This document shows positions 1-64,000 of a DNA stretch of 64,000 bases, in pieces. A program made the position numbers and the translations under genes. Source of the DNA: a virus (Duplodnaviria; Caudoviricetes); the IMG/VR virus record IMGVR_UViG_3300047509_000221, positions 1,949-65,948 of that record. The stretch is one strand, 5' to 3'. Below the pieces are notes generated by a model. That model worked only from the letters and a program-made list of their open reading frames with translations, had not been told where the DNA came from and ran no database searches. Each line of letters starts with the position of its first letter. Positions within the stretch are counted from its first letter, which is position 1.

Positions 1-194
1 GAGCGCGGAGAGCGCCGCGCCGGCAGCGTCGGTCCAGCGGGCGGACCGGCTCTTGGGGCGCTGCCGCTTCGGCCGGGTCTTCGGGGCCTCGGGGCCCTGC
101 AGGTGGGCGGTGATCTCGGCGAGGGTGCCGGTCATCACCTTCTTGCCCCTGTGGTACAGGGTCAGCGAGCCGTTGGTGTTGAGAGAGATGTCGG

Positions 195-428
195 TCACAG
201 CTTGGTCACTCCTCCCTCGCGGGTGATGCGGAAGAGCTCGGTGCGGTAGTCGAGCCGGGGGTTGCCGGTGCGTCCGGTGAGGACTGTGCGATGGGCAACA
301 ATACTGTCGCCGTCGCGGCTCCACTGGAAACTGGCGACGTTCACGCAGCGTCCCAGCTGCGACTCCAGGACAGGGAGGCCGTCCTCGATGCGCTCGAGAA
401 CCTCGGCCTGCAGGGTGGTTGGCTTCAT
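195..428 (-). CDS. hypothetical protein
   Basis: 77-aa ORF with AAGGAG RBS and a predicted promoter upstream. Confidence 0.6.
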   Translation of the reverse strand: MKPTTLQAEVLERIEDGLPVLESQLGRCVNVASFQWSRDGDSIVAHRTVLTGRTGNPRLDYRTELFRITREGGVTKL

Positions 429-452
429 GTCGATCTCCTTGGCGGGAGCCGA

Positions 453-902
453 CTAGATACGCCCAGTCGGAGAAGATGTAAAGGGGCCCATCAATTCTGC
501 GTATCCCTTCTCTGCCCACGGCGGCAGATCCCCGATGCCGCGCCGGGTGACGGTGAATCCCTCGGGCTCTGGCCTGTTCTCACACCACTCGACAATCTCG
601 ACCTCGTGCTCCTCCTCGGAGGCTCGGCGATTGGCACTCTTCATCTCTGCCAGTATCGCGCGGCCATGAGCCACGAGCAGGCCCTGTGCATATCCCAGCC
701 AGCGCTGCGCCTTGTTGCCAGTCACGCGCCCAGAAATGATCTCCTCCAGCATCCACATGGCATGCTCCGACGTCCGGCCCTCGGCCACGTCTCGCACGAC
801 TTCCGGAGGACTGCAGTGGCTCCATCCGGCAATGCGCCGGACACACTCCACCGTGAGCTCGGCGGCTCTGGCACTCTCGTTCATGTCACTGAATCCTTGC
901 AA
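453..902 (-). CDS. hypothetical phage protein
   Basis: ORF in a tightly packed leftward cluster; start codon uncertain. Confidence 0.5.
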   Translation of the reverse strand: MQGFSDMNESARAAELTVECVRRIAGWSHCSPPEVVRDVAEGRTSEHAMWMLEEIISGRVTGNKAQRWLGYAQGLLVAHGRAILAEMKSANRRASEEEHEVEIVEWCENRPEPEGFTVTRRGIGDLPPWAEKGYAELMGPFTSSPTGRI

Positions 903-1034
903 TCTGCGCAGTGGGCGCGACCCGGCAGGTGGACCCGCGAGCTGTGCAGCTTGGTGTGGCCGCAGCTGAGCGTCAGGATGATCCTGCGTCCCTGGTTCTG
1001 GACCTCGACGATCTCCCGCAGGCAGGTGGGGCCT

Positions 1035-1256
1035 CTATTCGGCACGACGCTTCTTCCTCGGCACAGGCACACGGCGAGCGGCGAGCCAGGCACGGCGCTG
1101 CACCCAGTCCTCGGCGGCGCTGGGGTACGCCTGCCGGAGCATGGCGACGGTCCGGTCGAACGCGGCCCGGCGCTCCCGGCTGCGGAACGGATTGCTGCGG
1201 GCCAGTGGCGTGGTGCGGGGCTTGCTCTTGTGGACGCACTTCCTGGGGTTGACCAT
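1035..1256 (-). CDS. small basic hypothetical protein
   Basis: Start overlaps the exonuclease stop; AGGAGGAG RBS. Confidence 0.5.
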   Translation of the reverse strand: MVNPRKCVHKSKPRTTPLARSNPFRSRERRAAFDRTVAMLRQAYPSAAEDWVQRRAWLAARRVPVPRKKRRAE

Positions 1257-1939
1257 CAGTCTCTCCTCCTGCGGTCGATCTCACGGCGCGCATTCCACTT
1301 CAGGTCAGCCTCCATGTCGGCCTGCCGCAGCATCCAGTCCAGGAAGCCCCGGTCGACCTCAGACCATGGCTTGTTGCGGAACTTGCCAATCGGGCAGCGG
1401 GGCAGGAGGCGGGGCTCGGTGCTCCACTGGACCATTTGGTCGAGGGTGGTCTCGCACAGGAGCCTGCGGAGGATGGCGGCGGTCACGTATGCGTCTGGTA
1501 GGGCGCGGTGCGGCGGGTGACGCTGTCCCTCGTCGAGCTCGGTGTCCAGTCCCAGCCAGTACATCAGGGACTGGTTGCCGTGGTGCGGAGCCTCGGGCCA
1601 GACGCGCAGCGCGCACTTGTAGGTGCAGAGCCAAGGCGTCTCGAAGTAGTCGCCGAGGAACCGCTGCTCGTACTCGGCATTGTGAGCCGCCAGATAGCGG
1701 ATACTGTCGCGACAGATCTCGGCCATGAACAGGTCTCGCGAGAACGGTGGCATCCCCTCATACTCGCTGGGATGGATGTGGTGCACGGCCCGAACCTCTG
1801 GCGGGCACGGACGCTGCGTGCCGTGGAAGCGGACGCCGAACCGGCGCTCGGGGCCAACGTCGTACCACCCGAGCTCTATGACCTCGGCCCCCTCGCCCGG
1901 CTCCATGCCGGTGGTCTCGATGTCGACGACGCGGATCAT
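1256..1939 (-). CDS. DEDDh 3'-5' exonuclease (exodeoxyribonuclease X-like)
   Basis: VVDIETTG, AAHNAEYE and HRALPDA motifs; C-terminal PIGKFRNKPWSEV...FLDW. Confidence 0.85.
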   Translation of the reverse strand: MIRVVDIETTGMEPGEGAEVIELGWYDVGPERRFGVRFHGTQRPCPPEVRAVHHIHPSEYEGMPPFSRDLFMAEICRDSIRYLAAHNAEYEQRFLGDYFETPWLCTYKCALRVWPEAPHHGNQSLMYWLGLDTELDEGQRHPPHRALPDAYVTAAILRRLLCETTLDQMVQWSTEPRLLPRCPIGKFRNKPWSEVDRGFLDWMLRQADMEADLKWNARREIDRRRRD

Positions 1940-2520
1940 TACTTCAGCTGCGTCGCGACAGAGGTCTCCTTGGCATCGACCACCTTGGTGGGGTCGACGT
2001 CGCTCGGACACGGCGACGTGACCGTCGACGCCGGCAGCTTGAAGGGGACCGTGACAACGTTCGGCTCGATGACGGCAGTGTGCGCCTCACCGTTGGCCGG
2101 ATTGATGAGATCGACGATCGTCGCCGCACCGCTGCTCGGCATGTAGAGCATGTTGGGGTCTGCCTGGTCCAGCAGGATGTTCCCACCGCCACTGTCGCTG
2201 TGATACTCGACCTTGTGCGGCGAGGTAAACTCGGTGCCCAGCGAGACACCGTATCCGAGCGCCTGCCCGAGGCAGACGAACTTGCCGTCCAGTCCCTGCG
2301 AGTAGACATAGGTCAGGGTCGTCTGGTCCATGTCCTCGTAGGCGTTCTTGAGCAGCTTGCGCTGGGCAAAGTTCACAATGCGCGGCATCCCGGTCTCTCG
2401 GTCTGCGGCGTTCATGGCCTGTGCGGTGGCCTGTGCCTGCCTGTCCTCGGCGTCCCCGCCCTGCGGAACATTGCAAGCGGACAGTGCGGCGAGCGCCGCG
2501 AGTACAATGATGTTGCGCAT
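1939..2520 (-). CDS. putative lipoprotein
   Basis: MRNIIVLAALAALSAC lipobox. Confidence 0.75.
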   Translation of the reverse strand: MRNIIVLAALAALSACNVPQGGDAEDRQAQATAQAMNAADRETGMPRIVNFAQRKLLKNAYEDMDQTTLTYVYSQGLDGKFVCLGQALGYGVSLGTEFTSPHKVEYHSDSGGGNILLDQADPNMLYMPSSGAATIVDLINPANGEAHTAVIEPNVVTVPFKLPASTVTSPCPSDVDPTKVVDAKETSVATQLK

Positions 2521-2524
2521 TCTC

Positions 2525-2893
2525 TTAGCTCCTGTTGGCCTCGGCGAGGCAGTCCTGGTTGTCGGGAGACAGCGGCCCATCGTACGTGGAGGCTGTCGAG
2601 CGAATCAGTGCCGCGACTGCCCGCTTGGCGGCCACGGTGTCGGCGCTCCTCATCTGCTCGCAGTAGCGGGCGAGGTCCCTGTTGATGCCCTGCTGATACT
2701 GGCGACTGGTGTCGTACACCTCCCTGCGGGTCTCCTCCTGGTACCGCGCCATCGGCCTCCCAGTCACGAGGCCAAACCAGCTGGTGGCTACCCCGAGTAT
2801 CAGCAACCCACCCAGCAGCAGGGCGCCACCGAGAGCCACCATAATGCAACCCTTAGACTGATCACTCACGGCCATGTCCTCCAGAAGTCCCAC
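2525..2893 (-). CDS. membrane-anchored hypothetical protein
   Basis: N-terminal hydrophobic helix; adjacent to the lipoprotein gene. Confidence 0.65.
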   Translation of the reverse strand: MGLLEDMAVSDQSKGCIMVALGGALLLGGLLILGVATSWFGLVTGRPMARYQEETRREVYDTSRQYQQGINRDLARYCEQMRSADTVAAKRAVAALIRSTASTYDGPLSPDNQDCLAEANRS

Positions 2894-3052
2894 GTCTCCA
2901 CACCGGTCCTGGCGTGGCGTCCGTGGAGATATATAGCGCTCGTCCCTCCCCGCTCAGCGGCAGCCTCGAGGGCATCCTGCTCTCGCAGGCAGTAGAGCGG
3001 GGGGAGGCCCGGCGTGTCCACCCTGTGGGTGGCGCGGTAGGGGCGCGGTGGG

Positions 3053-3475
3053 TCAGAGGGCACGGATATTCTCGTATGCTCTCTGGAATGTGTCTGCGAG
3101 ATCATCGTGTCCAGCCTCCCTGAGAGCAGCAATGCTCATCTGGGTCCATCCAATGTCGTGCACTGGTTGCGAGAGAACACGCGGCTGTCCCCAGATGATC
3201 TCGTAGGGGTCTCCGCTCTTCTGAGTGCGGAAGCGCAGCATGAGGGCTAGGTAGGCGACGTTCACGATCACCAGGAGCGCTGCACCGACCGTGGAGACGG
3301 GCTGCCGCAGGTGGGGGTAGTAGGCGAGGTTCCATGCTCCCCACGCCGTGAAGAAGACGGTCGGACCCCAGTGCGCGCCGCGCAGCTGGCGGTCGCGGAG
3401 CAGCTGTCTCACGCTGAGGAGCGTGATGAGCGCGCCGCCCGTCTCGAAGAGGCCGTTGAGGAGGTCCATGGTCAT
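3053..3475 (-). CDS. PQ-loop/SemiSWEET-like three-TM membrane protein
   Basis: Three hydrophobic helices, WGAWNLAYY...VNVAY pattern. Confidence 0.55.
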   Translation of the reverse strand: MTMDLLNGLFETGGALITLLSVRQLLRDRQLRGAHWGPTVFFTAWGAWNLAYYPHLRQPVSTVGAALLVIVNVAYLALMLRFRTQKSGDPYEIIWGQPRVLSQPVHDIGWTQMSIAALREAGHDDLADTFQRAYENIRAL

Positions 3476-3783
3476 ATGCCCATGTACCTGCTGCCGCGAT
3501 AGCACGGGAATGCCAGGCACGGGAAGGTGGCTGGTGGCCGGTGCTGGGGTGGGCCGGCAAGCCACATCGTGTGGTTGCAGTCCAAGGTGAGGAACACACC
3601 GTCGGGGCGCTGGTTCACGCTGCGGACCTTCCTCATCACGCATCCTGGCGGGACTGTCCTCACGTCTCGCTCTCCATCCACTCGATGGTCTGGGTCATGC
3701 GACGAAGGGCAACGGTGCTGAAGCCGAGGCGGGCCATCAGTAGCAGGAGGCGCTCGGCCTGCCGAATGGCTCGCTGGCGTGGC

Positions 3784-4053
3784 TCACTCATCGGGCACCG
3801 GGTCGAAGAGGGAGAGGAAGCGGTCACGCTGCATGACGTAGGTGTGCGGCTCGCCCGGCTCGGGCTCCTGTGGCGAGAAGGCGACGGGGACGTCCCAGTC
3901 TCCGTCGGGCAGCCGGAGCGCCCAGCCATGGGTGGTCGCGACCACGTAGCGGCGTCCGTCGCGCTGGTACAGTCCGCCATCGAAGCCCTCGACGGGATCA
4001 CTGGCGAAGTCCTCGGGTGTCAGCTGCATGGTGTCTCCGTCCAGAGTGGGCAT
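3784..4053 (-). CDS. hypothetical protein
   Basis: ORF in a packed leftward cluster. Confidence 0.5.
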   Translation of the reverse strand: MPTLDGDTMQLTPEDFASDPVEGFDGGLYQRDGRRYVVATTHGWALRLPDGDWDVPVAFSPQEPEPGEPHTYVMQRDRFLSLFDPVPDE

Positions 4054-4289
4054 GGGGTGGGCTCGAAGCGCCGCAGGAACTCGTCCACTGGGCGGCAGAA
4101 TTCGAAACCGCGCTTGCCGTGGGGGAAGTAGCGCACGAGGGGCTGCAAGTCAGCCTCTCGTAATGTAATTCCCACCGTGACGTACACGCCCCCGGTGCCG
4201 ATGTGACGCCAGTACGACTCTGCGCCGAAGCGCGTGCGGGCCTCCTGGACAATGCGGACGAGCTGGGCGTCGGTCAGTCTGTCAGGCAC
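4020..4289 (-). CDS. DUF1653-like SH3-fold protein
   Basis: WRHIGTGGVYV...LVRY...FCRPVDEFLRRFE pattern. Confidence 0.65.
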   Translation of the reverse strand: MPDRLTDAQLVRIVQEARTRFGAESYWRHIGTGGVYVTVGITLREADLQPLVRYFPHGKRGFEFCRPVDEFLRRFEPTPCPLWTETPCS

Positions 4290-4849
4290 TGCTCAATCTC
4301 TCTCCTCGCGTCTGCGGACATCTGGCCAATGGCCAGGTCGATCACCTGCCACATCGCGTCCTCGCGGGGCTGGTGGTGTGGGTCGAAGGCGTCGGTGGGC
4401 GGCTGGCCAGAGGGGCATAGAACCAGTGGTCGCCGCCCGCGCCAGTCGTCGCTGGGCCTCTTCTCAATGATGGTGGCCGTGACTTCACTGGACTCGCTCT
4501 CGTGGTACTCGCCGGCAGGGAAGATGTACACGCTGCCAGGCTGCATCTGGTACTCGCCAGTGACCCGAATGTCGCAGTGGTGGAGCAGCCTGTCCGGGCC
4601 ATCCTCCCCGGCCTCGTAGGCAGCATAGATGTTGCGCCACTCGGTGATCTCGTGCAACATGTAGGTGCGGTGGGTCAGGCATCCCACGAGCACCCGCGAC
4701 TGCATGTCCCACACGTGACAGTGTATGGTGGCGTTGTGGCCCTCGATGGGGGGCAGGGAGGGGTGCCAGATGTGGAGTCGCCTCTGCGCAGACAGAGGCA
4801 ACTGCACAAATCCGTTGCCATGGAAGCGGGGTCGTGGCTCTCTGGCCAT
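4274..4849 (-). CDS. cupin-fold protein
   Basis: RLHIW...IHCHVWDMQSRVLVG...YHES cupin motifs. Confidence 0.65.
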   Translation of the reverse strand: MAREPRPRFHGNGFVQLPLSAQRRLHIWHPSLPPIEGHNATIHCHVWDMQSRVLVGCLTHRTYMLHEITEWRNIYAAYEAGEDGPDRLLHHCDIRVTGEYQMQPGSVYIFPAGEYHESESSEVTATIIEKRPSDDWRGRRPLVLCPSGQPPTDAFDPHHQPREDAMWQVIDLAIGQMSADARREIEQCLTD

Positions 4850-4913
4850 GAGGCGGATTGTGGTCACTGGCGGCGGCTCCTGGACCCTGGATAGCGTGTG
4901 TGTCTGGGAGGCG

Positions 4914-5477
4914 CTAGGCTGCCTGCTGGTCTGGCACCTGCAGGACCTCGTCCGCAGGCGCGAGACGGATGAAACACCGCTCCTGGTCCCACTGGAGGTC
5001 GCCGCGCGTTCCGCCCGCACGGAGGAACTCGGCAACTGTCATGCCGTCCACGTACAAGGCGAAGCGGTCATGGGCAGCGGTGCCCGGTCTCTTCGGGTTC
5101 CGGTCCGCGAGGACCCTGATGAGTCTCGTGTCAGTCGTTGCCTCTCGCGCGCTCACGGGGGCAGCTATCGCTCTCGGCGTCAGCAGCTGTCTCTCACGCT
5201 CGACCTCGGTCGCGGTGCGACGGTCGATCGGCTTCATGATGAGGTGCTCGGTGGCGGAGACGGCGGCGACGGTGTGCTGGTGTGCCAGGCTCATGACTAT
5301 CTCGGCCTGAGAGATGTGCTCTGAGATGCAGTATCCGAGGAACTCCTCGGGGTCAGTGATCTCCGGAATGGTGTTTCTGGCTGTCCGCAGTCCTGCGAGA
5401 CAGCAAGAAAGCTGCTCAGCGTTGAGGGTGCAGAATGCCTCGTGGTAGCGCGGATGAATCATCGGCGGTGTCCCCAT
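4914..5477 (-). CDS. hypothetical protein with C-terminal NPK..RF.LY..GMT domain (paralogue 1)
   Basis: NPKRPGTAAHDRFALYVDGMTVAEF...DLQWD; predicted promoter upstream. Confidence 0.7.
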   Translation of the reverse strand: MGTPPMIHPRYHEAFCTLNAEQLSCCLAGLRTARNTIPEITDPEEFLGYCISEHISQAEIVMSLAHQHTVAAVSATEHLIMKPIDRRTATEVERERQLLTPRAIAAPVSAREATTDTRLIRVLADRNPKRPGTAAHDRFALYVDGMTVAEFLRAGGTRGDLQWDQERCFIRLAPADEVLQVPDQQAA

Positions 5478-5524
5478 CTAGTGCGTGGTCCCATCGGCGG
5501 ACGGGTGTGGCCCCACGTGACACC

Positions 5525-5552
5525 ACTATACGCGCACGGCGGCCTGTGTAAA
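5525..5552 (-). promoter_or_regulatory. sigma70-like phage promoter
   Basis: TTTACA-N16-TATAGT on the minus strand; the same motif recurs elsewhere in the window. Confidence 0.6.
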
Positions 5553-5679
5553 GGGGCTATTAACGGGCTGGGGCTTTACTGCAGGGACGGGTCAGGTGTA
5601 TGCCTACCCCGACTCAGTGTCGAGCCAGTCTCCGCTGAATGCAGCCGGGGTGCGTCTCCTCGGCGGGTCTCGCGCCCCG

Positions 5680-5960
5680 GCTGCTATTGGTGCTATTGAG
5701 CGCTATTACTTTTTTCACGCTGTTTCAATAGGGTCTCCACCGAGGGGTGGACAATCTGTGCTATGGGTTTTTCCTACGCGCGGGCGCGGGTAGCAGCAGA
5801 AATTTGCTGGCAAATCCTGGAAAAAGTAATAAAGTAATAGCACGGCGGTGTTTGCTGTGTGATAACAGTGACTTACTGCTATTGAAGTCTCTGTGGAAAA
5901 CCAATAACCGGGGCCGGAAAGTAATATCGTCAATATCGGGGATTAATCAACCTTTACAGT
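5680..5960. repeat. AT-rich intergenic region with GCTATTG/CAATAG repeats (candidate ori or packaging site)
   Basis: Several GCTATT(G) copies in both orientations, upstream of the terminase small subunit. Confidence 0.45.
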
Positions 5961-6132
5961 CGCATGTGGGGATGGTGCCTTTGCCTTTACCATGGTCCTC
6001 TGGGCGCGCTATGAGGGCATCCTGGCCTGGTCGCTGGAAAACGATTGGGTCGGTAAGGGTCATCCGGTTGTCTGCTCGGGGGGCGAGTGACAGGGTTGAC
6101 GCCTCACCAGACGTCGGGGAGGGGTCTGGGAC

Positions 6133-6558
6133 ATGGACGAGGGCGCGCAGCGCGGGAAGCCCGGCCGACCGGCTGGCATACCGAACCGAGACAAGGCAGA
6201 GCTGCGCGCCCTGATTCAGGAGCGCGTCCACGAGTTCACGGAGCTCCGAGCGCGGCAGGAGGAGTCCGAGGGCGTCCCCCCGGACCAGCGTCAGCAGATC
6301 ATCGAGGACTATGACCCGGTCGTGGCCATGGCGATCCTCGCCGTCGACAGACGAACCCGGCAGGACACCGCGATCAAGTGCCACTCGGAGGTGGCCCAGT
6401 ACGTGCGGCCCAAGCTCAAGAGTGTCGAGTTCACCGCAGACCCGGACGCCATCGAGACGCTCGAGGAGCGCCGACGACTGAGCGAGAGACTGGTCGGTCT
6501 TCTGGAGGCAGCCGCCACTGCCAAGAAGCCACCGAGGCAGGTGCCCAGTGGCTCATGA
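6133..6558 (+). CDS. terminase small subunit (putative)
   Basis: GRPAGIPNR...VAQYVRPKLKSVE pattern; lies upstream of terL. Confidence 0.65.
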   Translation: MDEGAQRGKPGRPAGIPNRDKAELRALIQERVHEFTELRARQEESEGVPPDQRQQIIEDYDPVVAMAILAVDRRTRQDTAIKCHSEVAQYVRPKLKSVEFTADPDAIETLEERRRLSERLVGLLEAAATAKKPPRQVPSGS

Positions 6559-6796
6559 CAGACTCCGCCGCTGCGTGCTCGAGCGCCAGACGCGCGCCGA
6601 GCACCTGATTCGTCTCGCGATGGTCGAGGTGGAGAAGATCGGTGCCCACCCCGATCTCACCAGTGTCGTCCTGACGCTGCAGACTGCGCAGCAGGAGATG
6701 GGTGACTTCGTGGACGACATGATCCAGGATCGCGCCGGAGTGATGCTGGCGCCGCTGTTCGTCCAGGAGATCGAGCGCGTCGGGAGGCGGCCGTGA
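6548..6796 (+). CDS. hypothetical protein
   Basis: Overlaps the terS stop. Confidence 0.5.
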   Translation: MAHDRLRRCVLERQTRAEHLIRLAMVEVEKIGAHPDLTSVVLTLQTAQQEMGDFVDDMIQDRAGVMLAPLFVQEIERVGRRP

Positions 6797-7622
6797 GCGT
6801 GGTGCTGATCGTGTGCGGAATTCTGTGGGCCAATCCTGACCACGGCACGGTGGTGAGGGTCTGCTATGCGCAGAGCCTGCTGCATCACAGGCGAGTTCGT
6901 GGTATGAGTGCGGTGGACATCGCGTGAGTCGTGGACATGCTAGACCACTTCGCCGAGCTCTTGTCCCAGCACAGCGTGAGCCGAGGAGACCCAGGCGGGG
7001 ATGTCAGGAGGACGGCGGCGCGGCTCGGACAAACCGAGGCGTGGGGACGAATGATGCTCCGCCGTTTGACGGTGGCGATGGGAGATCAGGCGAGATGAAC
7101 AAGCTGATGCGAGAGCAGGACGACGATGGCATCGGCAGATGTCGCCAGAGATTTGAGAATGGTGACCTCAAGGGTCGCGTCGAGGCATTGGGTCGTGGCA
7201 TTCGGAAGGCCGTTCCCGTGGGGAATGCCGATCGTGACTCGCAGATGGACGACGTCATGCGTCGTCTCGGGGAGATCGAGTGATGATGAGCATTCTGGCG
7301 GCTGTTGCCCACTATCTGCTGATTCTTGCGATCATTCTCGGCGGCCTCGTTGCCGCGCTGATCGTGGTCCTGATCATTATCGCGGTGGTCATTCTGACGA
7401 GCTCGGAGAACCCATTCCAGTGATCCACTACCTGCGCGAGACATGGGACCTGCACGCCGGGGCGATGGTCGCCTTCGCGCTGATCGCGATCATCATGCTG
7501 TGGCTCGGCGTCTTCTCCTGGGTGTGGTGGGTCCCCGTGATCGCCGTGGGCGGTGCCACACTGTTTGTGCTCGGTCTTCTCTGGGTCCTCGCGCTGTTCG
7601 GAGTTTCACTGCCGTGGTGAGC

Positions 7623-7823
7623 GTGGCCAGACAGATTGTCGACGACGTCGTCGAGCAGGTCAGGGAGGTTGGCGTGACAGAGGTCGCCCGGCGCTCTGGC
7701 TACGACCGTGGGCAGATCTACAGGCTCTTCAACACCAGGAGGGCAAGCCTGGAGATGATCTGCGACATCGCCGAGGCGGTCGGCATGAGGCTCCACGTGG
7801 GCGTGGTGAGGAGAGATGGCTGA
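7623..7823 (+). CDS. small HTH DNA-binding protein
   Basis: GVTEVARRSGYDRGQIYRLF...SLEMICDIAEAVG (XRE-like HTH). Confidence 0.7.
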   Translation: MARQIVDDVVEQVREVGVTEVARRSGYDRGQIYRLFNTRRASLEMICDIAEAVGMRLHVGVVRRDG

Positions 7824-8347
7824 TGCTCGCCCGCGCCCTCATCATGTGGATGGTGCGCCGCACTGACTGGTGTCGCAGGCACGACATGACTCAGTGGCTG
7901 GACGGTGTCCGGAACACCGGCAGCATGCACAACAGGACAGAGAACGAGCGCGTGGGCCTGCGGAAGCGAGTGGCCATTCGTCGTCTGCCGTTTCTCCAGG
8001 ACGAGATTCAGCGTGGCGACGACACCATCCACCGGGCGCTGCCATGGTGGGCACCCCTCAACATCATCCTTCACCAGTGGGCGCAGCACGACGACATCCT
8101 GATGCACGACCATCCGAGGCGAACGGCCACGATCGTGCTGCGCGGCGAGATCATCGAGAGAACTCCGTGGGGTGAGCGTCGTCTACGCGCCGGCAGCGTC
8201 GTTGTTCGTGGCCACAGGTACATCCACGGCTTCCGCGTGGAGCGCGAGCACAGCTGCCGGACCTGGACGCTGTTCATCGTGGGACGCCGTCGCCACCTGC
8301 AGAACACCTACCACGTTCTCCGCAGGACGGGGACGCCGCAGCGATGA
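7823..8347 (+). CDS. cupin-like hypothetical protein
   Basis: LHQW...MHDHPRR...VLRG..E...IH...TWTLFIVG. Confidence 0.65.
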   Translation: MLARALIMWMVRRTDWCRRHDMTQWLDGVRNTGSMHNRTENERVGLRKRVAIRRLPFLQDEIQRGDDTIHRALPWWAPLNIILHQWAQHDDILMHDHPRRTATIVLRGEIIERTPWGERRLRAGSVVVRGHRYIHGFRVEREHSCRTWTLFIVGRRRHLQNTYHVLRRTGTPQR

Positions 8348-10005
8348 GCATCGTCCACTCCGCAGGCGTCATTCAGACGCTGCAGCTCCAGAGTGAGATC
8401 GCGCAGCTTCCGCTCCAGCAGCAGCAGGCCATGGTCCACAGGATGGAGTGGCTGGAGGACGGCCGCAAGGACCAGATGTCGCCGCCCGAGGAGGACGAGT
8501 CGTGGTTCCTCTGGCTGATGATGGCCGGGCGCGGTGCCGGCAAGACACGAGCCGGGGCCGAGGATGCGTGGTGGTACGGGTACGAGAACCCAGGATGCCG
8601 ATACGCCATCGTGGCCCCCACCAGCGACGACTGCCGCAAGACTTGCTTCGAGGGCGAGAGCGGACTGCTGGCGCGCTGCCCCCCGCACCTCGTCGCCAAC
8701 TGGAACCGAGGCGAGAAGGTCCTGACCCTGACGAACGGCACCATCTACCAGGGATACAGCGCCGAGGAGCCTGACCGCCTGCGCGGACCGCAGCACCATA
8801 GGGCATGGTGCGACGAGCTCGCCGCGTGGCGCTACCTGGACGAGACGCTGGACATGCTGCTCATGGGTCTTCGTCTGGGCCAGATGCCGCGCATCGTGGC
8901 GACCACGACGCCGCGACCCATCAAGCGTCTCAAGGAGATACTCGCCGACGAGACGACGTGGCTGGACACTGTCTCGACGTACGAGAACATCGCCAACCTG
9001 CCGAAGATCTTCGTGGAGAAGATCCTCAAGCGGTACGAGGGCACGCGACTGGGTCGCCAGGAGCTCTACGCCAAGATACTCGACGACAATCCCGGCGCTC
9101 TCTGGCAGCGGACCGAGCTCGACGAGCACAGGATCACGCTGCCGTACAGGCGGCAGACCGTCACGCTGGAGAATGGTCGGACCGTCCATCTGGAGCGCAT
9201 CGTGGTGGGTGTCGACCCTGCCAGCGGCGGACTGGGCGAGGACGACAAGAACAAGAGCCCGACGCGAGAGAGCGACGGGGACGAGGTCGGCATCGTCGTC
9301 GTGGGGCTGGGCGATGACGGGCGGGCCTACGTCCTGGCGGACTGCACCGTCGCCGGGGTGTCGCCGGGCGAGTGGGGCGTGGCCGTGGTGCGAGCGTACG
9401 ACGACTGGGCCGCTGATCGCGTGATCTACGAGGCCAACCAGGGCGGCGAGATGGTGCGCCACACGGTCGTGACCTCTGCCAAGGCGATGCGCGACAGGGG
9501 AGAGCGTCGCAGTGACTTCGTGCCAACCGAGGCCGTGTGGGCCAGCCGGGGCAAGGTGACGCGGGCCGAGCCGGTCTCTGCCCTGTACGAGCAGGGACGA
9601 GTCAGCCACGTCGGCTGCCACGCCGGGCTCGAGGACCAGATGTGCGAGTTCACCTCTGGCTTCGACCGCAGGCGCATGGGCTACAGCCCCGATCGCGTCG
9701 ACGCCCTCGTCTGGGCCGTGACCCACCTCAAGCTCAACGACGACGCAGGCATGAATGTCCAGGACTTCTACCGCCAGGAGCACAGCAGGCACCAGGAGGC
9801 CATGGCCAGGCGCGGAGAGACGGCGACGCCGGACGAGCTCATCACGCTCCTTCCGCCGCCCGGCTCGACCAGCAACACTGTCTTCGGCATCATGGGCAAC
9901 ATGTACAGCCAGCAGCCAGACGGCACCTTCCTCGTCCACCTCGCGGACGTTGAGCCATTAACCAGGGCAGGCTACACCCACCCAGTCACCGAGGAGGCGA
10001 ATTAG
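8344..10005 (+). CDS. terL: terminase large subunit
   Basis: Walker A AGRGAGKT, LRGPQHHRAWCDE Walker B, VGVDPA and SPDRVDA nuclease motifs. Confidence 0.95.
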   Translation: MSIVHSAGVIQTLQLQSEIAQLPLQQQQAMVHRMEWLEDGRKDQMSPPEEDESWFLWLMMAGRGAGKTRAGAEDAWWYGYENPGCRYAIVAPTSDDCRKTCFEGESGLLARCPPHLVANWNRGEKVLTLTNGTIYQGYSAEEPDRLRGPQHHRAWCDELAAWRYLDETLDMLLMGLRLGQMPRIVATTTPRPIKRLKEILADETTWLDTVSTYENIANLPKIFVEKILKRYEGTRLGRQELYAKILDDNPGALWQRTELDEHRITLPYRRQTVTLENGRTVHLERIVVGVDPASGGLGEDDKNKSPTRESDGDEVGIVVVGLGDDGRAYVLADCTVAGVSPGEWGVAVVRAYDDWAADRVIYEANQGGEMVRHTVVTSAKAMRDRGERRSDFVPTEAVWASRGKVTRAEPVSALYEQGRVSHVGCHAGLEDQMCEFTSGFDRRRMGYSPDRVDALVWAVTHLKLNDDAGMNVQDFYRQEHSRHQEAMARRGETATPDELITLLPPPGSTSNTVFGIMGNMYSQQPDGTFLVHLADVEPLTRAGYTHPVTEEAN

Positions 10006-12422
10006 TGGGTCTGTTCCAGCGAGTCTCCGCAGCCGTCCGCGAACGTATTGGAGCACGTCCCGAGAACCAGGGTGCGCGACAGGTGCCGCTGGAGACACCG
10101 ACTCAGGCACCTCCGCCTCCCGGCGCTGACACGCACGGCTGGTTCGGTGCCGGCGATCCGCCGTCGCCCGGTGCTCCGGCAGATGTCGCGGGCCGACGTC
10201 TCGACTACGTCCCCGGCGTCAACATGCTCCAGCAGCCTCGGCAGTACGAGGCAATTGGGTTCAATGAGCTGCGGGCACTGGCCGATGGGTACGACATCAT
10301 GCGGCTCATCATTGAGACGCGCAAGGACCAGATCTGTCGCCTGACGTGGACCATTGGTCCGATCAACGACGACAAGGAGATGACCGCCGAGCAGCAGGCC
10401 AGGGCGGAGAAGTACACGCAGCTGTTTCGCCGCCCAGATCGCAAGGAGTTCTGGGGCGACTGGATCAGGAACATTCTCGAGGACCTGATCGTCATCGACG
10501 CTCCCGCCATCCACGTGCGGCGCACGCTGGGCGGAGACGTCTACTCCCTCGACCAGATCGACGGGGCCACGATCAAGCGCGTCATCGACGACACCGGACG
10601 CTCGCCCGAGCCGCCGTTCGCGGCCTACCAGCAGATCCTCAAGGGCCTGCCGGCAGTGAACTACAGCACCCTCGACCTCATCTACCGCCCGCGCAACATG
10701 CGGGTGCACAAGCTGTACGGGTACTCGCCGGTCGAGCAGGTCATAATGACCGTGAACATTGCGCTGCGCCGTCAGATGTGGCAGCTGGCCTACTTCACGG
10801 ACGGCAACCTGCCGGACAGCCTCATCGGTGTTCCGAGCACCTGGACGCCCGACCAGATCAAGCAGTTCCAGGACTGGTTCGACAGTCTCCTGCAGGGCAA
10901 CCTCCAGGGTCGTCGCTCCGCCAAGTTCGTTCCCGGGGAGGTGGCCAAGAGCTACGTCCCCACCAAGGAGGCCGAGATGTTCGGCGCTGCCGAGGAGTGG
11001 ATGGCTCGCGTCGTCTGCTTCTGCTTCGGCATCTCGCACCAGCCGTTCGTGAAGGAGGTCAACCGGGCGACGGCCCACGCAGCCATGGACCAGGCCAAGG
11101 AAGACGGCATGGCCCCGATCATGAACTGGATCAAGGGGCTGCACGACTCCATCCTGATTGACTACTTCGGCGAGACAGAGCTGGAGTTCAACTGGAACGA
11201 CGACAAGGAGATGGACCCCAAGGTCCAGGCCGACATCCACAAGGAGCAGGTCGGCATCATCAAGACAATCAACGAGATACGCGACGATCTCGGACTGGAG
11301 CCGGACCCGAGCCCAATGGCCAGTGTTCTCGGCATGTTCGGCGTCGACGGCACGTTCACTCCTCTCGACCCAGACATCGCGATCGAGATGAAGCAGAAGA
11401 TGGTCACGGCATTCACCGGAATGGGTCTCGGGCCCACCGGCCAGGCACTTCCTGCTCCCCCGCCCACACCGGGTGCGGAGAACGACAACAACTCCGCCCA
11501 GAGTGGCGGCTCGGCGGCGGGGGGAGAGGGCGGCGGGTCCAGCAAGGAGCCGTCGTCCGCCCCGGCACCCAAGAAGATGGCCAAGGCGCTGCCGCTGACC
11601 TCGCCGCTGAGACCGAAGGCTGTCCGGCTGCGCAAGTCCATGCAGCACAAGGTCGCCGCTGTCCTGAAGACTGTCGGTGAGCAGGTCGCCCAGCACGTGC
11701 GGGTCGAGCTCGCTCGGCAGGGCATTGCGAAGGCCGATGACGGCGACAGCGCAATCCTGGACGCTGTCCTGTCGGGCATTAGCCTCGAGGGACTGGAGGC
11801 GCTGATTGACGCCACCTTCGGCGATCTTGAGCAGATGGGCAAGACCACCGGCAGCGAGGTCCTGGCACAGGTCGGCGTGGACGACCAGAGGGCGCTCGTG
11901 GACAGAGTGAGTCAGCGCGCGGTCGACTACGCCCGCGAGCGTTCGGCAGAGCTGGTCGGCAAGCGCGTCCTGGAGGATGGCACGATCATCGACAATCCGG
12001 ACGCCAAGTGGGCCATCACCGACACCACTCGCGGGATGATTCGCGACACCATTGCCGGCGCACTGGCAGACAACCTCGGGTCCGACGCCATCGTCGACGC
12101 GCTCGAGAACAGCTACGCCTTCTCGCCCGAGCGCGCGGAGATGGTGGGTCGCACCGAGATCGCCGCAGCCAACTCCGACGCCAACATGACCGCTCTCCAG
12201 GAGGCCTCCGACGCGGGCGTAAACCTCCAGAAGGCGTGGATCACGGGTCCCGACCCGTGCGAGGACTGCGTCGCCAACGAGGCAGACGGCAACATCGACA
12301 TAGACGACTCATTCTCCAGCGGTGACGACACCGCCCCGGCGCACCCCAACTGCGAGTGTGCCGTGGTGGGCATTGTCGTGAATGACGACACCGGCGAGGA
12401 GGAGGACGACAGCGAGGAGTGA
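10005..12422 (+). CDS. portal protein fused to a Mu gpF-like head morphogenesis domain
   Basis: Portal-like N-terminus (YGYSPVEQ); C-terminal RAEMVGRTE...KAW...C..C...PAHPNCEC. Confidence 0.85.
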   Translation: MGLFQRVSAAVRERIGARPENQGARQVPLETPTQAPPPPGADTHGWFGAGDPPSPGAPADVAGRRLDYVPGVNMLQQPRQYEAIGFNELRALADGYDIMRLIIETRKDQICRLTWTIGPINDDKEMTAEQQARAEKYTQLFRRPDRKEFWGDWIRNILEDLIVIDAPAIHVRRTLGGDVYSLDQIDGATIKRVIDDTGRSPEPPFAAYQQILKGLPAVNYSTLDLIYRPRNMRVHKLYGYSPVEQVIMTVNIALRRQMWQLAYFTDGNLPDSLIGVPSTWTPDQIKQFQDWFDSLLQGNLQGRRSAKFVPGEVAKSYVPTKEAEMFGAAEEWMARVVCFCFGISHQPFVKEVNRATAHAAMDQAKEDGMAPIMNWIKGLHDSILIDYFGETELEFNWNDDKEMDPKVQADIHKEQVGIIKTINEIRDDLGLEPDPSPMASVLGMFGVDGTFTPLDPDIAIEMKQKMVTAFTGMGLGPTGQALPAPPPTPGAENDNNSAQSGGSAAGGEGGGSSKEPSSAPAPKKMAKALPLTSPLRPKAVRLRKSMQHKVAAVLKTVGEQVAQHVRVELARQGIAKADDGDSAILDAVLSGISLEGLEALIDATFGDLEQMGKTTGSEVLAQVGVDDQRALVDRVSQRAVDYARERSAELVGKRVLEDGTIIDNPDAKWAITDTTRGMIRDTIAGALADNLGSDAIVDALENSYAFSPERAEMVGRTEIAAANSDANMTALQEASDAGVNLQKAWITGPDPCEDCVANEADGNIDIDDSFSSGDDTAPAHPNCECAVVGIVVNDDTGEEEDDSEE

Positions 12423-12461
12423 CCCTTCTCGTTAACCGACCCAGGGGTATGAGCTGAGCCC

Positions 12462-14276
12462 ATGACCACAGAGACACTGTCGCGCATCTTCATTCCGATC
12501 TGCAAGGTCGACGAGGAGAAGCGTCTCGTCTACGGAAAGATGACCTTCGAGGCCGAGGACGCGGCCGGAGAGATCTGGGACTACGATGGCTCGAAACCCT
12601 ACTTCGAGAAATGGTCCGAGAACGCGGAGAAGACTAGCGGCGGGAAGTCGCTCGGAAACCTCCGCGCCATGCACCAGCCCATCGCGGCCGGCAAGCTCAC
12701 CCAGTTCATCCTCAGCGACGAGGACAAGTCAGTCGAGATCGCCGCCAAGGTCGTCGACGACGCCGAGTGGAACAAGGTTCTCGAGGGCGTCTACACTGGC
12801 TTCTCGCAGGGCGGGCGCTACGTCAAGCGCTGGAAGGACCCCAACGACCCAACCAAGACCCGGTACATCTCAGACCCGGTGGAGTGCTCCATCGTCGATC
12901 TGCCGTGCCTGCCGGGGGCAACATTCGAGCACGTGAAGGCGGATGGCTCTGTGGAGATCCGCAAATTCATCACCAGGGAGACGGTCATGGACCCGACTAA
13001 CGAGCAGATTGAGGTGCGGGCCAAGGAGCTCGCCAAGGCAGCAGGCGACGAGGCCAAGTGGGCCGATCACGTTGAGGCAGCGCGCGACGATCTTGTTGCC
13101 AAGGCTGCGCCCGTGGTCGAGGAGCCAGTGGTTGAGGTGGCCCCTGTGGATGGCGAGCCGCGTGAGGCAGCAATCGAGGTCGAGAAGGTCGAGCAGCCCG
13201 AGGGCGGCGAGCCCACCGGCGAGGAAGAGGAGGCCCCGATCGAGGACTCCGCGACCGAGATCTCCGCCGAGGAGACCGAGAAGGCCCGCAAGGCTGCTCG
13301 TGATCGTCTCGCGCAGGTCTGGAAGACCAGCGACGGCAAGACGTTCGGCAAGTGTGATGAGGCCGTCACGCACGAGGCCACCCTGAGCGTCTCCCCGCCC
13401 AGCGCGGTCGAGGCTGCCCTCAAGGCTGCCAGGGGCGAGGAGCCCGCTGAGGAGGTCGCTGTCGAGAAGACCCGGTTCGAGCCGACCGAGGGCCTTGATG
13501 TCGCCAAGACTGTCATCGAGACATTCGTCGAGAAGGGTCTCTATGGCGCCAGCCGGGCGCTCCAGGTTCTCGACTCCGTGATCGACCTGCAGCACTGCAG
13601 CGCGTGGGAGGAGGAGTACGAGGGAGATGGCTCGGGTGTCCCGGCCGCTCTTGCCGACGCCGCTCGCTCGCTCGGTGCGGCCGCACTGGCCATGTGCCAG
13701 GAGGAGATCGCCGAGGCGCTGTCCGACCTTGGCGGGGACGAGGTCGAGATTGACGTCTACCTTTCCGAGAACGAGATCCTTGTCGAGAATGCCGCCGCGA
13801 CCGAGTTCGTCAAGGCCGTCTATGCCGACGAGGAGCTCATGAAGGCTGGGGCGCGCAACAGCAAGAAGGATGCCGACACCATCCAGAAGATGCACGATGG
13901 CGCGGTCGATCTCGGTGCCAAGTGTGCCATGGGCGATGAGGAGAAGGCCCTCGAGCCCGACGAGCTCCAGAAGCGGGCCGAGAGGGACCCCGTGGTCAAG
14001 CACCTGCTCGATCGGAACGTCGAGCTGTCGGCCGAGGTCGAGAAGGCGCTCGCCGGTATTGGTGAGCTCGGGGAGCAGATCAAGGTCCTCAAGGCGACGC
14101 CAGCGCCCATGGCTCCGCGCACCCATGTCATTGGGAAGAACGACAGTCCGGACGAGATGGACATCGCCAAGGCGGAAAACATCGTGGCAGAGCTCAGCAA
14201 GACCCAGGATGGTCGGCGAGTTCTGACCGAGGCGGCCATTCGTGCCTCGCAGGCAGCTGGGGGGCATGCAGCATAG
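12462..14276 (+). CDS. prohead protease/scaffold protein
   Basis: KVDEEKRLVYG, LRAMHQP, YTGFSQGG, ECSIVDLP; acidic coiled C-terminus. Confidence 0.8.
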   Translation: MTTETLSRIFIPICKVDEEKRLVYGKMTFEAEDAAGEIWDYDGSKPYFEKWSENAEKTSGGKSLGNLRAMHQPIAAGKLTQFILSDEDKSVEIAAKVVDDAEWNKVLEGVYTGFSQGGRYVKRWKDPNDPTKTRYISDPVECSIVDLPCLPGATFEHVKADGSVEIRKFITRETVMDPTNEQIEVRAKELAKAAGDEAKWADHVEAARDDLVAKAAPVVEEPVVEVAPVDGEPREAAIEVEKVEQPEGGEPTGEEEEAPIEDSATEISAEETEKARKAARDRLAQVWKTSDGKTFGKCDEAVTHEATLSVSPPSAVEAALKAARGEEPAEEVAVEKTRFEPTEGLDVAKTVIETFVEKGLYGASRALQVLDSVIDLQHCSAWEEEYEGDGSGVPAALADAARSLGAAALAMCQEEIAEALSDLGGDEVEIDVYLSENEILVENAAATEFVKAVYADEELMKAGARNSKKDADTIQKMHDGAVDLGAKCAMGDEEKALEPDELQKRAERDPVVKHLLDRNVELSAEVEKALAGIGELGEQIKVLKATPAPMAPRTHVIGKNDSPDEMDIAKAENIVAELSKTQDGRRVLTEAAIRASQAAGGHAA

Positions 14277-14363
14277 ACCCACCGGCGACGGGCGGTCATT
14301 AAGGAAGTGAGTGTATCAACCAAGAAGCCGGGCCAAGATGGCCCTGATGGGGGTAATTGAGTC

Positions 14364-15839
14364 ATGGAAACCAATATTCAGGAGCTGATGGAAGCAATGC
14401 GCAAGGCGCAGCGCATTCCTGATCCGCTCGGCGGAGAGGTCGCGAAGTCGACGTTCTCCCAGTCGGGCTCGCCAACCACTGGCCTGACGTTCTACGACCT
14501 CGAACCGGGAGCGAAGTTTCTCTACCCGGTCCTGACGCCGCTGCGCAACAGCATCCCGCGCGTCAGTGGTCGCGGAGGCACGCAGGCGAACTGGAAGGCA
14601 GTCACCGGCGTCAACACGCAGAACATGGAGATCGGCGTCTCCGGCGGAAACCGTGGCGGTGTGCAGGCAGTCAGCACGGCTGACTACAACGCAGCCTACA
14701 AGGGCATCGGCCTGGAGACCAGCGTCGACTTCGAGGCCCAGTACGCGGCCCAGAACCTCGTCGACGTGCGCGCCATCGCTGGCCGTACCGGCCTCGAGGC
14801 GACCATGCTCCGCGAGGAACTCCTCATCTTTGCCGGCAACGGCTCGCTCCAGCTCGGCATTCCGGCGACCCCGGCGCTGACTGGCTCGACCACGGGCGGA
14901 ACGCTCGCGGCGCAGACCTGGTCGGTCATCGTCGTGGCTCTCACGCTCGCTGGCTACCTAAACGCCACGATCGCTGGCGGTGCTCCGGTGACGGTGACTC
15001 GCACGAACGCGGACAGCTCGAGCGACACCTTTGGCGGTGGCTCCTCGCAGAAGTCTGCGGCCCAGACGGTCGTCACGACCGGCGCGACGAGCTCGATCGT
15101 TGCGACTGTCGCCGCCAAGCGCGGCGCGGTGGCCTATGCCTGGTACTACGGCACGGCGGGCAACGAGGTCCTCGGCGCCATCACCACTGCCCCGACAGCG
15201 ACGCTGACGGCGGCGGCGGCAGGCACCCAGAATGCCTCGACATTCGCGGCCGACAACAGCACGAACAGCCTCATCTTCGACGGCCTGTTCACGCAGGCAG
15301 CCAAGTCGGGCAGCAATGCCTACTGGGCCGATCTCGCGGGCGGAACTCTGACTGCCGACGGCGACGCCGGCATCGTGCAGATCGACGCGGCGCTGAAGTA
15401 CATGTGGGACAATTTCCGGCTCACCCCGGACACCATGTGGGTCAACAGCCAGCAGGCGGGCGACATTGCCAAGAAGATCCTGGCGGGCAACGCCAACGGA
15501 GCCTTCCGCATCAACGTCGACCAGTCGCAGGGCATGCTCGTCGGTGGTGTCATGGCCACTGCGTACCTCAACAAGTACGTGATGGGCGGTGCCTCGAAGA
15601 TCGACATTAAGATTCATCCGAACTGCCCTCCGGGCCTGATTCTGATGACCTCGAAGTCGCTTCCGTACCCGGTCAACAACGTCGGCAACATCATGCAGGT
15701 CCTCTGCCGACAGGACTACTACCAGATCGAGTGGCCGCTTCGCAGCCGCCGCTACGAGTATGGCGTCTACGCGGATGAGGTGCTCCAGCACTACGCTCCG
15801 TTCTCGATGGCCATCATCACGGGCATCGGCGCAGGCTGA
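14364..15839 (+). CDS. major capsid protein
   Basis: Position after the protease; YDLEP...LYPVLTPLRNSIPRV and C-terminal GVYADEVL..YAP. Confidence 0.85.
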   Translation: METNIQELMEAMRKAQRIPDPLGGEVAKSTFSQSGSPTTGLTFYDLEPGAKFLYPVLTPLRNSIPRVSGRGGTQANWKAVTGVNTQNMEIGVSGGNRGGVQAVSTADYNAAYKGIGLETSVDFEAQYAAQNLVDVRAIAGRTGLEATMLREELLIFAGNGSLQLGIPATPALTGSTTGGTLAAQTWSVIVVALTLAGYLNATIAGGAPVTVTRTNADSSSDTFGGGSSQKSAAQTVVTTGATSSIVATVAAKRGAVAYAWYYGTAGNEVLGAITTAPTATLTAAAAGTQNASTFAADNSTNSLIFDGLFTQAAKSGSNAYWADLAGGTLTADGDAGIVQIDAALKYMWDNFRLTPDTMWVNSQQAGDIAKKILAGNANGAFRINVDQSQGMLVGGVMATAYLNKYVMGGASKIDIKIHPNCPPGLILMTSKSLPYPVNNVGNIMQVLCRQDYYQIEWPLRSRRYEYGVYADEVLQHYAPFSMAIITGIGAG

Positions 15840-15854
15840 TAACCCCATGGGACT

Positions 15855-15882
15855 GGAGGCCCGGCTGCAAGGTCGGGCCTCT
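15855..15882 (+). terminator. hairpin after the capsid gene
   Basis: GGAGGCCCGGC-TGCAAG-GTCGGGCCTC inverted repeat. Confidence 0.5.
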
Positions 15883-15963
15883 GGCCTCTGGTGAGGGCTG
15901 GCAAAGGTCCACTTCGCTCCGCCAGCCCTCTCCTGAGTCCAGACCGCCAAGGGAGACGACGAC

Positions 15964-16440
15964 ATGAAGATGCAGGCACCAGAGGGCGTCACCAACGCTG
16001 CTGTCGAGAACGACAAGTACGAGGTCGACGAGAATGGCCACATCGAGATCAACAACGGGGAGCACATTCCCGTGCTCGAGATGCACGGCTTCACCCAGGT
16101 GGCCGACGAGGCTGGCGCAACGCAGAGTGAGCCCGAGCCTGCGGACCCGGTCGGTCCCAAGCCGGACTTCACCCGGTTCCAGAACAAGCAGTCGCTGCTC
16201 GACTGGCTCCTGCACTTCGGCCACCACAGTGCCGACATCAACTCCTCGCGTGCCGAGCTCGAGGCCACCTGCGACGCCCACCACGCCGCTCTCGCCAGCG
16301 GCGAGGCCGAGCTCCCCGAGCCTCCGGCACCGGTCGAGCCTGCCCCCGAGGAGATCGCTCCTGTGGACCCCGCTCCTGTGGACCCCGCTTCGGAGGTTGT
16401 TACCAATGAGGACCCCGAGGCTGCGCCCAGCGCAGAGTGA
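15964..16440 (+). CDS. virion-associated hypothetical protein
   Basis: GGGAG RBS; acidic, Pro-rich C-terminus. Confidence 0.65.
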   Translation: MKMQAPEGVTNAAVENDKYEVDENGHIEINNGEHIPVLEMHGFTQVADEAGATQSEPEPADPVGPKPDFTRFQNKQSLLDWLLHFGHHSADINSSRAELEATCDAHHAALASGEAELPEPPAPVEPAPEEIAPVDPAPVDPASEVVTNEDPEAAPSAE

Positions 16441-16448
16441 GGGCTTGA

Positions 16449-17237
16449 GTGAGGGGTGACCTGACCAGACTGGCAAGTGTGCAGGGATGGCTCTCGGGCC
16501 AGACCACGATTTCCAGCGACAATGACTCACTCCTCCAGCGTCTCATCACCTCGGCCTCGATGTTCACGCGCAATCACATCGCGCGCGAGATCGCGGTCAT
16601 GCCGTACGACGAGTGGTACGACTGCGGAGGGCAGAACTTCATCTCTCTGCGCCAGTTTCCCGTTCGGGGGGTCACCTCCGTGCAGTTCTGCGGCAACGAG
16701 GTCCTGACCGAGGCCACTGGCAATCCTCCGATCGGGGGCTGGCTCCTGAGCCCGCCCACGCGGCTGGAGATGCGCGGATGGCGCTTCCCGAGCGGGCGCA
16801 GCGTGATCCGCGTCCAGTACTCCGCCGGATACGCCACAGACGCCGAGGCACAGGTCGTGCCGTCCATGGCTCCCTACACGGTGCAGACCAGTCTCGTCTG
16901 GCTGGGTGACATCGCCGTCACCCTCGCCAACGGGACGCCCCTGACCGCCGTGCCGTCCTCGCCCGGCGCGCTCCAGTACTCCGTCGACAGCAGCGGGAAC
17001 TACACCTTCAACGTGGCCCAGCAGGGTGCCTCCGTGCTCATCTCCTACTCGAGCGTCCCCCCGGACCTGGAGCAGGCGGTCATCGAGCTTGTCGGAGAGC
17101 GCTTCCGGCAGCTGGGGCGCATCGGGCTCAACTCCCAGTCGCTGGCGCAGGGCGAGACCGTCAACTATCTCGTCAAGGACATGAGCGACAACATTCGCAC
17201 CACCCTGGAGCGATACAAGAACCAGGGGGCGTGGTAG
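16449..17237 (+). CDS. head-tail adaptor protein
   Basis: DSLLQRLITSAS...YSAGY...VPPDLEQAVIELV. Confidence 0.8.
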   Translation: MRGDLTRLASVQGWLSGQTTISSDNDSLLQRLITSASMFTRNHIAREIAVMPYDEWYDCGGQNFISLRQFPVRGVTSVQFCGNEVLTEATGNPPIGGWLLSPPTRLEMRGWRFPSGRSVIRVQYSAGYATDAEAQVVPSMAPYTVQTSLVWLGDIAVTLANGTPLTAVPSSPGALQYSVDSSGNYTFNVAQQGASVLISYSSVPPDLEQAVIELVGERFRQLGRIGLNSQSLAQGETVNYLVKDMSDNIRTTLERYKNQGAW

Positions 17238-17238
17238 G

Positions 17239-17730
17239 ATGCTGCGGATCACCCTCGTCGGTACTCAGGAGCTCATGGCTCGCCTGGACCGAATGCCCGC
17301 CGCCGTGAGGTCCATCCTCGAGACAAAGATGCGCGAGATTGCCATCCAGCTGCAGACGCACGTGCAGCGGGACAAGCTGTCCGGGCAGGTACTGAACGTC
17401 GTCACCGGAGCTCTCCGCAGGTCCATCACCCAGACGGTCTCTTCCTTCGGCGACACCGTCGTGGCCGAGGTCTTCTCTGCCGGCGACGTCAAGTATGCTG
17501 GCATCCACGAGTACGGCGGCCAGACCCAACCTCACGACATCTACCCTAAGAGCGCCGACGCGCTCCACTTCATGATTGGCGGGCAGGAGATCTTCGCCAA
17601 GGTCGTCCACCATCCCGGCTCGCGCATGCCCGAGCGCTCGTTCCTGCGCTCTGCCCTCGGCGACATGGCTCCGACCATTGCCGAGGAGATTCAGCAGGCG
17701 GTCGTGCAGGGGATGGATGAGGCCACATGA
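17239..17730 (+). CDS. neck/tail completion protein (HK97 gp10-like)
   Basis: TGALRRSI...YAGIHEYGG...MPERSFLRSAL. Confidence 0.8.
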   Translation: MLRITLVGTQELMARLDRMPAAVRSILETKMREIAIQLQTHVQRDKLSGQVLNVVTGALRRSITQTVSSFGDTVVAEVFSAGDVKYAGIHEYGGQTQPHDIYPKSADALHFMIGGQEIFAKVVHHPGSRMPERSFLRSALGDMAPTIAEEIQQAVVQGMDEAT

Positions 17731-18179
17731 ACCGCGAGGCAATCTTTGCTGCTCTGTACGCCCTCGGCTCGGTGGTCGAGTGGGACAGTCCGCCTCGCAC
17801 CTTCAAGACGATCTCGCGCCGGGTGCAGCACTTCTCCAAGTGCGCTGACCAGCCAGCCTTCTTCCAGGTGGAGCGGGACGAGAAGATCGAGCAGATCACC
17901 GGCATGCCGTACAAGACACGCCTCGAGGCCGTCTGGATGGTGTACCAGAACACCGGCAAGGACCCGAAGGCGGTGCCGGCGACAGAGAACAACCTGATCC
18001 TGGACGCGCTGCAGGCGGTCGTCAGCCCCAAGTTCGTGGCCGGAGAGCAGTACGTCGACCGATGCACGCTGGGCGGCCTCGTCTACGACTGCAAGATCAG
18101 CGGCACGATCACCAAGTACGACGGGGCACTCGAGAATCAGGGCATCGTTGTGGTGCCGCTCGAGATACTGGTTCCGTAG
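17727..18179 (+). CDS. tail terminator-like protein
   Basis: Gene order; TLGGLVYDC motif. Confidence 0.65.
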   Translation: MNREAIFAALYALGSVVEWDSPPRTFKTISRRVQHFSKCADQPAFFQVERDEKIEQITGMPYKTRLEAVWMVYQNTGKDPKAVPATENNLILDALQAVVSPKFVAGEQYVDRCTLGGLVYDCKISGTITKYDGALENQGIVVVPLEILVP

Positions 18180-18196
18180 ATTAAGGAGCAGAGACT

Positions 18197-18514
18197 ATGG
18201 GTAACGACAAGGTAAAGAGCCCTGTGGAGGACGCCACAGCGTCGGCAGCCGCCGCCGCTACCCCCGTCGACTCGGAGCTCTTGCTGACGCCTGGAGACGA
18301 CTCCAGCGCGTCTGGTGTTATCTCGGGGGCGGAGCACGCCGTCGAGGAAACTCTTGCGGAGGTCCACACGGAACTCAGCAGGGCGGAGCAGGTCGTGGTG
18401 TCGTGGTGCAATGAGCACTTCTTCAACTCGCCCATCTCCCGTGCAACCGAGGCCCTGAACTATCTGCGATTGCATGCAGTTCCGGACCTCATCGAAAGAG
18501 TGAAGGAGCTCTAG
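18197..18514 (+). CDS. hypothetical protein
   Basis: AAGGAG RBS; lies between neck and tail-tube genes. Confidence 0.6.
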   Translation: MGNDKVKSPVEDATASAAAAATPVDSELLLTPGDDSSASGVISGAEHAVEETLAEVHTELSRAEQVVVSWCNEHFFNSPISRATEALNYLRLHAVPDLIERVKEL

Positions 18515-18516
18515 CA

Positions 18517-19245
18517 ATGCAGTATAACTTCGGTACGGGGCAGCTCTTTGCGATGCCCGTGGGCGGTGGTGCCCCGCTCGGTATTGGTGCTCTACAGGAC
18601 GTCAACGTCGACTTCCAGGGTGACGTCAAGGAGCTGTACGGACAGTTCCAGTTCCCGCTGGACGTCGCTCGCGGCAAGACCAAGATCACCGGCAAGGCCA
18701 GCACTGGTCAGATTGACGTCGACCTGTACAACCAGATCTTCTTTGGCGGGACGACCACGACTGGCCAGACGAAGACCGCGTACAATGAGGCGGGCACTGT
18801 TCCGGCAATGACGACCTACACCATCACGGTGACCAACTCGGCACACTTTGTGATGGACCTCAGAGTCGTGTACGCACTGACTGGTGCGCCACTCAAGCAG
18901 GTGCCGTCAGGCCCGACGATTGGGCAGTACTCAGTCGCGGCGGGTGTGTACACCTTCGCAGCAGCAGATGCCAGTGCGGCGGTCCTGTTCACGTACCTGT
19001 ACACGGACGCGACCAGTGGCAAGACGCTGCAGCTGACGAACAATCTGATGGGCAACACGCCCAAGTTCCAGGCTGTCCTGTCTGACATCTACGAGGGCAA
19101 GTACATCACCCTCGTTCTCTACAGCTGCACGAGCTCCAAGCTCACCCTGCCGCTGAAGCAGGACAACTACACGATGCCCGAGTTCGACTTCTCGGCCCAG
19201 GACAACGGGTCGGGGTCTGTTGGATACCTCAGCACCAGCGGCTGA
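18517..19245 (+). CDS. major tail tube protein
   Basis: Gene order; LQDVNVDF..DVKELYGQ..FP; inserted beta domain. Confidence 0.8.
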   Translation: MQYNFGTGQLFAMPVGGGAPLGIGALQDVNVDFQGDVKELYGQFQFPLDVARGKTKITGKASTGQIDVDLYNQIFFGGTTTTGQTKTAYNEAGTVPAMTTYTITVTNSAHFVMDLRVVYALTGAPLKQVPSGPTIGQYSVAAGVYTFAAADASAAVLFTYLYTDATSGKTLQLTNNLMGNTPKFQAVLSDIYEGKYITLVLYSCTSSKLTLPLKQDNYTMPEFDFSAQDNGSGSVGYLSTSG

Positions 19246-19312
19246 GTCACCGCGCGCCTCCCCCGCATGCGGGGGAGGCGTACTCCTGCCAACCGCCATT
19301 GGGAGAAGAGAC

Positions 19313-19702
19313 ATGGCGAAAGTTACCATTGGGGGCGAGGAGTTCGTCCTGTCCCCCCTCAAGTTCAAGCAACTCAAGAAGGCATACCCGCTCATTCTGC
19401 GGAACCAGGAGCTCGACCGAGAGGCCGAGGCACTGGCCAAGGAGACTGGCAAGCCAAAGCAGGTCGACCCCATCGGGGCCATGGACAATGCCATTGCCAT
19501 CCTCGCCATCGCGCTCGAGCGCGACCACCCAGAGATGAACGCCGACAAGATCGAGGACGAGATCACGCTGGCGGAGTGCGCCAGTCTGAACGAGGCCATT
19601 GTCGATCTCATCACTGAGTCGGGCTTCGAGGTCGCTCGGCCGGGGGAAGGCGAGGCGGCGGAGGGCGAGGCGAGCCTTTCGACGGAGACTTTGACCGACT
19701 AA
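19313..19702 (+). CDS. tail assembly chaperone (G)
   Basis: Lies between tail tube and tape measure genes. Confidence 0.75.
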   Translation: MAKVTIGGEEFVLSPLKFKQLKKAYPLILRNQELDREAEALAKETGKPKQVDPIGAMDNAIAILAIALERDHPEMNADKIEDEITLAECASLNEAIVDLITESGFEVARPGEGEAAEGEASLSTETLTD

Positions 19703-19932
19703 TCGCCGAGCTCGTCGCTCGCCTCTGTCTGGACTGGACACTGATAGAGGAGGAGTGGGACCTCCTGCGCTACGACAAGATGCAGGACTACTGGGCACAT
19801 GTCGCGCCTCCGCTGGACGTGATGTATGCGGCCAAGATGGGGTGGAAGCCTGAGCCTCGCGTTAAGCCCGGCAGCCGTAGGGGTAGTCTCGGTGACCTGA
19901 TAGCGATGGTCGAGGGGGGCGTCTCGCACTGA
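19642..19932 (+). CDS. tail assembly chaperone GT extension via -1 frameshift
   Basis: GGGGGAA at 19642-19648; the -1 frame stays open to TGA at 19930-19932 (DFDRLIAELV...YWAHVAPPL). Confidence 0.65.
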   Translation, partial: GGRRGGGGRGEPFDGDFDRLIAELVARLCLDWTLIEEEWDLLRYDKMQDYWAHVAPPLDVMYAAKMGWKPEPRVKPGSRRGSLGDLIAMVEGGVSH

Positions 19933-22784
19933 TGGACAACATTGGCGTCAAGATCACTGCGGACGCCTCTGGCGTTGCTCCTGGTGTCAACACCACCAAG
20001 TCTGAGATCGGTGGCCTCGAGGCCGTGGTCTCTGGCCTGAACGCGACCTTCCAGGCGCTCGGCGCCAAGATACAGTCTGCGTTCACCGGGGGTGCCGCTG
20101 CCGCCAAGGGCATGTCCGAGGCCGTGGCCTCTGTGGGCGTGGCGGCCGAGGCCAAGATCATGGCCAGCATGGAGGCTGTGGCCGCCCTACGGGCCGCGAT
20201 GGCTGGCTTCGCAGAGGTCGCGATTGCTGCCTTTGCCGTGCACGAGGTCGTCAGCTTCATCAACAATATGGGCGAGGCCTCCCAGAAGATCGTCCACCTC
20301 TCTGAGCAGTTCGGCATGTCCGTGACGCAGGTGCAGCAGCTGCAGGGCGTGGCCACTGCGACTGGCATCTCGATCGACTCACTGACCCGTGGCATGGCCT
20401 TCATGGACCGCAACATGGCCAATGCTGCGGCCGGGTCCAAGCGCATGCAGCAGGCATTCAATGCCGTGGGCGTGTCGCTCAACGACGGACGTGACCAGTT
20501 CCAGAAGCTGGAGGCGGTGGCCGACAAGTTCAAGAACATGGACGACGGGCCCAAGAAGGTCGCCCTTGCCATGCAGCTGTTCGGGCGCTCGGGCAAGGAG
20601 CTCATCCCTGTCCTCAATCTGGGCTCCGCCGGTATTGAGCTGCTCAACCAGAAGCTGGATGAGTACGGTGTCAAGAACGCTGATGCCGTGGCCAAGGGCG
20701 AAGTCCTGGCCCAGAACCTCAACGAGTCGAAGCTGGGCTTCCTCGGCCTCGGCAACGTCATGACTGAGGCGCTGGCCCCGGCCTTCACGGAGCTGGTCGC
20801 GGGATTCAACGATCTCGTCAAGGCGTTCATTCAGTCGTACCAGCAGGGCGGACTCGTCTACGTCATCATGCAGACGATCGCGGCCGTCATCAAGGTCGTG
20901 GTCGACGTGGTGGAGCTCCTGGGCACAATCTTCAAGGCCGTCTGGGACGTGATTGTCGAGGTCATCACGGACATCGGGCACGACTTCGCCGACATCTTCG
21001 GCATGTCCGTGCCCAAGAACGTCAACGTGACCGACCAGGTGCTCAATGTGTTCAAGGACACCTGCATCATCGTCGGGGACGCTATCAAGATCTTCGTCGA
21101 GACGGTCAGTCTTGGCTTCCGGGTGCTGGCGCAAATCATCATAACATTCGGGAAGATCGCCTACGATGCCCTCACTCTGAACTGGGGCGCAATAGCGGGC
21201 GACTGGCAGACCGGAATGAATCGCGTCGTGAACATTGTCCACGAGGCGACCAAGAAGATCGTCGACGACGCCGGAGAGATGGCCAAGGCCATCCAGGCAG
21301 CCGCGCAGGGCAAGGCTCTCGGCGGGACGTCGGGCGGCGTGGACTTCGGCAAGGGCTCGGGGGACTTTGATTTTACTCCGTCCGCCAACAAGAAGACCAA
21401 GAAGCCCAAGCAGCAGAACGACCAGATGCAGCTCTGGCGGGACGACCTCGACACCCAGCTGCTGGACGAGAAGAACTGGGGCGTTGACGAGGCCCAGTTC
21501 ACCGAGCAGTTCTGGGCGCAGAAGCTGGCAACCCTGAAGGTCAACTCCAAGCTCTGGCTCCAGGTCCACAAGGAGATGCTCACGGCCAAGAAGGCCCTCT
21601 TCAAGGAGGACCAGGCCGAGGAGATTGCCGACATCAAGATGCACGAGCAGATCGCGCTCGACGATGTCAAGACCCAGACCTCCATCGCCAAGGAGGGCCT
21701 CAACCAGCAGCTCGAGCTGATCAACGAGAAGGAGAAGCTCGGCCAAATCAGCAGCACCAAGGCTGTTGCCCAGCGCAACGCAGTCAACAAGCAGCTACTG
21801 CAGCTCGACATGCAGGAGGCCGACGCCGAGTACAACATCAAGCTCCAGGCCCTGCAGCAGGAGCTCGCTCTCGAGAAGCTGAAGCCGACCGAGCGCGCAG
21901 CCATCAACCGACAGATCGAGGTCCTCGAGCGGCAGCACGAGAACCAGATGCTGCAGATGCAGGCGCAGTACAACGCTAAGGTCAAGGCCCAGAACGACGC
22001 GCTCGTCAATGCCTACGTCGAGAAGTGGAAGAGCGCTATCCAGCCGATCAGCTCGGCCATGGGCAACATGTTCAACCAGCTGATCACTCGGCAGGCAACC
22101 TTCCGGCAGGCCGCAATTCAGGCCATGGACAGCATCGTCTCCAGCTGGATCAGCAAGGGCGCGGAGTGGCTCGGGAACTACATCGCCACGCAGCTCGGGA
22201 TGCGAGCAGCCAACACCGCGACCAAGGCCGAGGATCAGGCTACCCAGACGACCACGGACGCCACCAAGCTGCTGAGCGCGCAGATGTCCAACGCCGGACA
22301 GATCGCCTCGGACGCGGCGGTCGCAGCGGCGGCGGCCTTCGCCTCCACAGCAGCCATCCCGGTCGTCGGACCCGCGCTCGCGCCAGAGGCTGCTGCGGGC
22401 GCATCGGCGGCGGTCATGGCCATGGTGCCGCTCGCCTTCGCCGAGGGTGGCTTCGACATTCCGTGGGGCAGCAACCCACTCACCCAGCTCCACCAGGAGG
22501 AGATGGTCCTGCCGGCGCACATCGCCAATCCACTGCGCGACCTGCTTGCCTCCCCGTTCATGCTGCGCGGCGGCACGGACCTCGGGGGCGCTGCCGGACG
22601 TCAGGCGGGGGCGACTGGACTGCAGACGCAGATTGACAACAGTCGGGGGGACGTTCGCCTGTACCACCAGCCTCACTACCCGACGCCGGGACCGGGTGTC
22701 GACATGGAGCACCTGCTCAGAACAGAGGGCGACCGCCTGATTCGCTATGTCAAGAAGGCCCACCGCGACGGAAAGTTCAACTGA
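19932..22784 (+). CDS. tape measure protein
   Basis: 950 aa, Ala-rich helical; LFGRSGKELIP; C-terminal AEGGFDIP...LHQEEMVLPA. Confidence 0.9.
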   Translation: MDNIGVKITADASGVAPGVNTTKSEIGGLEAVVSGLNATFQALGAKIQSAFTGGAAAAKGMSEAVASVGVAAEAKIMASMEAVAALRAAMAGFAEVAIAAFAVHEVVSFINNMGEASQKIVHLSEQFGMSVTQVQQLQGVATATGISIDSLTRGMAFMDRNMANAAAGSKRMQQAFNAVGVSLNDGRDQFQKLEAVADKFKNMDDGPKKVALAMQLFGRSGKELIPVLNLGSAGIELLNQKLDEYGVKNADAVAKGEVLAQNLNESKLGFLGLGNVMTEALAPAFTELVAGFNDLVKAFIQSYQQGGLVYVIMQTIAAVIKVVVDVVELLGTIFKAVWDVIVEVITDIGHDFADIFGMSVPKNVNVTDQVLNVFKDTCIIVGDAIKIFVETVSLGFRVLAQIIITFGKIAYDALTLNWGAIAGDWQTGMNRVVNIVHEATKKIVDDAGEMAKAIQAAAQGKALGGTSGGVDFGKGSGDFDFTPSANKKTKKPKQQNDQMQLWRDDLDTQLLDEKNWGVDEAQFTEQFWAQKLATLKVNSKLWLQVHKEMLTAKKALFKEDQAEEIADIKMHEQIALDDVKTQTSIAKEGLNQQLELINEKEKLGQISSTKAVAQRNAVNKQLLQLDMQEADAEYNIKLQALQQELALEKLKPTERAAINRQIEVLERQHENQMLQMQAQYNAKVKAQNDALVNAYVEKWKSAIQPISSAMGNMFNQLITRQATFRQAAIQAMDSIVSSWISKGAEWLGNYIATQLGMRAANTATKAEDQATQTTTDATKLLSAQMSNAGQIASDAAVAAAAAFASTAAIPVVGPALAPEAAAGASAAVMAMVPLAFAEGGFDIPWGSNPLTQLHQEEMVLPAHIANPLRDLLASPFMLRGGTDLGGAAGRQAGATGLQTQIDNSRGDVRLYHQPHYPTPGPGVDMEHLLRTEGDRLIRYVKKAHRDGKFN

Positions 22785-23857
22785 TGCTGCGCTACCTCAA
22801 CGGCTTCGACTACTGGCCGAATGGAGGAGCCACAGCCAACGCGATAGCTGACGGCTGGTTCGGCAACACCACCACGCTGAGTGGGTCCTCTCCCGGGCGC
22901 TTTGGCAAGGGGCTGTGCGGCCAGATCTCGGTTGGCGGAGTCACCTCTGTCAACGTCTACCAGGCACTGGGACAGAGGTTCACCACCGAGACCTGCGTCA
23001 TCGGTCAGGCTCTGTTCATTCCTACTGCCTCCCTGCTGCCGGGTGGCTCCTACTTCTTCTATGCCTACGACGCCGAGGGCAATGTCGGGGACCAGATAGC
23101 GATTGAGTTCACCGAGGACGGTGTCATTCGCGCCTATCGCGGCGGCACCCTGATCGCGACGACGGGCAACAATGTATTTCACCTCAACGAGTGGTTCTGG
23201 TTCGAGCTCAAGCTCAAGGTCCACAACACCTCGGGCATTATCGAGGTGCGCATCAACACAGTGACCGTCATCTCGTTCACGGGGGACACGCACTCGGGAA
23301 CTCCGGTCCTCAGCCTGCCCTACGGGTGGGACACCATTCACTATCTTGTCCCGCCCAGCGGCAGCACCACCATTCTGTACATGGACGACATCTACATTCT
23401 CGACAATACTGGGTCGCACAATACTGACTACCTCGGCAACACCAGGGTTAATACACAGCTGACCATCTCTGCCGGCGACTTGACGCAGTTCAGCCTTGTC
23501 GGTGCGGCGGCCAACTGGGATGCGGTCAATGACACCGCCCTCAACGACAGTGAGTACGTGTACTCTGGCACCGTGGGCCAGGAAGACCTCTACACGATGA
23601 ACCCGAACGTGGCGGCCCAGAACATCTTCGGTGTCCAGGTGCGGGGTGCCTACAGGCAGGATGACTCGACCCAGATTGTTGCGCACAATATCCTCAAGAC
23701 CGGTGGCACCATCTACGAGGGCGGTGACCAGTACCTCTCGGGCAGCTATCGCTACTATCGCGACATCTGGGAACTCAACCCACACAGTGGTGTGGGCTGG
23801 GTGTCGGCAGACCTCAACGCAATTCAGGCAGGTACGAAGGTGCAATCGATAGGATGA
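22784..23857 (+). CDS. tail protein with lectin/ConA-like beta domain (paralogue A)
   Basis: Beta-rich; shares motifs with 28967-30001. Confidence 0.65.
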   Translation: MLRYLNGFDYWPNGGATANAIADGWFGNTTTLSGSSPGRFGKGLCGQISVGGVTSVNVYQALGQRFTTETCVIGQALFIPTASLLPGGSYFFYAYDAEGNVGDQIAIEFTEDGVIRAYRGGTLIATTGNNVFHLNEWFWFELKLKVHNTSGIIEVRINTVTVISFTGDTHSGTPVLSLPYGWDTIHYLVPPSGSTTILYMDDIYILDNTGSHNTDYLGNTRVNTQLTISAGDLTQFSLVGAAANWDAVNDTALNDSEYVYSGTVGQEDLYTMNPNVAAQNIFGVQVRGAYRQDDSTQIVAHNILKTGGTIYEGGDQYLSGSYRYYRDIWELNPHSGVGWVSADLNAIQAGTKVQSIG

Positions 23858-23858
23858 C

Positions 23859-24944
23859 ATGGCCAATATCCACTCCCAGTTTCTCGCCGACGAGTCCCTC
23901 ATCGACGGCCAGCCGCTGCTGCGATCGATGCTCGTTGCGAGCGAGGTGTCGTACGGTGGCAACCCTGATCTTCGGTCGATGCTCGTCGTCATTGAGTCGG
24001 CCTATGACGGCAATCCTCGGCTGCGCTCGGAGTTTCTGGACGTCGAGACAGCCTACGGCGCGAGCCCAAATCTCCGCTCCCGGCTCATCATCATCGAGGC
24101 ACTCCAAGAGATACTGGAGCCATTCATGAGCAACGTGTTCTTTCCGGCAATGCAGGGCCTGGCCTTCGACGTCAGCAAGAAGCCGGTCTTCAGCACCAAG
24201 ATCGCCGAGCACACCAGCGGAGGCGAGACGGCGACGTCCTACTTCCAGTATCCGAAGTGGGAGTTCAAGCTCACCTACGACTATCTCCCTGATCTGCCGA
24301 AGTCAGTTGGTGACACGGACCTGCACAATCTCATGGGCTTCTTCCTGGCGCGACAGGGCCGCTGGGACACGTTCCTGTTCCAGGACCCCGATGGCTACTC
24401 GGTGACGGACGGCTTCCAGGCAACCATGGACGGGGTCACGGCGCAGATAAAGCTGGTGCGTGGCATCGGGGGCTACTACGAGACCATCGGGCAGCTCGAC
24501 CAGAGCATCGTCACTCTGGCCGTGTACCTCGCCGTGGACGAGACCTTCAACGTGCCGGCGACTGGTCCGTACACGCACACGGTGACCCACGCGGCGGCCT
24601 ACCACCTGACCGACAGCGTCACCATCGGCGGCGTCGCGGCGACGGTCGGCACCGGACCCGGACAGTACACCGTTGCGGCGGGCGTGTACACCTTCAACTC
24701 GGCCGACCACGGCAAGGCCGTGGATGTCCGCTATCGCTACCTGCTGACCCTGACGACCGACTACACGATCACGATGCCGAACGTCATCATCTTCACCTCC
24801 GCCCCGGCCTCGGGAGTCGGGGTCTATGCGACATTCAACTACTGCTACGTCTGCCGCTTCCTGGAGGACTTTTCGGAGTACACCAAGTTCATGGACAAGT
24901 TGTGGAACCTCAGTGAGCTGGGCTTCCGGAGTATCCCACAGTGA
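23859..24944 (+). CDS. DUF2460-like distal tail protein with N-terminal repeats
   Basis: FFLARQGRWDTFLFQDP (GTA-type distal tail motif). Confidence 0.8.
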   Translation: MANIHSQFLADESLIDGQPLLRSMLVASEVSYGGNPDLRSMLVVIESAYDGNPRLRSEFLDVETAYGASPNLRSRLIIIEALQEILEPFMSNVFFPAMQGLAFDVSKKPVFSTKIAEHTSGGETATSYFQYPKWEFKLTYDYLPDLPKSVGDTDLHNLMGFFLARQGRWDTFLFQDPDGYSVTDGFQATMDGVTAQIKLVRGIGGYYETIGQLDQSIVTLAVYLAVDETFNVPATGPYTHTVTHAAAYHLTDSVTIGGVAATVGTGPGQYTVAAGVYTFNSADHGKAVDVRYRYLLTLTTDYTITMPNVIIFTSAPASGVGVYATFNYCYVCRFLEDFSEYTKFMDKLWNLSELGFRSIPQ

Positions 24945-25843
24945 GAGTCGTCCAGCCAGAGACCGGCTACGTTGCCGGCGATGTCACAGCGCTGCTCGCG
25001 ACCCGGCAGTTCATCTTCGCCGAGTGCTACACACTCGTTGCGCCCAACGGAGACACGCTCTACCTCAGCTCGGCCAAGGAGGACGTCATCGTCACGCCCA
25101 TTGGCGGCGGGGTAAAGGTCGCCTTCACGTCGAAGGGCGGCAAGATCGACGGCATTCGCATGAAGCAGGGCGTCGGGGTCGACGTGGACGAGCAGACCGC
25201 CCAGCTCGACTTCGAGCCCTCGCTGATGTTCCAGGGGCTGCCCATCAGCAAGGCACTCCTGTGGGGTCGCTTCGACAGTGGCAAGCTGTTCCGCGACAGG
25301 TACTTCGCCGCAGCCTGGGGCGGTGGCAATGCGCCCACTCTCTGGATGGGTGGCACACGCCTGTTCTCCGGCCGCATTGGCGAGCTCTCCGAGATCGGGC
25401 GCTCCTACTGCAAGTCCAAGGTGCGCTCCAACCTCATGTATCTGGACCGGGACATGCCGATGATTCTGGCGCAGCCCGGATGCAAGAACGCGATATTCGA
25501 CGTCGGGTGTGGTCTGGACCGCAGTCTGTTCGCCACGACCGGTCTGATCGGCGCAGGCTCCACCACTGAGGTCATCAACTTCAGCGGCGCGATCGCCGAG
25601 CATCTGCTCGGGACCGTGTACATCGTCTCGGGCGCGGGCGTGACCCTGGTCCGGACAATCCGCGCCGTCGTGCCCGGCGTCTCCATCAGCCTCAGCCATC
25701 CGCTGGAGGATGCCCCACTGATCGGCGGCACCCTGACGGCCTACGAGGGATGCGACCGCAGCCTGACCCGGTGCAATGTGCTCGGCAACGCGGCAAACTT
25801 CCGTGGCTATCCCTTTGTCCCGACAGAGGAGACGGCATTCTGA
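24941..25843 (+). CDS. DUF2163/BR0599 tail hub protein
   Basis: C...FD..CGL...GCDRSLTRC...NFRGYPFVP. Confidence 0.85.
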   Translation: MRVVQPETGYVAGDVTALLATRQFIFAECYTLVAPNGDTLYLSSAKEDVIVTPIGGGVKVAFTSKGGKIDGIRMKQGVGVDVDEQTAQLDFEPSLMFQGLPISKALLWGRFDSGKLFRDRYFAAAWGGGNAPTLWMGGTRLFSGRIGELSEIGRSYCKSKVRSNLMYLDRDMPMILAQPGCKNAIFDVGCGLDRSLFATTGLIGAGSTTEVINFSGAIAEHLLGTVYIVSGAGVTLVRTIRAVVPGVSISLSHPLEDAPLIGGTLTAYEGCDRSLTRCNVLGNAANFRGYPFVPTEETAF

Positions 25844-26319
25844 CGACGAGGCAGCAGGTCATCGACGCCGCTCGCTCGTGGGAGCGGACGCCCTACCACC
25901 ACCGCGCCCGCGTCAAGGGGCTCGAGGGATCGGTGGACTGCGGACAATTCATCATCAAGGCATTCGCCGAGGCCGGGGCCATCGAGGACTTCGACCCCGG
26001 CTACTACAGCATGGACTGGCACCAGCACCAGACTGAGGAGCGCTACCTCGCCATCGTCGAGCGCTTCCTGACCCGCTGGGACAACGGAGAGATGCCCCTG
26101 CGCCAGCGCCTTCGCGCAGACCCCAGCTGGTGTCCGCCCCCCGCCTCAGTCATCATGCTGCGCATCGGGAACACCTTCAGCCACGGGATGATCGTGACTG
26201 AGTGGCCCCGAATCATCCACGCCAACGTGCTCGATGGCTGTGTCGCGGAGACGGAGGCGCGACAGCTGGTCGTGACCGAGAACCCAATCCGGGTCTATGA
26301 CTGGGAGGGCTTCGAGTGA
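25840..26319 (+). CDS. NlpC/P60 tail-associated peptidase
   Basis: ARSWERTPYHH...VDCG...SHG...IIHA; start uncertain (possibly CTG after GAGGAG). Confidence 0.8.
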   Translation: MTTRQQVIDAARSWERTPYHHRARVKGLEGSVDCGQFIIKAFAEAGAIEDFDPGYYSMDWHQHQTEERYLAIVERFLTRWDNGEMPLRQRLRADPSWCPPPASVIMLRIGNTFSHGMIVTEWPRIIHANVLDGCVAETEARQLVVTENPIRVYDWEGFE

Positions 26320-28970
26320 GTCTTCTCTTCGGCAGCGGAAAGCGGACCAAGCCGCAGTACACCTCTCTGCAGGTGCAGACGAGCTCGAGTAACATGCCAA
26401 TCACGCTGGCCTGGGGCCTGTGCCGCCTGTCGCCGAACTTGATCTGGTACGGGGACTTCGCCTCGCAACAGCAGAGTGCGCAGGGCGGCAAGGGCGGGGG
26501 AGGCGGCAAGGGGAGTGGTCAGTACGACTACACCGCCGCTGTTATCATGGCCCTGTGCCAGGGCGTGGCTCCGGCCATCCAGCGCATCTGGGTGGACAGC
26601 GACAAGACGTCGACGCTCACCAAGCTCAACCTGACCCTCTTCACCGGGACACACGGACAGGCTCCGTGGGACTACCTGGTCACCAATCACCCGACCGAGG
26701 CGCTGGCCTATCCGGACCTCGCCTATCTGGCGTCAACCAAGTACGATCTGGGCTCGAGCGCGGCCCTGCCGCAGCACAGCTTCGAGACTGAGTGCCGCCT
26801 GTACAATACCGCGCCGGGCGGACTCGGGGACGCCGACGTGGCGCTCGTTATCCAGGACTACATGACCGTTCCCATCTGGGGAGCGGGCTTCCCCTCGGCC
26901 GAATTGGACACCGTGTCTCTGCTGTCCTCGGGAAGTGCCGGCACGACCGGCGATGCGGCGACCGAGACATACTGCACGGCGATGGGCTTCGGGATGAGTC
27001 CGAACCTGTCCAGCCAGGAGAACGGCCTCAGCATCCTGAAGCGCTGGTGCGACATCTTCAACATTGCGCCAGTGTGGAATGGCGAGATGATGAAGTTCAT
27101 TCCGTACTCCCTGGAGGGGGTCAGCGGGAATGGTGTCATCTTCGTCCCGAACACGACCTCCGCCTTCTCCCTGACCGATGCGGACTACGTCGGCAATCCC
27201 CAGAGCCCCGACGACCCGGTGCTGGTCAAGCGACAGGACTGGACACAGGTCAAGAACCGCCTGCAGATGGAGATCTCCGACAGGCAGGACAAGGAGTACA
27301 ACGCGGTCCCGATCGAGTATGTCGAGCAGGGGCTCGTCGATCTCTACGGCGACCTCCAGGACAGTGTGTTCACGGCCCACGAGGTCTGCGAGAAGTCGGT
27401 CGCGACCAAGTGCGTCCAGATCATGGTGCAGCGCAATGCCTATCGCGGCGCCAACACGTACACCTTCAAGCTCGGCCCGGCGCACTGCCTACTTGAGCCG
27501 ATGGACCTCCTCGATGTCATGGACCCGCAGCTGGGTCTCGTGCAGGTGCAGATCGACAACTTGGACGAGGACTCAGACTTCAACGTCACGTACACCTGCA
27601 GCCAGATCTCGGTCGCAGCCTCCAACGCAGGTGGCTTCAGCAATCCGGACCAGACGCCGGGCGGAAACGACACCGGTGTTGATCCCGGCAGCGTCAACAC
27701 CCCGATCATCTTCGAGCCGCCGTCGTCACTGGCGGGGCCGACCGCGCAGGTCTGGGCCGCCATCTCCGGTGCGAGCCCGAACTGGGGTGGCTGCAACGTC
27801 TTGATCTCGACAGACGGCACGTCCTATGTCGAGATCGGGACACAGAACTCCAAGGCTCGCATGGGCCTCACGACCACAGCACTGGCGGCCTACGGGGGCA
27901 CCAACCCCGACACGACGCACAGCGTCGGCGTGGACCTGACCCAGAGCTCGGGAACACTGGTCGGCGTAACGGCGGCCGACGCCGCGACCTACGCCTCACT
28001 CTCCTACCTCGGCGGAGAATTCATCTCGTACGAGGACGCCCTCTTCACGAGCACGTACCACTACACGCTCCAGACGCAGCTGTACAGAGGTCTCTACGGC
28101 TCCTCCCCCGCATCACACCTCTCCGGGGTGCCGTTTGCCAGACTGGACGACAACATCTTCAAGTACAATCTGCCGTCACAGTACATCGGCAAGACGCTCT
28201 ACTTCAAGTTCCAGTCGTTCAACATATTCGGGCAGGCCTTCCAGGACCTGTCGACGTGCACAGCCTACACCCTCACCGTGGCCGGCACCGGCTTTGGGAC
28301 GGGCTCTGGTGGTCTTCCAGCGACTCCCACGGGCCTTGCAGGGTCGGCGGGCGCGGGCTTTGCCAAGCTGACGTGGAACGCCAACTCCGCCAACGACAAC
28401 GTCAAGAATTACGAGGTCTGGCGCGCGGCCGGACCGTCGGGCTCGTTCGGCTCCGCCACGCGCATTGGCACTCCGGCCGGGACGACCTTCACGGACACTT
28501 CGGGGGCGTATGGTGTAGTCTACACCTACTTCGTCGTTGCCGTCAACGCAGTTGGCTCGAGCGGGGCCACCTCGGGGGTCGACCTGACCGCCACACAGCC
28601 GAGCACGACGCAGCCTTTCGGCTTCGCCTTTGGGCCGAAGGTGCCGACCGCCAGTAAGATCGTCGGGGCCTTCGACTCTCCGATCGCCTGGACGATGCCG
28701 GCGAGCCTCACGAATTCCGAGGGTCGCATCATCGACAGTGACTCGGTTACGGCAGTGGCTCCCACGTCGCAGACTGACTTCGACATTCAGTCCCCGGTCG
28801 GGACCTCAATCGCCACAATGCGCTTTGCCGCCAGCTCCCTGACGGCGACCTTCATCAACACGGTCGGTGACAGCGTCGCCATTGGCTCGACTGTGTACAT
28901 CGTGGCCCCGTCAAACCTGAATGGTCTGGCCGGGGCAATCATTGGCTCCATCCTGGGGACACGGCCGTGA
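26316..28970 (+). CDS. tail tip / host specificity protein with FN3 domain
   Basis: GTA-like tail protein features (LLEPMD, RGLYGS, YFKFQSFN), followed by an FN3-like segment. Confidence 0.8.
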   Translation: MSLLFGSGKRTKPQYTSLQVQTSSSNMPITLAWGLCRLSPNLIWYGDFASQQQSAQGGKGGGGGKGSGQYDYTAAVIMALCQGVAPAIQRIWVDSDKTSTLTKLNLTLFTGTHGQAPWDYLVTNHPTEALAYPDLAYLASTKYDLGSSAALPQHSFETECRLYNTAPGGLGDADVALVIQDYMTVPIWGAGFPSAELDTVSLLSSGSAGTTGDAATETYCTAMGFGMSPNLSSQENGLSILKRWCDIFNIAPVWNGEMMKFIPYSLEGVSGNGVIFVPNTTSAFSLTDADYVGNPQSPDDPVLVKRQDWTQVKNRLQMEISDRQDKEYNAVPIEYVEQGLVDLYGDLQDSVFTAHEVCEKSVATKCVQIMVQRNAYRGANTYTFKLGPAHCLLEPMDLLDVMDPQLGLVQVQIDNLDEDSDFNVTYTCSQISVAASNAGGFSNPDQTPGGNDTGVDPGSVNTPIIFEPPSSLAGPTAQVWAAISGASPNWGGCNVLISTDGTSYVEIGTQNSKARMGLTTTALAAYGGTNPDTTHSVGVDLTQSSGTLVGVTAADAATYASLSYLGGEFISYEDALFTSTYHYTLQTQLYRGLYGSSPASHLSGVPFARLDDNIFKYNLPSQYIGKTLYFKFQSFNIFGQAFQDLSTCTAYTLTVAGTGFGTGSGGLPATPTGLAGSAGAGFAKLTWNANSANDNVKNYEVWRAAGPSGSFGSATRIGTPAGTTFTDTSGAYGVVYTYFVVAVNAVGSSGATSGVDLTATQPSTTQPFGFAFGPKVPTASKIVGAFDSPIAWTMPASLTNSEGRIIDSDSVTAVAPTSQTDFDIQSPVGTSIATMRFAASSLTATFINTVGDSVAIGSTVYIVAPSNLNGLAGAIIGSILGTRP

Positions 28971-30001
28971 ACGTACTGCTGACCGAGGGCTTCGACATGT
29001 ACAATGGGACCGGTGCCAACACCGGTCTCCAGTCCAGATGGACAGTTGCGAGCGCAGGTGGATCAATGTCCATGACCACGGGGCGCTTTGGCGGCCAGTG
29101 TCTCGCACTGGCAGACAGCACTGGCAGCACCGAGGCGGTGCGGAAGCAGCTCACCTCGTCAATGGTCAATTTCTCTTGGGGGTTTGCCTACAAGCAGGAC
29201 TCTCTCTCAGCTATCGGCAACCAGCCATTTGCGTACGTGTTGGACAGCGCAAACGGCGTGCAGCTCTCTCTTTACATTGCCTCCACTGGCGTGGTCACAC
29301 TCTACAGGGGCAACGGTGCCACGGCCATTATTACATCGGCTGTTGGTGTAATCGCTCTCTCCACGTGGGCCTACATTGAGTTGTTTGGTAAGATCGACGG
29401 GACCACGGGCACTGCTGAATTGTGGATAAATGGTGTCCAAATCGGCACCTTCAGCGGTAACACGCTGGCCACGGCCAACGTCAATATGCAGGGCATCGAA
29501 TTCGCTGCGCCGGATGCCTCAGGCAGCGGCAACAATGCCTACTTTGATGATGTATTCCTGACCGACACGGCGGCTCGCGTCGGGGAGCGCCGCATCGAGA
29601 CCCTGCGTCCGGCTGCCGACAACACGGCGATCTGGGTCCCGAACAGCGGTGTCACCAATTTCAGCAGAGTCAACGAGACGACCGTGGACGGCGACACCAG
29701 CTACGTCTCCTCGTCGAACGTGGGCGACAAGGATCTCTACACGCTGAGTGCACTGAGCAGCACCCCGGCGTCGATCGATGCCGTGAATGTTGTGTCGTTT
29801 GCCGAGAAGACGGACGCCACCACGCGCACACTCTTCAACTCAGTGCAGAGCGCCGGCACCAACAGTGACGGCTCTGCCTTCGCCCTGGCAGCCAGCTACG
29901 GGCGCTTTGACAGGCTAATCCAGACTGACCCGAATGGAGGCGGTGCCTGGACGGCCAGTCGAGTCAACGGTCTATTCATTGGTCCGAAGGTGGCTTCGTA
30001 G
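28967..30001 (+). CDS. tail protein with lectin/ConA-like domain (paralogue B)
   Basis: EGFD...GRFGG...YFDDVFL...DLYTL...DPNGGGAWT, matching 22784-23857. Confidence 0.65.
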   Translation: MNVLLTEGFDMYNGTGANTGLQSRWTVASAGGSMSMTTGRFGGQCLALADSTGSTEAVRKQLTSSMVNFSWGFAYKQDSLSAIGNQPFAYVLDSANGVQLSLYIASTGVVTLYRGNGATAIITSAVGVIALSTWAYIELFGKIDGTTGTAELWINGVQIGTFSGNTLATANVNMQGIEFAAPDASGSGNNAYFDDVFLTDTAARVGERRIETLRPAADNTAIWVPNSGVTNFSRVNETTVDGDTSYVSSSNVGDKDLYTLSALSSTPASIDAVNVVSFAEKTDATTRTLFNSVQSAGTNSDGSAFALAASYGRFDRLIQTDPNGGGAWTASRVNGLFIGPKVAS

Positions 30002-30463
30002 ATGCCGACACTCGGAAACTTCACACTGTTCGACGCGGCGCTCGCCAAGATCATGAACGCGGCTGGGCCGATCAATCTGACAAGCGGCACGATCAAGGCC
30101 GTGTTGACGACGAACTCACAGGCGCTCTCCCACAGTTTCGTGGGCGCGAGCGGGAACGCACGCTACGCCGACCTCACCGCCGAACTCGCAACTGCGAGTG
30201 GCTACACTAACGGGGGCGTTGCACTCAGTGGTCTATCAATAGCTGGCGCCAGCAATCTCTGGTACTGGACCGCCGCCCCATGGAGCTGGACACTGAGCGG
30301 CTCCATTGTCTTCAAGTACTGTGTCTTGTTCGACTTTGCCGCCACGAACAAGGACCTGCTTGCCTTCGTGGACATGGACACTGGCGGAACAAACATAACG
30401 GCAGTTGCCGGGGCTCTCCAGTACACGCCGGGCGCCAGCGGCATCTTTGATTGGATACAGTAG
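30002..30463 (+). CDS. virion structural protein
   Basis: IKAVL...ELATASGYTNGG pattern common in tail modules. Confidence 0.65.
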   Translation: MPTLGNFTLFDAALAKIMNAAGPINLTSGTIKAVLTTNSQALSHSFVGASGNARYADLTAELATASGYTNGGVALSGLSIAGASNLWYWTAAPWSWTLSGSIVFKYCVLFDFAATNKDLLAFVDMDTGGTNITAVAGALQYTPGASGIFDWIQ

Positions 30464-30464
30464 G

Positions 30465-31451
30465 ATGGCAGGTCCCTTCTTCAACAACGTGAAGTCAGTC
30501 GCCTCCGGGACGCCAGGGACCGGAGCATTCGTCGTGGGCGCGACCGTTCTGGGTGCCCAGGGGTGGGCCATTGTGGCTCCCGGCTGGATTGGGCTCGTTC
30601 GCTATGACGACGGCTCCGCTGCCGAGGAGTCCTACGGCTACTGGAACGGCACCCAGATCACGAGACCTGCCAACGGCTTCGTCTGGAGCACGACCAGCTC
30701 ACAGCTCAGCCTGTCCTCATCGGCCACTGCGACACTCGTCACGGACGGGGCAGAGGCACAACCGCACGTCGGGACAGTGCCGTGGCGTGGTGGCTCCACG
30801 ATGTATGGCTCCGCGAGCAGCATCATCGGCGGTCTCGCGATCACCGTCGCCGGCACAGGGGCCGCTGTCTCTCTGGCCACCACCAACTTCCTGACGCAGC
30901 AACCGCGCATCCAGTACACGTCGCTGACAACTGCTAACGCGCAGGGAGGATGGTCAGCCACCACTGCGCAGCTTCTCTACTCTACCACTGCCGGTGCGGG
31001 CGGCGGCGAGTATGTCATGCGCTTCGGTGCGTCACAGCTGCCAACAGGGCCACGCCTATTCATGGGTCTGACGACGGTCACTTTCGTCGGCAGCACTGGC
31101 GAGCCCTCAGCTCTCGCTGCCAGCATCATCGGATTCACTAAGGACAGCACCGACACCAATATCCAATTCCTCACGAAGGACGGAACCACCGCTCACAAGA
31201 TCGACACTGGCATTCCTCTCGCGGCAAATGGTTGGTACGAGGCTAGTGTCTGGTTCGATCCTGGCGGAGGCAAGGCTTACGGCCTGCTCGTCAGACTCGA
31301 CACCGGCGACATCTGGTACGGAACCACCACTTCCAATCTCCCCGCCAACGGGTCTCTCTTCTTCCCGATGATGATTGGTGGCCTCAGCAGCACGACTGGC
31401 ACCGCCATGATTATTCACATGGGGAGTCTGTGGCTGCGCAACGGGACCTAG
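30465..31451 (+). CDS. putative tail fibre / receptor-binding protein
   Basis: Gly/Thr/Ser-rich beta protein at the end of the tail module. Confidence 0.55.
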   Translation: MAGPFFNNVKSVASGTPGTGAFVVGATVLGAQGWAIVAPGWIGLVRYDDGSAAEESYGYWNGTQITRPANGFVWSTTSSQLSLSSSATATLVTDGAEAQPHVGTVPWRGGSTMYGSASSIIGGLAITVAGTGAAVSLATTNFLTQQPRIQYTSLTTANAQGGWSATTAQLLYSTTAGAGGGEYVMRFGASQLPTGPRLFMGLTTVTFVGSTGEPSALAASIIGFTKDSTDTNIQFLTKDGTTAHKIDTGIPLAANGWYEASVWFDPGGGKAYGLLVRLDTGDIWYGTTTSNLPANGSLFFPMMIGGLSSTTGTAMIIHMGSLWLRNGT

Positions 31452-31454
31452 TAC

Positions 31455-31847
31455 ATGAGCTGGGGCTACGCAGGATGGGGCGCGGTCAGATGGGCCGCTG
31501 GCAATGGCGCAAATGCCGGCGTCAGCTACACCCCTGGGCAGGCAATTGTCACCTTCACCGGACAGGCACCCGGCAGCGTCAGCTACCAGTTCCCGGCTGA
31601 CCGCGTCTCGTGGATTGGTCTCGAGGCGATGCACGCCGGAGTCGCCAAGGCAAAGGCATCGTGGATTGGTCTCGAGGTGATGCGCACCACCGCCACGGTG
31701 CCGACCGGGGCAGTGGTCTCGTGGATTGGTGTGGAGGCAATGCACAGGGGCGTGGCGGCGGCACTCGTGACGTGGATTGGCGTGGAGGTCCTCCGCAGCA
31801 TCCTCTCAGTCTCCAATGACTCGAACTACACCTCGATCATCTGGTAA
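31455..31847 (+). CDS. structural protein with four (S/T)WIG(L/V)E repeats
   Basis: Tandem repeats visible in both protein and DNA. Confidence 0.6.
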   Translation: MSWGYAGWGAVRWAAGNGANAGVSYTPGQAIVTFTGQAPGSVSYQFPADRVSWIGLEAMHAGVAKAKASWIGLEVMRTTATVPTGAVVSWIGVEAMHRGVAAALVTWIGVEVLRSILSVSNDSNYTSIIW

Positions 31848-31916
31848 TAGGTAATTTAACGTATTGAGGGCTACGCTCTCCATGGGCCGCTGCCGCGTGA
31901 TTTTAGGGAGTGACTT

Positions 31917-32327
31917 GTGGGGACTGTGCCGGCATGGATAGCCATTGCACTGACGTCGCTGACAATGCTGGGGGCCTGCGTGGCCTACATTCACATGCTC
32001 GTGGCTGGTGTGGAGAGTAGAATCAGCACCCAGCGAGAGTGGACTGACCAGAAAGTCAGCGAGGTCAGGAGCGAACTCAAGAAGGGCATCGAGGACGAGG
32101 CCAGCGAGCGCAGGCGAGAGCACGAGAGGTTCGAGGACTTGCTCGAGAGCTTTCGGGCCGTGGGAACTGCAGTCACCAGCGTCTCCGACGGAGTAAAGCA
32201 CCTGGGAGAGCGCTTCGACGACAACCGCCGCAGCACCGACCGGGCACTGGACGAGATCAAGCACGGCATGCGTCAGATGGACGCCAAGATAAGCAGCAGG
32301 GGAGACAGTGGTGCAGCTAGTAGCTAG
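31917..32327 (+). CDS. TM plus coiled-coil protein (lysis-associated)
   Basis: N-terminal TM helix and coiled coil; upstream of holin and endolysin. Confidence 0.6.
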   Translation: MGTVPAWIAIALTSLTMLGACVAYIHMLVAGVESRISTQREWTDQKVSEVRSELKKGIEDEASERRREHERFEDLLESFRAVGTAVTSVSDGVKHLGERFDDNRRSTDRALDEIKHGMRQMDAKISSRGDSGAASS

Positions 32328-32562
32328 ACTTCGGGCCCACCTCGTCGACGACTGGCATGAGGCTCTCAAGTGGTCCAGCGTGCGCCTGCACCTGGCAGTA
32401 ATCGCCCTCAACACTCTCTTCGCCGCCATGCCGGTACTGGACCCCTCCATTGCCGCTGTCCTGCCCAAGTGGCTCCAGAGCCCGATGATCGGCATCTACG
32501 CCTCGATCGCGCTTGCCCTGCGCATGACCAAGCTCAAGTCTTCCACACCGCCCAGTGCCTGA
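32308..32562 (+). CDS. putative holin
   Basis: 84 aa, two TM helices, LVDDWHEALKWSSVRL; directly before the lysozyme. Confidence 0.65.
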   Translation: MVQLVARLRAHLVDDWHEALKWSSVRLHLAVIALNTLFAAMPVLDPSIAAVLPKWLQSPMIGIYASIALALRMTKLKSSTPPSA

Positions 32563-33106
32563 CGAGAAGCAGGGCACTCCGGCTCCCCCGGACCCGTCGC
32601 TCCGGAAGCGGGGGGCCATCGCGATTGCCGTTGTCGCCATGTGCGGCCTGACCAGCGCATGGGAGGGCGAGCGCCTTCACCCGTACCGAGACAAGATCGG
32701 CACTGGGCACCCAATGACCGTCTGCCGGGGTGACACCAATGTCCCCATGCACGTGTACACACACGAGGAGTGCGGACTGGTGCTTGCCGGCGAGGCACGC
32801 ACAAAGTGGCTTCCGGCCGTGCAGAAACTCATGCCCCACATCGACCAGGACCCCTACATGTGGGCGGCCTACGGAGACTTCGCCTACAATGCCGGCATCG
32901 GCTCGAGCCGAAGGCACACCGGTCTGGCAGGAAGCAGGATACCAGCACTCTACAACTCTGGGCACAAGGTCGAGGCCTGTCACGAGATGGAGCGGTACAA
33001 ATTCGGCGACCACAAATTTCTGCCCGGACTGTACCACCGTCGAGTCGGCGACCAGTGGCGCATCGGCGAGGTCGAGCTCTGCCTGATGCCATTCCCCAAG
33101 AATTAG
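32555..33106 (+). CDS. endolysin, GH24 lysozyme (possibly SAR type)
   Basis: WEG.RLHPYRD...TVCRGDT, FAYNAG, LPGLYHRR; weakly hydrophobic N-terminus. Confidence 0.85.
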   Translation: MPDEKQGTPAPPDPSLRKRGAIAIAVVAMCGLTSAWEGERLHPYRDKIGTGHPMTVCRGDTNVPMHVYTHEECGLVLAGEARTKWLPAVQKLMPHIDQDPYMWAAYGDFAYNAGIGSSRRHTGLAGSRIPALYNSGHKVEACHEMERYKFGDHKFLPGLYHRRVGDQWRIGEVELCLMPFPKN

Positions 33107-33135
33107 GGGCCAGCGTCGCCACGACACTGGCCCCT
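33105..33135. terminator. hairpin between convergent genes
   Basis: AGGGGCCAG...CTGGCCCCT inverted repeat. Confidence 0.55.
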
Positions 33136-33225
33136 GCTCTGGAGAGCGGGCGCGATGGGGGTGGGGAGTGAACGCCCGCTCGCCGGGCTAAACTACTGGC
33201 AGCGCGGTGAGTTTCTCCTCAGCGC

Positions 33226-33582
33226 CTATTTATTTTTCGGGGTAGTGTCCGTCTCTCGCTGGAGGAGCACGCCGCGCATCTCCTGCACCCTGCGCCAGCC
33301 CTCGCGGCCCCACTCTGGCTCGTCCACCGTGATCCACTTGAAGAGGGCGTCCGCCGTCGAGGCGTCTAGGAAGCTCTGCAGAGCGGTGCGGAGCGCGGCG
33401 GCCCCTACCCCCGTGGGCGGTAGTGGCTCGTCCTGGAGAGCCTCTCGAGCGACCGCTGGAGCGGTCTCAGTGCGTGGGGGCGCGGTAGGCAGCCCCGGCG
33501 AGGGTGTCCCTGAGGTCGACGTCGTCGTTCCGCAGGCCGACAGCAGTAGTGCCGCCCCGCTGACCAGTACGAGTGCTCGCAT
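33226..33582 (-). CDS. lipoprotein, candidate o-spanin (Rz1-like)
   Basis: MRALVLVSGAALLLSAC lipobox, Pro-rich, overlaps the 3' end of the TM gene in another frame. Confidence 0.55.
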   Translation of the reverse strand: MRALVLVSGAALLLSACGTTTSTSGTPSPGLPTAPPRTETAPAVAREALQDEPLPPTGVGAAALRTALQSFLDASTADALFKWITVDEPEWGREGWRRVQEMRGVLLQRETDTTPKNK

Positions 33583-33970
33583 TCTTGCCTCCTCTGCATG
33601 AGGCCGCGCCGAGCCGGTAGGCCGCGTCACGGCTGGCGGACCCTGCCGCCCTGATCTCGTCGAGATACCCAGCCTCGTCCTGGCTGGTCGCCAGTTTCTC
33701 GGACTGGCACTGTGCCAGCGCCGGGCGCCAGCTGGTGTTCACGATGTTGACGTCGTAGGCCAGCTGCTCGGTGTGGCCCTGTCGCTGCGCGGCAGTCACC
33801 TGCGCGGCGACGCTGTTCTGGAGTTTCTCGAGCCGGTGCCCGAGGCCCCAGGGCATCTTCCGCTCGTTGAGCTCTGCCGTTGTCACGCCGGCACCGAAGA
33901 CGACGATGGCGGCGATGATTCCGATGGTGCTCTTGAGGGCTCCCAGCGGCCCGAGTGGAATTCCGAACAT
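33467..33970 (-). CDS. candidate i-spanin (Rz-like)
   Basis: N-terminal TM helix and helical periplasmic part. Confidence 0.55.
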   Translation of the reverse strand: MFGIPLGPLGALKSTIGIIAAIVVFGAGVTTAELNERKMPWGLGHRLEKLQNSVAAQVTAAQRQGHTEQLAYDVNIVNTSWRPALAQCQSEKLATSQDEAGYLDEIRAAGSASRDAAYRLGAASCRGGKNASTRTGQRGGTTAVGLRNDDVDLRDTLAGAAYRAPTH

Positions 33971-34274
33971 CAGTGGTCTCCTGTCCGCCGCCACCCTACC
34001 CTCCACCGCGCGCGAGACCAAGGGGCTTTACTCTTGGGTCAATGGGGCGTATTGGAGGAGGGCCGAGGAGATTTGCATTGACGACCAAGACCTACAGTCC
34101 CGAGTTTCTGGCCAAGATCGACGAGTACGTCCGCGTCGAGACTGCCAAGGATGCGCGACTGGGCCGTTTCATCAACGGCGAGGCCAACAAGGCCCACGAT
34201 GAGGGCCGCCTCGAGGAGTGGTACGAGGAAGTCACCCGCTAAATCAAGCATCAATCCGAGACAGGAGAGAGCAA

Positions 34275-35867
34275 GTGAACACCGCCGAGATCACCGCCCC
34301 CTGCACCTTCGTCCCGTCGCCGCAGCAGGCAGCCTACTTCGACTGGCTGCAGAACGGTCGCGGCTCCGCCATCATGGAGGCCGTCGCCGGGGCGGGGAAG
34401 ACCACCACTCTCATCGAGGGTGCCGAGCGGATGGTCGGCTCGGTCACGTTCGTGGCCTTCAACAACAAGATCGCCAGGGAGATCGGCGAGAAGCTGGTCG
34501 CCCGTGGTCACCAGACATACGGGCGCAGCGGCAAGGCCGCCCGGACCTTCCACTCCGTCGGTTTCAAGATGCTCCGTGAGACCTTCCCGCAGGCCCCGTG
34601 GGCACGTGACCCGAAGGATGCCCAGTACCTCACCGACAAGAAGGTCATCCGCATCTGCGAGAAGCTGATCTTCGAGAAGCAGCGCCGCGATCTCGAGGGC
34701 CTCGAGGCCGCCGTTGCCAGCATGGTCGGCATGGCCAAGAACCGGGGCATCGGCGTGTTCTGCGCGATCGACGACGAGCACGAGTGGCGCCAGATGGTCG
34801 ACCACTTCGCCCTCGACGAGGCACTCCCGGAGGGCAAGGAGGACATGGTCCCGCAGCTGATCAAGATGGCGCAGATCTGCCTGAAGAGGTCGACGGAACA
34901 GTTCATGGACTGCATCGACTACGACGACATGATCTATCTGCCGCTGGTCCGGAACCTCCGCGTGAAGTGGCAGAGCGACTGGGTTCTCATCGACGAGGCC
35001 CAGGACACCAACCCAACCCGCCGCGCGATCGCGAAGAAGATGCTGCGGCCCGGCGGACGCCTCGTCGCGGTGGGCGACCCCCATCAGGCGATCTACGGCT
35101 TCACCGGAACCGACAACAACTCGCTCGAGCAGATCGCCGAGGAGTTCGGCTGCCGCCGACTGCCCCTGACCGTCACGTACCGCTGCCCGAAGGCGGTGGT
35201 CCGCGTCGCCCACAACTACGTCGACCACATCCAGGCGCACGAGTCCGCGCCGGAGGGCACCGTCGAGCACTACCAGTACGCCGATGTCCTGGACCACGTG
35301 CAGCTGGGCGACGCCGTCCTCTGCCGGTTCAACAAGTACCTCGTCTCGCTGGTATTCCGCCTCATCCGGGGCGGAGTCGCCGCCAAGATCGAGGGTCGGG
35401 CCATCGGCAGCGGCCTCGTCAAGCTGGCAACCCGCTGGAAGTCCATCAAGACGCTCAACGCTCTCGAGGCCAAGCTGACGGAGCACAACGAGCGGGAGAT
35501 CGCGAAGGCCAAGGTCCGCGACGACGACCGCAAGATCGACGAGCTCAACGATCGCCACGAGACCATGCAGGTCCTCATCGAGCGGGCGCGGGAGCAGGGT
35601 CTGTCGACGGTGGCCGAGCTCTCCACGATGATCATGAGCATCTTCGAGGACGCCGAGCGGCTGGGGGACACCAGCAAGATCGTGACCCTGTGCTCCGTCC
35701 ACCGGTCGAAGGGCCTGGAGTGGGAGCGGGTCCACGTCCTCGGCCTCAACGAGGTGATGCCCGCCCGCTGCAGCCGCGCGTGGCAGGAGGCCCAGGAGCT
35801 CAACCTGCAGTACGTTGCGGTGACCCGCGCGAAGTCCGAGCTCCACATAGTTGGGGGCCTCGCCTAG
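34275..35867 (+). CDS. UvrD/Rep superfamily 1 helicase
   Basis: AVAGAGKTT, IDEAQD, VGDPHQAIYGF, YRCP, HRSKGLEW, YVAVTRA. Confidence 0.92.
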   Translation: MNTAEITAPCTFVPSPQQAAYFDWLQNGRGSAIMEAVAGAGKTTTLIEGAERMVGSVTFVAFNNKIAREIGEKLVARGHQTYGRSGKAARTFHSVGFKMLRETFPQAPWARDPKDAQYLTDKKVIRICEKLIFEKQRRDLEGLEAAVASMVGMAKNRGIGVFCAIDDEHEWRQMVDHFALDEALPEGKEDMVPQLIKMAQICLKRSTEQFMDCIDYDDMIYLPLVRNLRVKWQSDWVLIDEAQDTNPTRRAIAKKMLRPGGRLVAVGDPHQAIYGFTGTDNNSLEQIAEEFGCRRLPLTVTYRCPKAVVRVAHNYVDHIQAHESAPEGTVEHYQYADVLDHVQLGDAVLCRFNKYLVSLVFRLIRGGVAAKIEGRAIGSGLVKLATRWKSIKTLNALEAKLTEHNEREIAKAKVRDDDRKIDELNDRHETMQVLIERAREQGLSTVAELSTMIMSIFEDAERLGDTSKIVTLCSVHRSKGLEWERVHVLGLNEVMPARCSRAWQEAQELNLQYVAVTRAKSELHIVGGLA

Positions 35868-35899
35868 TGGCCGCACCGCGCTCAGGCTACTCTGAGCGC

Positions 35900-36000
35900 G
35901 GACACTGGGTGCCAGAGAGGCCTAATGGTGAGAGACGTCAAGACACTCGGGCATGCCTTGAACCGGGTGCCGTGGGTTCGAACCCCACTCCAGATGTCCA
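35900..36000 (+). tRNA. atypical tRNA-like element with long variable arm (Leu-CAA-like or pseudo-tRNA)
   Basis: T-arm GTGGG-TTCGAAC-CCCAC, D-arm CCA-GAGAGGCCTAA-TGG, 3' CCA; anticodon and acceptor stems irregular. Confidence 0.5.
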
Positions 36001-36094
36001 CTTACTCGAGGATGGGGAGAACGCCGTGACATACCACGAGGCCACCCGCTAGGAGCGGATGATCATATCTCTACGCTAAGAGACGTTTCTTGAG

Positions 36095-36126
36095 AGACCC
36101 CGGCGCTGCTCCAGTTCCGGGGTCTC
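36095..36126. terminator. hairpin between convergent transcription units
   Basis: GAGACCCCGG...CCGGGGTCTC. Confidence 0.55.
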
Positions 36127-36127
36127 G

Positions 36128-37588
36128 TTACACCAGCCAGCGACGGGTCGGGTCGCTCATGACCACCGTTGCGAGGTCGATCTTCTTCCGCAGGGAGGGG
36201 ATCACCATGGTCTCCTCAATGGTGCCTGGTACCACGAGATCGGAATAGGTGCAGGGCCAGTGCTGTCCGTCGCGGTGAGTGCGGCTCTCGCTCTGGTCGC
36301 GATGGTCCAGGTTCTGGGTGTTGGAGTAGTACAGGGTGTCAGAGGCACGGACAAGAGTGAGGCCGCGAGCTCCCTTCTGAAGAGAGCCAAGAAACCAGTC
36401 CGCACTTCCATCCTGGAAACGTCTCTTATTAACATCGCACTCCTCCTGGGAGATGCCGCCGTGGTAGGGGGCAACCCGGCCCGGATATGCTCTCTCGAGC
36501 CTCTCCTGGACTCGCTGGACGTCATTCTGGAAGGCGCACCACACGACGCCCCCGCTGCGGCACTCCTCCGTCCAGTCGAGCGCGGCCTGCGGACGGTTGC
36601 TCGGGAGTTCGTGGACCCCGTGCACCTCGTCCACCACGTGGCCACACAGTATCTGCTGGAGGCGCAGCAGCTGCGTCAGGACCAGCGTCGCCGTGACGTG
36701 GTCCCCCGCATCGTTGATGCGTGCCGTGGCGTTGTCCCGCACCTCATTGTAGATGCGCCGCTGCTCTGGCGTCAGCTCGACATGGCGGAAGGGAGTGTAT
36801 ATCTGCTCCGGGAGATCGAGACACTCCTCCTTGCGCTTGCGGAATGAGTGGGGCCGGATGCGCTGGGCCAGCTCGGGCAGGTCCCTGTAGCCGACGATCA
36901 TCTGCACGGCCTTCTTCGAGTTGCCGAAGAACTGCTTCTGCAGTATCGCGTAGCGCGCCCGGTAGGAGTAGAACGAGCCGCCGAGGCAGCCCGGCACGGC
37001 CCAGTCCATCTGTGAGAACAGGTCCATCGGCCCATTCGGCACTGGCTGGCCAGTCAGGATGCGCCGGACGGCGGCCATCTCCCGCAGGCGGCCGACCGAC
37101 CGAGTCCTCTGTGCCTGGTGGTTCTTGATGACGGTGCTCTCGTCGATGCTGATCTTGACGCGGCCCTGATGTCTCTTGACGAACTCGTACGCAACGTCGA
37201 ACGCCCGGTCCGACTGGCTCAGCGCCTCGATGTTCATGCAGAAGAACTTCAGCGTCGCCGGGTCCGGCGAGAACAGCCGGTTCACCTCTTCCTTGTTGGC
37301 GCGCGTCCCCCCGCCTCTCCAGGCCCCTGTAATGACGAGTTCGCGGAACTCATCAGTCCAGTGCTTCGGCACCTCGTCGGTCAGCCAGTTGGTGTACACC
37401 CCCTTGGGAGCGAGAATCAGGCAGGCGGAGATGTCTCCACTGCAGAAGAGCTCGCCGGTCTCGTCCAGATCGGTCTTTGTCTTCCCGGTCCCCATCTCCA
37501 TGAGCCAGCCGAAGCCCTCTCGGCCTCTCGCCTTCTCCAGGCCCTCGGTCTGGTGCGCTCGCGGGGGGAGGGCTGGGGTGTACTTCAT
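36128..37588 (-). CDS. SNF2-family helicase
   Basis: MEMGTGKT, IDES, LTGQP, RGLTL, QSESRTHRDGQ. Confidence 0.9.
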   Translation of the reverse strand: MKYTPALPPRAHQTEGLEKARGREGFGWLMEMGTGKTKTDLDETGELFCSGDISACLILAPKGVYTNWLTDEVPKHWTDEFRELVITGAWRGGGTRANKEEVNRLFSPDPATLKFFCMNIEALSQSDRAFDVAYEFVKRHQGRVKISIDESTVIKNHQAQRTRSVGRLREMAAVRRILTGQPVPNGPMDLFSQMDWAVPGCLGGSFYSYRARYAILQKQFFGNSKKAVQMIVGYRDLPELAQRIRPHSFRKRKEECLDLPEQIYTPFRHVELTPEQRRIYNEVRDNATARINDAGDHVTATLVLTQLLRLQQILCGHVVDEVHGVHELPSNRPQAALDWTEECRSGGVVWCAFQNDVQRVQERLERAYPGRVAPYHGGISQEECDVNKRRFQDGSADWFLGSLQKGARGLTLVRASDTLYYSNTQNLDHRDQSESRTHRDGQHWPCTYSDLVVPGTIEETMVIPSLRKKIDLATVVMSDPTRRWLV

Positions 37589-37814
37589 GGGCGCGACAAC
37601 TCATGTGGGCCGAGTTCTCTAAGCAGGCTCACGCCCATCGCCGTCAGGGCCACCCGGTTGTAGTTGATGTCGTGATCGTCGACGTGCACTGTCCTGGCCA
37701 GACCTGCGTCGAGGAGTCTGTCGAGAGCCCTGCCCCTGCACTCTCCGTATGCGGAGTGGTCTTCCTTCGCGAGCCAGTCAAGAAGAAAGTGCTCGTCGCT
37801 TGTCAACTCTGTCA
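37585..37814 (-). CDS. hypothetical protein
   Basis: MTELTSDEHFLL with GAGGAG RBS. Confidence 0.5.
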
Positions 37815-37937
37815 TGATGTCTCCTCGGTCGGGGACCCTGATAGCGTGTCGCGGCGCAGAGAAAAAGGCCCAGGTGCGAGGCCCAATGGTTGAGAGTTTA
37901 CTTGTGCGTCGGCCTCCTATACGCGCTCGCGCGCGAG

Positions 37938-38060
37938 CTGCTATTGAGGATATTGGTTTTTGCGACTGTAAAGCGGAAATCAATAGCGATTTCAATAGCA
38001 GCAAACCCCCGGAATACCTCGCTTTTTCGCTGGTGCTATTGAAGGTATTACTTTTTTCAG
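37938..38060. repeat. AT-rich GCTATTGA/CAATAGC repeat region (candidate replication origin)
   Basis: At least four motif copies between divergent replication genes; same motif as 5680-5960. Confidence 0.45.
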
Positions 38061-38190
38061 GATTTATCGCAGCGTGTCACACGCCGCGTCCACACGGGCG
38101 TAATAAAGGCATAGCACCGCACGAGGGCCACGGGGCTTTCCCATCCGCCCCTGAGAGGGGTATGTGGGGTTCCCCAAGGGAGACCGCCGA

Positions 38191-38838
38191 GTGACCGACA
38201 TATTCGCAGAGATGGAGCGCGACGCCGTCGCCTTCCAGAAGGCCCCGACCACCGAGGAGAGTCAGGACCTGACCCGGCTGGCGCTGGAGCTGGTCGAAAT
38301 CGACAAGCGCCTCGCTCGCTATGCCGAAGTCGCCAAGCAGCTGGCGGAGCGCCGGACAGATCTCCAGATGCGCGTCCTCGTGGACGCCATGGACGCCGTC
38401 GGGCAGGACCGCATCGGGCTCGGCGGCGAGCAGGGCGTCGACCTCGTCCTCAGCGACTACTACAAGGCAGGCCTCCCCAATCCGGACAACGCGAAGACGG
38501 ACGAGGAGCGGGCCGAGATGGCCTCGCTGCGACAGGAGGGCGTCGACTGGCTCACCGCCGACGAGGACGGCGTCAACATTCTCACCACCACCATCACCGT
38601 GACTCTCCCCAAGGGCTCGCTCGAGCGGGCGCAGGAGATCGTGGGCTACCTGACAAGCGAGCAGGGTGCCGGCATCGAGGAGGCGCGGGTCGCGCTGGAG
38701 GAGGGGGCTCACTGGGCGACCCTCACGTCATTCGTCAAGGAGCAGGTCAGGGAGAAGGGGCGGTCCGACCTTCCTCTCAAGGCCCTTGGTGCCACCATCG
38801 GACGCATTGTCAAGATCGTGCCAAGAAAGAAGAGGTAG
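38191..38838 (+). CDS. phage replication-module protein
   Basis: AGGGAG RBS plus GTG; HWATLTSFVKEQ motif. Confidence 0.7.
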   Translation: MTDIFAEMERDAVAFQKAPTTEESQDLTRLALELVEIDKRLARYAEVAKQLAERRTDLQMRVLVDAMDAVGQDRIGLGGEQGVDLVLSDYYKAGLPNPDNAKTDEERAEMASLRQEGVDWLTADEDGVNILTTTITVTLPKGSLERAQEIVGYLTSEQGAGIEEARVALEEGAHWATLTSFVKEQVREKGRSDLPLKALGATIGRIVKIVPRKKR

Positions 38839-38839
38839 C

Positions 38840-39673
38840 ATGAACAAGAAGTCAGACACCGCCGAGCTCGACCGCAACCTTCCCGCCGTCCAGCAGGGAG
38901 CCGCCAATCTACCGGCGGAGCTCCTGAGCTCGATGGGAGAGGATGCCGGTCTGGGCGTCAGCACCGACCCGAGCGAGGTCGGCATTCCGTTTCTCTACAT
39001 CCTCCAGGACCTGTCGCCACAGGTCAAGAAGCGCGACGAGGCCTACATCGACGGGGCCGAGGTCGGGGACGTCTTCAACAACGTCACCCGAGAGGTCATT
39101 CCGGCCGCCGTGGGCTTCGACTGGATTGAGGTCGGCTTCGAGGCCGCGCAGGTGGAGTGGCGACCCGATCGCGGAGGCTTCGTCGCCAAGCATCCCCACA
39201 ATACGCCGCTGCTGGGTGACGTGAAGATTGTCGAGGACGCCACCGGCAAGCGCATCCCGACGCTGCCCAACAACAACATTCTGACCGAGACCAAGTACCA
39301 CTATGGCCTGTACAGGCGGAGCGCCACCGAGGGCGGCACTCCGGGCAACTGGGAGCCGGCAGTCATCGGCATGGCCTCGTCGATGATCAAGTGCAGCCGC
39401 GAGCTGGAGGGTCTCAAGAAGCGCCTCCGCCTGCCCAACAACGCGGTCGCCCCGGCGTTCGCCGTCTACTACCACTTCGGCACCAAGCTGGTGTCCAAGA
39501 ACAACAACGACTGGTTCGTCTGGGACATCACGCAGGGTCCCTGGGTCACCAGCGACGAGTACTACGTGGCGCGCGATCTCGCCCAGCAGGTCGCGGCCGG
39601 TACTGTCAAGACCTCGCAGCCCGACGACTCCGGCGGAGGAGCGGGCAGCGCGATCGACGAGGAGGTTCTCTAG
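38840..39673 (+). CDS. putative ssDNA-binding/annealing protein
   Basis: IPFLYILQDLSPQV...VEW; acidic C-terminal tail; upstream of primase. Confidence 0.6.
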   Translation: MNKKSDTAELDRNLPAVQQGAANLPAELLSSMGEDAGLGVSTDPSEVGIPFLYILQDLSPQVKKRDEAYIDGAEVGDVFNNVTREVIPAAVGFDWIEVGFEAAQVEWRPDRGGFVAKHPHNTPLLGDVKIVEDATGKRIPTLPNNNILTETKYHYGLYRRSATEGGTPGNWEPAVIGMASSMIKCSRELEGLKKRLRLPNNAVAPAFAVYYHFGTKLVSKNNNDWFVWDITQGPWVTSDEYYVARDLAQQVAAGTVKTSQPDDSGGGAGSAIDEEVL

Positions 39674-39756
39674 CAGAACTCCTCCGGGAGGCCGGGGCCG
39701 CCGCCAGCAGGGGTCCCGGTCTCCATCTTAGTCGGCGCGCGTGATGGGGATGACAG

Positions 39757-41286
39757 GTGCAGGACGAGGCCAGAAGAATGATGGCCCTCTTCGAGGGCTA
39801 CGACGATGCTCACGGCACCCACGGGGACACCGTCCGCAATCCAGACAAGCACGACAAGCTGGAGATCAAGGGGACGGCGCGCACCATTCGCGAGCCGGTC
39901 ACCGAGGACCTCTGGGAGCAGCACCTCAGCGGCGAGCGGCCCATAGGCATAATCCCCATCCGTCGCGACAACACATGCCGCTGGGGCTGCATCGACGTGG
40001 ATCGCTACGACATCGACCACGGCGCAGTGGTCAAGAAACTCAATGAGGAGAGGCTGCCGCTCATGCTCTGCCGCACCAAGTCTGGCGGCGCGCACTTGTT
40101 TCTCTTCGTCACGTCCCCAGTGCCGGCAGCGGAGATCCAGGCCAAGCTGCGAGACCTCGCGGCGCACCTCGGCTTCGGCGGCTCGGAGATCTTCCCCAAG
40201 CAGACCCGCGTGCTCGTGGAGAGCGGAGACCTCGGCAACTGGCTCAACATGCCGTACTACCGAGGCGACGAGACCGACCGCTACTGCGTCAACGAGCAGG
40301 GCAGAGGCCTGACGCTGCGCCAGTTCCTGGCAAGGTCCGAGGCCGCCGCCGTCACGCCGGACGAGATGATCTCCCTGAGGGCCTCCTCGGGCGGTGGCGG
40401 AGAGTTCCGCGACGGGCCGCCCTGTCTTCAGCACCTCACGACCACGGGCTTCCCCGAGGGGACGCGCAACAACGGGCTGTTCGCCCTCGGCACGTTCCTC
40501 AAGAAGAAGCACCCAGACCGCTGGGAGCAGATGATCGAGGAGATGAACCAGAAGCACTTCTCCCCCCCGCTCCCGGCGACCGAGGTGCTGGGGATCGTGA
40601 AGAACCTCCGCACCAAGGACTACAAGTACAAGTGCTCCGACATGCCCCTCGCCAATCACTGCAACGCCGGTCTCTGCCGGACCCGAAAATTCGGTGTCGG
40701 GATGCGGGGGACGCTGCCGGTGATGGGTTCGCTGTCGGTTGTCCAGACGGACGAGCCGACGTGGTTCCTTGACGTGGGCGGCGAGCGGATAGAGCTGAGC
40801 ACCGACGAGCTCCAGCAGCCGAGCCGGTTCCAGCGCAAGTGCATGGAGGCCATCCACGTGGTGGTCCCGATCATGAAGAAGGAGACCTGGGACCAGACCA
40901 TCCAGGGGCTCATGGAGAACCTCACTGTGATCGAGGCACCCCCGGAGGTCTCGCTGCGGGGCCAGCTGTTCGAGCACATCGAGACGTTCTGCACCGACAG
41001 GCAGCAGGCCCAGACCAAGGAGGAGCTCATTCTCGGCAAGGCCTGGCACGACGAGACCGGGCGTGTCTACTTTCGCATCCGCGATATCCAGGAGTACCTG
41101 GAGAAGGTGAAGTTCCGGGGAATGACGCGCACCCAGATCACGAACCGCATCCGGGAGTGGAAGGGTGGGCAGCACTTCTTCAATATCAAGGGGCGCGGCA
41201 CCAACGTGTTCTGGCTGCCTGGCGAGCTGTTCGAGACCCAGGAGGAGGAGCACGAGCTGCCCCAGCTGGGCGAGGAGGTGATATAG
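39757..41286 (+). CDS. primase-polymerase (AEP-type) with PriCT-like domain
   Basis: WGCIDVD, TKSGGAHLF, GNWLNMPY, PPCL...EGTRNN. Confidence 0.8.
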   Translation: MQDEARRMMALFEGYDDAHGTHGDTVRNPDKHDKLEIKGTARTIREPVTEDLWEQHLSGERPIGIIPIRRDNTCRWGCIDVDRYDIDHGAVVKKLNEERLPLMLCRTKSGGAHLFLFVTSPVPAAEIQAKLRDLAAHLGFGGSEIFPKQTRVLVESGDLGNWLNMPYYRGDETDRYCVNEQGRGLTLRQFLARSEAAAVTPDEMISLRASSGGGGEFRDGPPCLQHLTTTGFPEGTRNNGLFALGTFLKKKHPDRWEQMIEEMNQKHFSPPLPATEVLGIVKNLRTKDYKYKCSDMPLANHCNAGLCRTRKFGVGMRGTLPVMGSLSVVQTDEPTWFLDVGGERIELSTDELQQPSRFQRKCMEAIHVVVPIMKKETWDQTIQGLMENLTVIEAPPEVSLRGQLFEHIETFCTDRQQAQTKEELILGKAWHDETGRVYFRIRDIQEYLEKVKFRGMTRTQITNRIREWKGGQHFFNIKGRGTNVFWLPGELFETQEEEHELPQLGEEVI

Positions 41287-41465
41287 TGTCACTGGCCAGA
41301 GACTGCGGGAACATCGTCTTCGAGTGTGACGACTGCAACGATGTTCTGGACACCGGGACAGAGAGCTTCCGAGAGGCCATCGAGAACATGCACGCCGAGG
41401 GCTGGACGGCCCACCGCATTGACGATGGTGTCTGGGAGCACAAGTGCAGGAGTTGCTCGTCGTGA
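41286..41465 (+). CDS. small zinc-finger protein
   Basis: FECDDC...GW...HKCRSC. Confidence 0.55.
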   Translation: MSLARDCGNIVFECDDCNDVLDTGTESFREAIENMHAEGWTAHRIDDGVWEHKCRSCSS

Positions 41466-41806
41466 GTCTCTGCGACACATGCCGACAGCCCGGTGCATGC
41501 TGCAGGGGTTTCTCCCTCAATAGGATCAGTGATGGTGATCACCTAACTCTCTGGGACGACGAGGACCCTCTCAAGGCGGTCCACCCGCACATAGAGAGCG
41601 AGGCCCCTTTCCACCCTGTGGAGAGGCTCGGGCAGTGGACGGACGCGGAGAGTGGCAGGACGTACAGTTCCTGGAAGTGGTCGTGCTCTGCACTGGGCGA
41701 GGACGGGCGCTGCACGATGTACGACAACCGACCCGACCTCTGCCGGAGGTACGAGGCAGGGAGCTCTCCGCTCTGCGTGATGTACGTGCCGCCAGATGAA
41801 TCCTGA
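41444..41806 (+). CDS. YkgJ-like Cys-cluster protein
   Basis: CDTC..PGACC...C.AL...GRCTMYDNRPDLCRRY. Confidence 0.7.
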   Translation: MQELLVVSLCDTCRQPGACCRGFSLNRISDGDHLTLWDDEDPLKAVHPHIESEAPFHPVERLGQWTDAESGRTYSSWKWSCSALGEDGRCTMYDNRPDLCRRYEAGSSPLCVMYVPPDES

Positions 41807-43319
41807 GATAGTCCTCGGCCCACCGGGGACGGGCAAGACGACGACGCTCCTCGGCATAGTGGAGGAGGAGCTGGCCCGAGGCACCGCGCCGGAGCACATC
41901 GGCTTCGTCAGCTTCACGCGCCGGGCGGCGCACGAGGCGCGCGACCGCGCCCGCGAGAAGTTCGGTCTGGACAAGGACCGCTTCACTTGGTTCCGGACAC
42001 TCCACTCCCTCTGCTTTCGGGCGCTGGGAATGACCTCTGGCGACGTGTTCGAGGGCGAGGCCGTGGTCGAGTTCGCGGACTGGATTGGCGTCAAGGTCAC
42101 GTCCAAGCGCAGCCGCAGGAGCGGCGAGTTCGGCGAGGAGGGCATGCTCTTCGGCAACGAGCGCGGCGACCGCATCCTCCAGATGGAGAACAAGGCCAGA
42201 ATACGCTCGATGGAGCTGCGCGCCCTCTACGACGAGGACGACGACGATCTCTCCTGGTGGGAGGTCGAGAGGGTGGCGAGAGGTCTGGCTGAGTTCAAGG
42301 CAGCCAGATCTCTCCACGACTACACCGACATGCTCCAGATATACGTGGACACCGGCTGGCGGCCCCCGCTCGAACTCCTGCTGGTCGACGAGGCCCAGGA
42401 CCTCTCCATGCTGCAGTGGCGCGTGGTCGAGAAGCTGGCCCAGGGATGCCGGCGAGTCGTCGTCGCGGGAGACGACGATCAGGCAATCTACAACTGGGCC
42501 GGGGCCGCCGTGGACTACTTCGTCGACCTGCCGGGACAGGTCCGCGTCCTGCACCAGAGCTGGCGTGTGCCCGGCAGCGTCCAGAGGATCGCCAACAACG
42601 TCATTGGGCAGGTACGCCACCGCCGCCCCAAGGAGTGGGCGGCACGGGCAGAGGACGGCACCGTCCGGCAGGTCGGCATGCGGGACATCGACTGGTCCCA
42701 GCCGGACATCCTAGTCCTGGGCCGCAACTCGCTGTTTCTGGAGGACGTGCGCCGAAACATCCACGCATCGGGCTACATGTATCAGCGCGGCGACCATCGC
42801 TCAATCAGCGACAAGACTCGGCGCATCCTCCTGGCCTGGGAGGGCCTGCGCAAGGGCAGGCCCCAGCTGGTGGAGGACATCGTCCGCGTCTACGAACTGA
42901 TGTCCTCGGGCGTGGGCGTGGCGCGCGGGTACAAGGAGCTCCGCACCTTCCAGCGTGACCAGCTGGTCACCATGCAGGACCTCGTCTCCCAGGGCGGCCT
43001 GCTGCGGACCGACGTCTGGCACGACGCTCTCGACAAGATGGCCGTCAGGGACCGCGAGTACATCCGCGCCTGCCTGCGACGGGGCGAGAAGATGTCTGAG
43101 CCCCCCCGCATACGGCTCAGCACCATACATGGTTCGAAGGGCGGGGAGGCCCGCGAGGTGGTCGTCCTGCCGGACATGGCACCGAGGACCCACAGGGAGG
43201 CTGACAGAGACCCGGACAGCGAGGCCCGTGTCTGGTACGTGGCGGCCACGCGAGCCATGGAAACGCTCACGGTGGTCCGGCCCATGACTGAGCGTCACTT
43301 TACATTTCGGCGATGGTAG
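41796..43319 (+). CDS. second UvrD-like superfamily 1 helicase
   Basis: GPPGTGKTT, VDEAQD, AGDDDQAIY, STIHGSKGGEA, YVAATRA. Confidence 0.92.
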   Translation: MNPEIVLGPPGTGKTTTLLGIVEEELARGTAPEHIGFVSFTRRAAHEARDRAREKFGLDKDRFTWFRTLHSLCFRALGMTSGDVFEGEAVVEFADWIGVKVTSKRSRRSGEFGEEGMLFGNERGDRILQMENKARIRSMELRALYDEDDDDLSWWEVERVARGLAEFKAARSLHDYTDMLQIYVDTGWRPPLELLLVDEAQDLSMLQWRVVEKLAQGCRRVVVAGDDDQAIYNWAGAAVDYFVDLPGQVRVLHQSWRVPGSVQRIANNVIGQVRHRRPKEWAARAEDGTVRQVGMRDIDWSQPDILVLGRNSLFLEDVRRNIHASGYMYQRGDHRSISDKTRRILLAWEGLRKGRPQLVEDIVRVYELMSSGVGVARGYKELRTFQRDQLVTMQDLVSQGGLLRTDVWHDALDKMAVRDREYIRACLRRGEKMSEPPRIRLSTIHGSKGGEAREVVVLPDMAPRTHREADRDPDSEARVWYVAATRAMETLTVVRPMTERHFTFRRW

Positions 43320-43327
43320 GGTACAAT
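43298..43327 (+). promoter_or_regulatory. sigma70-like phage promoter
   Basis: TTTACA-N17-TACAAT. Confidence 0.65.
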
Positions 43328-43365
43328 AGGGGCGCGTCCCGGATGGTCCGGGCGCATCGCCAGGA

Positions 43366-44073
43366 GTGCATCCGCCAATGCCAACCTGCGTGGCAGTGAC
43401 CTGTTGGGGATGGGGCGACGTCTGGGGTTTCGACTCCCCAGAGCAGGCCCGTCTCCACCCGCTGATTGACACGTGCGACGTCGTCCTGTCCTCTGCCGAG
43501 GAAGTCTATCCCGGGAACTGGAACTATCTGTTCCTGCCCAGGATGTGTGCCGAGGTGCTGGGCGACAGGGAGGCCTGCGAGCGACTCAAGGAGACAATCA
43601 GGGAGGCACCGGACGCCCGGACCCGCGACTCGCGTGTCCAGCTCGCCTGCGTGCAGATCTGGAACCGTCTCTGCGACGTCGCCAAGCAGCCTCCCTCGGA
43701 CCCCCGGAAGATCTGCGACATGATCGTCAGGGACAGACGGCGGACGGACGAGTGGCACAAGCGAGAAGAGAATAGGAGAAGTTCTGTCATGAATGCACAG
43801 ACCCAGACCGCCGACGCCGGCACCACCACCAAGGCCCCTCCCGCGCCGAAGAATATTGCCGGTCGCGCTCCGACGCAGAAGATCGCGTTCGGGAAGGACA
43901 AGGACGGCAAGCACTACGGGAAGGACAACAACCCGAAGCGCGCCAACTCCAAGTCGGCCGATCGCTTCAACCTCTACACTGCGGGAATGACCCTGCAGCA
44001 GGCGGTCGACAAGGGCTGCTCGGCGGCCGACATCAAGTGGGACCTCGAGCACGGCTACATCACTGCCAGCTGA
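43366..44073 (+). CDS. hypothetical protein with C-terminal NPK..RF.LY..GMT domain (paralogue 2); possible internal start at 43789
   Basis: NPKRANSKSADRFNLYTAGMT...DIKWDLEHGYI; AGGAG RBS before ATG 43789. Confidence 0.7.
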   Translation: MHPPMPTCVAVTCWGWGDVWGFDSPEQARLHPLIDTCDVVLSSAEEVYPGNWNYLFLPRMCAEVLGDREACERLKETIREAPDARTRDSRVQLACVQIWNRLCDVAKQPPSDPRKICDMIVRDRRRTDEWHKREENRRSSVMNAQTQTADAGTTTKAPPAPKNIAGRAPTQKIAFGKDKDGKHYGKDNNPKRANSKSADRFNLYTAGMTLQQAVDKGCSAADIKWDLEHGYITAS

Positions 44074-44177
44074 GTGAGCACACAACGAGGGGGCGCCGCG
44101 GACCGCGAGGCCCGCCGCCCTTTTCTTCGCAGTCCCGGCACCCTATGAGGGCGAGAGCCCGAGGAGACCGCCAACCC

Positions 44178-45068
44178 GTGCGCACCGCCGACTTCTTCAA
44201 CTTCGCGAGAGCGAGGCACCAGATTTATCTGGACCGGCAGGCCGGGCGGCCGGAGCCGTGGACGCTAGACCCCGTCCTGGCAACCTATCGCTTCACCAAT
44301 GTCTTCCGCGAGCTGGACCGCACGACCATCTGGTTCCGGGCCAATGTCAGGCAGTACCTGACGCACGCCCCCGGCTGGGGCCAACTACTGGGCACCATTC
44401 TCTTCCGGACATTCAACCGCATCGAGACAGCCGAGGTGATCTTTAACCAGGAGCGCCTCGGAGAGTACCGGCCCACAGGATGGGCCTATCTCGAGGAGGA
44501 CATCACAGCCCCCGAGCTCGAGGCATACATGCGTGCTCACTGTCCGGCACCGTGGGTGACCGGCTCCTACATCGTCAAGACCCCCGACGGCATGGACAAG
44601 CTGTGCGGAGCCCTCTGGATTGTCGAGGAGGCGAGGAAAAGAATTCCCGACACCTTGGCCAAGGCCCCGGCGCAGATGTCCCTGGAGTGGCTCCACAGAG
44701 CCCTGCAATCGTATCCCTTCATCGGGGGCTTCACGGGATACGAGATCGTCTCCGACCTGCGACACCTGCCTCTGCTGCTGCGGGCACCGGACACCATGAC
44801 ATGGGCCCACGCCGGGCCGGGCGCGGTCCGGGGCCTCAACCGGCTGCTCGGGGTGCCGGTCGGGGACAGCAGGCCGCAGGCCAGCTCCCTGCACCACATG
44901 CGAGCGCTCCTCGCCGCGTCGCGAGGCGACGGCCCTGACCACATTCGATACTGGCCCTTCGAGTGGCCAGCCTGGGAGATGCGCGAGGTCGAGCACACGC
45001 TGTGCGAGTTTGACAAGTATGAGCGCGCCCGGCTCGGCGAGGGCAGGCCACGCGGGAGGTTCAGGTGA
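44178..45068 (+). CDS. aGPT-Pplase-like DNA base-modification enzyme (HhH glycosylase fold)
   Basis: PWT.DPVL..YRFTNVFRELDRTT, LFRTFN, GPGAVRGL, EVEHTLCEFDKY. Confidence 0.85.
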   Translation: MRTADFFNFARARHQIYLDRQAGRPEPWTLDPVLATYRFTNVFRELDRTTIWFRANVRQYLTHAPGWGQLLGTILFRTFNRIETAEVIFNQERLGEYRPTGWAYLEEDITAPELEAYMRAHCPAPWVTGSYIVKTPDGMDKLCGALWIVEEARKRIPDTLAKAPAQMSLEWLHRALQSYPFIGGFTGYEIVSDLRHLPLLLRAPDTMTWAHAGPGAVRGLNRLLGVPVGDSRPQASSLHHMRALLAASRGDGPDHIRYWPFEWPAWEMREVEHTLCEFDKYERARLGEGRPRGRFR

Positions 45069-45259
45069 CAGTTCGCATCATTCTCGAGGGACCGCGCGCC
45101 TGTGGCAAGAGTTTCTTGGCAAGAGTCATCGCCAATTTTCTAAGGCGCAAGGGATACGATGTGAGTGTCCTGAGCAGTGTCACAGAGTATGACGTGCCCG
45201 AGGACGTCAAGGGTGTTGGAAAAGTGATCATCCAGGAGAGATGGGGGCCCTCGGAATGA
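45065..45259 (+). CDS. short P-loop NTP-binding protein (possible truncated kinase)
   Basis: IILEGPRACGKS; only 64 aa. Confidence 0.5.
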   Translation: MTVRIILEGPRACGKSFLARVIANFLRRKGYDVSVLSSVTEYDVPEDVKGVGKVIIQERWGPSE

Positions 45260-45723
45260 GACCCGTCCTCCTCGGAATGAACAACCCCGTGTCGCGAGAC
45301 CCGGCGCACGCACTGTACCCGTACCCGTCGACATGCACGGGTGCCAGGCTGCTGCGCTTCTCGGGCCTGGACAAGAGGACGTACCTGTCTGTCTTCGAGC
45401 GCCGCAACGTGCTCGACGGGCAGCAGTGGAGCACTCGCGCGGCGAGGGAGCGCGCCCCATCCCTGCGCGAGGAGCTCCGAGGCCGGACGGTTGTGATGCT
45501 CGGGGCACCGGTCAACTCCGTAATGAGGAGTGGGACGGAGCACGAGCTGGCTGGTCCGTTCGTCTGGACCCCAGACGGGCACAACGGATGGCTGGCTAAG
45601 GTGCCGCATCCGTCCGGCCTCAACCAGTTCTTCAACGACCCGCTGCACAGGGAGCTCCTAGCCATCTTCATGGCGGAGCTCGTGCACTGGTCACAGCAGC
45701 AGGAGATGCAGAATGCCGCCTGA
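45256..45723 (+). CDS. uracil-DNA-glycosylase-like protein
   Basis: LLGMNNP...TGARL...NVL...VVMLG...VPHPSGLNQFFN. Confidence 0.6.
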   Translation: MRPVLLGMNNPVSRDPAHALYPYPSTCTGARLLRFSGLDKRTYLSVFERRNVLDGQQWSTRAARERAPSLREELRGRTVVMLGAPVNSVMRSGTEHELAGPFVWTPDGHNGWLAKVPHPSGLNQFFNDPLHRELLAIFMAELVHWSQQQEMQNAA

Positions 45724-46438
45724 GAGCACGTCGGACGAGCGAACAGTCAACAACGTCATGCGCCACGAGTACCGAGTCCTGAGCGACGACGAGAAGCTGG
45801 CAATGCAGCGCGTCAAGGACGTGGGAATACTGTTTCATGAACTCATCGACAGTCTCGGCAGCTCGAGAGAGGTCTCGATTGCCAAGACCAAGACCGAGGA
45901 GGCCGTGATGTGGGCAGTGAAGCACATCACGTCAGACAACCCCCCTTCACTGAGGAGAACACTCGTGGACCTTTTTGACCGCATCGCCGCCGCCATCGCC
46001 GCCAAGAACAGCGGGGACAGCCCCGCGCTCGACGAGCATCTTGCAGCAATCGACGCACACCTCCAGAGCCTCGACAGCGACGACACCGCAGCCAAGGCCG
46101 CCGTCCTGACGCTGCAGGGAGACGACACCTCGTCCCAGGGACGCCTGACCGCAATTGAGGCAGGCCTCCAGAAGGTGGCCGACGCCGTCAACCCGCCGCC
46201 CCCACCTGCCGTGTCCGTCTCTCCGGCGGCCATCAGCAGTGCCGTCGGCGCTGGCATCACCGTCTCGCTCAGCGTCACTGGCGGCACGTCACCGTACAGC
46301 TTCAGCAGCTCGCTGGGCGACGTCTCGGTGGACTCCTCGGGCAACGTGAGCGGCACCCCTACCGCCGCCGAGACCGGACTGATCACCGTGACCGACTCCG
46401 GCGGTCTCACGGCCACTGTTCCCGTCACGATCTCGTAA
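45713..46438 (+). CDS. Acb2/Tad1-like cyclic-nucleotide sponge, in frame with a coiled-coil plus Ig-like domain
   Basis: YRVLSDDEKLAMQRVKDVG..F...REVSIAKTKTEEAVMWAVKHIT; second RBS plus in-frame GTG at 45965. Confidence 0.65.
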   Translation: MPPESTSDERTVNNVMRHEYRVLSDDEKLAMQRVKDVGILFHELIDSLGSSREVSIAKTKTEEAVMWAVKHITSDNPPSLRRTLVDLFDRIAAAIAAKNSGDSPALDEHLAAIDAHLQSLDSDDTAAKAAVLTLQGDDTSSQGRLTAIEAGLQKVADAVNPPPPPAVSVSPAAISSAVGAGITVSLSVTGGTSPYSFSSSLGDVSVDSSGNVSGTPTAAETGLITVTDSGGLTATVPVTIS

Positions 46439-46490
46439 GTCAAGGAGTAGGCCCGCGCGTCCGGTTGCCCCCGGCGCGCGGGTCTGACAC

Positions 46491-46916
46491 ATGCAGACCT
46501 TCCTCCCATACCCCAACTTCGCCAACTCGGCCATGGTGCTGGACAGGCAGCGCCTGAACCAGCAGGTCAACGAGGCCCGCCAGATACTCTCCGCGATGCA
46601 GAACGGGGGTGGCTGGCGCAACCATCCGGCCGTCCGGATGTGGCAGGGACACGAGGTGGCTCTCCGCTTCTACCACGACGTGATGCTCCGAGAGTGGTAC
46701 AGGCGAGGCTACGCCGGGGAACGGAGGCAGTTCTCCCCCGACCCCGCCAGTATTGTCATGCCGTCCTGGCTCGGGGACGAGCGGCTTCACGCCTCACACC
46801 GGGCCGCCCTTCTGGCCAAGGACCCGCTCCACTACAGAATGTTTGGCTGGGAGGAGGAGCCCGCCGTGGCCTACTACTGGCCCCAGCCCACGGGGCTAGT
46901 GCCCGCCGACGCCTGA
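46491..46916 (+). CDS. pyrimidine-dimer DNA glycosylase-like protein (MSMEG_6728-like)
   Basis: MQTFLPY...LDRQRL..Q..E..QIL...WRNHPAVRMW.G...SHR..LL.KDP..Y. Confidence 0.8.
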   Translation: MQTFLPYPNFANSAMVLDRQRLNQQVNEARQILSAMQNGGGWRNHPAVRMWQGHEVALRFYHDVMLREWYRRGYAGERRQFSPDPASIVMPSWLGDERLHASHRAALLAKDPLHYRMFGWEEEPAVAYYWPQPTGLVPADA

Positions 46917-46954
46917 GGATAGGGTGGTGACCGCCACCGAGGAGACATGCTGCC

Positions 46955-47776
46955 GTGCTACTGTACATCCCGTCCCACGCTCGCGCAACCCGAGACAACA
47001 TCAACATGGGTCCGTTTCCTCGCATCCCTAGGGTGCTCTGGCCACAGACCCACTTTGTGGTGCCGCACGGCCAGATGGAGGAGTACGACGCCGTCCTCAG
47101 GGGAATGGGATGGCCGACGTTCTCTGTGATCGAGACACCGCCCCACGTCCGGGGCATCGGGCCGACGCGGCACTGGATTGGTCTGGACGCCCTCTCGCGC
47201 GGTGAGGCTAAGTTCGTCATGATGGACGACGACATCGACTTCCTGGTGCGGCGGTCGCCGGAGGACTGGCGACTGACGGCCCAGAACCAGGGCGACGCCT
47301 GGCACATGTTCGAGGAGATTGAGCACTGGCTTGATCGGTATGCATCAGTTGGCATATCGTCACGCGAGGGCAACAACCGTGCCGGCGTCGGAGGCCCCCG
47401 CGACGAGAACATGGTGGCGGTCGCGACGCGCGTAATGCGCATGTTCGGCTGCCGGACGCTAGAGTGGCTCCAGATGGAGCATGGACGCGTCGAGGTGATG
47501 GAGGACTTCGACCTCCAGCTGCAACTCCTCCGCGCCGGTCACGGCAACTGCTGCCTCTTCTACTACGCCAATGGCCAGCGCATGACCAGCATGGCGGGGG
47601 GCTGCTCGACCTACCGGACCCACGATCTCCACGAGGCCAGCGCGCGGCGGCTGCAGGAGCTCCACGGCGAGCGTCTCGTCCGCCTGCGCGACAAGGTCAA
47701 CAAGACCGACCGCGAGGGCTTCGGCACCCGCAAGGAAGTCACCATCTACTGGAAGCGGGCGGCGGGGATGCGCTGA
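46955..47776 (+). CDS. GT-A fold glycosyltransferase (DNA-base glycosyltransferase-like)
   Basis: YIPSHAR, GIGPTRHWI, MMDDDI, MEDFDLQLQLL, GGCS. Confidence 0.75.
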   Translation: MLLYIPSHARATRDNINMGPFPRIPRVLWPQTHFVVPHGQMEEYDAVLRGMGWPTFSVIETPPHVRGIGPTRHWIGLDALSRGEAKFVMMDDDIDFLVRRSPEDWRLTAQNQGDAWHMFEEIEHWLDRYASVGISSREGNNRAGVGGPRDENMVAVATRVMRMFGCRTLEWLQMEHGRVEVMEDFDLQLQLLRAGHGNCCLFYYANGQRMTSMAGGCSTYRTHDLHEASARRLQELHGERLVRLRDKVNKTDREGFGTRKEVTIYWKRAAGMR

Positions 47777-48174
47777 TGGACGAGGACCAGATCAGGGAGC
47801 ACATCGGAGAGCAGGAGTGGCCGGACTGCCAGTGCTTTCGGCATCGTGGTGGGGACGTCTGCACCCGGCTCTACACCATGGCGACGGAGTACTCAATGTC
47901 CATGGCCCACGACGCGACTGAGGAGGGCTTCTGTCCCACGGCCATGCCACTGGTGGCGGCGCTGACTGTCGACATGCTCCTGACCCGCGTGGCCGCAGCA
48001 ATGACCCTCATCAGCAGGCCCGGAATAACCGAGGTGACGCCCGCGACCTCTGTAGAACTGTCGGCCCACAAGCGTGAGCTGCACCGCATGGTCGCTGAGC
48101 GACTGGCCTCGCTGGAGCGGCGCAGCGAGAGGGAGTGTATGCTCAATGCAGGAGGAAGCGCCAGTGTTCAGTAG
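47776..48174 (+). CDS. hypothetical protein
   Basis: Start overlaps the glycosyltransferase stop. Confidence 0.5.
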   Translation: MDEDQIREHIGEQEWPDCQCFRHRGGDVCTRLYTMATEYSMSMAHDATEEGFCPTAMPLVAALTVDMLLTRVAAAMTLISRPGITEVTPATSVELSAHKRELHRMVAERLASLERRSERECMLNAGGSASVQ

Positions 48175-49315
48175 TCTGCAGGTCCGCAATGTCCAGGAGG
48201 CCTACGTTCGGGGTCTCCAGCTGGTCCGCCGCGAGGGGCAGCTGGAGGAGACGCGCAACGGCCCGGCCCTGGTCATCCCGTGGCCAGTCGTCACGATCTA
48301 CGAGCGCCCGTACGAGCGCGTCCTACTGGACCCGGTCCGCGACGCCAACCCATTTTTCCACCTCATGGAGAGCATCTGGATGCTGGCCGGACGCGGTGAC
48401 GTGGCCAGTCTCGAGCCGTTCAACGCCGGGCTCAAGCGGTACTCCGACGACGGCCGAACATACCATGGAGCCTACGGCTGGCGCTGGCGCAACTGGTTTG
48501 AGGACATGAGCGAACACAGCTGCATGCATCAGGAGGACGGTCCCAACATAGACCAGCTGGCCGAGGTCATCGAGCTCCTGAGGGCCAATCCCGGCGACCG
48601 GCGCGTGGTCCTGCAGATGTGGGACCCGGTCAGCGACCTCGGGAAGCAGGGCCTGGACTTCCCGTGCAATACCCAGTGTCTCTTTCGCGTTCGGCGGAGA
48701 CCGGGCGGTGGGTGGAACATGGGAGTGAACGACCTGGACATGACGATCTTCAATCGCTCCAATGACGCCATCTGGGGAGCCTACGGCGCCAACGCCGTGC
48801 ACTTCAGCGTGCTGCAGGAGTTCGTGGCGGCGGCGATAGGCTGCTCCGTCGGCCACATGTACCAGTGGAGTAACAATCTGCACGCCTACTGCGAGACCCT
48901 GGACAAGGTCGGAGAGCCCCGGTTGTACACCCGTCGGGGACTGGGCCCAATGCCGCAGGACGCCTCAGGGCCTACCGTAGGTCTCACGATGTACGAGGAC
49001 CCCAGCTTCCGGGCCGACCCGCTCTTCAATCCCCACGAGGCGAAGAAGGTGCCAGCGGAAGAGCTCTTCCGACAGGTCGAGGCGTTCTGGGACGGCTCGG
49101 ACGAGGTGGGGCGGCCGGACGACCGACGCGACGTATTCTCCTCGCGCGGCATCAGCACACTGATCATGATGCGGCAGGCATACCGCAGCTTCAAGAGCAA
49201 GGACTACGCGAATGCGGACAGCTGTGCAGGAGAAGTCCTCCTCCTCGACTGGAGACGAGCCTGCGTCGAGTGGCTCGAGCGTCGCGCCACGGCAAGGGCG
49301 GCCCGTGACGCTTGA
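48164..49315 (+). CDS. thymidylate-synthase homologue (probable dUMP hydroxymethylase)
   Basis: RDANPFFH..E..WML.GR, YGWRWR, DQL, DFPCN, RSND..WG..GAN..HFS, NNLH.Y. Confidence 0.85.
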   Translation: MFSSLQVRNVQEAYVRGLQLVRREGQLEETRNGPALVIPWPVVTIYERPYERVLLDPVRDANPFFHLMESIWMLAGRGDVASLEPFNAGLKRYSDDGRTYHGAYGWRWRNWFEDMSEHSCMHQEDGPNIDQLAEVIELLRANPGDRRVVLQMWDPVSDLGKQGLDFPCNTQCLFRVRRRPGGGWNMGVNDLDMTIFNRSNDAIWGAYGANAVHFSVLQEFVAAAIGCSVGHMYQWSNNLHAYCETLDKVGEPRLYTRRGLGPMPQDASGPTVGLTMYEDPSFRADPLFNPHEAKKVPAEELFRQVEAFWDGSDEVGRPDDRRDVFSSRGISTLIMMRQAYRSFKSKDYANADSCAGEVLLLDWRRACVEWLERRATARAARDA

Positions 49316-49826
49316 CCCTGTCCGCTCGGACCCGCGCCGGGGCGGAGCGGTCAAGAGATACCACACGTGGCCCATCATCCAGTCGCAGACCGTGGCCGAG
49401 CACAGCTGGAATGTCGTCCGCATTCTCGTGTCCATCTGGCCAATGGCCCCCGTGACGGCCATCCTATTCGCCCAGTTCCACGACACGCCCGAGGTCGCGA
49501 CCGGCGACCCCCCGTACCCGATCAAGGCGGAGAACCCACTGCTCAAGTCGGAGCACGACAGGCTGGAGGTCGAGGCCGCCACGGCCATGGGCATTGCCGA
49601 TCACCTGCGCGTCGACGAGCACTGGCGCAGGCGCGTCAAACTGTGCGACGTCATCGAGATGTGGGAGTTCGGTCTCGACGAGATGATGCTCGGCAGCCAC
49701 TTTGCCGAGCCAATCGTAGGCAGAATGTGGGACCTGCACGCCGCACTCATGGAGCAGGCCCACTTCAGTGCATCGGAGCGCCAGAGGGTCGCCCGGTATC
49801 TCTGCACCCGCAGGAGGACACCATGA
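49305..49826 (+). CDS. HD-domain 5'-deoxynucleotidase (YfbR-like)
   Basis: VKRYHT...QTVAEHSW...HDTPE..TGD.P.PIK...KLCD. Confidence 0.85.
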   Translation: MTLDPVRSDPRRGGAVKRYHTWPIIQSQTVAEHSWNVVRILVSIWPMAPVTAILFAQFHDTPEVATGDPPYPIKAENPLLKSEHDRLEVEAATAMGIADHLRVDEHWRRRVKLCDVIEMWEFGLDEMMLGSHFAEPIVGRMWDLHAALMEQAHFSASERQRVARYLCTRRRTP

Positions 49827-50656
49827 CTGACATGCGCTACATGGCCCGGCTCCGCGACGTCGTGGACGACGCTGTCGGACTGATCGAGGACAAGAGCCAG
49901 ACATACAAGGATAGCTGGAAGCGCCGGGGCGGCGCTGGTGCCTGGTTCACTGTCGTCCGTCCCTGGGACCGGCTGGAGACAATCGTCGCCCGGCACGGCG
50001 GAGACATCTTCGCTGCGATAGCAGCCGACCCGTTCGGCGCAGACGGCTCGGCCCTGGCCTGCGTCCGCGACGTCATGAACTACATGATTCTGACCGAGGC
50101 CGAATGCCGCACCAGCCACGGCGTCGGGCCGCACGGGCCCGAGAGACCCATGCCAATCAAGACCATCGAAGAGGTCAGAGTCGAGCTGGGCCTCCTCTAC
50201 TGCGACCACTGCGGCGAGCCCAGGGACCACATCTGCGTCAGCACCATGGGACACTTCTTCTGCGGCCGTGTCTGCGCCGAGCAGTACGTGGACGAGCAGA
50301 ACAAGAAGTGTCTCCAGGTCTTTCCCACCTTCGTCCCCGGCACCCCGGAGGACGGCGGACACCACGCCGCGCACTGCGAAGAGTGTGACTGCGCTCCCGG
50401 CCACCCGCACGAGCGGTTCTGCTCTAAGGCCCCCCCAGCCTGGACACACACCAGAGTCGCTGGAGAGGTCACACAGGACAGCGACGAGACGGCGAGTACC
50501 GGCCCCTCGCCGCGTCGTGCCACTATTCCAGTGACCCTCGGAGGCTTCGGAGACGACAGACGCGACGAGTTCGCCAGAGTAGTCAGGGAGACGGCGGCTC
50601 TCCTCGGCCTCGAGATGACTGTCTCGTGGGACAAGACTGAGTTCACACTGAGCTGA
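49823..50656 (+). CDS. nucleotide-modification-associated protein (MazG-like N-terminus) with Zn-binding C-terminus
   Basis: K...YKDSWKRRGG.GAW...WDRL...RD..NY; several CxxC motifs. Confidence 0.6.
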   Translation: MTDMRYMARLRDVVDDAVGLIEDKSQTYKDSWKRRGGAGAWFTVVRPWDRLETIVARHGGDIFAAIAADPFGADGSALACVRDVMNYMILTEAECRTSHGVGPHGPERPMPIKTIEEVRVELGLLYCDHCGEPRDHICVSTMGHFFCGRVCAEQYVDEQNKKCLQVFPTFVPGTPEDGGHHAAHCEECDCAPGHPHERFCSKAPPAWTHTRVAGEVTQDSDETASTGPSPRRATIPVTLGGFGDDRRDEFARVVRETAALLGLEMTVSWDKTEFTLS

Positions 50657-52695
50657 TGTCACGCACCCAGCCAAGTTTCGACCAGACGGACATGTTCCCT
50701 CCGGTCTCTGACTGGGTGGCACCGACGAGCCTGCCAGTGGTACCTGACGGCACACTCGTGGCGATCGACACCGAGACCTGCGACCGGGGCCTCCAGCGCG
50801 GTCAGGCCCCCAGCTGGGTGAACCAGGACGGCTGGCTCTGCGGTGTCAGCTGGGCATGGGCGGGGGGAGACGGCTATGCCCCAATCAGGCATCCGGACAC
50901 GCCGGGCTGCTTCGACCCAGACGTCGTCGGAGCGTGGCTCACTGACCTCTCCCGGCGCTGCCGAGTGGTCTTCCAGAACGGCCCGTACGACATGGGATGG
51001 ACCGGTGTGCGGCCCGACCAGCCCGACGACGTCCACACGATGGCCGTCCTGCTCGACGAGAACCGGACCTACTACAACCTGGACGCCCTCTGCGAGTGGC
51101 AGGGCATCCCGGGCAAGGACGAGACCCTGCTGCGAGAGGCCGTGATCGCCTGCGGGGGCAATCCGAAGCGCGTCAAGGAGCACATACATCAGCTGGCCGG
51201 GCGGTACGTCGGTCCCTATGCCACGCAGGACGCCGTGTCGACTCTTATGCTGGCCGAGAGATTTCTGCCGCAGCTCGAGGCCAATGGCCTCGTTGAGGCA
51301 TACGAGCTAGAGTGTGCGCTGACCCCGCACGTACTCGAGATGCGGCGGCGCGGCATACCGATCAACGTCGACCGGGCCGAGCAGAATCAGCAGCGGCTGA
51401 GGCAGCTTGCTGTGCAGGAACTTGCGGCCCTGACAGACATCCTCGGCCTGCGCCGAGGCGTCACCATCGAGAATGTCCGATCGCCCATCTGGCTCGAGCA
51501 CACGTTCACCGAGCTCGGCGTTCCCTTCCCCCGTACAGCCAAGACGCGGCAGGGCAGCTTTGAGAAGGAGTGGTTGGAGAGATGTGCCCACCCTGCGGCC
51601 AGGCACATAGCCCAGGCACGGGCGCTGCACGACGGGGCCGAGAAGTTCATCGGCACCTACATCATGGAGCACCTGGACCGGGGTCGCATCCACGCGGAGA
51701 TTCACCAGCTGCGCTCGGAGGAGGGCGGGACGCGGACGTTCCGGTTCTCGTACAGCAATCCCCCTCTCCAGCAGATGAACAGGGCGGAGCCGGACCGCAC
51801 CAATCCCGACCACCGCGACTACACGCCAGGCTTCATCGACATCGGGACGATGATCAGGGAGTGCTTCGTGCCGGAGGACGGCTGCGTCTGGTCAGCACCA
51901 GACTACAGCCAGCAGGAGTATCGGCTCATCGTCCACTACTCGGCTCGGCTGGGACTGAAGAAGGCCGACGAGGCCGTGACCTACTACCAGGAGCACGAGG
52001 ACGCGGACTTCCACAATCTCGTCGTTGAGATGACTGGCCTGCGCCGCAAGCGCGCCAAGGACTGCAACTTCGCCAAGGCGTTCGGCGCGGGCATCCCCAA
52101 GTTCGCCCTGATGACCGGCATGTCCCTGGAAGAGGCCGCTGAGACCATGGGCACGTACGACGAGAAGCTGCCCTTCGTCGCCCAGCTGGGCGACCGCTGC
52201 AAGGTGATGGCTGACCGCAAGGGATACGTCCGCCTCCTGGACGGCAGGAGAAGGCGCTTCGACCAGTGGGAGGCGTCCTGGATACCGAAGGAGGAGTGGG
52301 AGGAGGGCCGCCTCGCCGGGCACATGATGACGCCCTGCAGTCTCGAGGAGGCCCACAAGCGACAGGCCATCCAGGATCACCCGTGGCGGGGCAAGCGCCT
52401 GCGCCGGGCGGACACCCGCAAGGCGGGCAACTCAATAATCCAGGGCGGTGCAGCTGTCCAGACAAAGAAGGCGCTTCTGCAGTGTGCCCGGGAGGGACTG
52501 CTCCCCATTCTGCAGATGCACGACGAGCTGTGCTTCTCGTCCTCCTCGCAGAGGGAGGCTGACAGGCCGGCAGAGATCATGAGGGACGTGGTGCCGCTCC
52601 TGGTTCCCGTCCGCGTGGACAACGTGCACGGCCCAGACTGGGGCCGAGCCAAGTACATGTACGAGGAGGCACAAAAAATGAGGGCCGCCCGCTAG
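50656..52695 (+). CDS. polA: family A DNA polymerase with 3'-5' exonuclease
   Basis: AIDTET, RFSYSNPPLQQ, DYSQQEYR (motif A), RAKDCNFAKAFG (motif B), QMHDEL (motif C). Confidence 0.95.
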   Translation: MSRTQPSFDQTDMFPPVSDWVAPTSLPVVPDGTLVAIDTETCDRGLQRGQAPSWVNQDGWLCGVSWAWAGGDGYAPIRHPDTPGCFDPDVVGAWLTDLSRRCRVVFQNGPYDMGWTGVRPDQPDDVHTMAVLLDENRTYYNLDALCEWQGIPGKDETLLREAVIACGGNPKRVKEHIHQLAGRYVGPYATQDAVSTLMLAERFLPQLEANGLVEAYELECALTPHVLEMRRRGIPINVDRAEQNQQRLRQLAVQELAALTDILGLRRGVTIENVRSPIWLEHTFTELGVPFPRTAKTRQGSFEKEWLERCAHPAARHIAQARALHDGAEKFIGTYIMEHLDRGRIHAEIHQLRSEEGGTRTFRFSYSNPPLQQMNRAEPDRTNPDHRDYTPGFIDIGTMIRECFVPEDGCVWSAPDYSQQEYRLIVHYSARLGLKKADEAVTYYQEHEDADFHNLVVEMTGLRRKRAKDCNFAKAFGAGIPKFALMTGMSLEEAAETMGTYDEKLPFVAQLGDRCKVMADRKGYVRLLDGRRRRFDQWEASWIPKEEWEEGRLAGHMMTPCSLEEAHKRQAIQDHPWRGKRLRRADTRKAGNSIIQGGAAVQTKKALLQCAREGLLPILQMHDELCFSSSSQREADRPAEIMRDVVPLLVPVRVDNVHGPDWGRAKYMYEEAQKMRAAR

Positions 52696-52727
52696 GGCGA
52701 CCCTCGCGTAGGAGTGGTGGTGTGTGG

Positions 52728-53162
52728 TCAGGCCAGCTTGATGAAGCCGTGGGCGGTGTCCCACGTGATGTCGCGGATGGCCTTGCGCCGCCCGCCGCCG
52801 ATCTTGCTGGCGGCCTCGACGTACTGGCCGACAGTCATCCCGGTCTTGTAGAGCCCGAACCGCCGTGCGGACTTGGAGCCCTTGGCCTTTGGGTTGCTGT
52901 CGGCGACCACGGTGATCGTGCGGTCGTCGCCCTCGCGGGCGCGGCGCACCGGGGCGAGGGTCCCGACCGGGCCGACGGTCACGGTCGCGCCGTCATCGTC
53001 GACGGTGAAGTCGTACCCCTTCGCCTCGAGCGCCGTCAGTGTGCGCTTGACGGCGGTGGAGTGGTCACTGAACTTGCTGACCTGACGGTCGGCGACGTTA
53101 TTGTACACAGCCGCCAGCTGAACATTGGTGAGTGCGTTGAGGCGGGTCTCGATCTTCGGCAT
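52728..53162 (-). CDS. hypothetical protein with C-terminal NPK..RF.LY..GMT domain (paralogue 3)
   Basis: NPKAKGSKSARRFGLYKTGMT...DITWDTAHGFI; own predicted promoter TTTACA-N17-TATGAG. Confidence 0.75.
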   Translation of the reverse strand: MPKIETRLNALTNVQLAAVYNNVADRQVSKFSDHSTAVKRTLTALEAKGYDFTVDDDGATVTVGPVGTLAPVRRAREGDDRTITVVADSNPKAKGSKSARRFGLYKTGMTVGQYVEAASKIGGGRRKAIRDITWDTAHGFIKLA

Positions 53163-53434
53163 ATCGGCTCTCCTTGGCAGTATGCTGTACCGGCTCATAC
53201 ACCTCATGAGCCAGAATGTAAAGCACCATGAGCGACGGCGTCACCGAGAGAGTCCTTCGCATCGGCGGAGAGAGGCGCTGGCGCGGGAGAGAGGCGGAGC
53301 CCGGCGCTCGCTCCTGCTCAAGTGGGTTGTCCAGCTCAGGGAAGCGGCAGACTCTCTGGAGAGGAGCGCACGTGGTCACTAGCCCATCGGTCGCTCTGCA
53401 CGGTACAGTGGCCCGGACCACCGGGGGCGGGGCC

Positions 53435-54139
53435 ATGAGAATACTGCACGTCGACCACTGCGATGATCGATATCTGGAGATGGTACTCACGTGCCGGAAC
53501 CACGAGCTCGTCGTCCACTACGCCGAGGACGGGGACGAGGCCATCAGCATTCTGGTCCGCGACCCCTACGAGGTGGCCATTGTCGCGCCGGGTCTCCAAG
53601 ACTTCGAGGGCTGCGAACTCATCCGCCGTCTGCGGGCCTGCCGGGTCCACATCCCAATCATCCTCCTCGGCGACAGGACGACGCCCGAGTACCGAGCGCG
53701 GGCGCTCTGGGACGGGGCCGACGATGTGCTGGACCTGCCGTGGGCGCGAGACGAGATGGTCGCCCGCATCAAGAGCCTGGCCCGACGCTCCCACGGACAC
53801 AGCAGCGGCATCCTCAAGGTCGGCCCGCTGATCGTCGACCAGGAGCGCATGCGAGTACTCCGGGTCGGGGTCGGCGGCGGCATGCCCATCGCCATGACCG
53901 AGAAGGAGTACCTCCTCCTCGAGCTGCTGGCCATGCGGGCCGGGCGCGTCTGCACCAAGCAGCAGATCATGGACCACCTGTACGGTGGCCGCGACGAGCC
54001 CGAGGAGAAGATCATCGACGTCTTCGTCTGCAAGATCCGCCGCAAACTCGGGGAGCTGTCCTGGGTGATCGGCACAGTCTGGGGCAGAGGCTATCTCCTC
54101 CGCACCGACCAGCCCTCCCCCGCCTATGTCGCGGCCTGA
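53435..54139 (+). CDS. ctrA: CtrA-like response regulator with degenerate receiver domain
   Basis: HLYGGRDEPEEKIIDVFVCKIRRKL...TVWGRGY closely matches the CtrA DNA-binding domain; protein ends in AA. Confidence 0.85.
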   Translation: MRILHVDHCDDRYLEMVLTCRNHELVVHYAEDGDEAISILVRDPYEVAIVAPGLQDFEGCELIRRLRACRVHIPIILLGDRTTPEYRARALWDGADDVLDLPWARDEMVARIKSLARRSHGHSSGILKVGPLIVDQERMRVLRVGVGGGMPIAMTEKEYLLLELLAMRAGRVCTKQQIMDHLYGGRDEPEEKIIDVFVCKIRRKLGELSWVIGTVWGRGYLLRTDQPSPAYVAA

Positions 54140-54587
54140 CGACGGCCTCCGACCGCTCTTCCACGGTCGGCTTCCTGACCTGCACTGGCAGGCCATCGAG
54201 CTCGGAGTGGTTGGGCGGGGGGTGCCCGACAGCAACTACTGCGGAGACGGGGCCGAGGGCTGGCTCGAGTTCAAGAGTACTGAGTCCCACAGTGTGGGGC
54301 TCAGGCCTGAGCAGGTGGGGTGGATACTGAGACGATGTCGCTCGGGCGGCAGGGTCTTCGTCGTGACCCGACGCCGGCACGACGGCGGACCCCTGCTGGG
54401 GCCTCCGTCGGACGAGCTGTGGATTCATGAGGGCTGGGATGCGGCAGTGCTGAAGGCGGAGGGTCTGAACGCGGCACCACCGGTCCTCCACCAGGAAGGA
54501 GGCCCCAGTCGCTGGGACTGGGGCCTCGTCAGGTCGGTACTTGTGGAGTGGGTACTCAGTCGGCGTGGTGGGCCTTCAGTGACCTGA
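54126..54587 (+). CDS. PD-(D/E)xK nuclease (VRR-NUC/resolvase-like)
   Basis: GVPD...WLEFK...LRPEQVGW...GGRVFV. Confidence 0.75.
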   Translation: MSRPDDGLRPLFHGRLPDLHWQAIELGVVGRGVPDSNYCGDGAEGWLEFKSTESHSVGLRPEQVGWILRRCRSGGRVFVVTRRRHDGGPLLGPPSDELWIHEGWDAAVLKAEGLNAAPPVLHQEGGPSRWDWGLVRSVLVEWVLSRRGGPSVT

Positions 54588-54936
54588 CCGTGTCGCGGTC
54601 GAGGGCGTACTCCTCAGGCTCGATGCGGCCCCTCCTAACATCCTCGGCCAGTCCGGCGAGGCTGTCGGCGAGGTGAATGCCGCCTGCGGTGTAGATGCCG
54701 TCAAGCGTCGGCTTGTCGTCGGGGAGCTCGGGGTCGATGTCCCACAGGAGATCACCGCGAACCGGACAGCAGGTCATGCTCTCCGGACCCTCGTACACCA
54801 CGAAGATGCCGAACCGACTGGCGCCACTGTCGCAGCACTGTGCGATGGCGTGGTGAACACCATCCTTGTGCTTGCCCCAGTACCCGAAGGCACTCGGGGT
54901 CTTCGCCAGATACACGCGCGTCTTCTCGCTAGTCAT
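54556..54936 (-). CDS. hypothetical protein
   Basis: GAGGAG RBS; predicted promoter TTTACT-N17-TACAAT at about 55002-55030. Confidence 0.6.
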   Translation of the reverse strand: MTSEKTRVYLAKTPSAFGYWGKHKDGVHHAIAQCCDSGASRFGIFVVYEGPESMTCCPVRGDLLWDIDPELPDDKPTLDGIYTAGGIHLADSLAGLAEDVRRGRIEPEEYALDRDTVRSLKAHHAD

Positions 54937-55053
54937 ACCAGTCTCCTCACGTTGTCAAAGAGCCGGTCACTCAGGTGACCGACGCCCTCGGCGGGCGTCC
55001 AATTGTACACCGGATGGGTCAAAAAGTAAAGTCACTTGATCCACGGCCGACGC

Positions 55054-55085
55054 AAAACGAGGCCCCGGTGGGAGCCGGGGCCTCG
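55054..55085 (-). terminator. rho-independent terminator
   Basis: 11-bp stem CGAGGCCCCGG/CCGGGGCCTCG followed by TTTT on the minus strand. Confidence 0.7.
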
Positions 55086-55108
55086 GTCTGGCGCGCGAAT
55101 GGGGCGGA

Positions 55109-55237
55109 CTAGCGCGTCTGGAGAGTGGCCTCCGACCGGGCGAAAGCAGCGTTGATCGAGTGGGCGATGGCCGACATGGCGGCGAGGGCGATGAGGACCC
55201 CGACAAGGGTCACGAGACAGTACTCGGCAGTGCGCAT
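55109..55237 (-). CDS. leaderless Flp-pilin-like peptide (42 aa)
   Basis: AGGAGG RBS; MRTAEYCLVTLVGVLIALAAMSAIAHSINAAFARSEATLQTR (translated by hand). Confidence 0.6.
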   Translation of the reverse strand: MRTAEYCLVTLVGVLIALAAMSAIAHSINAAFARSEATLQTR

Positions 55238-55248
55238 GATGTGGCCTC

Positions 55249-55338
55249 CTAGCTGGCGACGGCGGTGAAGAGGAAGATGAAGACGTAGAAGCCAGCCATG
55301 CCGGCGAGTACGATGAGGGCGGCGCGGGTCCGTGTCAC
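55249..55338 (-). CDS. 29-aa single-TM peptide
   Basis: AGGAGG RBS plus GTG; MTRTRAALIVLAGMAGFYVFIFLFTAVAS. Confidence 0.55.
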   Translation of the reverse strand: MTRTRAALIVLAGMAGFYVFIFLFTAVAS

Positions 55339-55348
55339 GTGATACCTC

Positions 55349-55576
55349 CTACCTTGTGCGTGCCTGGCGCACAAGGCGCTGGGCCATCTTGACGTTGTTC
55401 AGGAGCGAGCGGTGGTCGCTCGCGGAGCCGGGGACGGTGATGATGCCCCGGCGCTGGCCGCCCGCCTCGCTCCAGAGAACGCGCGGGTGGCGGCGGCTGC
55501 GGTCTATGCTGACGTCGCGGACGCCCATCTCACGGATGGCACTGGCGACTGCCTCGGCGATGTCTTGCTTGGCCAT
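55349..55576 (-). CDS. HicA-like (dsRBD-fold) small protein
   Basis: RRHPRV...ITVPGSASDHRSLLN; GAGGAG RBS and predicted promoter. Confidence 0.5.
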   Translation of the reverse strand: MAKQDIAEAVASAIREMGVRDVSIDRSRRHPRVLWSEAGGQRRGIITVPGSASDHRSLLNNVKMAQRLVRQARTR

Positions 55577-55683
55577 GACTGGGTCTCCTCGGCTGGTGAC
55601 CCAAGTCTTGTACGCCCATTGGCCCATGGTGTAAAGCGAATTGTTCAGTGGACCCCCGGCCCCGATCGGGGGTCCGGGTACGA

Positions 55684-55911
55684 CTACACGGTCTCGGTCT
55701 GGAGAACCTCCAGGCTGCGGCGAATGGGCACCTGCTCGATGTTCTGCTGGCCCTGCGCCTTGGACATCGCGTCCGTGCTGGTCTCGTAGAACAGCGTCTG
55801 GGCGCTCAGCGGCCCGAACACCACCTTGCCGGCGCTGCTCAGGTACGCCCAGTTGTCCGTGCCCTTCTGGCGCAGACCAATGACCGTGTCGCTGTGGTTC
55901 TTCTGCTGCAT
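55684..55911 (-). CDS. hypothetical protein
   Basis: GAGGAG RBS, promoter motif upstream, hairpin downstream. Confidence 0.55.
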   Translation of the reverse strand: MQQKNHSDTVIGLRQKGTDNWAYLSSAGKVVFGPLSAQTLFYETSTDAMSKAQGQQNIEQVPIRRSLEVLQTETV

Positions 55912-55979
55912 AGGTAGTCTCCTCTGAGGTCCCACCCCGACGGGCACCCTACGCCCGCGCGCCGTGGTCCGTAAAGGGC

Positions 55980-56198
55980 CTAGACGACGATGTCGACGAC
56001 CCTGGAGACGCGGACCACCTCTGCCTCGGGGTGGCTCCTGAGAATGATGGCGAGCTCCTCGTCGTCCTCCTCGAAGAACGTGGTGACGGGGGACATGGGA
56101 CCCCACTCGCAGAATTCGTCGTCGTGCGTCAGACGCATGAACATGTCGCTGTCGCGGCGACGGACGGCGGCTGCCGTGTCGACGTGTGTTCTCATCAC
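55980..56198 (-). CDS. hypothetical protein
   Basis: Acidic 72-aa ORF. Confidence 0.45.
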   Translation of the reverse strand: MMRTHVDTAAAVRRRDSDMFMRLTHDDEFCEWGPMSPVTTFFEEDDEELAIILRSHPEAEVVRVSRVVDIVV

Positions 56199-56283
56199 GC
56201 GGTGGGGACCCCAGTGGCCAGACCGGGGTCCCCCTCCGAGCGCTCCCCGATGGGGAGGGGGTGGGTTGTGGCGCCCGGAGTTC

Positions 56284-56568
56284 TCATCGCGCCCTCTCCC
56301 TCATCGGCGTCAGCGGAACCCAGCCGTCTCTCCAGCGGTAGTCCAGCCTGCCCTCGTACACGTCCCGCTGCTGCTCCTCGCTCATGTGGTCGCCGGGGCA
56401 GTCGTGCGGAAGAGTCCCCTCCGCGCCACCACAGCGCTCGCAGGCGTACAGGGTGCAGAGGTGACAGATGCCTGCAGCGCAGGACTCAGTGTCACCTGGA
56501 CACCGGACACGCTTGTGTCCGTGAAAGTGAAGGATGATGGCGGTCATCTCGATCTCCGACCCTAGCAT
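56284..56568 (-). CDS. Cys-rich hypothetical protein
   Basis: C..C...CERCGGAEGTLPHDCPG...LDY..GW. Confidence 0.6.
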   Translation of the reverse strand: MLGSEIEMTAIILHFHGHKRVRCPGDTESCAAGICHLCTLYACERCGGAEGTLPHDCPGDHMSEEQQRDVYEGRLDYRWRDGWVPLTPMRERAR

Positions 56569-56602
56569 ACCCGATGAAGACCCGGTGCGAAAGGGGGCCG
56601 TC

Positions 56603-57079
56603 TTAGGAGCCCTTGCGCAGGACGCGCTCAGCCACGGTCGGGGCCGTCTGGGGCGGGGCCTCCACGCGCTCTCTGGGCGTCGAGGCGAGGGTGGATATCG
56701 CCCCGAGAAGAGAGCGCTCGGCGTCCACCTGCCTCGTCGTCGACCCGCCGAGATTGTAGGACAGGTGCGTGAGCCTGCGACCCTGTCGCCTCGCCTTGCG
56801 GCCGATGCTGCGGCGGGCCTGCTCGCCTATTCTGGGCACTTCGGTAGACGTCATCTTGCGAATACCGAGGCCACGCACAGTCTCGAACCGCATCCCAGTC
56901 CGACGCTCAACGTGCCTCCGGGCCTGGATGAGGGAGTAGCTGCTGGCGTCTATGGGACACTTCGCGACGTCGGCCAGTAGGACGTAATCCGCGATGGCGT
57001 CCATTGACAACTCAGACAGCACCTGAGACAGGGCTGCTATCTCTCGCTGTCTGGTGGGGTTCTTCCTGAACTGGATCAT
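56603..57079 (-). CDS. putative winged-helix-like accessory protein of the RAMP/pentamer-array locus
   Basis: AGGAGAG RBS; basic protein; FETVRGLGIRK wing-like hairpin. Confidence 0.65.
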   Translation of the reverse strand: MIQFRKNPTRQREIAALSQVLSELSMDAIADYVLLADVAKCPIDASSYSLIQARRHVERRTGMRFETVRGLGIRKMTSTEVPRIGEQARRSIGRKARRQGRRLTHLSYNLGGSTTRQVDAERSLLGAISTLASTPRERVEAPPQTAPTVAERVLRKGS

Positions 57080-57097
57080 GATGGTCTCTCCTGATGT

Positions 57098-57167
57098 GCG
57101 TTGCGGTGTGGTGCGCGGTGCGGTACGGTGACGTGTGGCGCCGCGTCGCTACGCGAAGCGTAGCTTG
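57098..57167 (-). ncRNA. pentamer array D (14 units), putative guide RNA
   Basis: All 14 units start with G on + (gcgtt gcggt gtggt gcgcg gtgcg gtacg gtgac gtgtg gcgcc gcgtc gctac gcgaa gcgta gcttg). Confidence 0.7.
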
Positions 57168-57168
57168 C

Positions 57169-57720
57169 TCAATCCCACTTGAAATTGCTGACCTCGTATC
57201 TTCCGAAGTATCCCCCCCGCTCGGGACGGAAGCGTCCGACCCCGACGGCGAGCCCGGCATAGCGAACTGCCTCCTCGAACACGTCAGGAGTGATCTCGTC
57301 GGCCAGGACGTGGAACTGGACCACTCCGTCCCAGTCGTCGATGCGGGGGAAGGTGCGCCACACGCGCTTGCCGGAGCCGCGAACACCGTCGGCGTTGGCA
57401 TGAATGCGCTCGGGCTGAATTTCGTCCTCACTGGCAATTGGCACGTTCTTCGTGACAATGACGCCGCTCTCGAAGAACTTGGTGTAGGTGGACTTGCCCT
57501 TGCCGGGTATCTGACGCCCCAGCATCTTGGCGGCTCGGTCGACGCCCATCTTGAAGGCCATCGCAGGAACGACGACCATGCCATTCTCGATGTGGGCCTT
57601 CTGCCTCCAGGTGCGCTTCTCGTAGTCGTCGGGCGTCTCTCTGTTCAGCTTCTCGGCGCAGTGTGCGCGACTGGCACTGTACGGTGCCTGTCCGACAAAG
57701 GTAACGGTGCAAGTTCTCAT
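57169..57720 (-). CDS. stand-alone Cas7/RAMP-like protein
   Basis: N-terminal beta strand VTFVGQAP, VPAMAFK, and C-terminal Gly-rich loop AGLAVGVGRFRPERGGYFGRYEV typical of RAMPs. Confidence 0.7.
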   Translation of the reverse strand: MRTCTVTFVGQAPYSASRAHCAEKLNRETPDDYEKRTWRQKAHIENGMVVVPAMAFKMGVDRAAKMLGRQIPGKGKSTYTKFFESGVIVTKNVPIASEDEIQPERIHANADGVRGSGKRVWRTFPRIDDWDGVVQFHVLADEITPDVFEEAVRYAGLAVGVGRFRPERGGYFGRYEVSNFKWD

Positions 57721-57744
57721 GGCGGGTCTCCGGTTGGTTTATTG

Positions 57745-58170
57745 GCGTTGCATGGTAATGCCGAGTGTGGAGCAGCGAAGCCCTGCGTTGCGTGGAGGAG
57801 CGTAGCCTCTTGGTGCATGACAACGCGACACGTGGTGGGGCGCTGTGTTGCATCGCGCCGTGGTGCTCAGCGTTGCGATGTGGGGCAGATGGTGCGTCGC
57901 GGTGAGAGGCGCTGCGGGGCGAGGCCCTGCGTAGTGCGGCGTCGCGCAGCGCAGTGGAGTGTTGCGATGCTCTGCGATGCGCAGCAAAAAGTAGGAGGGG
58001 ACGAGGCTCTGCGTTGCGATGCCATGCGGGACACTGCGGGGCGGGGCTACGCGGGACGTCGCGCAGCGGTGCGGTGAGCAGGGCAGAATTGCGTTGCGGT
58101 GCTGCGTGCAGCGGTGCGCAGAGACGCGCAGCGCCGCTGGGCCAAGAGGCGAGTAGCGCAGCGAGGACTC
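57745..58170 (-). ncRNA. pentamer arrays A (57745-57889), B (57894-57988) and C (58001-58170); putative guide RNAs
   Basis: 82 units in 5-nt phase, consensus GCG-NN on + (NN-CGC on -); 76 of 82 begin with G. Confidence 0.8.
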
Positions 58171-58180
58171 CATCTCATTA

Positions 58181-58210
58181 CATCTAGGCTGAGTATGCAT
58201 GGTTCGTAAA
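58181..58210 (-). promoter_or_regulatory. predicted promoter for the array and RAMP gene
   Basis: TTTACG-N18-TAGATG, same family as the other phage promoters, about 10 nt before the first unit. Confidence 0.55.
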
Positions 58211-58214
58211 GTCT

Positions 58215-59108
58215 TCATCCCATGCTCTCGATCATCTCGGCCAGCAGCCGCTTGTCCTCTACCTCCTGCTCGACCATCACGTCCCAGGCCTCCTCGTCGC
58301 GGATGCGCATGACCGCGTCCCGAATGAGGTCCTGGATGACCTGTGGGTCCAGAGCGTCGAGCTCCCACGACTCCTCCCCGTACAGGTCCCTGTAGGACGC
58401 GAACCGGGAGTCATTCTCCTTGGCTGGGTTGGGCGGGGGAGAGTACTGCTCGATCTGGTCCATGTTGAGCGCTAGGCGGCTGACCATGACGGGGACGCCC
58501 GCGTACAGGCTCAGCTTCTCCGCGTTGCTCTCGGTCATGTGGATTCCGCTCGGGTCGTGGTCGCCGAGGTGGAAGACGATCGGGCGCTGGCCCCGCTGGA
58601 TGTAGTCCGCGAAGCGTCGCCCGGCGCGCCAGTGCTCGCTCGTGGAGTTGTAGCCCTTCTGGGCGTAGAAGTCCACCTCGAGCCGGTTGCATATCTGGCC
58701 GACCACGCCCTCGAGCGCCTGCTTCTCGACCCAGACCTCCGGCCGGAACGGCTGGTTGGCCCACTTGTCGATGCTGTACCCGGCGAGCGCGTCCCGGAGC
58801 ACCTGCGCCGGGCTCGTCTGGTGGTTCAGTCCCATCAGGTTGCGGCCCCGGTCCTCGATCGCCGTCCACGAGATCAGGCCGACGTTCCGGCCGGTGTTGA
58901 TCGCGCCCTGGATGCGGTCGTAGGTGGCCCCGGTGTTGGGCATCCACCCGCGCTGGACGAACTGGTAGTGAATCTGGCGAACGGTCAGGGTGAAGCCCTT
59001 CTGCTCGTACTCGCCGACGACGTGGTTGATGCGCCCGATGAGGTCGACGGTGACTGACCGGAGGTTCCGCTCCTCGTACGCGATGTAGAGGCCGGTGTCC
59101 TCAGTCAC
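58215..59108 (-). CDS. TOPRIM-domain protein (Topo VI-A/JetD-like)
   Basis: TVRQIHYQFV, EVWVEK, HLGDHDPSG, RLALN..QI, WELDAL. Confidence 0.75.
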   Translation of the reverse strand: MTEDTGLYIAYEERNLRSVTVDLIGRINHVVGEYEQKGFTLTVRQIHYQFVQRGWMPNTGATYDRIQGAINTGRNVGLISWTAIEDRGRNLMGLNHQTSPAQVLRDALAGYSIDKWANQPFRPEVWVEKQALEGVVGQICNRLEVDFYAQKGYNSTSEHWRAGRRFADYIQRGQRPIVFHLGDHDPSGIHMTESNAEKLSLYAGVPVMVSRLALNMDQIEQYSPPPNPAKENDSRFASYRDLYGEESWELDALDPQVIQDLIRDAVMRIRDEEAWDVMVEQEVEDKRLLAEMIESMG

Positions 59109-59340
59109 GACTCTCGGCCTCCTGCTTGCGGACAATCTGCCGGGCTCTCCGGCCCTTGACGTCCAGAAAGCGCTCGCGGCCCATCCGGGCCACGGTCAGC
59201 GGAAACTTTGTCTGCCCCAGCAGTCTCTCGGTGTGATCCTTCGGGCGCAGGGCCACCAGGATGACGCGGTCGCGGTGTCGGCAGACGCGGTACGTGCGTC
59301 CACGATCACGAACATAGGTGTTGGTGATTGGGCTAGTCAT
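59101..59340 (-). CDS. hypothetical protein
   Basis: Basic ORF downstream of predicted promoter TTTACA-N17-TACATG. Confidence 0.5.
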   Translation of the reverse strand: MTSPITNTYVRDRGRTYRVCRHRDRVILVALRPKDHTERLLGQTKFPLTVARMGRERFLDVKGRRARQIVRKQEAESRD

Positions 59341-59545
59341 CCTCGGGTCTCCTCGGCAGAGGATCACCATGTACCTCGGTCAGGCCATCATGTAAAGCCC
59401 TCCTGAGCTCCGCGATCAGCTCGGGGACGTCCACGTGGCAGTCCCAGTGCTCCGCCCAGCGTCCGTCGGAGGACGACGCCGGGCCGTAGCGCGGCTGCGT
59501 CGATCGGACCGGCTCTCCACAGATCCTGCAGACGGGGTCAGGCAA
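59333..59545 (-). CDS. small Zn-finger-like protein
   Basis: CRICGEP...HWDC. Confidence 0.45.
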   Translation of the reverse strand: MPDPVCRICGEPVRSTQPRYGPASSSDGRWAEHWDCHVDVPELIAELRRALHDGLTEVHGDPLPRRPEDD

Positions 59546-59710
59546 TGTATATGTCCTCGATGGCGTACTGAATCGCCTGCCGGCAGAACTCCTTCATGGA
59601 AACACCATTCCGCGCAGCGTGGGACTGAATCTCCTGATAGAGTTCTCGCGACATTGGCAGAGTTATCTGAGTCATGTCGACATCCTTGGCAGGCTTCTTT
59701 GGGCGGAAGG

Positions 59711-60733
59711 TCATCCGATCACTCCCGCCACCTTGCGCTCTCCGGCCTGCTGGTCGATGCCGACGGAGTCGCCAGCTTCGTAGCCCGCGCGGTAGGCTCC
59801 CCAGTCGCGCTGCTTCTCCGAGCCCGTGCCGGCGTTCGAGGACCGCTTGCGCTCGGCCTTGCGGCGCTCCTCCTCCTGCGCGGCGGCCTCCTCGGGGTGG
59901 GCGGCTGCCCAGCGGGTGTACTCCTCCTGAGCCTCTCGCTTGCGACGGGCGCGCTCGGCCCTCTCATATCTCTGCTGCGCCGACCAGCCCTCTCCCATGA
60001 CGAAGTCCATGTTGGCGTCTTCCTCCGTCTTGCGGAGGTCGGCCAGAGTCATGGCGGTCGCAGTGCTGACTCCCGCCATCCCTGCCTCGCGGACGCGGCG
60101 CTCCTCGTCCAGGGCGCGCTGGCGCTCCTCGGATATCTGGGTCTGGCGGCGGTCCCACAGCTTCTCGGCAATCCTCTCGGCGATGCCCTCGCGGAAGGAG
60201 ACGGCCCAGCGGCTGCGCAGCTGGGTATTGACGGATTCAGTCACGCCTTCTTCATGAAGACGTGACCGAGTCAGTCTCTCGATCGTGCCGAGCAGGTACT
60301 GGGCCATCGTCCGCGTCGCCTGGATATTGTGCAGACGCCCGATGATCTTGAACTCGCCCCGGAGAATGTGCGTCCGGCGGAACGGGTCCAGAATTCGGAG
60401 CGCCTTCGCATCAAGGCGCTCCCTCTTCACCCAGTGCTTCTGGTGCCAGCAGAGGCAGAAGTTGAGCTCGGCGATGCGACTCCAGAGATCGCGCTCGTAC
60501 TCGTAGAAGCCCCCGACCAGCCGCTCCTCGGCCCGGCGTCCGCCGCCCTCGCCCGTCTCGTCCACGGACGCGAGGGTGAGGTTAAGGTCGGCCAGCATGG
60601 CCATGGCCTTGGCCGTCGCGGCGGCGGCCTCGTGCTCGTTGGGGTTCCGTCCGGCGAGGCGCAGCAGCTTCTCGACAGTGTCGAGTCCGGCGCGCTGCTC
60701 CTCAGTGAGCTGGTCGGTGGTCAAGCGTCGCAC
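59711..60733 (-). CDS. DUF2786-domain protein
   Basis: VEKLLRLA...NEHEAAAATAKA..M; SFREG; AYRAGYEAG. Confidence 0.75.
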   Translation of the reverse strand: MRRLTTDQLTEEQRAGLDTVEKLLRLAGRNPNEHEAAAATAKAMAMLADLNLTLASVDETGEGGGRRAEERLVGGFYEYERDLWSRIAELNFCLCWHQKHWVKRERLDAKALRILDPFRRTHILRGEFKIIGRLHNIQATRTMAQYLLGTIERLTRSRLHEEGVTESVNTQLRSRWAVSFREGIAERIAEKLWDRRQTQISEERQRALDEERRVREAGMAGVSTATAMTLADLRKTEEDANMDFVMGEGWSAQQRYERAERARRKREAQEEYTRWAAAHPEEAAAQEEERRKAERKRSSNAGTGSEKQRDWGAYRAGYEAGDSVGIDQQAGERKVAGVIG

Positions 60734-60969
60734 TCCTCATCCTCGTCCGCATCGCAGACAGTGGCAATCGACGACGGAAACATCTCCACTGTCAAGCGTA
60801 GCGGGGTCCCGCACTCGCAGCGCATGAAGACAGGGGTCTCGCTCCCGTCATCTGCAGGCTTTGTGGGTGGCTCCAGATCTGAGTAGCAACCGGGACAGGT
60901 GAAGCGATCACTGAAATGATCGTTTGAGCAGTAGACACCGCGCTCAACGTCGAAACGTCCGAATGGCAT
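60721..60969 (-). CDS. Zn-ribbon hypothetical protein
   Basis: CPGC...CECG. Confidence 0.5.
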   Translation of the reverse strand: MPFGRFDVERGVYCSNDHFSDRFTCPGCYSDLEPPTKPADDGSETPVFMRCECGTPLRLTVEMFPSSIATVCDADEDEECDA

Positions 60970-61004
60970 GACTGAGTCTCCTCGGCAGAGACCTCATCAT
61001 AGCG

Positions 61005-61469
61005 TCAGGACGGACTTCGCGAAAGTCCCCCTCTCGCCCTCTCAATCAGGGCCGACGACGACTGCGTCTTGCCGCCGCCCACGCCAAAGGCAAGGTCGAC
61101 CGCGCCCTCGTACCGGCACCACGACTCCTCGGGGGTCGTGCCGGTGCCCCGGTCGCCGCCATTGCAGAACGTGATGCGGGAGCGGGGGTGCAGGGCTCGG
61201 AGCTCGATGAGAGAGCGGACGACTGTGCCATCCTCGTCCAGCGCATGGTGCACGCAGACCACGCCCCGAATGGCCCTGACGATCTCGGCCCTCTCGTCCC
61301 AGGACATGAAGGGCTGCCCCTTCTTGCGGACCAGCCATGCGTCGGAGTTGAGGATGACGTGCACCGGGCCGTGCTCGAGCGCGCCCAGGAGCAGGCGCGC
61401 GTGTCCGGAGTGCAGCGGGTCGAAGCCTCCGCTCACGACGGAGATGCGACGCTCGAACCAGTTCATCAC
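61005..61469 (-). CDS. cytidylyltransferase-like nucleotidyltransferase (HxGH family)
   Basis: SGGFDPLHSGH, LNSDAWLVRKKG, NGGDR, GGGKTQSSS. Confidence 0.85.
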   Translation of the reverse strand: MMNWFERRISVVSGGFDPLHSGHARLLLGALEHGPVHVILNSDAWLVRKKGQPFMSWDERAEIVRAIRGVVCVHHALDEDGTVVRSLIELRALHPRSRITFCNGGDRGTGTTPEESWCRYEGAVDLAFGVGGGKTQSSSALIERARGGLSRSPS

Positions 61470-61780
61470 AGGTCGCCCTCCCTCAGCTGCTGGTTGCGCC
61501 CGGCATCGTCCTCCGGCACGAACCTCTCAGTGTCGATGGTCCGGGCTGGCTGCGTGCGGTTGGGGCGCGGGTACTGCGTGCCCAGCGGCATCGACGGAAT
61601 GTCCCCGAAGAAGGCGTGGCCGTCCTGGTACTTGCCGGCGATCTCGGCAGCCGTGACCCAGCGGTCAAAGACCGGGGCGAGCTCCAGGTTGTCATCTGGC
61701 ATCTCCACGAACCAGCGCTGGCAGGCAGGCCGCCAGGCGACCACGCAGCGCCGCGCCCTCACGCAGCCCTCTCGTCCCAC
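61466..61780 (-). CDS. hypothetical protein
   Basis: Fills the gap between flanking genes. Confidence 0.4.
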   Translation of the reverse strand: MGREGCVRARRCVVAWRPACQRWFVEMPDDNLELAPVFDRWVTAAEIAGKYQDGHAFFGDIPSMPLGTQYPRPNRTQPARTIDTERFVPEDDAGRNQQLREGDL

Positions 61781-62988
61781 TGGGCGAGGTCCTCGTCCAC
61801 CAGATGGTGGGCGTCGCTCTCCATCCAGTCGTAGTCGTCGTGCCCGAACTCGGTCTCGACCACGCCGAGGTACAGCCGGAGGTAGTCCTCGGCAGCCCGC
61901 GCGGCCTCCCCCCGCCCCATGTCGGGGCAGCGGGCCTCGTATCTGTCGGCCATCCAGCCGACGAACTGGGCGCGGCTCTGCCGCCTGCCCATCATCTGCT
62001 CGAACGAGGTCCAGACCTGCGGCCAGGAGCCGCGCGTGGCGGCCTTGCTGTACTCGGTGGCTCGCGTCTCGAAGAAGTTGGCGTGCTCGACACCGCTCAG
62101 GAGCGGCTGGAGCCAGACAGACACCGGGTCATCAGTGACTCCGAAGAGCGGGGGTAGTCGAAGCTGGTGCAGGCGCCAGTCCGCAATGCGGCGGATGTAG
62201 AGCTTCATCTCGGCGGCGGAGAGGCCCTCGACCTCGCCGCCAGAGGCCTCGAACGCGAGGTCGACGAACGCATCCTCCAGGCGTACCTGCGTCGCGAAGA
62301 CGTCCATGATGTCGCTCTCGACCTGCTTAGTCCTACCTCCGGTCTCCTGGGCAAGTGTGTGGTGCAGGCGGATGATGCCGTCGCAGTGGAGGCTCTCGTC
62401 GCGCACTGACCAGGTCACGATCTGCCCCATGCCCTTCATCAGGCGTCGGCGCGGGAAGTGCATCAGCATCGCGAAGCTGGCGAACAGGGAGAGGCCCTCG
62501 GTCGCGCCGCCGAACATGGCAGTGGTGCGGAGAATGTCGTCGACGCTGCCGACCCCGAAGGTCTCCATGTAGTCGGCCTTGGCGGCCATGGCCTCGTAGT
62601 TACGGAAGGCGCTGAACTCCTCGTCGGGCATGCCGACGGTGTCCAGCAGCAGCGAGTAGGCCAGGATGTGGATGGTCTCCATGGACGCGAAGGCCGAGAG
62701 CATCATCTTGACCTCGGTTGGCCGGAAGACCTGCGCGTATCGCTCCAGATAATTGTCGTTGACCTGCACGTCGGACTGCGTGAAGAAGCGGAATATCTGC
62801 GTCAGCAGCCCGCGCTCACCGTCTGTCAGGCGCCCGCCCCAGTCCCGGACATCGTCGGCCAGCTGGGCCTCCTCGGGCGTCCAGTGGATGCGGTGCTGCT
62901 GCCGGCAGTACTCGACTGCCCAGGGATACATGTACGGGCGGAAATTGGCGCTGGGCCGCAGAAGGCCAGGAAGTCTACTCGTCGACAC
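61759..62988 (-). CDS. nrdB: ribonucleotide reductase class Ia beta subunit with C-terminal extension
   Basis: FRFFTQSD, ETIH..AY, EGLSLFASF, WSVRDESLH, HANFFE.RATEY. Confidence 0.92.
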   Translation of the reverse strand: MSTSRLPGLLRPSANFRPYMYPWAVEYCRQQHRIHWTPEEAQLADDVRDWGGRLTDGERGLLTQIFRFFTQSDVQVNDNYLERYAQVFRPTEVKMMLSAFASMETIHILAYSLLLDTVGMPDEEFSAFRNYEAMAAKADYMETFGVGSVDDILRTTAMFGGATEGLSLFASFAMLMHFPRRRLMKGMGQIVTWSVRDESLHCDGIIRLHHTLAQETGGRTKQVESDIMDVFATQVRLEDAFVDLAFEASGGEVEGLSAAEMKLYIRRIADWRLHQLRLPPLFGVTDDPVSVWLQPLLSGVEHANFFETRATEYSKAATRGSWPQVWTSFEQMMGRRQSRAQFVGWMADRYEARCPDMGRGEAARAAEDYLRLYLGVVETEFGHDDYDWMESDAHHLVDEDLAQWDERAA

Positions 62989-63466
62989 GCTCGGCCGCCT
63001 CCTCGTCGGTGCATGGTGGAATGAACACAGGGCCGCCGAGGGCGGCGACGGCCATGTGGACGTACTGCTCGGCCTCCTCGGGCCGGTCGCGGAGCACCAT
63101 CTCCCAGGCGTCCGGGACCATCCGGCCCTCGGAGGTGGTGATCATCTTCTCGCGGGCGACATTGTAGATGCCCTCGGCGGCGGCCAGGAGGACCTCTCTC
63201 GAGTGCTCGCCGGTCGTGTCCTTCAGCACGGACACCCGGCGGAGCTCCTCGTGCAGCATGACCATGTGGCCCGCCGCGCGATGGATGGCCTGTCCCTGCG
63301 GTGTCCTGAGACCCCCGGCCTGCTCGGCGAGGGTGCGGAGGAACTTGACGGCAGTCACCCGCTCGGGTGGCTTGTCCGGCACGAGGGCCTGGCCGCGACT
63401 GTCGACCAGTCTTGGTCCGGGGACAAACGTCTCTCCGTTGAGGAGGCGGTTCTTGATGTCTGGCAT
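62975..63466 (-). CDS. hypothetical protein
   Basis: ORF upstream of nrdB. Confidence 0.5.
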   Translation of the reverse strand: MPDIKNRLLNGETFVPGPRLVDSRGQALVPDKPPERVTAVKFLRTLAEQAGGLRTPQGQAIHRAAGHMVMLHEELRRVSVLKDTTGEHSREVLLAAAEGIYNVAREKMITTSEGRMVPDAWEMVLRDRPEEAEQYVHMAVAALGGPVFIPPCTDEEAAERVDE

Positions 63467-63656
63467 AGTACGCCAGCCTAGCCTGACGCCACCCTGTCCG
63501 CTACTCTGTAGCCCTCGTCCATGCCGAGCCTCCTGCGAGCCTCCAGGACGCGCTGGAGGTGGTCGCGACGGACGACGGTACGCGGGGCCGGGACGGAGCT
63601 CAGCAGCGTCCTGGACGACGCTCGAGCGCCTCGAGTAAAGTAGTCGACCTCAACCT

Positions 63657-63971
63657 TCACAGTGTGTCCCCCATCTTGCTGTCGAGGAGGGTCTCCTCAA
63701 TCTTGTACCGGAGGACGCGCGCACATCGATGCGGCAGGTCTCCCAGAATGCGAACCATGCTGCCCACCTCAGCGACAATCGTGGAATAGGAGACAGAGCG
63801 GAACGAGAGAAACCACTTGCCAGCAATGTCGTCGACATCGTCGTGATCGAAGCGACTGGCCCTCCATCCCGAGCCAGTCACGAAGGAGACGAAGTCCTCG
63901 TACGACGAGGTGCCCGGCTCACACGTGACGTGTGCCTCGAAGTAGCGCGGATCGATGCGGTCGGGCAGCAC
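63657..63971 (-). CDS. hypothetical protein
   Basis: YFEAHVT...RYKIEETLLDS; may extend beyond the window. Confidence 0.55.
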   Translation of the reverse strand: MLPDRIDPRYFEAHVTCEPGTSSYEDFVSFVTGSGWRASRFDHDDVDDIAGKWFLSFRSVSYSTIVAEVGSMVRILGDLPHRCARVLRYKIEETLLDSKMGDTL

Positions 63972-64000
63972 CGTCTCGGCGATGGCGTCGAGCGCGGTCA

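Follow-up and report, generated by a model that had tools for sequence, protein, structure and literature searches.

A phage locus with CGC-NN repeats as a probable scaffold variant of the VIPR system

Introduction

VIPR systems (from Viral Interference Programmable Repeat) were first described in 2026 (bioRxiv 10.64898/2026.04.26.720920). The SUSP1 system represents VIPR type II and comprises vipr, vap1 and vrRNAs built from GGY/NN units (10.64898/2026.04.26.720920, 10.64898/2026.04.26.720927); the cryo-EM preprint on SUSP1 shows one protomer per repeat with the NN dinucleotide displayed. A further preprint (10.64898/2026.10.21.760802) describes non-canonical VIPR arrays with GAC/NN, CAC/NN, WGT/NN and TGH/NN units across 21 clusters, and the methods of 10.64898/2026.04.26.720920 list 'YNNNG' repeats. 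Earlier descriptions of VIPR stem mostly from enterobacterial and Pseudomonas phages; the locus presented here lies in a high-GC soil phage and carries a different scaffold.

Results

A two-gene locus with pentamer arrays in a soil phage

The locus sits on a complete 66-kb (65,948-bp) tailed-phage contig of soil origin, of which a 64-kb stretch, hereafter the window, was analysed. The nearest portal homologues of this contig are those of Brevundimonas phages, and the phage, from soil and high in GC, probably has an alphaproteobacterial host. Among public sequencing runs, one soil DNA metagenome, which may be the source, is listed as containing this DNA, and no RNA run is. On the minus strand the order of the operon is most likely leader, arrays C-B-A, vipr, array D and vap (Table 1), and the arrays are most likely co-transcribed with vipr. 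Neither vipr nor the vap-like gene, nor the genes next to them, had a match in Pfam or NCBIfam, and no tRNA was found in the window. The first-pass annotation had placed a promoter-like motif about 10 nt before block C, which was not borne out by a sigma-70 scan of 56400-58400 on both strands (0 sites). By eye, GACTTTACG in the block C leader looks like a motif upstream of the arrays of locus L006.

Table 1. Features of the locus, in window coordinates. NN dinucleotides are given in gene-strand order.
Feature	Position	Strand	Remarks
vap-like accessory gene, 158 aa	56603..57079	-	predicted winged-helix N-terminal domain, then two long helices
vrRNA array block D, 12-14 units	57098..57167	-	occupies the vipr-vap intergenic gap; plus-strand frame 57098-57167, 14 units
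vipr gene, 183 aa	57169..57720	-	RAMP, RRM core, G-loop GVGRFRPERGGYFGRY
vrRNA array block A, 29 units	57743..57887	-	contains guide A; plus-strand frame 57745-57889, 29 units
guide A, 10 units	57798..57847	-	NN = AG CC CA GT GT CA AC GA TA TC
vrRNA array block B, 21 units	57892..57996	-	contains guide B; plus-strand frame 57894-57988, 19 units
guide B, units 3-15	57917..57981	-	NN = AT AG AT AA TC TG TG GA CG TA AG CT CC
vrRNA array block C, 33 units (CGC-NN frame)	57999..58163	-	plus-strand frame 58001-58170, 34 units
leader / possible promoter region 5' of block C	58164..58214	-	candidate, from likeness judged by eye

The gene between the arrays encodes a Vipr protein

The product of the gene at 57169-57720 is a Vipr protein. 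Among PDB entries, a profile of its clade matched 36pp_D, named 'SUSP1 Vipr protein', with an E-value of 2.5e-12, and the protein falls into the same PHROG family, phrog_4652, as its counterparts in SUSP1 and LESphi2 (E 8e-10, 1.4e-96 and 8.5e-66, respectively), which upholds the likeness to VIPR that had been suggested from the sequence alone. In pairwise BLASTP comparisons it was 32% identical to SUSP1 Vipr over a 92-aa stretch that takes in the G-loop (E 6e-7), and it matched the LESphi2 protein over its full length (E 4e-13). The first-pass annotation had also predicted a RAMP fold. Structure prediction agreed: the AF2 model (pLDDT 97.7) yielded 140 PDB matches at E <= 1e-3 in Foldseek, the top ranks among the matches listed being all CRISPR RAMP subunits (such as Cas7, Csm3 and Cmr), and VIA-align aligned residues 1-183 with Z-scores of 12.6 to type VII Cas7 and 12.5 to Csm3.

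Residues were mapped by alignment and read against the contacts reported in the SUSP1 cryo-EM preprint. The G-loop GVGRFRPERGGYFGRY aligned with that of SUSP1 Vipr, and the thumb was placed solely from its alignment with the stretch around R138 of SUSP1 Vipr. The two residues that read G1 in SUSP1, H17 and D177, correspond to S17 and R163 in the window Vipr. The aromatic residue that stacks on G2 (W178 in SUSP1, F164 here) and the arginine at Y3 (R179 in SUSP1, R165 here) are both kept.

The basic wHTH-like gene noted after block D in the first pass proved to be a conserved neighbour, its homologues adjoining vipr in 13 related loci. The wHTH assignment comes from the winged-helix topology of the AF2 model (pLDDT 83.8) and from weak fold matches, the best of which in Foldseek, to wHTH domains, reached E 0.064. 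An hhalign comparison with SUSP1 vap1 gave a probability of 2.3%, i.e. no supported homology between these two proteins. The wHTH protein may act as a DNA-binding accessory.

The flanking DNA consists of CGC-NN pentamers

Both flanks of the vipr gene show strict 5-nt phasing, with 96 units in total; this claim of the first-pass annotation was confirmed by lag-5 identity and a sliding scan alike, and the plus-strand block positions and unit counts in Table 1 were exact. Identity at lag 5 was 0.46-0.57 versus 0.14-0.37 at those lags within 1-9 that are not multiples of 5, and the vipr gene body showed no more than weak periodicity, at multiples of 3. When the whole window was scanned, just two regions exceeded the mean by more than 4 sd, namely the two array regions, with scores of 0.26 and 0.29 compared to a mean of -0.015 and an sd of 0.04. 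Furthermore, segmentation with an HMM returned the same phases and breaks for the four blocks, and a scaffold HMM run over the whole 65,948-bp contig found no arrays outside this locus.

A recount of the units on the plus strand likewise reproduced G at the first position in 90/96. The second position is C in 70/96 and T in 16/96 units and the third is G in 71/96; GYG occurs in 59/96 and exact GCG in 46/96. The information content of positions 4 and 5 is 0.01 and 0.03 bits, and none of the 16 dinucleotides is missing. Read on the gene strand, the unit is C-[G>A]-C followed by NN, i.e. CGC-NN, with CAC as a minor variant and GGY absent as a scaffold. The CGC scaffold proposed for the gene strand is supported by this composition as well as by the triplet counts of the clade described below.

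The arrays abut ribosome-binding sites, and units reading CGC-AA adjoin the downstream ribosome-binding site. Guides are joined head to tail with occasional phase shifts, and block C probably holds two or more guides, each with a CGC-AA end. We considered CGC-AA as a general mark of the vrRNA 3' end and rejected it: the rule fits guide A, but the match of guide B crosses such a unit. Boundaries of individual vrRNAs are guesses. A structured 3' tail like the SUSP1 pseudoknot was not found at this locus, and Rfam returned one sub-threshold snoRNA-like match in the region (E 0.83) and none in 17 loci.

Related loci carry pentamer arrays with different scaffolds

Period-5 blocks flank the gene in 30/31 related loci, down to 37% identity, in agreement with the expectation that homologues would have flanking pentamer arrays; the sole locus without them, L033, is a weak partial match. 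Gene-strand scaffolds among the relatives are GGY, CGC, CTC, AAC and GAC, and position 3 is always a pyrimidine. GGY-NN lies on the gene strand in LESphi2, DSL-LC04 and SUSP1, while the gene strand of L022 carries (AAC-NN)n followed by a stem and a T-arm-like hairpin, GGTTCGATTCC, and that of L023 (GAY-NN)n with hairpin tails. Within the CGC group, CGC is the commonest gene-strand period-5 triplet, alone or tied, in 22/23 loci, and L031 has no CGC count; in the same crude triplet count the window itself has the rotated triplet GCA first and CGC second.

The related loci also bear on the strand of the guide. The locus could be a VIPR system whose arrays are transcribed from the plus strand, antisense to vipr, into (GYG-NN)n RNAs with the G-rich strand as guide. 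We consider this unlikely, since in every relative whose strand can be judged, i.e. SUSP1 (from published sRNA-seq), LESphi2, DSL-LC04, L022 (from its T-loop-like tail) and L023, it is the gene strand that carries the arrays and position 3 is a pyrimidine, and since CGC leads the gene-strand counts of nearly all CGC loci. With G so frequent at the first position, the plus-strand units are indeed superficially nearer to GGY than CGC is, and promoters were detected on neither strand. However, array D fills the 90-nt gap between the co-oriented vipr and vap genes, within which an antisense promoter or terminator would not fit, and the CGC-AA ends by the downstream ribosome-binding site parallel GGC-AA ends in LESphi2. 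The target matches presented below suit either strand equally and cannot reveal that of the RNA, since reverse complementation leaves the NNx pattern unchanged.

The residue at the position of SUSP1 D177 is D in loci with GGY, R with CGC, T with CTC, R with AAC and S or F with GAC. The AAC scaffold is known here from a single locus and GAC from two, as searches with the L022 and L023 proteins brought up no new contigs. None of the non-GGY clades retains H17, and the Y3 arginine is invariant. The correspondence between G-loop residue and scaffold is not one-to-one, as the CGC and AAC loci share R, and GAC loci have S or F. We tentatively raise the possibility, doubtful as it is at present, that the scaffold code is clade-specific and set by the protein, and that tail-less concatenated arrays and the tRNA-like spacers of L022 represent further ways of guide processing. 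Were the code real, co-infecting phages could run mutually orthogonal VIPR systems that would not be hijacked by the solo vrRNAs of others; such processing, in turn, would add to the published pseudoknot, staggered and hammerhead forms.

Guides A and B match terminase and methyltransferase genes of one (pro)phage family

Targets were searched in IMG/VR under the published 1-nt-skip rule with 8-unit seeds (9 units for guide D). Guides A and B matched 87 and 45 stretches, respectively, and the sites lie in the terminase large subunit (TerL; phrog_38) and ParB-DNA-methyltransferase (phrog_498) genes of one alphaproteobacterial (pro)phage family. Guide A matches the antisense of the TerL motif (D/E)YSVCTTWGL, the wobble position being the one skipped, and a perfect 10-unit site (29 nt) is present in the TerL gene of G201 (phrog_38, E 2e-100). 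A scan of 401 genomes from the class to which Devosia riboflavina belongs gave guide A 9 forward matches, one of them perfect, versus 1 for the backwards control. Guide B matches the antisense of the methyltransferase motif GSLYRSQHEL.L, and here too the skipped base falls on the wobble position of the codon. Its matches are never perfect, the best covering 28/32 bases of the core; beyond the seed, 12/16 free bases agree (P = 3.8e-5).

The two guides also converge on the same genomes. Three contigs are matched by both, on the same strand and 1.9-2.2 kb apart, where about 0.001 would be expected. In 4 genomes picked by guide A alone, the best guide B match lay 1.8-2.15 kb off on the same strand, and it exceeded every shuffle in 3/4 of them. 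Moreover, in a local test of skip lengths over 33 loci and the phage contig, a skip of 1 was the sole outlier, with a score of 20 versus a shuffled maximum of 16. Self-targets above shuffles were found neither in the phage contig nor in 31 related loci, and the phage itself has no homologue of the targeted TerL or methyltransferase gene. Four whole phages (G001-G003 and G005) gave nothing beyond the seeded guide matches. Some target contigs are 4-9 kb long; a microvirus identity for these was rejected on the grounds of CheckV completeness (8-12%) and the presence of TerL.

Of the window's guides, about 8 in number, guide D and two from block C gave results at or near chance. The 9-unit seed of guide D had 0 matches in IMG/VR, and its 10-unit pattern had 4 matches in the 401 genomes versus 12 for the control. 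Guide 1 of block C had 11 IMG/VR matches, four of which extend into the N-terminus of a 323-aa protein, with 6/14 free bases agreeing in the extension (P = 0.11). Guide 2 of block C had 14, of which 5 are in ThiF-family genes (9/14 free bases, P = 0.002). A metagenome scan with guide 2, in which one unit was wildcarded post hoc, retrieved 116 stretches; in the 80 of these that were examined, the free bases matched at about chance rate, the best at 27/30. ThiF is unproven as a target of this guide, and the near-matches to ThiF and to the 323-aa protein are at or near chance.

The matches of guides A and B also speak to the nature of the repeats. The arrays might act as DNA, as protein-binding iterons or curved DNA, or be decaying relics, with the Vipr homologue next to them unrelated. 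The degeneracy of the scaffold, with fewer than half of the units reading exactly GCG on the plus strand, is in favour of such a role, which we nevertheless regard as very improbable: arrays accompany the gene in all related loci except one, even at low identity, with NN unconstrained, and under the published skip rule the NN of two guides spell out codons that are conserved in two syntenic genes of a different phage family, a pattern that a role as DNA iterons does not predict. The more likely product of the arrays is guide RNAs, which seem to be directed against genes for DNA packaging and a methylase in rival prophages.

Discussion

We conclude, with a probability of roughly 0.85, that the locus is a VIPR system: a CGC-NN operon whose arrays would be cut into vrRNAs, with guides that would silence TerL and the methyltransferase of rival (pro)phages. 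That the locus belongs to VIPR follows from the homology and fold of Vipr together with the arrays that flank the gene in 30/31 related loci. A remnant or minimal CRISPR-Cas locus, i.e. a solo Cas7/Csm3 with a degenerate array, is scarcely credible, since Cas7 and Csm3 are the top structural matches but the aligned Cas7/Csm3-type chains share 6-13% sequence identity with a protein that matches SUSP1 Vipr by sequence, Cas1 (HMM, whole contig) and a CRISPR-like repeat-spacer array (TRF, window) are both absent, and the units recur every 5 nt instead of every 60-79 nt. The first-pass statement that the locus lacks cas genes and a repeat-spacer array holds as far as Cas1 and the array are concerned. 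Its suggestion of a new system does not stand, as VIPR and non-canonical scaffolds had already been described. For the same reason, the failure of the arrays to conform to GGY points to a variant and is compatible with a place in VIPR: the locus adds no new kind of system and is a scaffold variant within VIPR.

By this VIPR reading, the transcript would most likely be processed to vrRNAs, each with roughly 8-17 5'-CGC-NN-3' units. By homology with SUSP1, and as the first-pass annotation had proposed, each Vipr protomer would bind one repeat, sequestering the CGC triplet and presenting NN, and the protomers would assemble into a filament along the guide. The NN dinucleotides would then pair with double-stranded DNA, every third target base being skipped. 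With at least two guides apparently aimed at conserved codons of TerL and the ParB-methyltransferase in one alphaproteobacterial (pro)phage family, the likely function would be to silence the packaging module of a competitor during co-infection or in lysogens.

The natural target is composed of the most conserved codons of the terminase and methyltransferase of a rival prophage, and because codon positions 1 and 2 are read, synonymous mutations would give no escape. These data support the model of inter-phage warfare outside the original hosts. The locus furthermore provides a testable pairing of scaffold base and G-loop residue, and possibly an orthogonal pair of scaffold and protein for engineering.

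Among known systems, TIGR-Tas (tandem interspaced guide RNA arrays), named in 10.64898/2026.10.21.760802, likewise has a non-CRISPR tandem guide array adjoining its effector; its period is 18 nt and its effector is unrelated to Vipr. The backbone subunits of class 1 CRISPR systems, Cas7, Csm3 and Cmr4, share the RAMP/RRM fold and the G-loop (Z about 12), and likewise oligomerise on a guide RNA, flipping bases at regular intervals. They differ in that each subunit covers 6 nt with 5 paired, whereas the unit here is 5 nt with 2 predicted to pair per subunit, and in that the system here is phage-encoded and, as judged from the Cas1 HMM and TRF searches, free of a CRISPR array, adaptation genes and other cas genes.

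The relation to described VIPR arrays is closer. The non-canonical arrays similarly place an alternative fixed trinucleotide with period 5 beside a Vipr-like fold, and their CAC/NN corresponds to the minor variant of the C-[G>A]-C unit found here. In addition, CGC-NN written in the notation of 10.64898/2026.04.26.720920 becomes Y-NN-C-G and fits the YNNNG repeats of that preprint. The string 'CGC' is absent from the text of 10.64898/2026.04.26.720920 and 10.64898/2026.10.21.760802, although figures S17 and S10 and the supplements may show it, and the available portions of these two preprints contained no residue-level account of scaffold switching. Compared to SUSP1, the locus has CGC in place of GGY, with H17 replaced by S and D177 by R; its guides are concatenated and lack a pseudoknot tail; no sequence homology to vap1 (phrog_5926) could be detected for its accessory gene; and its phage comes from a high-GC, soil-dwelling and probably alphaproteobacterial background. 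What the two have in common is a homologous Vipr of one PHROG family, a two-gene operon with period-5 arrays on the gene strand at both flanks, hypervariable NN, and targets matched with a 1-nt skip, the skipped base falling at the wobble position, in genes of a competing mobile element.

Vipr and its neighboring genes

The best-supported reading of the locus is a VIPR (Viral Interference Programmable Repeat) system with a CGC scaffold. Its genome is a single virus record of 65,948 bp (CheckV completeness 100%) that codes for terminase, portal and tape-measure proteins, DNA polymerase and helicases, thymidylate synthase and the ribonucleotide reductase small subunit; no tRNA was found. The nearest portal proteins in the phage collection were those of two Brevundimonas phages (43% identity), and the sole public run listed with this DNA was a soil metagenome.

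Features of the vipr locus, of related loci (L-numbers) and of the phiSUSP1 record
Feature	Position	Strand	Remarks
Response-regulator-like protein, C-terminal DNA-binding domain	53228-54139	+	303 aa, phage-encoded; phrog_731, E 1.5e-39
Cysteine-rich protein	56284-56568	-	94 aa; just 3' of vap-like gene, same strand; matches no family
vap-like gene	56603-57079	-	158 aa
Array D	57098-57167		14 units
vipr	57169-57720	-	183 aa
Array A	57745-57889		29 units; guide A at 57798-57847
Array B	57894-57988		19 units; guide B at 57917-57981
Array C	58001-58170		34 units
Gene directly upstream of array leader	58215-59135	-	phrog_6247 'DNA topoisomerase', E 3e-95
phiSUSP1 gene (Vipr)	28474-29061	-	GGT-NN arrays on flanks
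phiSUSP1 second gene	28031-28471	-	GGT-NN arrays on flanks
L006 spacers	1380-1424; 2134-2178
L017 stretch recalling anti-vipr vrRNAs	1364-1463
L017 SNF2-like open reading frame	1470-2849		459 aa
L017 array within this frame	2224-2303		16 units
L017 target of L020 guide	2601-2657		28/38 bases
L019 extra block	1531-1676
L020 stretch recalling anti-vipr vrRNAs	3063-3152
L020 target, own copy	4275-4331		27/38 bases
L020 guide	4589-4683		CGC type
L022 locus	3640-4600		IMG/VR contig

The product of vipr had no match in Pfam or NCBIfam, and matched phrog_4652 with an E of 8e-10. The same family was matched by the SUSP1 protein (E 1.4e-96) and its LESphi2 homologue (8.5e-66). For SUSP1 we used the record of Escherichia phage phiSUSP1, in which GGT-NN arrays lie on both flanks of the two genes, on the gene strand. 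By BLASTP, the window protein was 32% identical to SUSP1 Vipr over 92 residues, G-loop included (E 6e-7), and 26% identical to the LESphi2 protein over its full length (E 4e-13). The family comprised 1,857 proteins in a word-based search and 1,142 clusters at 50% identity in an exhaustive one (E <= 1e-3). In the PDB, a profile of the window protein and 103 representatives (A1) matched the 'SUSP1 Vipr protein' (36pp_D, E 2.5e-12) and otherwise only a ribosomal protein (E 1.3). The first-pass annotation had proposed a Cas7/Csm3-type RAMP fold, and the AlphaFold model (pLDDT 97.7, pTM 0.90) bore this out: Foldseek returned 140 PDB matches at E <= 1e-3, those among the top matches listed all being RAMP backbone subunits of CRISPR systems (Csm3, Cmr and type VII Cas7), and VIA-align superposed the model on type VII Cas7 (8z4j_F; Z 12.6, rmsd 4.3 over 153 residues) and Csm3 (6ifl_F; Z 12.5, rmsd 3.2 over 154 residues). 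From these matches we conclude that the protein is a RAMP by predicted fold and a Vipr by sequence homology.

Homologues of the vap-like gene adjoin vipr in 13 related loci (tblastn), and a word-based search with its product returned one other protein only. The earlier description of this gene as wHTH-like agrees with the topology of its AF2 model (11-sequence alignment, pLDDT 83.8), in which residues 8-75 form a helix-strand-helix-helix-strand-strand arrangement and two long helices come after it. Foldseek gave nothing at E <= 1e-3, and its best rows were weak (E 0.06-0.5), many of them winged-helix DNA-binding proteins (PurR, OmpR-type regulators, MarR, GntR). Alignment to SUSP1 vap1 with hhalign had a probability of 2.3%. 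The modeled product is wHTH-like, and the gene is probably a vap. No copy of the cysteine-rich protein was found adjoining vipr in related loci (tblastn), and the gene upstream of the leader is without a Pfam or NCBIfam match.

Pentamer arrays flank vipr

Reading of the sequence, lag identity and segmentation all placed four pentamer blocks beside the gene, exactly where they had been claimed. Over their 96 units, + strand position 1 was G in 90, position 2 held C 70 times and T 16 times, and position 3 was G in 71; positions 4 and 5 were free (0.01 and 0.03 bits, 16/16 dinucleotides used). Lag-5 identity was 0.46 in 57721-58214 and 0.57 in 57080-57168, compared to 0.14-0.37 at non-multiples of 5 (lags 1-9); within the gene between the blocks, the sole signal was a weak one at lags divisible by 3. 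When a sliding window was run over the full 64 kb, only the two array regions exceeded the mean + 4 sd, and a scaffold HMM found no further arrays elsewhere in the 65,948-bp contig. TRF did not detect the arrays, since their units are too degenerate. Phase shifts of 4 nt (A/B) and 12 nt (B/C) part the blocks, array D occupies the gap between the stop codon of vipr and the following gene's ribosome-binding site, and array A ends 24 nt upstream of the vipr ATG.

The set of 31 related loci comprised 25 IMG/VR loci and 6 loci in genomes, among which were Rhizorhabdus, Devosia riboflavina, an alphaproteobacterial MAG, Allocoleopsis and Bryobacterales. Period-5 blocks flanked vipr in 30 of the 31, the exception being a weak partial match (L033). 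Blocks of the clade were C-rich on the gene strand. Of the 23 loci grouped as CGC, 22 had CGC as the top period-5 triplet there, alone or tied; for the remaining one (L031) a CGC count was not obtained. The same crude count in the window ranked the rotated GCA highest and CGC next. Per-locus listings showed (CGC-NN)n runs, often with a CGC-AA end. Relatives at a greater distance had other gene-strand triplets, namely CTC (L012, L013, L029), AAC (L022), GAC (L023, L027) and GGY (SUSP1, LESphi2, DSL-LC04), and scaffold position 3 was a pyrimidine in all.

In L022, whose Vipr is 41% identical, each (AAC-NN)n array is followed on the gene strand by a ~45-nt element in which a 7-bp acceptor-like stem encloses a 5-bp hairpin with the loop UUCGAUU, the GGTTCGATTCC T-arm motif. 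The element had no Rfam match at gathering thresholds. Such a tRNA-like spacer could be processed by RNase P or RNase Z; the word 'tRNA' does not occur in the text of 10.64898/2026.04.26.720920. Hairpin tails follow the L023 arrays, also on the gene strand. A promoter scan of the window's array region predicted no sigma-70 promoter on either strand, and target matches are blind to which strand is RNA. Because the strand-specific features of relatives lie on the gene strand, and given the placement of arrays D and A, the window arrays would very likely be transcribed as (CGC-NN)n RNAs off the - strand.

Three related loci showed further arrangements. Successive 11-16-unit arrays in L006 are separated by a conserved ~45-nt spacer (AAGGATTT.. 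to ..GAGTTAACC) with no significant fold (z = 0.26), which may be an internal promoter, since it has GACTTT(A/T) in common with the window's leader upstream of block C. L019 carries an extra period-5 block ~0.8 kb upstream of vipr, G-rich (GnGnn) on the gene strand and opposite in orientation to its other array. In L017, an SNF2-like frame 3' of vipr runs uninterrupted across a pentamer array, and could be an array-split pair of genes or a gene with an array inside.

Scaffold triplets and G-loop residues

As set out in the texts of the first VIPR reports, a system is made up of vipr, a vap gene and, on their flanks, vrRNAs (the guide RNAs) of 9-16 GGY/NN repeats, with one repeat per Vipr protomer; in SUSP1, H17 and D177 read G1, R138 and W178 read G2, and R179 reads Y3; the NN pair with double-stranded DNA, every third target base being skipped; and the targets found in nature comprise satellites, prophages and other VIPR systems (bioRxiv 10.64898/2026.04.26.720920, 10.64898/2026.04.26.720927). 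SUSP1 vrRNAs were sense by sRNA-seq (10.64898/2026.04.26.720920).

We read a Vipr alignment over all loci against these contact residues. GGY loci had H17 (2/3), R138 and a D-[W/Y/F]-R G-loop, and all 23 CGC loci combined S17 with an R-F-R G-loop. The G-loop was T-F-R in CTC loci, R-F-R in the AAC locus, and S-L-R and F-F-R in GAC loci. Both SUSP1 G1-contact residues were replaced wherever G1 was replaced, and the base-2-stacking aromatic and the arginine over Y3 were kept. Triplets and residues do not pair off one to one, and few independent clades lie beneath this apparent scaffold-residue correspondence, which is a lead.

Predicted targets of the guides

For target searches, guide NN strings were converted to NNx patterns. 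No self-target scored above shuffled guides in the phage's own genome. A skip test over 33 loci and the contig gave a sole outlier, at skip = 1 (score 20, the highest score over 12 runs with shuffled guides being 16): the L020 guide against SNF2 motif V codons (GQILAGGVGLTLVSK) in the helicase-like gene adjoining vipr, with codon position 3 as the skipped base. L020's own copy differs by a synonymous Leu codon, and the guide possibly serves self-regulation or the targeting of relatives. Separately, one stretch each in L017 and L020 recalls published vrRNAs directed at vipr gene ends; vrRNAs directed at vipr genes are described in the text of 10.64898/2026.10.15.759431.

Against IMG/VR, 8-unit seeds found 87 stretches for guide A (80 taken on as loci), 45 for guide B, and 11 and 14 for the two guides of block C; guide D, searched with a 9-unit seed, had 0. 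Sites of A and B occurred together on three contigs, on the same strand and 1.9-2.2 kb apart, with ~0.001 expected by chance. Beyond the seed, guide A matched 10/10 units in L340, and guide B matched 28/32 bases in L239 (12/16 free bases, P = 3.8e-5). The guide A site lies in the terminase large subunit gene (phrog_38, E 4e-98 and 5e-105), and the guide B site ~2 kb upstream in a ParB-DNA-methyltransferase gene (phrog_498, E 1e-66 and 2e-119). Both sites read antisense to their genes, the base skipped is at the wobble position, and guides A and B spell (D/E)YSVCTTWGL and GSLYRSQHE(L/F)(I/M)L, respectively.

With <=2 mismatches allowed, guide A matched 9 of 401 genomes from the class to which the Devosia riboflavina genome belongs, compared to 1 for the backwards control; the perfect match (G201) fell in a TerL ORF (phrog_38, E 2e-100), at the peptide NDYSVCTTWGL. 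In four genomes chosen by guide A alone, the best guide B match was 1.8-2.15 kb off on the same strand, and exceeded all 8 shuffles in three (14.0 vs 10.5, 16.5 vs 10.5 and 15.5 vs 12.5), whereas in the fourth it was below the shuffle maximum (9.0 vs 11.5). The phage itself has no homologues of the TerL or methyltransferase target genes. Guide D, searched for in the 401 genomes in the same way, gave no signal (4 matches vs 12 for the control). Candidate block C targets, ThiF and a 323-aa protein, were near-matches only and were not established.

We propose that at least two guides are directed at the packaging module (terminase and the neighboring methyltransferase) of a competing alphaproteobacterial phage or prophage family, which they would silence by reading the first two codon positions of strongly conserved motifs. 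How the system would assemble, be processed and repress its targets is extrapolated from the SUSP1 work. A 12-unit RNA with its last two units (CA, AA) unpaired would suit guide A, whereas the guide B match passes through a CGC-AA unit in its interior; where individual vrRNAs begin and end is uncertain.

Relation to published VIPR systems

The first-pass reading of a VIPR-like system with a CGC scaffold held up through Vipr homology, the RAMP fold and the arrays of related loci. The text of 10.64898/2026.04.26.720920 defines seven VIPR types, and its methods name alternative repeats ('NNNGG, YNNNG and NNNNG') and staggered, tail-less arrays. That of 10.64898/2026.10.21.760802 reports 99 period-5 clusters, 21 of them non-canonical (e.g. 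GAC/NN, CAC/NN, WGT/NN, TGH/NN) and adjoining Vipr-like folds; 'CGC' does not occur in the text of either, figures and supplements aside. Codon-periodic targeting is reported to block escape (10.64898/2026.10.15.759431). This kind of system was already described in 2026, and its scaffold class is close to the published CAC/NN; possibly new are the residue-level scaffold correspondence, the tail-less concatenated form of the array and the identified natural targets.

What the first reader, a model, noticed from the sequence alone, without database searches (positions are those of the whole stretch)
58091..58170. Array NN dinucleotides spell a JAB deubiquitinase active-site motif when read as codon positions 1-2
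Seen: the NN of 16 consecutive units on + are TT GT GC CA GT CA AC CA CC GG AA GC TA CA AG TC. Adding a free third base gives [F/L]-V-A-[Q/H]-V-[H/Q]-T-[H/Q]-P-G-[K/N]-A-Y-[H/Q]-[S/R]-S, compatible with LVAQVHTHPGxAYHS. Known: HxHP...S is the metal-binding motif of JAB/MPN proteases found in bacterial ubiquitin-like anti-phage systems (CBASS Cap3, Bil and related operons). I recognise no JAB gene in this window. Inference: the guide specifies a gapped target NN.NN.NN that skips the wobble base, so it would tolerate synonymous change and hit a conserved motif of a defence gene. The minus-strand RNA would pair with the coding strand or the mRNA.
Basis: partly seen in the sequence, partly recalled or inferred. 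Interest (0 to 1): 0.95.

Follow-up and report, generated by a model that had tools for sequence, protein, structure and literature searches.

The report
Phage VIPR guide aimed at Bil defence
A soil phage carries a recently described VIPR RNA-guide system, and one of its guides spells, in gapped two-letter code, the active-site motif of the deubiquitinase gene of a bacterial ubiquitin-like anti-phage system, which suggests that the phage silences that defence.

Summary
Positions 58091-58170 are 16 pentamers (GCG-like triplet + NN on +). They belong to about 96 such units that flank a 183-aa gene (57169-57720, minus strand).

This is a VIPR system, described in 2026 preprints (bioRxiv 10.64898/2026.04.26.720920 and companions). 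VIPR pairs a minimal RAMP protein (Vipr) with vrRNAs made of a fixed triplet plus NN. The target DNA is read two bases at a time, skipping one base. Here the triplet on the RNA strand is the non-canonical CGC.

Read with a 1-nt skip, the NN of units 2-15 match bilC (JAB/JAMM deubiquitinase of BilABCD operons) in three DNAs. In each case the match is in frame, with the skipped base at the wobble position:
- 28 of 28 on a metagenome contig.
- 27 of 28 in one of 301 genomes of one alphaproteobacterial order.
- 26 of 28 on a conjugative Mesorhizobium huakuii plasmid.

No shuffled-NN, other-skip or reversed-pattern control came close. The target is Bil, not CBASS Cap3. The first NN (TT) belongs to the conserved 3' tail and the last (TC) does not pair.

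The kind of system is known. A guide against a host defence gene was not mentioned in the main texts of the four VIPR preprints I term-searched. RNA expression, binding and silencing are untested. All earlier scan notes come from this same window.

The parts
58091..58170 (-). vrRNA 1 (the finding): 16 pentamer units. On the RNA strand they read NN + CGC-like triplet and end in the tail motif.
58096..58165 (-). The match is 28/28 on L035, 27/28 on L038 and 26/28 on L037.
58091..58098 (-). 3' tail motif CGCAACGC. The same motif or CGCAACAC ends six segments of the arrays.
   Evidence: six occurrences. In the related locus L019 the units ...ATCGC AACGC do not pair with the target.
58011..58090 (-). 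vrRNA 2: 16 units. Its NN decode to I G L G G T G S [HQ] V V [HQ] [HQ], like an E1/ThiF loop. No target was found.
57745..58010 (-). Further vrRNAs (blocks B and A plus an irregular segment), delimited by tail motifs at 57959, 57870 and 57785 and a variant at 57745.
57169..57720 (-). vipr: 183-aa minimal RAMP with the C-terminal glycine-rich loop GVGRFRPERGGYFGRY.
   Evidence: PHROG 4652, function unknown. AF2 model pLDDT 92.9. Foldseek best hits are Cas7 of type VII and type III CRISPR, E 1e-7. hhalign against the SUSP1 195-aa gene gives probability 96.9%, E 1.5e-10. Relatives are flanked by period-5 arrays in 27 of 30 loci.
57098..57167 (-). vrRNA of block D (14 units, ends in ACCGC AACGC), between vipr and the next gene.
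56603..57079 (-). Candidate vap accessory gene, 158 aa.
   Evidence: A homologue lies next to vipr in 10 of 30 related loci. No Pfam or PHROG hit. The Atlas clusters are mostly viral, with weak fold likeness to MarR-type winged-helix regulators (TM 0.46-0.48, a lead only). No similarity to SUSP1 vap1.

Best explanation
The locus 56603-58214 is a VIPR system of a phage that, on this evidence, does not integrate. It consists of a Vipr RAMP protein, a candidate accessory gene and about seven vrRNAs transcribed from the minus strand.

Stated in the VIPR preprints and not tested here: Vipr protomers polymerise on the vrRNA, one per pentamer. They hold the fixed triplet and expose each NN. The filament binds double-stranded DNA in which the NN pairs are separated by one skipped base, and it blocks transcription.

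The guide at 58096-58165 is complementary to the coding strand of bilC at the JAMM zinc-site motif (VAQVHTHPGKAYHS). The skipped base falls on the codon wobble position. The guide therefore recognises the amino-acid motif across bilC genes that are only about 51% identical overall.

Inferred: binding inside bilC stops transcription of bilC and of the downstream E1 gene bilD. The host then cannot mount ubiquitin-like conjugation against the phage. This would be an RNA-guided anti-defence function.
For: Array and protein:
- Period-5 signal occurs only at 57050-58170 in the genome.
- RNA-strand triplet is C/G/C in 71, 70 and 90 of 96 units; position 3 is a pyrimidine in 95/96; NN entropy is about 2 bits.
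- The Vipr model has pLDDT 92.9 and Foldseek finds Cas7 folds, E 1e-7, with 136 matches at E <= 0.001.
- hhalign to the SUSP1 gene next to its GGTNN arrays gives 96.9%, E 1.5e-10 over 78 columns.
- Arrays lie next to the homologue in 27 of 30 loci: 1535 windows in 88.1 kb near the gene against 50 in 129.5 kb far from it, and none in 4 phage loci lacking the gene.

The rule holds in this clade. Among 1025 12-unit queries run against all fetched loci, skip 1 gives 10 hits of at least 21/24, while skips 0 and 2 give none. The L019 guide pairs 23/24 with L022 and its tail units do not pair.

Target:
- One exact 26-base hit in the metagenome collection, in frame in a PF14464 / PADLOC BilC gene flanked by BilB-like and BilD genes.
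- 28/28 on L035 and 26/28 on L037, with 0 of 500 shuffles reaching either score.
- A 1-mismatch hit in 1 of 301 genomes of one order, with reversed-pattern control 0, in a BilC gene with BilB and BilD beside it.
- Of the 1025 queries, only this guide hits L035, and only at skip 1.
- The target 14 aa are the conserved core of BilC: mean identity 0.85 against 0.63 for the whole protein, ranking 8th of 160 windows.
- No self-target within 3 mismatches and no JAB gene in the phage.

From papers:
- VIPR mechanism, from 10.64898/2026.04.26.720920 (Results, Discussion and Methods parts 1-2 read) and 10.64898/2026.04.26.720927 (Results part 1 read).
- The bilA-B-C-D gene order is constant, BilC pre-processes the Ubl, and capH/capP regulators sit upstream, from 10.1101/2023.09.26.559546 (passages).
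- L037 has ImmA/IrrE and HTH genes upstream and divergent.
Against: - There is no evidence that the array is transcribed. No RNA run was listed, and the simple sigma-70 scan found no promoter in 56500-58400.
- The host is unknown.
- Targets are rare in what I searched: no exact 14-unit target in one genome per GTDB species or in IMG/VR, and none within 3 mismatches in 401 genomes of the class.
- The 1-nt-skip rule and silencing were shown experimentally only for GGY-type systems, not for a CGC-type one.
- A transcription block cannot remove Bil proteins already made. It helps a non-integrating phage (no integrase found) only if the operon is induced on infection. L035 shows no CapH/CapP-like genes.
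- The other guides of the locus found no target, so an anti-defence theme rests on this one guide.
- All three targets sit on or near mobile DNA: ArdC and a resolvase on L035, and a conjugative plasmid for L037. The aim could therefore be the element rather than the defence.
Confidence: 0.72

Rival explanations
1. The same VIPR guide exists, but its purpose is competition between mobile elements. It is aimed at a conjugative plasmid or integrative element that happens to carry Bil, and bilC is chosen only because its motif is invariant.
For: Published natural VIPR targets are satellites, prophages and other VIPR systems (10.64898/2026.04.26.720920 Results; 10.64898/2026.10.15.759431 abstract and section 8). 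L035 carries ArdC-N/MPTase and resolvase genes. L037 is a conjugative MOBP/MPF_T plasmid. The related loci L019 and L022 target each other.
Against: Silencing bilC and bilD would not obviously harm a plasmid's replication or transfer. The guide sits in the defence operon itself, not in a replication, transfer or regulatory gene. No close BilC relative was found in IMG/VR or in GenBank phages, so the target is not a rival phage.
Confidence: 0.15
2. The RNA acts as an antisense RNA on bilC mRNA rather than on DNA.
For: The minus-strand RNA is complementary to the coding strand in all three targets. The cryo-EM preprint reports that the VIPR complex can pair with single-stranded RNA (10.64898/2026.04.26.720927, Results part 1).
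Against: The same preprint reports mostly incomplete filaments on RNA and says the triplex needs DNA. The first preprint reports silencing from either DNA strand.
Confidence: 0.08
3. The match to bilC is a coincidence, or a relic, and the segment has no function.
For: No expression data exist. Only three matching DNAs were found. Patterns of three different lengths were tried before the first hit.
Against: By my own arithmetic, a 26-base exact match is expected about 2e-16 times per position. That is at most about 2e-3 hits even for 1e13 positions. The hit fell in the gene family predicted beforehand, in frame, three times independently, and no control approached it.
Confidence: 0.03

Closest known systems
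VIPR systems (Viral Interference Programmable Repeat), type II of Escherichia phage SUSP1 and a Pseudomonas fulva prophage; bioRxiv 10.64898/2026.04.26.720920 and 10.64898/2026.04.26.720927
   Same: A small RAMP protein of about 20 kDa with a G-loop. Long intergenic arrays of pentamers (fixed triplet ending in a pyrimidine, plus hypervariable NN) on the vipr strand, both upstream and downstream of the gene. A conserved 3' end. A second small accessory gene. A phage-borne location. A target read with a 1-nt skip that falls on the wobble base. No self-target.
   Different: The triplet is CGC, not GGY. The tail is a short CGCAACGC motif rather than a roughly 40-nt pseudoknot (structure not examined here). 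The accessory protein shows no similarity to SUSP1 vap1. Vipr is alignable to SUSP1 Vipr only over the C-terminal 78 columns. The matched target is a bacterial defence gene rather than a satellite, prophage regulator or rival VIPR.
Non-canonical VIPR arrays (GAC/NN, CAC/NN, WGT/NN, TGH/NN) reported in bioRxiv 10.64898/2026.10.21.760802 (passages read)
   Same: Period-5 arrays with a fixed triplet other than GGY, lying next to a Vipr-like fold. The related loci here show AAC, CTC, GAY and CGC triplets.
   Different: CGC/NN is not named in the passages I read, and their supplementary figure is not available to me. That paper predicts no targets.
Phage-encoded CRISPR-Cas of Vibrio phage ICP1 directed at the host's PLE element
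   Same: A phage carries an RNA-guided system aimed at a host-borne anti-phage element.
   Different: That is a CRISPR system with contiguous spacers and target destruction. Here the code is gapped and the presumed effect is transcriptional silencing.
Class 1 CRISPR Cas7 backbone filaments (type III Csm3/Cmr4, type VII Cas7)
   Same: The fold of the protein (Foldseek E 1e-7, TM about 0.55). One protomer per RNA repeat, with periodic base flipping according to the preprints.
   Different: No CRISPR repeat-spacer array and no other cas genes lie at this locus. Period is 5 rather than 6. Three guide bases and one target base are skipped per unit.

Membership tests
VIPR system | Vipr protein: a minimal RAMP (RRM core, thumb, glycine-rich loop) of about 20 kDa | tested here: met
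   183 aa. AF2 pLDDT 92.9, pTM 0.86. Foldseek PDB best hits are Cas7 of type VII and III, E 1.1e-7, probability 1.00. Invariant G156, G160, G162, R165, G170, G173 and R174 across 26 homologues. hhalign to SUSP1 Vipr gives probability 96.9%, E 1.5e-10, C-terminal 78 columns only.
VIPR system | vrRNA: tandem pentamers of a fixed triplet ending in a pyrimidine plus hypervariable NN, 9-16 per RNA, flanking vipr on its strand | tested here: met
   96 units. Triplet C 71, G 70, C 90 of 96, with a pyrimidine at position 3 in 95 of 96. NN entropy 1.97 and 1.99 bits. Segments of 8-17 units between tail motifs. The triplet is CGC, not the canonical GGY.
VIPR system | Conserved 3' tail after the repeats | tested here: inconclusive
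   CGCAAC[GA]C ends six segments. The equivalent units do not pair in the L019-L022 control. Its length, structure and any pseudoknot were not examined.
VIPR system | Target recognised by the NN with a 1-nt skip, the skip at the codon wobble position, on either strand, with no self-target | tested here: met
   28/28, 27/28 and 26/28 matches in frame in bilC. Skips 0, 2 and 3 reach at most 18/24. No match in the phage's own window within 3 mismatches. This is sequence evidence only.
VIPR system | vrRNA is expressed, co-purifies with Vipr and silences the target | not testable with these tools
   No RNA run was listed for this DNA.
VIPR system | Accessory vap gene beside vipr | tested here: inconclusive
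   A homologue of the 158-aa gene lies beside vipr in 10 of 30 loci. It matches no family and shows no similarity to SUSP1 vap1. The winged-helix likeness is only TM 0.46-0.48.
BilABCD (bacterial ubiquitin-like conjugation defence), the target | BilC is a JAB/JAMM metalloprotease with the H-x-H...S-x-x-D zinc site | tested here: met
   PF14464 E 5e-7, above its cut-off. PADLOC BilC E 8e-16, 1.5e-16 and 1.9e-14 for L035, L038 and L037. The only PDB sequence match is E. aridi BilC 8tyx, E 8.9e-11, and the motif aligns.
BilABCD (bacterial ubiquitin-like conjugation defence), the target | Gene order bilA-bilB-bilC-bilD with an E1 of the ThiF family | tested here: met
   BilB-like, BilC and BilD hits lie in that order in L035, L037 and L038. 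A gene of 98-145 aa precedes them but has no HMM hit, so bilA is assigned by position only.
BilABCD (bacterial ubiquitin-like conjugation defence), the target | These particular operons protect against phage | not testable with these tools
   Anti-phage activity is published for other Bil operons (10.1101/2023.09.04.556158, abstract seen).
   The three target loci give BilB, BilC and BilD as best PADLOC hits and only weak E1-E2 hits. No cyclase was seen among the ORFs scanned.

The most novel reading that the evidence does not exclude
Phage VIPR arrays can serve as programmable anti-defence arsenals. This guide would be the first natural case of an RNA-guided silencer aimed at a bacterial immune operon (Type II-like BilABCD). 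It is placed on the catalytic motif, and with wobble-skipping neither synonymous nor most non-synonymous changes let the host escape. It may act by pre-empting infection-induced transcription. If this is general, decoding the NN of vrRNAs into peptides would give a direct read-out of which defence systems a phage faces.
Probability: 0.5. Interest if true: 0.85.

Novelty: new variant of a known kind. Interest (0 to 1): 0.72.

Why it matters
VIPR was described in 2026 as a weapon between phages, satellites and prophages. A guide whose only matches are the active-site codons of a host anti-phage gene would widen its role to counter-defence.

It would also give the Bil system its first candidate phage countermeasure that acts at the level of the gene.

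It shows in nature why the gapped code is useful. The same 14-unit guide matches bilC genes that share only about half of their residues.

The case is directly testable with three components in hand: a cloned 1.6-kb locus, a named plasmid-borne target (M. huakuii p_2) and standard reporter and plaque assays.

Tried and rejected
- Rfam at gathering thresholds over the whole window: 0 matches.
- A Fourier period-5 power scan with 60-nt windows did not single out the array. I replaced it with a phased base count.
- I considered a TRAP-like protein-binding platform, a replication origin and a pentapeptide-coding region. I dropped all three once homologous loci and the VIPR preprints explained the anatomy.
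- Full 16-unit pattern: 0 hits in the window within 3 mismatches and 0 in IMG/VR.
- Units 2-15: 0 in IMG/VR and 0 in one genome per GTDB species.
- Units 3-15: 0 in IMG/VR.
- Within 3 mismatches: 0 of 5 VIPR-bearing genomes and 0 of 401 genomes of the class of G001.
- Other guides on L035 and L037 score no better than shuffles.
- At the protein level, guide 2 reaches at most 7 of 14 compatible residues on 120 BilD and 120 BilC homologues, the same as shuffles.
- Exact scans of IMG/VR for guide 2 and block B: 0 hits.
- Guide 2 and block B within 3 mismatches in G475 and the M. huakuii plasmid: 0 hits.
- Guide 2 in 151 genomes of the order: 0 hits.
- The simple promoter scan found nothing in 56500-58400.
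- No RNA holder was listed for window 56600-58400. One DNA run holds it and may be its source.
- The VIPR type (I-VII) could not be assigned because the defining figures and data files are supplementary and closed. The same supplements (data S3) may list defence-gene targets that I could not see.
- The terms anti-defense, counter-defense and ubiquitin occur in none of the four VIPR-related preprints' main texts; JAB was searched in two of them and BilC and deubiquitinase in one, also without a hit.
- A search for Bil plus anti-defense listed no RNA-guided countermeasure (listing and abstract starts only).
- L005 and L020 lack arrays at the strict threshold but show short ones at 10 of 12. L006 was not re-examined.

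Full report
**What is there.** The window is bases 1949-65948 of a 65,948-bp single-contig virus record. CheckV rates it 100% complete, with linear ends.

Between two minus-strand genes lies 494 bp with no convincing ORF. The genes are a 306-aa protein of PHROG 6247 (58215-59135) and a 183-aa protein of PHROG 4652 (57169-57720). Read on the + strand, this DNA is a run of pentamers, each a GCG-like triplet plus two variable letters. It falls into three phase blocks (57745-57889, 57894-57988, 58001-58170). A fourth block (57098-57167) sits just downstream of the 183-aa gene.

The periodicity is unique in the genome. All 46 windows with G at 17 or more of 20 positions spaced 5 nt apart start within about 57050-58100, and periods 4 and 7 give none. 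On the minus strand the triplet is C (71/96), G (70/96), C (90/96; a pyrimidine in 95/96). The two NN columns carry 1.97 and 1.99 bits. Rfam has no match.

**The module is conserved.** The 183-aa protein has 25 relatives in IMG/VR contigs and 5 in bacterial genomes, at 37-77% identity. The bacterial genomes are a Rhizorhabdus MAG, an alphaproteobacterial MAG, Devosia riboflavina, Allocoleopsis and Bryobacterales.
- Period-5 arrays lie within 1.5 kb of the gene in 27 of 30 loci at a strict threshold. There are 1535 positive windows in 88.1 kb near the gene against 50 in 129.5 kb elsewhere.
- Four phage loci that share only the neighbouring 306-aa gene have none.
- Two of the three 'negative' loci have shorter arrays.
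- The fixed triplet differs between loci: AAC, CTC, GAY and CGC, always ending in a pyrimidine on the gene's strand.
- The 158-aa gene downstream (56603-57079) accompanies the module in 10 of 30 loci. The flanking 306-aa and DUF2786 genes never do.

[quoted passage not shown] I read its Results, Discussion and Methods parts 1-2.

It describes VIPR. Its features are:
- A roughly 20-kDa ancestral RAMP (Vipr), usually phage-borne, often with an accessory vap gene.
- Flanking vrRNAs of 9-16 pentamers (GGY + NN) followed by a 3' tail.
- The NN pair with double-stranded DNA in which successive NN are separated by one skipped base.
- The skipped base usually falls at the codon wobble position.
- Targets lie on either strand, no PAM is needed, and the result is transcriptional silencing.

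A companion cryo-EM preprint (10.64898/2026.04.26.720927; Results part 1 read) shows one protomer per repeat and a pocket for triplet position 3 that excludes purines. A third preprint (10.64898/2026.10.21.760802; passages) reports non-canonical triplets such as GAC/NN and CAC/NN.

**Membership was tested, not assumed.**
- The AlphaFold model of the 183-aa protein is confident (pLDDT 92.9). Foldseek places it with the Cas7 backbone subunits of type VII and type III CRISPR complexes (E 1e-7, TM about 0.55).
- Its C-terminus is an invariant glycine-rich loop.
- I fetched phage SUSP1 and found its two-gene locus with GGTNN arrays on the gene's strand.
- A profile of my 26 homologues aligns to the SUSP1 195-aa gene with probability 96.9%, E 1.5e-10. 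This covers the C-terminal 78 columns only.
- The pyrimidine at triplet position 3 is on the minus strand here, which argues that the minus strand is the RNA strand. That is also the vipr strand, as in SUSP1.

**The rule works in this clade.** I took every 12-unit stretch of every array in all fetched loci (1025 distinct queries) and slid the NN over all fetched DNA. Skip 1 gave 10 hits of at least 21/24. Skips 0 and 2 gave none.

The hits are reciprocal. A guide of L019 pairs 23/24 with a gene of L022, and a guide of L022 pairs 21/24 with its counterpart in L019.

In that pairing the last units of the guide (...ATCGC AACGC) do not pair. They are therefore the conserved tail. The same CGCAAC[GA]C motif ends six segments in this window, including 58098-58091.

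**The target.**
- Exact scans with all 16 units or with units 2-15 found nothing in IMG/VR or in one genome per GTDB species.
- Units 3-15 (26 specified bases) found nothing in IMG/VR but gave one contig in the metagenome collection (L035).
- There the matched strand reads ...CAG GTG GTG GCG CAG GTC CAC ACC CAT CCC GGC AAG GCG TAT CAC AGC GAC..., which translates to Q V V A Q V H T H P G K A Y H S D.
- The match is in frame in a 173-aa ORF. That ORF hits Pfam Prok-JAB (E 5e-7) and PADLOC BilC (8e-16). It lies between a BilB-like gene and a ThiF-family BilD (1.4e-16).
- Units 2-15 match 28/28 and the whole 16 units match 29/32. Shuffles reached at most 22/32 (200 shuffles) and 20/28 (500 shuffles).
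- Among the 1025 queries from all loci, only this guide reaches 21/24 or more on L035, and only at skip 1. Skips 0, 2 and 3 reach at most 17, 18 and 18.
- By my own arithmetic a 26-base exact match is expected about 2e-16 times per position.

**Two further, independent targets.**
- tblastn of the BilC protein found a 51%-identical gene on the conjugative plasmid p_2 of Mesorhizobium huakuii 583. It sits in an annotated operon of a small ORF, a second ORF, an MPN protein and a ThiF E1. ImmA/IrrE and HTH genes lie divergently upstream.
- The guide matches that gene 26/28, in frame (VAQVHTHPGQAFHS), and 0 of 500 shuffles reach this score.
- A search within 3 mismatches in 301 genomes of the order of Devosia riboflavina found one hit with a single mismatch (VAQVHTHPGQAYHS). 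It is again in frame in a BilC gene followed by BilD. The tool's reversed-pattern control gave 0.
- The same search in 401 genomes of the class found nothing.

**What kind of gene the target is.**
- The only solved structure matching the L035 protein by sequence is BilC of Ensifer aridi (8tyx, E 8.9e-11), and it aligns at this very motif.
- In 112 full-length BilC homologues the 14 target residues are the conserved core. Their mean identity is 0.85 against 0.63 for the whole protein, ranking 8th of 160 windows.
- 5 of the 120 homologues listed have the exact residues.
- No close BilC relative occurs in IMG/VR or in GenBank phages, and the phage itself has no JAB gene.

**How it most likely works.**
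- Shown here: the anatomy, the fold, the homology, the code match and its controls.
- Taken from the preprints: filament assembly, gapped pairing, DNA binding and silencing.
- Inferred: the minus strand is transcribed and cut into RNAs of about 80 nt. The complex binds bilC in the host and blocks RNA polymerase. Both bilC and the downstream E1 gene then fall silent.

Passages from 10.1101/2023.09.26.559546 state that BilC pre-processes the Ubl in many such systems. They also state that the gene order bilA-B-C-D is constant and that capH/capP regulators usually sit upstream.

The phage has no tyrosine or serine recombinase, so it probably acts during lytic growth. A transcription block would help then only if the operon is switched on by infection. 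The regulator pair beside the M. huakuii operon makes this plausible, but it is not evident on L035.

**Weaknesses.**
- No RNA data exist and no promoter was found.
- The host is unknown and matching targets are rare in the genomes sampled.
- The experimental rule comes from GGY-type systems.
- The other guides of the locus found no target. Guide 2 decodes to an E1-like IGLGGTGS... loop but does not match the BilD genes of these operons.
- All three targets are on or near mobile DNA, so competition with a plasmid or integrative element remains a live rival.

**Novelty.**
- The system is a member of a published kind, with a non-canonical triplet.
- The apparently new element is the target class. 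The VIPR preprints name satellites, prophage regulators, other VIPR systems and viruses as targets. None of the four main texts contains 'anti-defense', 'counter-defense' or 'ubiquitin'.

Noticed in passing
L019:2849-3031 and L022:6081-6282 (with targets at L022:5951-5986 and L019:2600-2640): Two related viral contigs carry guides that match each other's copy of the gene lying just upstream of the guide array, at 23/24 and 21/24 with a 1-nt skip. The self-matches are weaker at 20/24. It looks like reciprocal targeting between rival VIPR loci.
   Followed up: partly
window 58011-58090: The neighbouring guide decodes to I G L G G T G S [HQ] V V [HQ] [HQ], like an E1/ThiF nucleotide loop. It does not match the BilD genes of the three bilC-target loci, and no target was found in IMG/VR, G475, the M. 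huakuii plasmid or 151 genomes.
   Followed up: partly
window 57894-57958: The block B guide decodes to S V [RS] L G [RS] L Y R S [HQ] [HQ] [DE]. An exact scan of IMG/VR and a search within 3 mismatches in two records found nothing.
   Followed up: partly
window 57959-58010: An irregular segment between tail motifs contains CCCCTCCTACTTTTT on the RNA strand and breaks the 5-nt phase. It may be a terminator, a processing site or a degenerate guide.
   Followed up: no
L008:1380-1500, 2140-2260, 2820-2930: In a locus whose Vipr is 72% identical, each guide is preceded by a conserved spacer of about 45 nt (…AAGGATTTTGAGATGAC…GAGTTAACC) and ends in repeated AACGC units. This suggests separate promoters for each vrRNA, unlike the contiguous arrays of this window.
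   Followed up: no
L024, L014, L015, L025, L029: The fixed triplet differs between related loci: AAC, CTC, CTC, GAY and GAC on the vipr strand. It would be worth mapping which Vipr residues co-vary with it.
   Followed up: no
whole record G000: No tyrosine integrase (PF00589) or serine recombinase (PF00239) was found in a record rated 100% complete. The phage may be virulent or non-integrating.
   Followed up: partly
L035:5683-6438 and 133-855: The metagenome contig with the exact target also carries an ArdC-N/zincin anti-restriction gene and a resolvase, so this Bil operon sits on a mobile element.
   Followed up: partly

What the first reader, a model, noticed from the sequence alone, without database searches (positions are those of the whole stretch)
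58001..58090. Adjacent guide decodes to the E1/ThiF nucleotide-binding loop (IIGLGGTGS)
Seen: NN = AG CT TT AT AT GG CT GG GG AC GG TC CA GT GT CA CA TT, giving [R/S]-L-[F/L]-[I/M]-[I/M]-G-L-G-G-T-G-S-[H/Q]-V-V-[Q/H]-[Q/H]-[L/F]. The core GLGGTGS is unambiguous because each of those dinucleotides belongs to a four-fold degenerate codon box. Known: GxGGxGS is the ATP-binding loop of ThiF/MoeB/E1 enzymes (a similar GLGGTG also occurs in tubulin-like proteins), and E1 and JAB domains co-occur in ubiquitin-like defence operons. Inference: two neighbouring guides aim at the E1 and JAB parts of one kind of host defence locus, which would be programmable anti-defence.
Basis: partly seen in the sequence, partly recalled or inferred. 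Interest (0 to 1): 0.93.

Follow-up and report, generated by a model that had tools for sequence, protein, structure and literature searches.

The report
Phage VIPR guide spelling E1 loop
This stretch is one guide in the five-letter-repeat RNA array of a phage VIPR system (a CRISPR-like DNA silencer described in 2026), and its variable letters spell the nucleotide-binding loop of a ThiF/E1 enzyme, but no actual target gene was found.

Summary
Window 58001-58090 lies in a strict period-5 array (fixed GCG-like triplet plus variable NN on +). Its NN letters, read as codon positions 1-2, give [FL][IM][IM]GLGGTGS[HQ]VV.

The locus is a VIPR system, a kind published in 2026 preprints: a lone Cas7-like protein (57169-57720, minus), an accessory gene and CGC/NN guide arrays. 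In those preprints NN pairs with DNA while every third base, usually the wobble, is skipped.

This scan has already noted VIPR in at least 369 other genomes.

The ThiF/E1 reading is supported at family level:
- Exact 10-unit seeds hit three independent ThiF lineages in frame, and also three unrelated contexts.
- Rhizobial plasmid Bub-type E2-E1 genes match 22 of 24 core letters.
- The neighbouring guide matches a BilC-like JAB gene (18 of 20 seed letters) 8 kb away on one such plasmid.
- A related phage carries a guide to the same JAB motif.

No near-perfect target was found. The best full-length match is 26 of 32, which is not significant at database scale. E1 and JAB best hits lie in different operon types. 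Anti-defence is plausible but unshown.

Verdict: a new member of a known kind, of moderate interest.

The parts
58011..58090 (-). Candidate vrRNA guide C1: 16 pentamers (NN-CGC on the minus, RNA strand). Its NN decode on the complementary strand to [FL][IM][IM]GLGGTGS[HQ]VV[HQ][HQ][FL]. This is the finding proper.
   Evidence: The terminal AA-CGC unit lies at 58011-58015.
58001..58010 (-). They lie 3' of the terminal AA-CGC unit on the RNA and are probably spacer, not guide.
58091..58170 (-). Candidate vrRNA guide C2: 16 pentamers that decode to [FL]VA[HQ]V[HQ]T[HQ]PG[KN]A[Y*][HQ][RS]S, a BilC-like JAB metal-site motif.
57894..57988 (-). Array block B: 19 pentamers that decode to ..LG[RS]LYRS[HQ][HQ][DE][FL][IM]L[IM].., the GMGSLYRSQHEL motif of ParB-fused N6/N4 DNA methyltransferases.
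   Evidence: The seed hit 4 viral contigs, all in such genes. The best match is 30 of 38. The shuffle control gave 0 of 2000.
57745..57889 (-). Array block A: 29 pentamers directly upstream of vipr. Its first 8 units give a weak match (12 of 16 letters) to LCMDWRH, about 31 codons upstream in the same methyltransferase genes. The rest is undecoded.
   Evidence: The first 8 units (called A1 in the full report) are not significant alone (357 of 2000 shuffles).
57169..57720 (-). vipr: a 183-aa lone Cas7/RAMP-fold protein with a conserved glycine-rich C-terminal loop.
   Evidence: AlphaFold model with pLDDT 83.7. Foldseek E 2e-7 and VIA-align Z 12.0 over 156 residues to type VII Cas7 and Csm3. 1857 homologs. 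79 of 80 related loci carry period-5 arrays.
57098..57167 (-). Array block D: 14 pentamers between vipr and the accessory gene. No target was recognised.
56603..57079 (-). Candidate vap (accessory gene): a 158-aa basic protein. The model shows a helix-strand-helix-helix-hairpin start followed by long helices.
   Evidence: A homolog lies next to vipr in 23 of 80 loci. The model has pLDDT 85.7. Foldseek gives only weak winged-helix-like rows, E 0.076 or worse. No Pfam family.

Best explanation
The stretch is one guide (most likely 58011-58090, transcribed from the minus strand) of a VIPR system.

How VIPR works, as published for the E. coli phage SUSP1 system:
- Copies of the small Cas7-like Vipr protein line up along the RNA, one per five-base repeat.
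- Each copy hides the fixed triplet (here CGC instead of GGY) and presents the two variable bases.
- The presented dinucleotides pair with double-stranded DNA while every third target base is skipped. The guide therefore reads codon positions 1-2 and ignores wobble.
- Binding blocks transcription.

This guide's dinucleotides specify the codons of IIGLGGTGS(H/Q)VV. That is the nucleotide-binding loop of a ThiF/E1 adenylation domain. It is closest to the E2-E1 fusion (BubBD) of Type II Bub ubiquitin-like operons, which are common on alphaproteobacterial plasmids.

Most likely role: the phage uses the guide to silence such an E1 gene in the infected cell.

Shown here: the array, the Cas7 fold, the conserved gene-array linkage, and the family-level match.

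Inferred only: transcription and processing of the guide, validity of the skip rule for CGC/NN, silencing, and who owns the target.
For: - Period-5 array confined to the flanks of the gene.
- Vipr fold: Z 12.0, rmsd 4.5, 156 residues aligned to type VII Cas7; Csm3 close behind.
- 79 of 80 IMG/VR loci with a homolog show period-5 stretches next to it. 26 of these carry the canonical GGC/NN.
- NN entropy is 1.9-2.0 bits, against 0.04-1.0 for the triplet positions of the three triplet classes found in 10 or more loci; the single AGT locus reaches 1.42.
- An accessory-gene homolog is adjacent in 23 of 80 loci.
- Published mechanism: Results and Discussion of 10.64898/2026.04.26.720920 and one Results section of 10.64898/2026.04.26.720927.
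- Target family: 10 of 16 exact-seed hits lie in frame in ThiF P-loops. They are identified as PF00899 plus DUF6791, PRK06153 and TIGR03736.
- Rhizobial plasmid BubBD-like genes match 21-22 of 24 core letters.
- 120 homologs have the consensus RVAIIGLGGTGSYVLDFV. Shuffle control 0 of 2000.
- Independent support that this array's guides decode to real genes: guide C2 to JAB, block B to ParB-methyltransferase, and a related phage's guide to the same JAB motif.
- There is no self-target, and no ThiF, JAB or methyltransferase gene in the phage.
Against: - No natural target was found.
- The 12-unit core and three 10-unit seeds gave 0 hits in viral contigs.
- The 10-unit seed hits in genome and metagenome contigs do not extend beyond the seed: 23-26 of 32 letters over the full 16 units.
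- At least 26 of 32 is expected about 0.05 times per Gb, so the best hit (an Actinomycetota MAG) is not significant as a specific target.
- The ten ThiF seed hits are three sequence types. Three other types are non-ThiF.
- The last five decoded positions (VV[HQ][HQ][FL]) disagree with the Bub consensus (VLDFV).
- The shuffle maximum of 10 of 16 is close to the observed 11, because GG units are common.
- The fixed triplet is CGC, not GGY. The skip rule has not been tested for this clade.
- No RNA data exist for this locus.
- The host is unknown.
Confidence: 0.7

Rival explanations
1. Anti-defence reading. The E1 gene (and the JAB gene of guide C2) belongs to the host's own ubiquitin-like immune operons (Bub or Bil type). 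The phage silences these to escape defence.
For: - The JAB guide fits BilC-like peptidases of alphaproteobacteria: 13 of 16 residues, and PDB BilC at E 4.7e-15 for the plasmid gene it hits.
- The Bub preprint (passages) describes Bil operons as protecting their host from phage infection.
- On Rhizobium plasmid NZ_CP140874.1 the Bil-like and Type II Bub-like operons lie 8 kb apart. They sit among UvrD, PD-(D/E)XK and SbcCD-like genes.
- E1 and JAB seeds gave 0 hits in IMG/VR in 5 scans. The methyltransferase seed gave 4. This suggests cellular or plasmid owners rather than viral ones.
- A related phage (L003) carries another guide on the same JAB motif.
Against: - No match reaches 80% of NN in any likely host.
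- The host is unknown.
- An anti-phage role for Bub was not stated in the passages read (the term 'anti-phage' occurs 0 times).
- The operons seen are on conjugative plasmids, so they are themselves mobile.
- The published VIPR targets are rival phages and satellites.
- A later check in this scan on a similar claim left the bold reading at 30 in 100.
Confidence: 0.3
2. Inter-element conflict reading. The E1 gene sits on a rival mobile element, such as a conjugative plasmid or ICE with a PRTRC or Bub cassette, or a prophage. It is silenced as in the published VIPR cases.
For: - Published natural targets are satellites, prophages and other VIPR systems (abstract of 10.64898/2026.10.15.759431).
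- PRTRC ThiF genes (TIGR03736) share the exact 10-unit seed. They sit on 415 plasmid records.
- BubBD-like genes sit on 127 plasmid records, 40 of them conjugative and 56 mobilizable.
- Block B of the same array points at ParB-methyltransferases found on viral contigs.
Against: - The one alphaproteobacterial PRTRC ThiF examined has a different loop (VVLVGCGGNGAQ) and scores 22 of 32 elsewhere.
- PRTRC loci from gut contigs give no JAB-guide match.
- No viral contig carries the E1 or JAB seeds.
Confidence: 0.3
3. The resemblance to the ThiF loop is coincidental. The guide's real target is something else, or the array serves as a scaffold or decoy for Vipr without a specific target.
For: - GG is a common unit, and shuffles reach 10 of 16.
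- Half of the independent seed-hit types are non-ThiF.
- Decoy vrRNAs exist in satellites (abstract).
- Blocks A2 and D decode to nothing recognisable.
Against: - Three independent ThiF lineages are hit at the same motif and in the same frame.
- Three other guides or blocks of the same array and of a sister phage decode, in the same orientation, to conserved motifs of real families. Shuffles gave 0 of 2000 each.
Confidence: 0.1

Closest known systems
VIPR systems (Vipr + vap + vrRNA), type II of Escherichia phage SUSP1 and a Pseudomonas fulva prophage (bioRxiv 10.64898/2026.04.26.720920, .720927 and 10.64898/2026.10.15.759431)
   Same: - A phage-borne lone RAMP of about 20 kD.
- An adjacent small accessory gene.
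- Flanking arrays of pentamers with a fixed triplet and hypervariable NN.
- Guides of about 9-16 units (median 10-12 in the three triplet classes found in 10 or more loci).
- NN decode in frame with the wobble skipped.
- Guides fall on codons of catalytic motifs, as published for a satellite recombinase active site.
   Different: - The triplet is CGC, not GGY.
- No long 3' tail or pseudoknot was seen. Guides abut one another and end in a conserved AA-CGC unit.
- The protein shares no detectable sequence similarity with cultured-phage entries beyond 26-29% identity to two records.
- The decoded targets (E1, JAB, ParB-methyltransferase) are not mentioned in the main texts searched.
- Homology to the published Vipr sequences was not tested.
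Non-canonical VIPR arrays (GAC/NN, CAC/NN, WGT/NN, TGH/NN) in bioRxiv 10.64898/2026.10.21.760802
   Same: Period-5 arrays with another fixed triplet beside a Vipr-like fold. I also see CAC, GAC, CTC and AGT among the relatives.
   Different: 'CGC' does not occur in that paper's main text. Its figure S10 and its tables were not visible to me.
Cas7 backbone of class 1 CRISPR effectors (type VII Cas7, Csm3)
   Same: The fold (Z 10-12 over the full length), and the idea of one protomer per RNA repeat with bases flipped out.
   Different: There is no CRISPR array, no other cas gene, a period of 5 rather than 6, and gapped pairing.
Type II Bub (BubA, BubBD, BubE) and Bil (BilA-D) bacterial ubiquitin-like operons
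   Same: They are the gene families whose conserved loops the two guides spell.
   Different: They are the presumed targets, not relatives of the locus. No member matches the full guide.

Membership tests
VIPR system | A lone small RAMP (RRM core, glycine-rich loop, thumb) outside any CRISPR-cas locus | tested here: met
   Full-length structural match to Cas7/Csm3. A conserved GVGRFRPERGGYFGR loop. The neighbours are phage replication genes with no cas genes. The thumb was not examined separately.
VIPR system | Flanking tandem pentamers: a fixed triplet alternating with hypervariable NN | tested here: met
VIPR system | The fixed triplet is GGY (YNNGG) | tested here: not met
   The window has CGC. 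The papers allow 'a related consensus'. Homologs at 46-48% identity carry GGC/NN.
VIPR system | An adjacent accessory gene (vap) with a DNA-interaction fold | tested here: inconclusive
   A conserved neighbour in 23 of 80 loci. The fold search gave only weak winged-helix-like rows, E 0.076 or worse.
VIPR system | Guides match targets under the 1-nt skip rule, with the skip on the wobble | tested here: inconclusive
   Family-level in-frame matches for C1, C2 and B. No full-length natural target of 80% or more that is significant at database scale.
VIPR system | vrRNAs are expressed, processed and bound by Vipr; binding silences the target | not testable with these tools
   No RNA data for this locus were available to these tools.
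VIPR system | Sequence or profile homology to published Vipr proteins (X1U2U4, SUSP1) | not tested
ThiF/E1 adenylation domain (as target of the guide) | The decoded string coincides with the glycine-rich nucleotide-binding loop of proteins that score as ThiF family | tested here: met
   - L081 protein: PF00899, 1.9e-10.
- L089: TIGR03736, 5e-77. L086: PRK06153, 8e-167.
- Plasmid genes annotated as ThiF family.
ThiF/E1 adenylation domain (as target of the guide) | A specific gene matches the whole guide | tested here: not met
   The best are 26 of 32 and 24 of 32. Exact seeds gave 0 in viral contigs.

The most novel reading that the evidence does not exclude
A clade of soil alphaproteobacterial phages uses VIPR as a programmable anti-defence tool. 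Its guides are kept on the wobble-blind codon patterns of catalytic loops of host ubiquitin-like immune enzymes (Bub-type E1, BilC-type JAB). One guide can thus silence many alleles, and escape would cost the enzyme its active site. This would be an RNA-guided counterpart of protein anti-defence factors. The VIPR main texts I searched do not mention such a target class.
Probability: 0.3. Interest if true: 0.8.

Novelty: new member of a known kind. Interest (0 to 1): 0.45.

Why it matters
VIPR was described only in 2026, and its shown natural targets are rival phages and satellites.

Here a divergent CGC/NN member, from a large uncultured family (1857 homologs), carries adjacent guides. These guides spell the catalytic loops of an E1 enzyme, a JAB peptidase and a DNA methyltransferase.

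If the E1 and JAB genes are host immune genes, phages would have RNA-guided, reprogrammable anti-defence. The wobble-skipping code would then work as a way to aim at protein motifs rather than at DNA alleles.

Even without that, the locus gives bioinformatic support that the skip rule holds for a non-GGY scaffold.

Tried and rejected
1. Rfam scan of 54000-64000 at E up to 1: nothing. Tandem Repeats Finder: nothing. The units are too variable.

2. My first idea was a TRAP-like protein-binding array. I dropped it once the Cas7 fold and the VIPR papers were found.

3. Megablast of 52,201 bases of the window (1-50000 and 57000-59200) against cultured phages gave only short hits. No host could be inferred.

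4. PRTRC as a joint E1 + JAB target: the sphingomonad PRTRC locus and the gut PRTRC loci give no match beyond the seed and no JAB-guide match.

5. Type I Bub (JAB-E1 fusion) as a single-gene target. Its loop AAIIGVSGTGSIVAEQV resembles the guide. Its JAB domain was not found with the BilC-like query. Left open.

6. The Bil E1 (BilD-like) has a different loop.

7. The methyltransferase seed was absent from the three plasmids tested.

8. Blocks A2 and D score at noise against the three families. The first 8 units of block A (A1) are not significant alone.

9. The JAB query against plasmids found one close homolog only.

10. Expression: no RNA holder was listed for 56600-58250, only one DNA run, the possible source.

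11. Supplements, figures and data tables of all papers were not visible. They may list CGC/NN types or such targets.

12. The paper 10.1101/2024.11.21.623953 was read only as passages.

Full report
WHAT IS IN THE SEQUENCE

Window 57721-58214 is non-coding DNA between two minus-strand genes. Read in fives, it consists of about 82 units: a GCG-like triplet plus two variable bases on the + strand. A further 14 units fill the gap 57098-57167.

GCG in a single phase of five reaches 7 or more per 100 nt only at 57061-57191 and 57741-58191 in the whole 64 kb. A column-conservation score of 0.75 or more occurs nowhere else; the window's 99.9th percentile is 0.83.

Rfam and TRF see nothing.

WHAT THE LOCUS IS

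The gene inside the arrays (57169-57720, minus, 183 aa, P0001) has no Pfam family. It has 1857 homologs in metagenomes.

Its AlphaFold model (pLDDT 83.7) matches Cas7-family backbone subunits over its full length:
- Foldseek E 2e-7 to type VII Cas7 and Csm3.
- VIA-align Z 12.0, rmsd 4.5 A, 156 residues aligned.

Of 80 IMG/VR loci that encode a homolog, 79 show period-5 stretches, mostly abutting the gene.

The fixed triplet differs by lineage. Counting the window with the 80 loci, the gene-strand triplets are:

| Triplet | Loci |
|---|---|
| CGC | 40 |
| GGC | 26 |
| CAC | 10 |
| CTC | 2 |
| GAC | 1 |
| AGT | 1 |

The NN positions have 1.9-2.0 bits of entropy. The triplet positions have 0.04-1.0 bits in the three triplet classes found in 10 or more loci; the single AGT locus reaches 1.42.

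A homolog of the downstream 158-aa gene (P0002) lies next to the RAMP gene in 23 of 80 loci. Its model (pLDDT 85.7) gives only weak winged-helix-like rows.

THE PUBLISHED COUNTERPART

A literature search found bioRxiv 10.64898/2026.04.26.720920. I read its Results, Discussion and part of its Methods. It describes VIPR systems as follows:
- A phage-borne ancestral RAMP (Vipr), an accessory vap gene, and vrRNAs of 9-16 YNNGG repeats.
- NN pairs with double-stranded DNA under a 1-nt skip rule.
- The skipped base usually falls on the codon wobble.
- Natural targets are satellites, prophages and other VIPR systems.

Three further preprints bear on this:
- The companion structure paper (abstract and one section) shows one protomer per repeat, the GGY triplet sequestered and NN presented.
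- A later preprint (abstract and passages) shows a guide on the codons of a recombinase active site.
- Another (passages) reports non-canonical triplets such as GAC/NN and CAC/NN.

The locus is a VIPR system with a CGC/NN scaffold. This scan has noted VIPR in at least 369 other genomes.

THE GUIDE ITSELF

The RNA strand is the minus strand. On it the units read NN-CGC.

Arrays of this clade end at the RNA 3' side in an AA-CGC unit in 111 of 193 cases. In the window such units lie at 57745, 57785, 57865, 58011 and 58091 on +. The spacings 58011 to 58091 to 58171 are 80 nt each, which is 16 units.

The guide is thus most likely 58011-58090.

The + strand NN, read 5' to 3', is the DNA strand that the RNA would pair with. 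So the decoded peptide is on the strand complementary to the guide.

DOES IT SPELL A ThiF/E1 LOOP?

The phage has no self-match and no ThiF, JAB or N6/N4 methyltransferase gene.

Exact-seed scans:
- The 12-unit core gave 0 hits in viral contigs.
- The 10-unit seed gave 0 in viral contigs, 3 in genome contigs and 13 in metagenome contigs.

Of those 16 places, 10 lie in frame in ThiF-family P-loops. They represent three sequence types:
- A DUF6791 + ThiF protein beside a multiubiquitin gene in an Actinomycetota MAG (L081, L087, L096).
- A PRK06153-type protein (L086).
- PRTRC ThiF proteins from gut contigs (L089 and five near-identical loci).

The other 6 places are three unrelated contexts. That is about what chance predicts: 0.4 per 100 Gb at 61% G+C.

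None of the hits extends beyond the seed. They score 23-26 of 32 letters over the full 16 units. At least 26 of 32 is expected 0.05 times per Gb.

tblastn of the L086 protein against plasmids found 127 records, many from Rhizobium, Mesorhizobium, Agrobacterium and Bradyrhizobium. In two of them the operon is multiubiquitin, ThiF, DUF6527. This is the Type II Bub architecture (BubA, BubBD, BubE) of bioRxiv 10.1101/2024.11.21.623953 (passages). Their loops, IIGLGGTGSYVL and IIGLGGTGAYVL, match 22 and 21 of the 24 core letters.

The consensus of 120 homologs is RVAIIGLGGTGSYVLDFV. The best residue match to the 18 units is 12 of 18.

Draws of 16 units from the window's 96 units reached the observed 11 of 16 in 0 of 2000 draws (mean 6.6, maximum 10). 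This family was chosen after the fact.

The guide's last positions (VV[HQ][HQ][FL]) do not fit Bub Type II. They are somewhat nearer to the Type I BubCD loop in the PDB.

THE NEIGHBOURING GUIDES

Guide C2 (58091-58170):
- Its 10-unit seed, at up to 3 mismatches, was searched in the two whole rhizobial plasmids. It hit once, at 18 of 20 letters, where 0.0016 is expected. The reversed control pattern gave 0.
- The hit is the metal-site motif of a Mov34/MPN gene. That gene lies in an operon of multiubiquitin, JAB and a 428-aa protein, 8 kb from the Bub-like operon on NZ_CP140874.1.
- The JAB protein matches PDB BilC (E 4.7e-15). The 428-aa protein matches BilD (1.7e-12). The BilD-like loop is unlike guide C1.
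- Among 120 homologs, the named ones all alphaproteobacterial, the best fit to C2 is 13 of 16 residues (VRAQVHTHPGAAYHSS). Shuffles gave 0 of 2000, with a maximum of 9.

A related phage. L003 has a Vipr 75% identical to this one. Its first guide decodes to S[FL]VVRV[HQ]V[HQ]T[HQ]P, against SLGVRVQVHTHP in that JAB family.

All arrays together. I scanned 310 arrays in 81 loci with 10-unit windows at 9 or more of 10 residues. Only the window hit E1 and the methyltransferase. Only the window and L003 hit JAB. Three shuffle rounds gave 0, 0 and 1 windows in total.

Block B. Its seed hit 4 viral contigs, all in ParB-fused N6/N4 methyltransferases at GMGSLYRSQHEL. The best match is 30 of 38 letters. 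Shuffles gave 0 of 2000.

Orientation. All the decodable guides read in the same orientation.

WHAT REMAINS OPEN

- I found no near-perfect target for C1 or C2.
- Five E1/JAB seed scans of viral contigs gave nothing.
- The host is unknown.
- E1 and JAB best hits lie in different operon types, so 'one kind of locus' is not shown.
- The genes could belong to host immunity or to rival plasmids and elements, and this cannot be decided. The examples seen are on conjugative plasmids, in a region that also holds UvrD, PD-(D/E)XK and SbcCD-like genes.
- Transcription, processing, the skip rule for CGC/NN and silencing are all inferred from the SUSP1 work.

VERDICT

The decoding idea is right and is already in print. 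The ThiF/E1 assignment holds at family level. The anti-defence inference is plausible, at about 0.3, but untested.

The locus is a new member of a known kind.

Noticed in passing
L001-L080 and window 57098-58170: The fixed triplet of the pentamer changes with the Vipr lineage: CGC 40 loci, GGC 26, CAC 10, CTC 2, GAC 1, AGT 1. This suggests a protein-RNA recognition code that could be read from covariation between triplet and G-loop or thumb residues.
   Followed up: partly
window 57745, 57785, 57865, 58011, 58091 (+); arrays of L001-L080: Arrays end at the RNA 3' side in a conserved unit: AA-CGC in 111 of 193 CGC arrays and GA-CAC in 67 of 72 CAC arrays. In the window these units are spaced 80 nt apart. 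Guides abut without the long 3' tail described for SUSP1.
   Followed up: partly
window 57894-57988 and 57745-57784; L103-L106: Block B, and weakly the first 8 units of block A, decode to two motifs about 31 codons apart in ParB-fused N6/N4 DNA methyltransferases carried on viral contigs.
   Followed up: partly
L003 3364-3613: A sister phage (Vipr 75% identical) has a 50-unit array. Its first guide spells the same BilC-like JAB motif, shifted a few codons upstream.
   Followed up: yes
L102 (NZ_CP140874.1 18000-44000): A Rhizobium conjugative plasmid carries a Bil-like operon and a Type II Bub-like operon 8 kb apart. They lie among UvrD-helicase, PD-(D/E)XK, SbcCD-like and sigma-factor genes, so the region looks like a defence island.
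   Followed up: no
window 57989-58010: A non-repeat spacer between blocks B and C contains AAAAAGTAGGAGGGG on + (a T-run on the RNA strand). It may be a guide boundary or a processing or termination signal.
   Followed up: no
window 58215-59135 and 61759-62988 (minus): Neighbouring genes match phrog_6247 (annotated DNA topoisomerase, 3e-95) and the ribonucleotide reductase small chain. The VIPR module therefore sits in the phage's replication and nucleotide-metabolism region.
   Followed up: no
window guides B, C1, C2; L003 guide: All decodable guides are complementary to the sense (coding) strand of their presumed targets. This is 4 of 4 (three in the window, one in L003), which is too few to test.
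   Followed up: no
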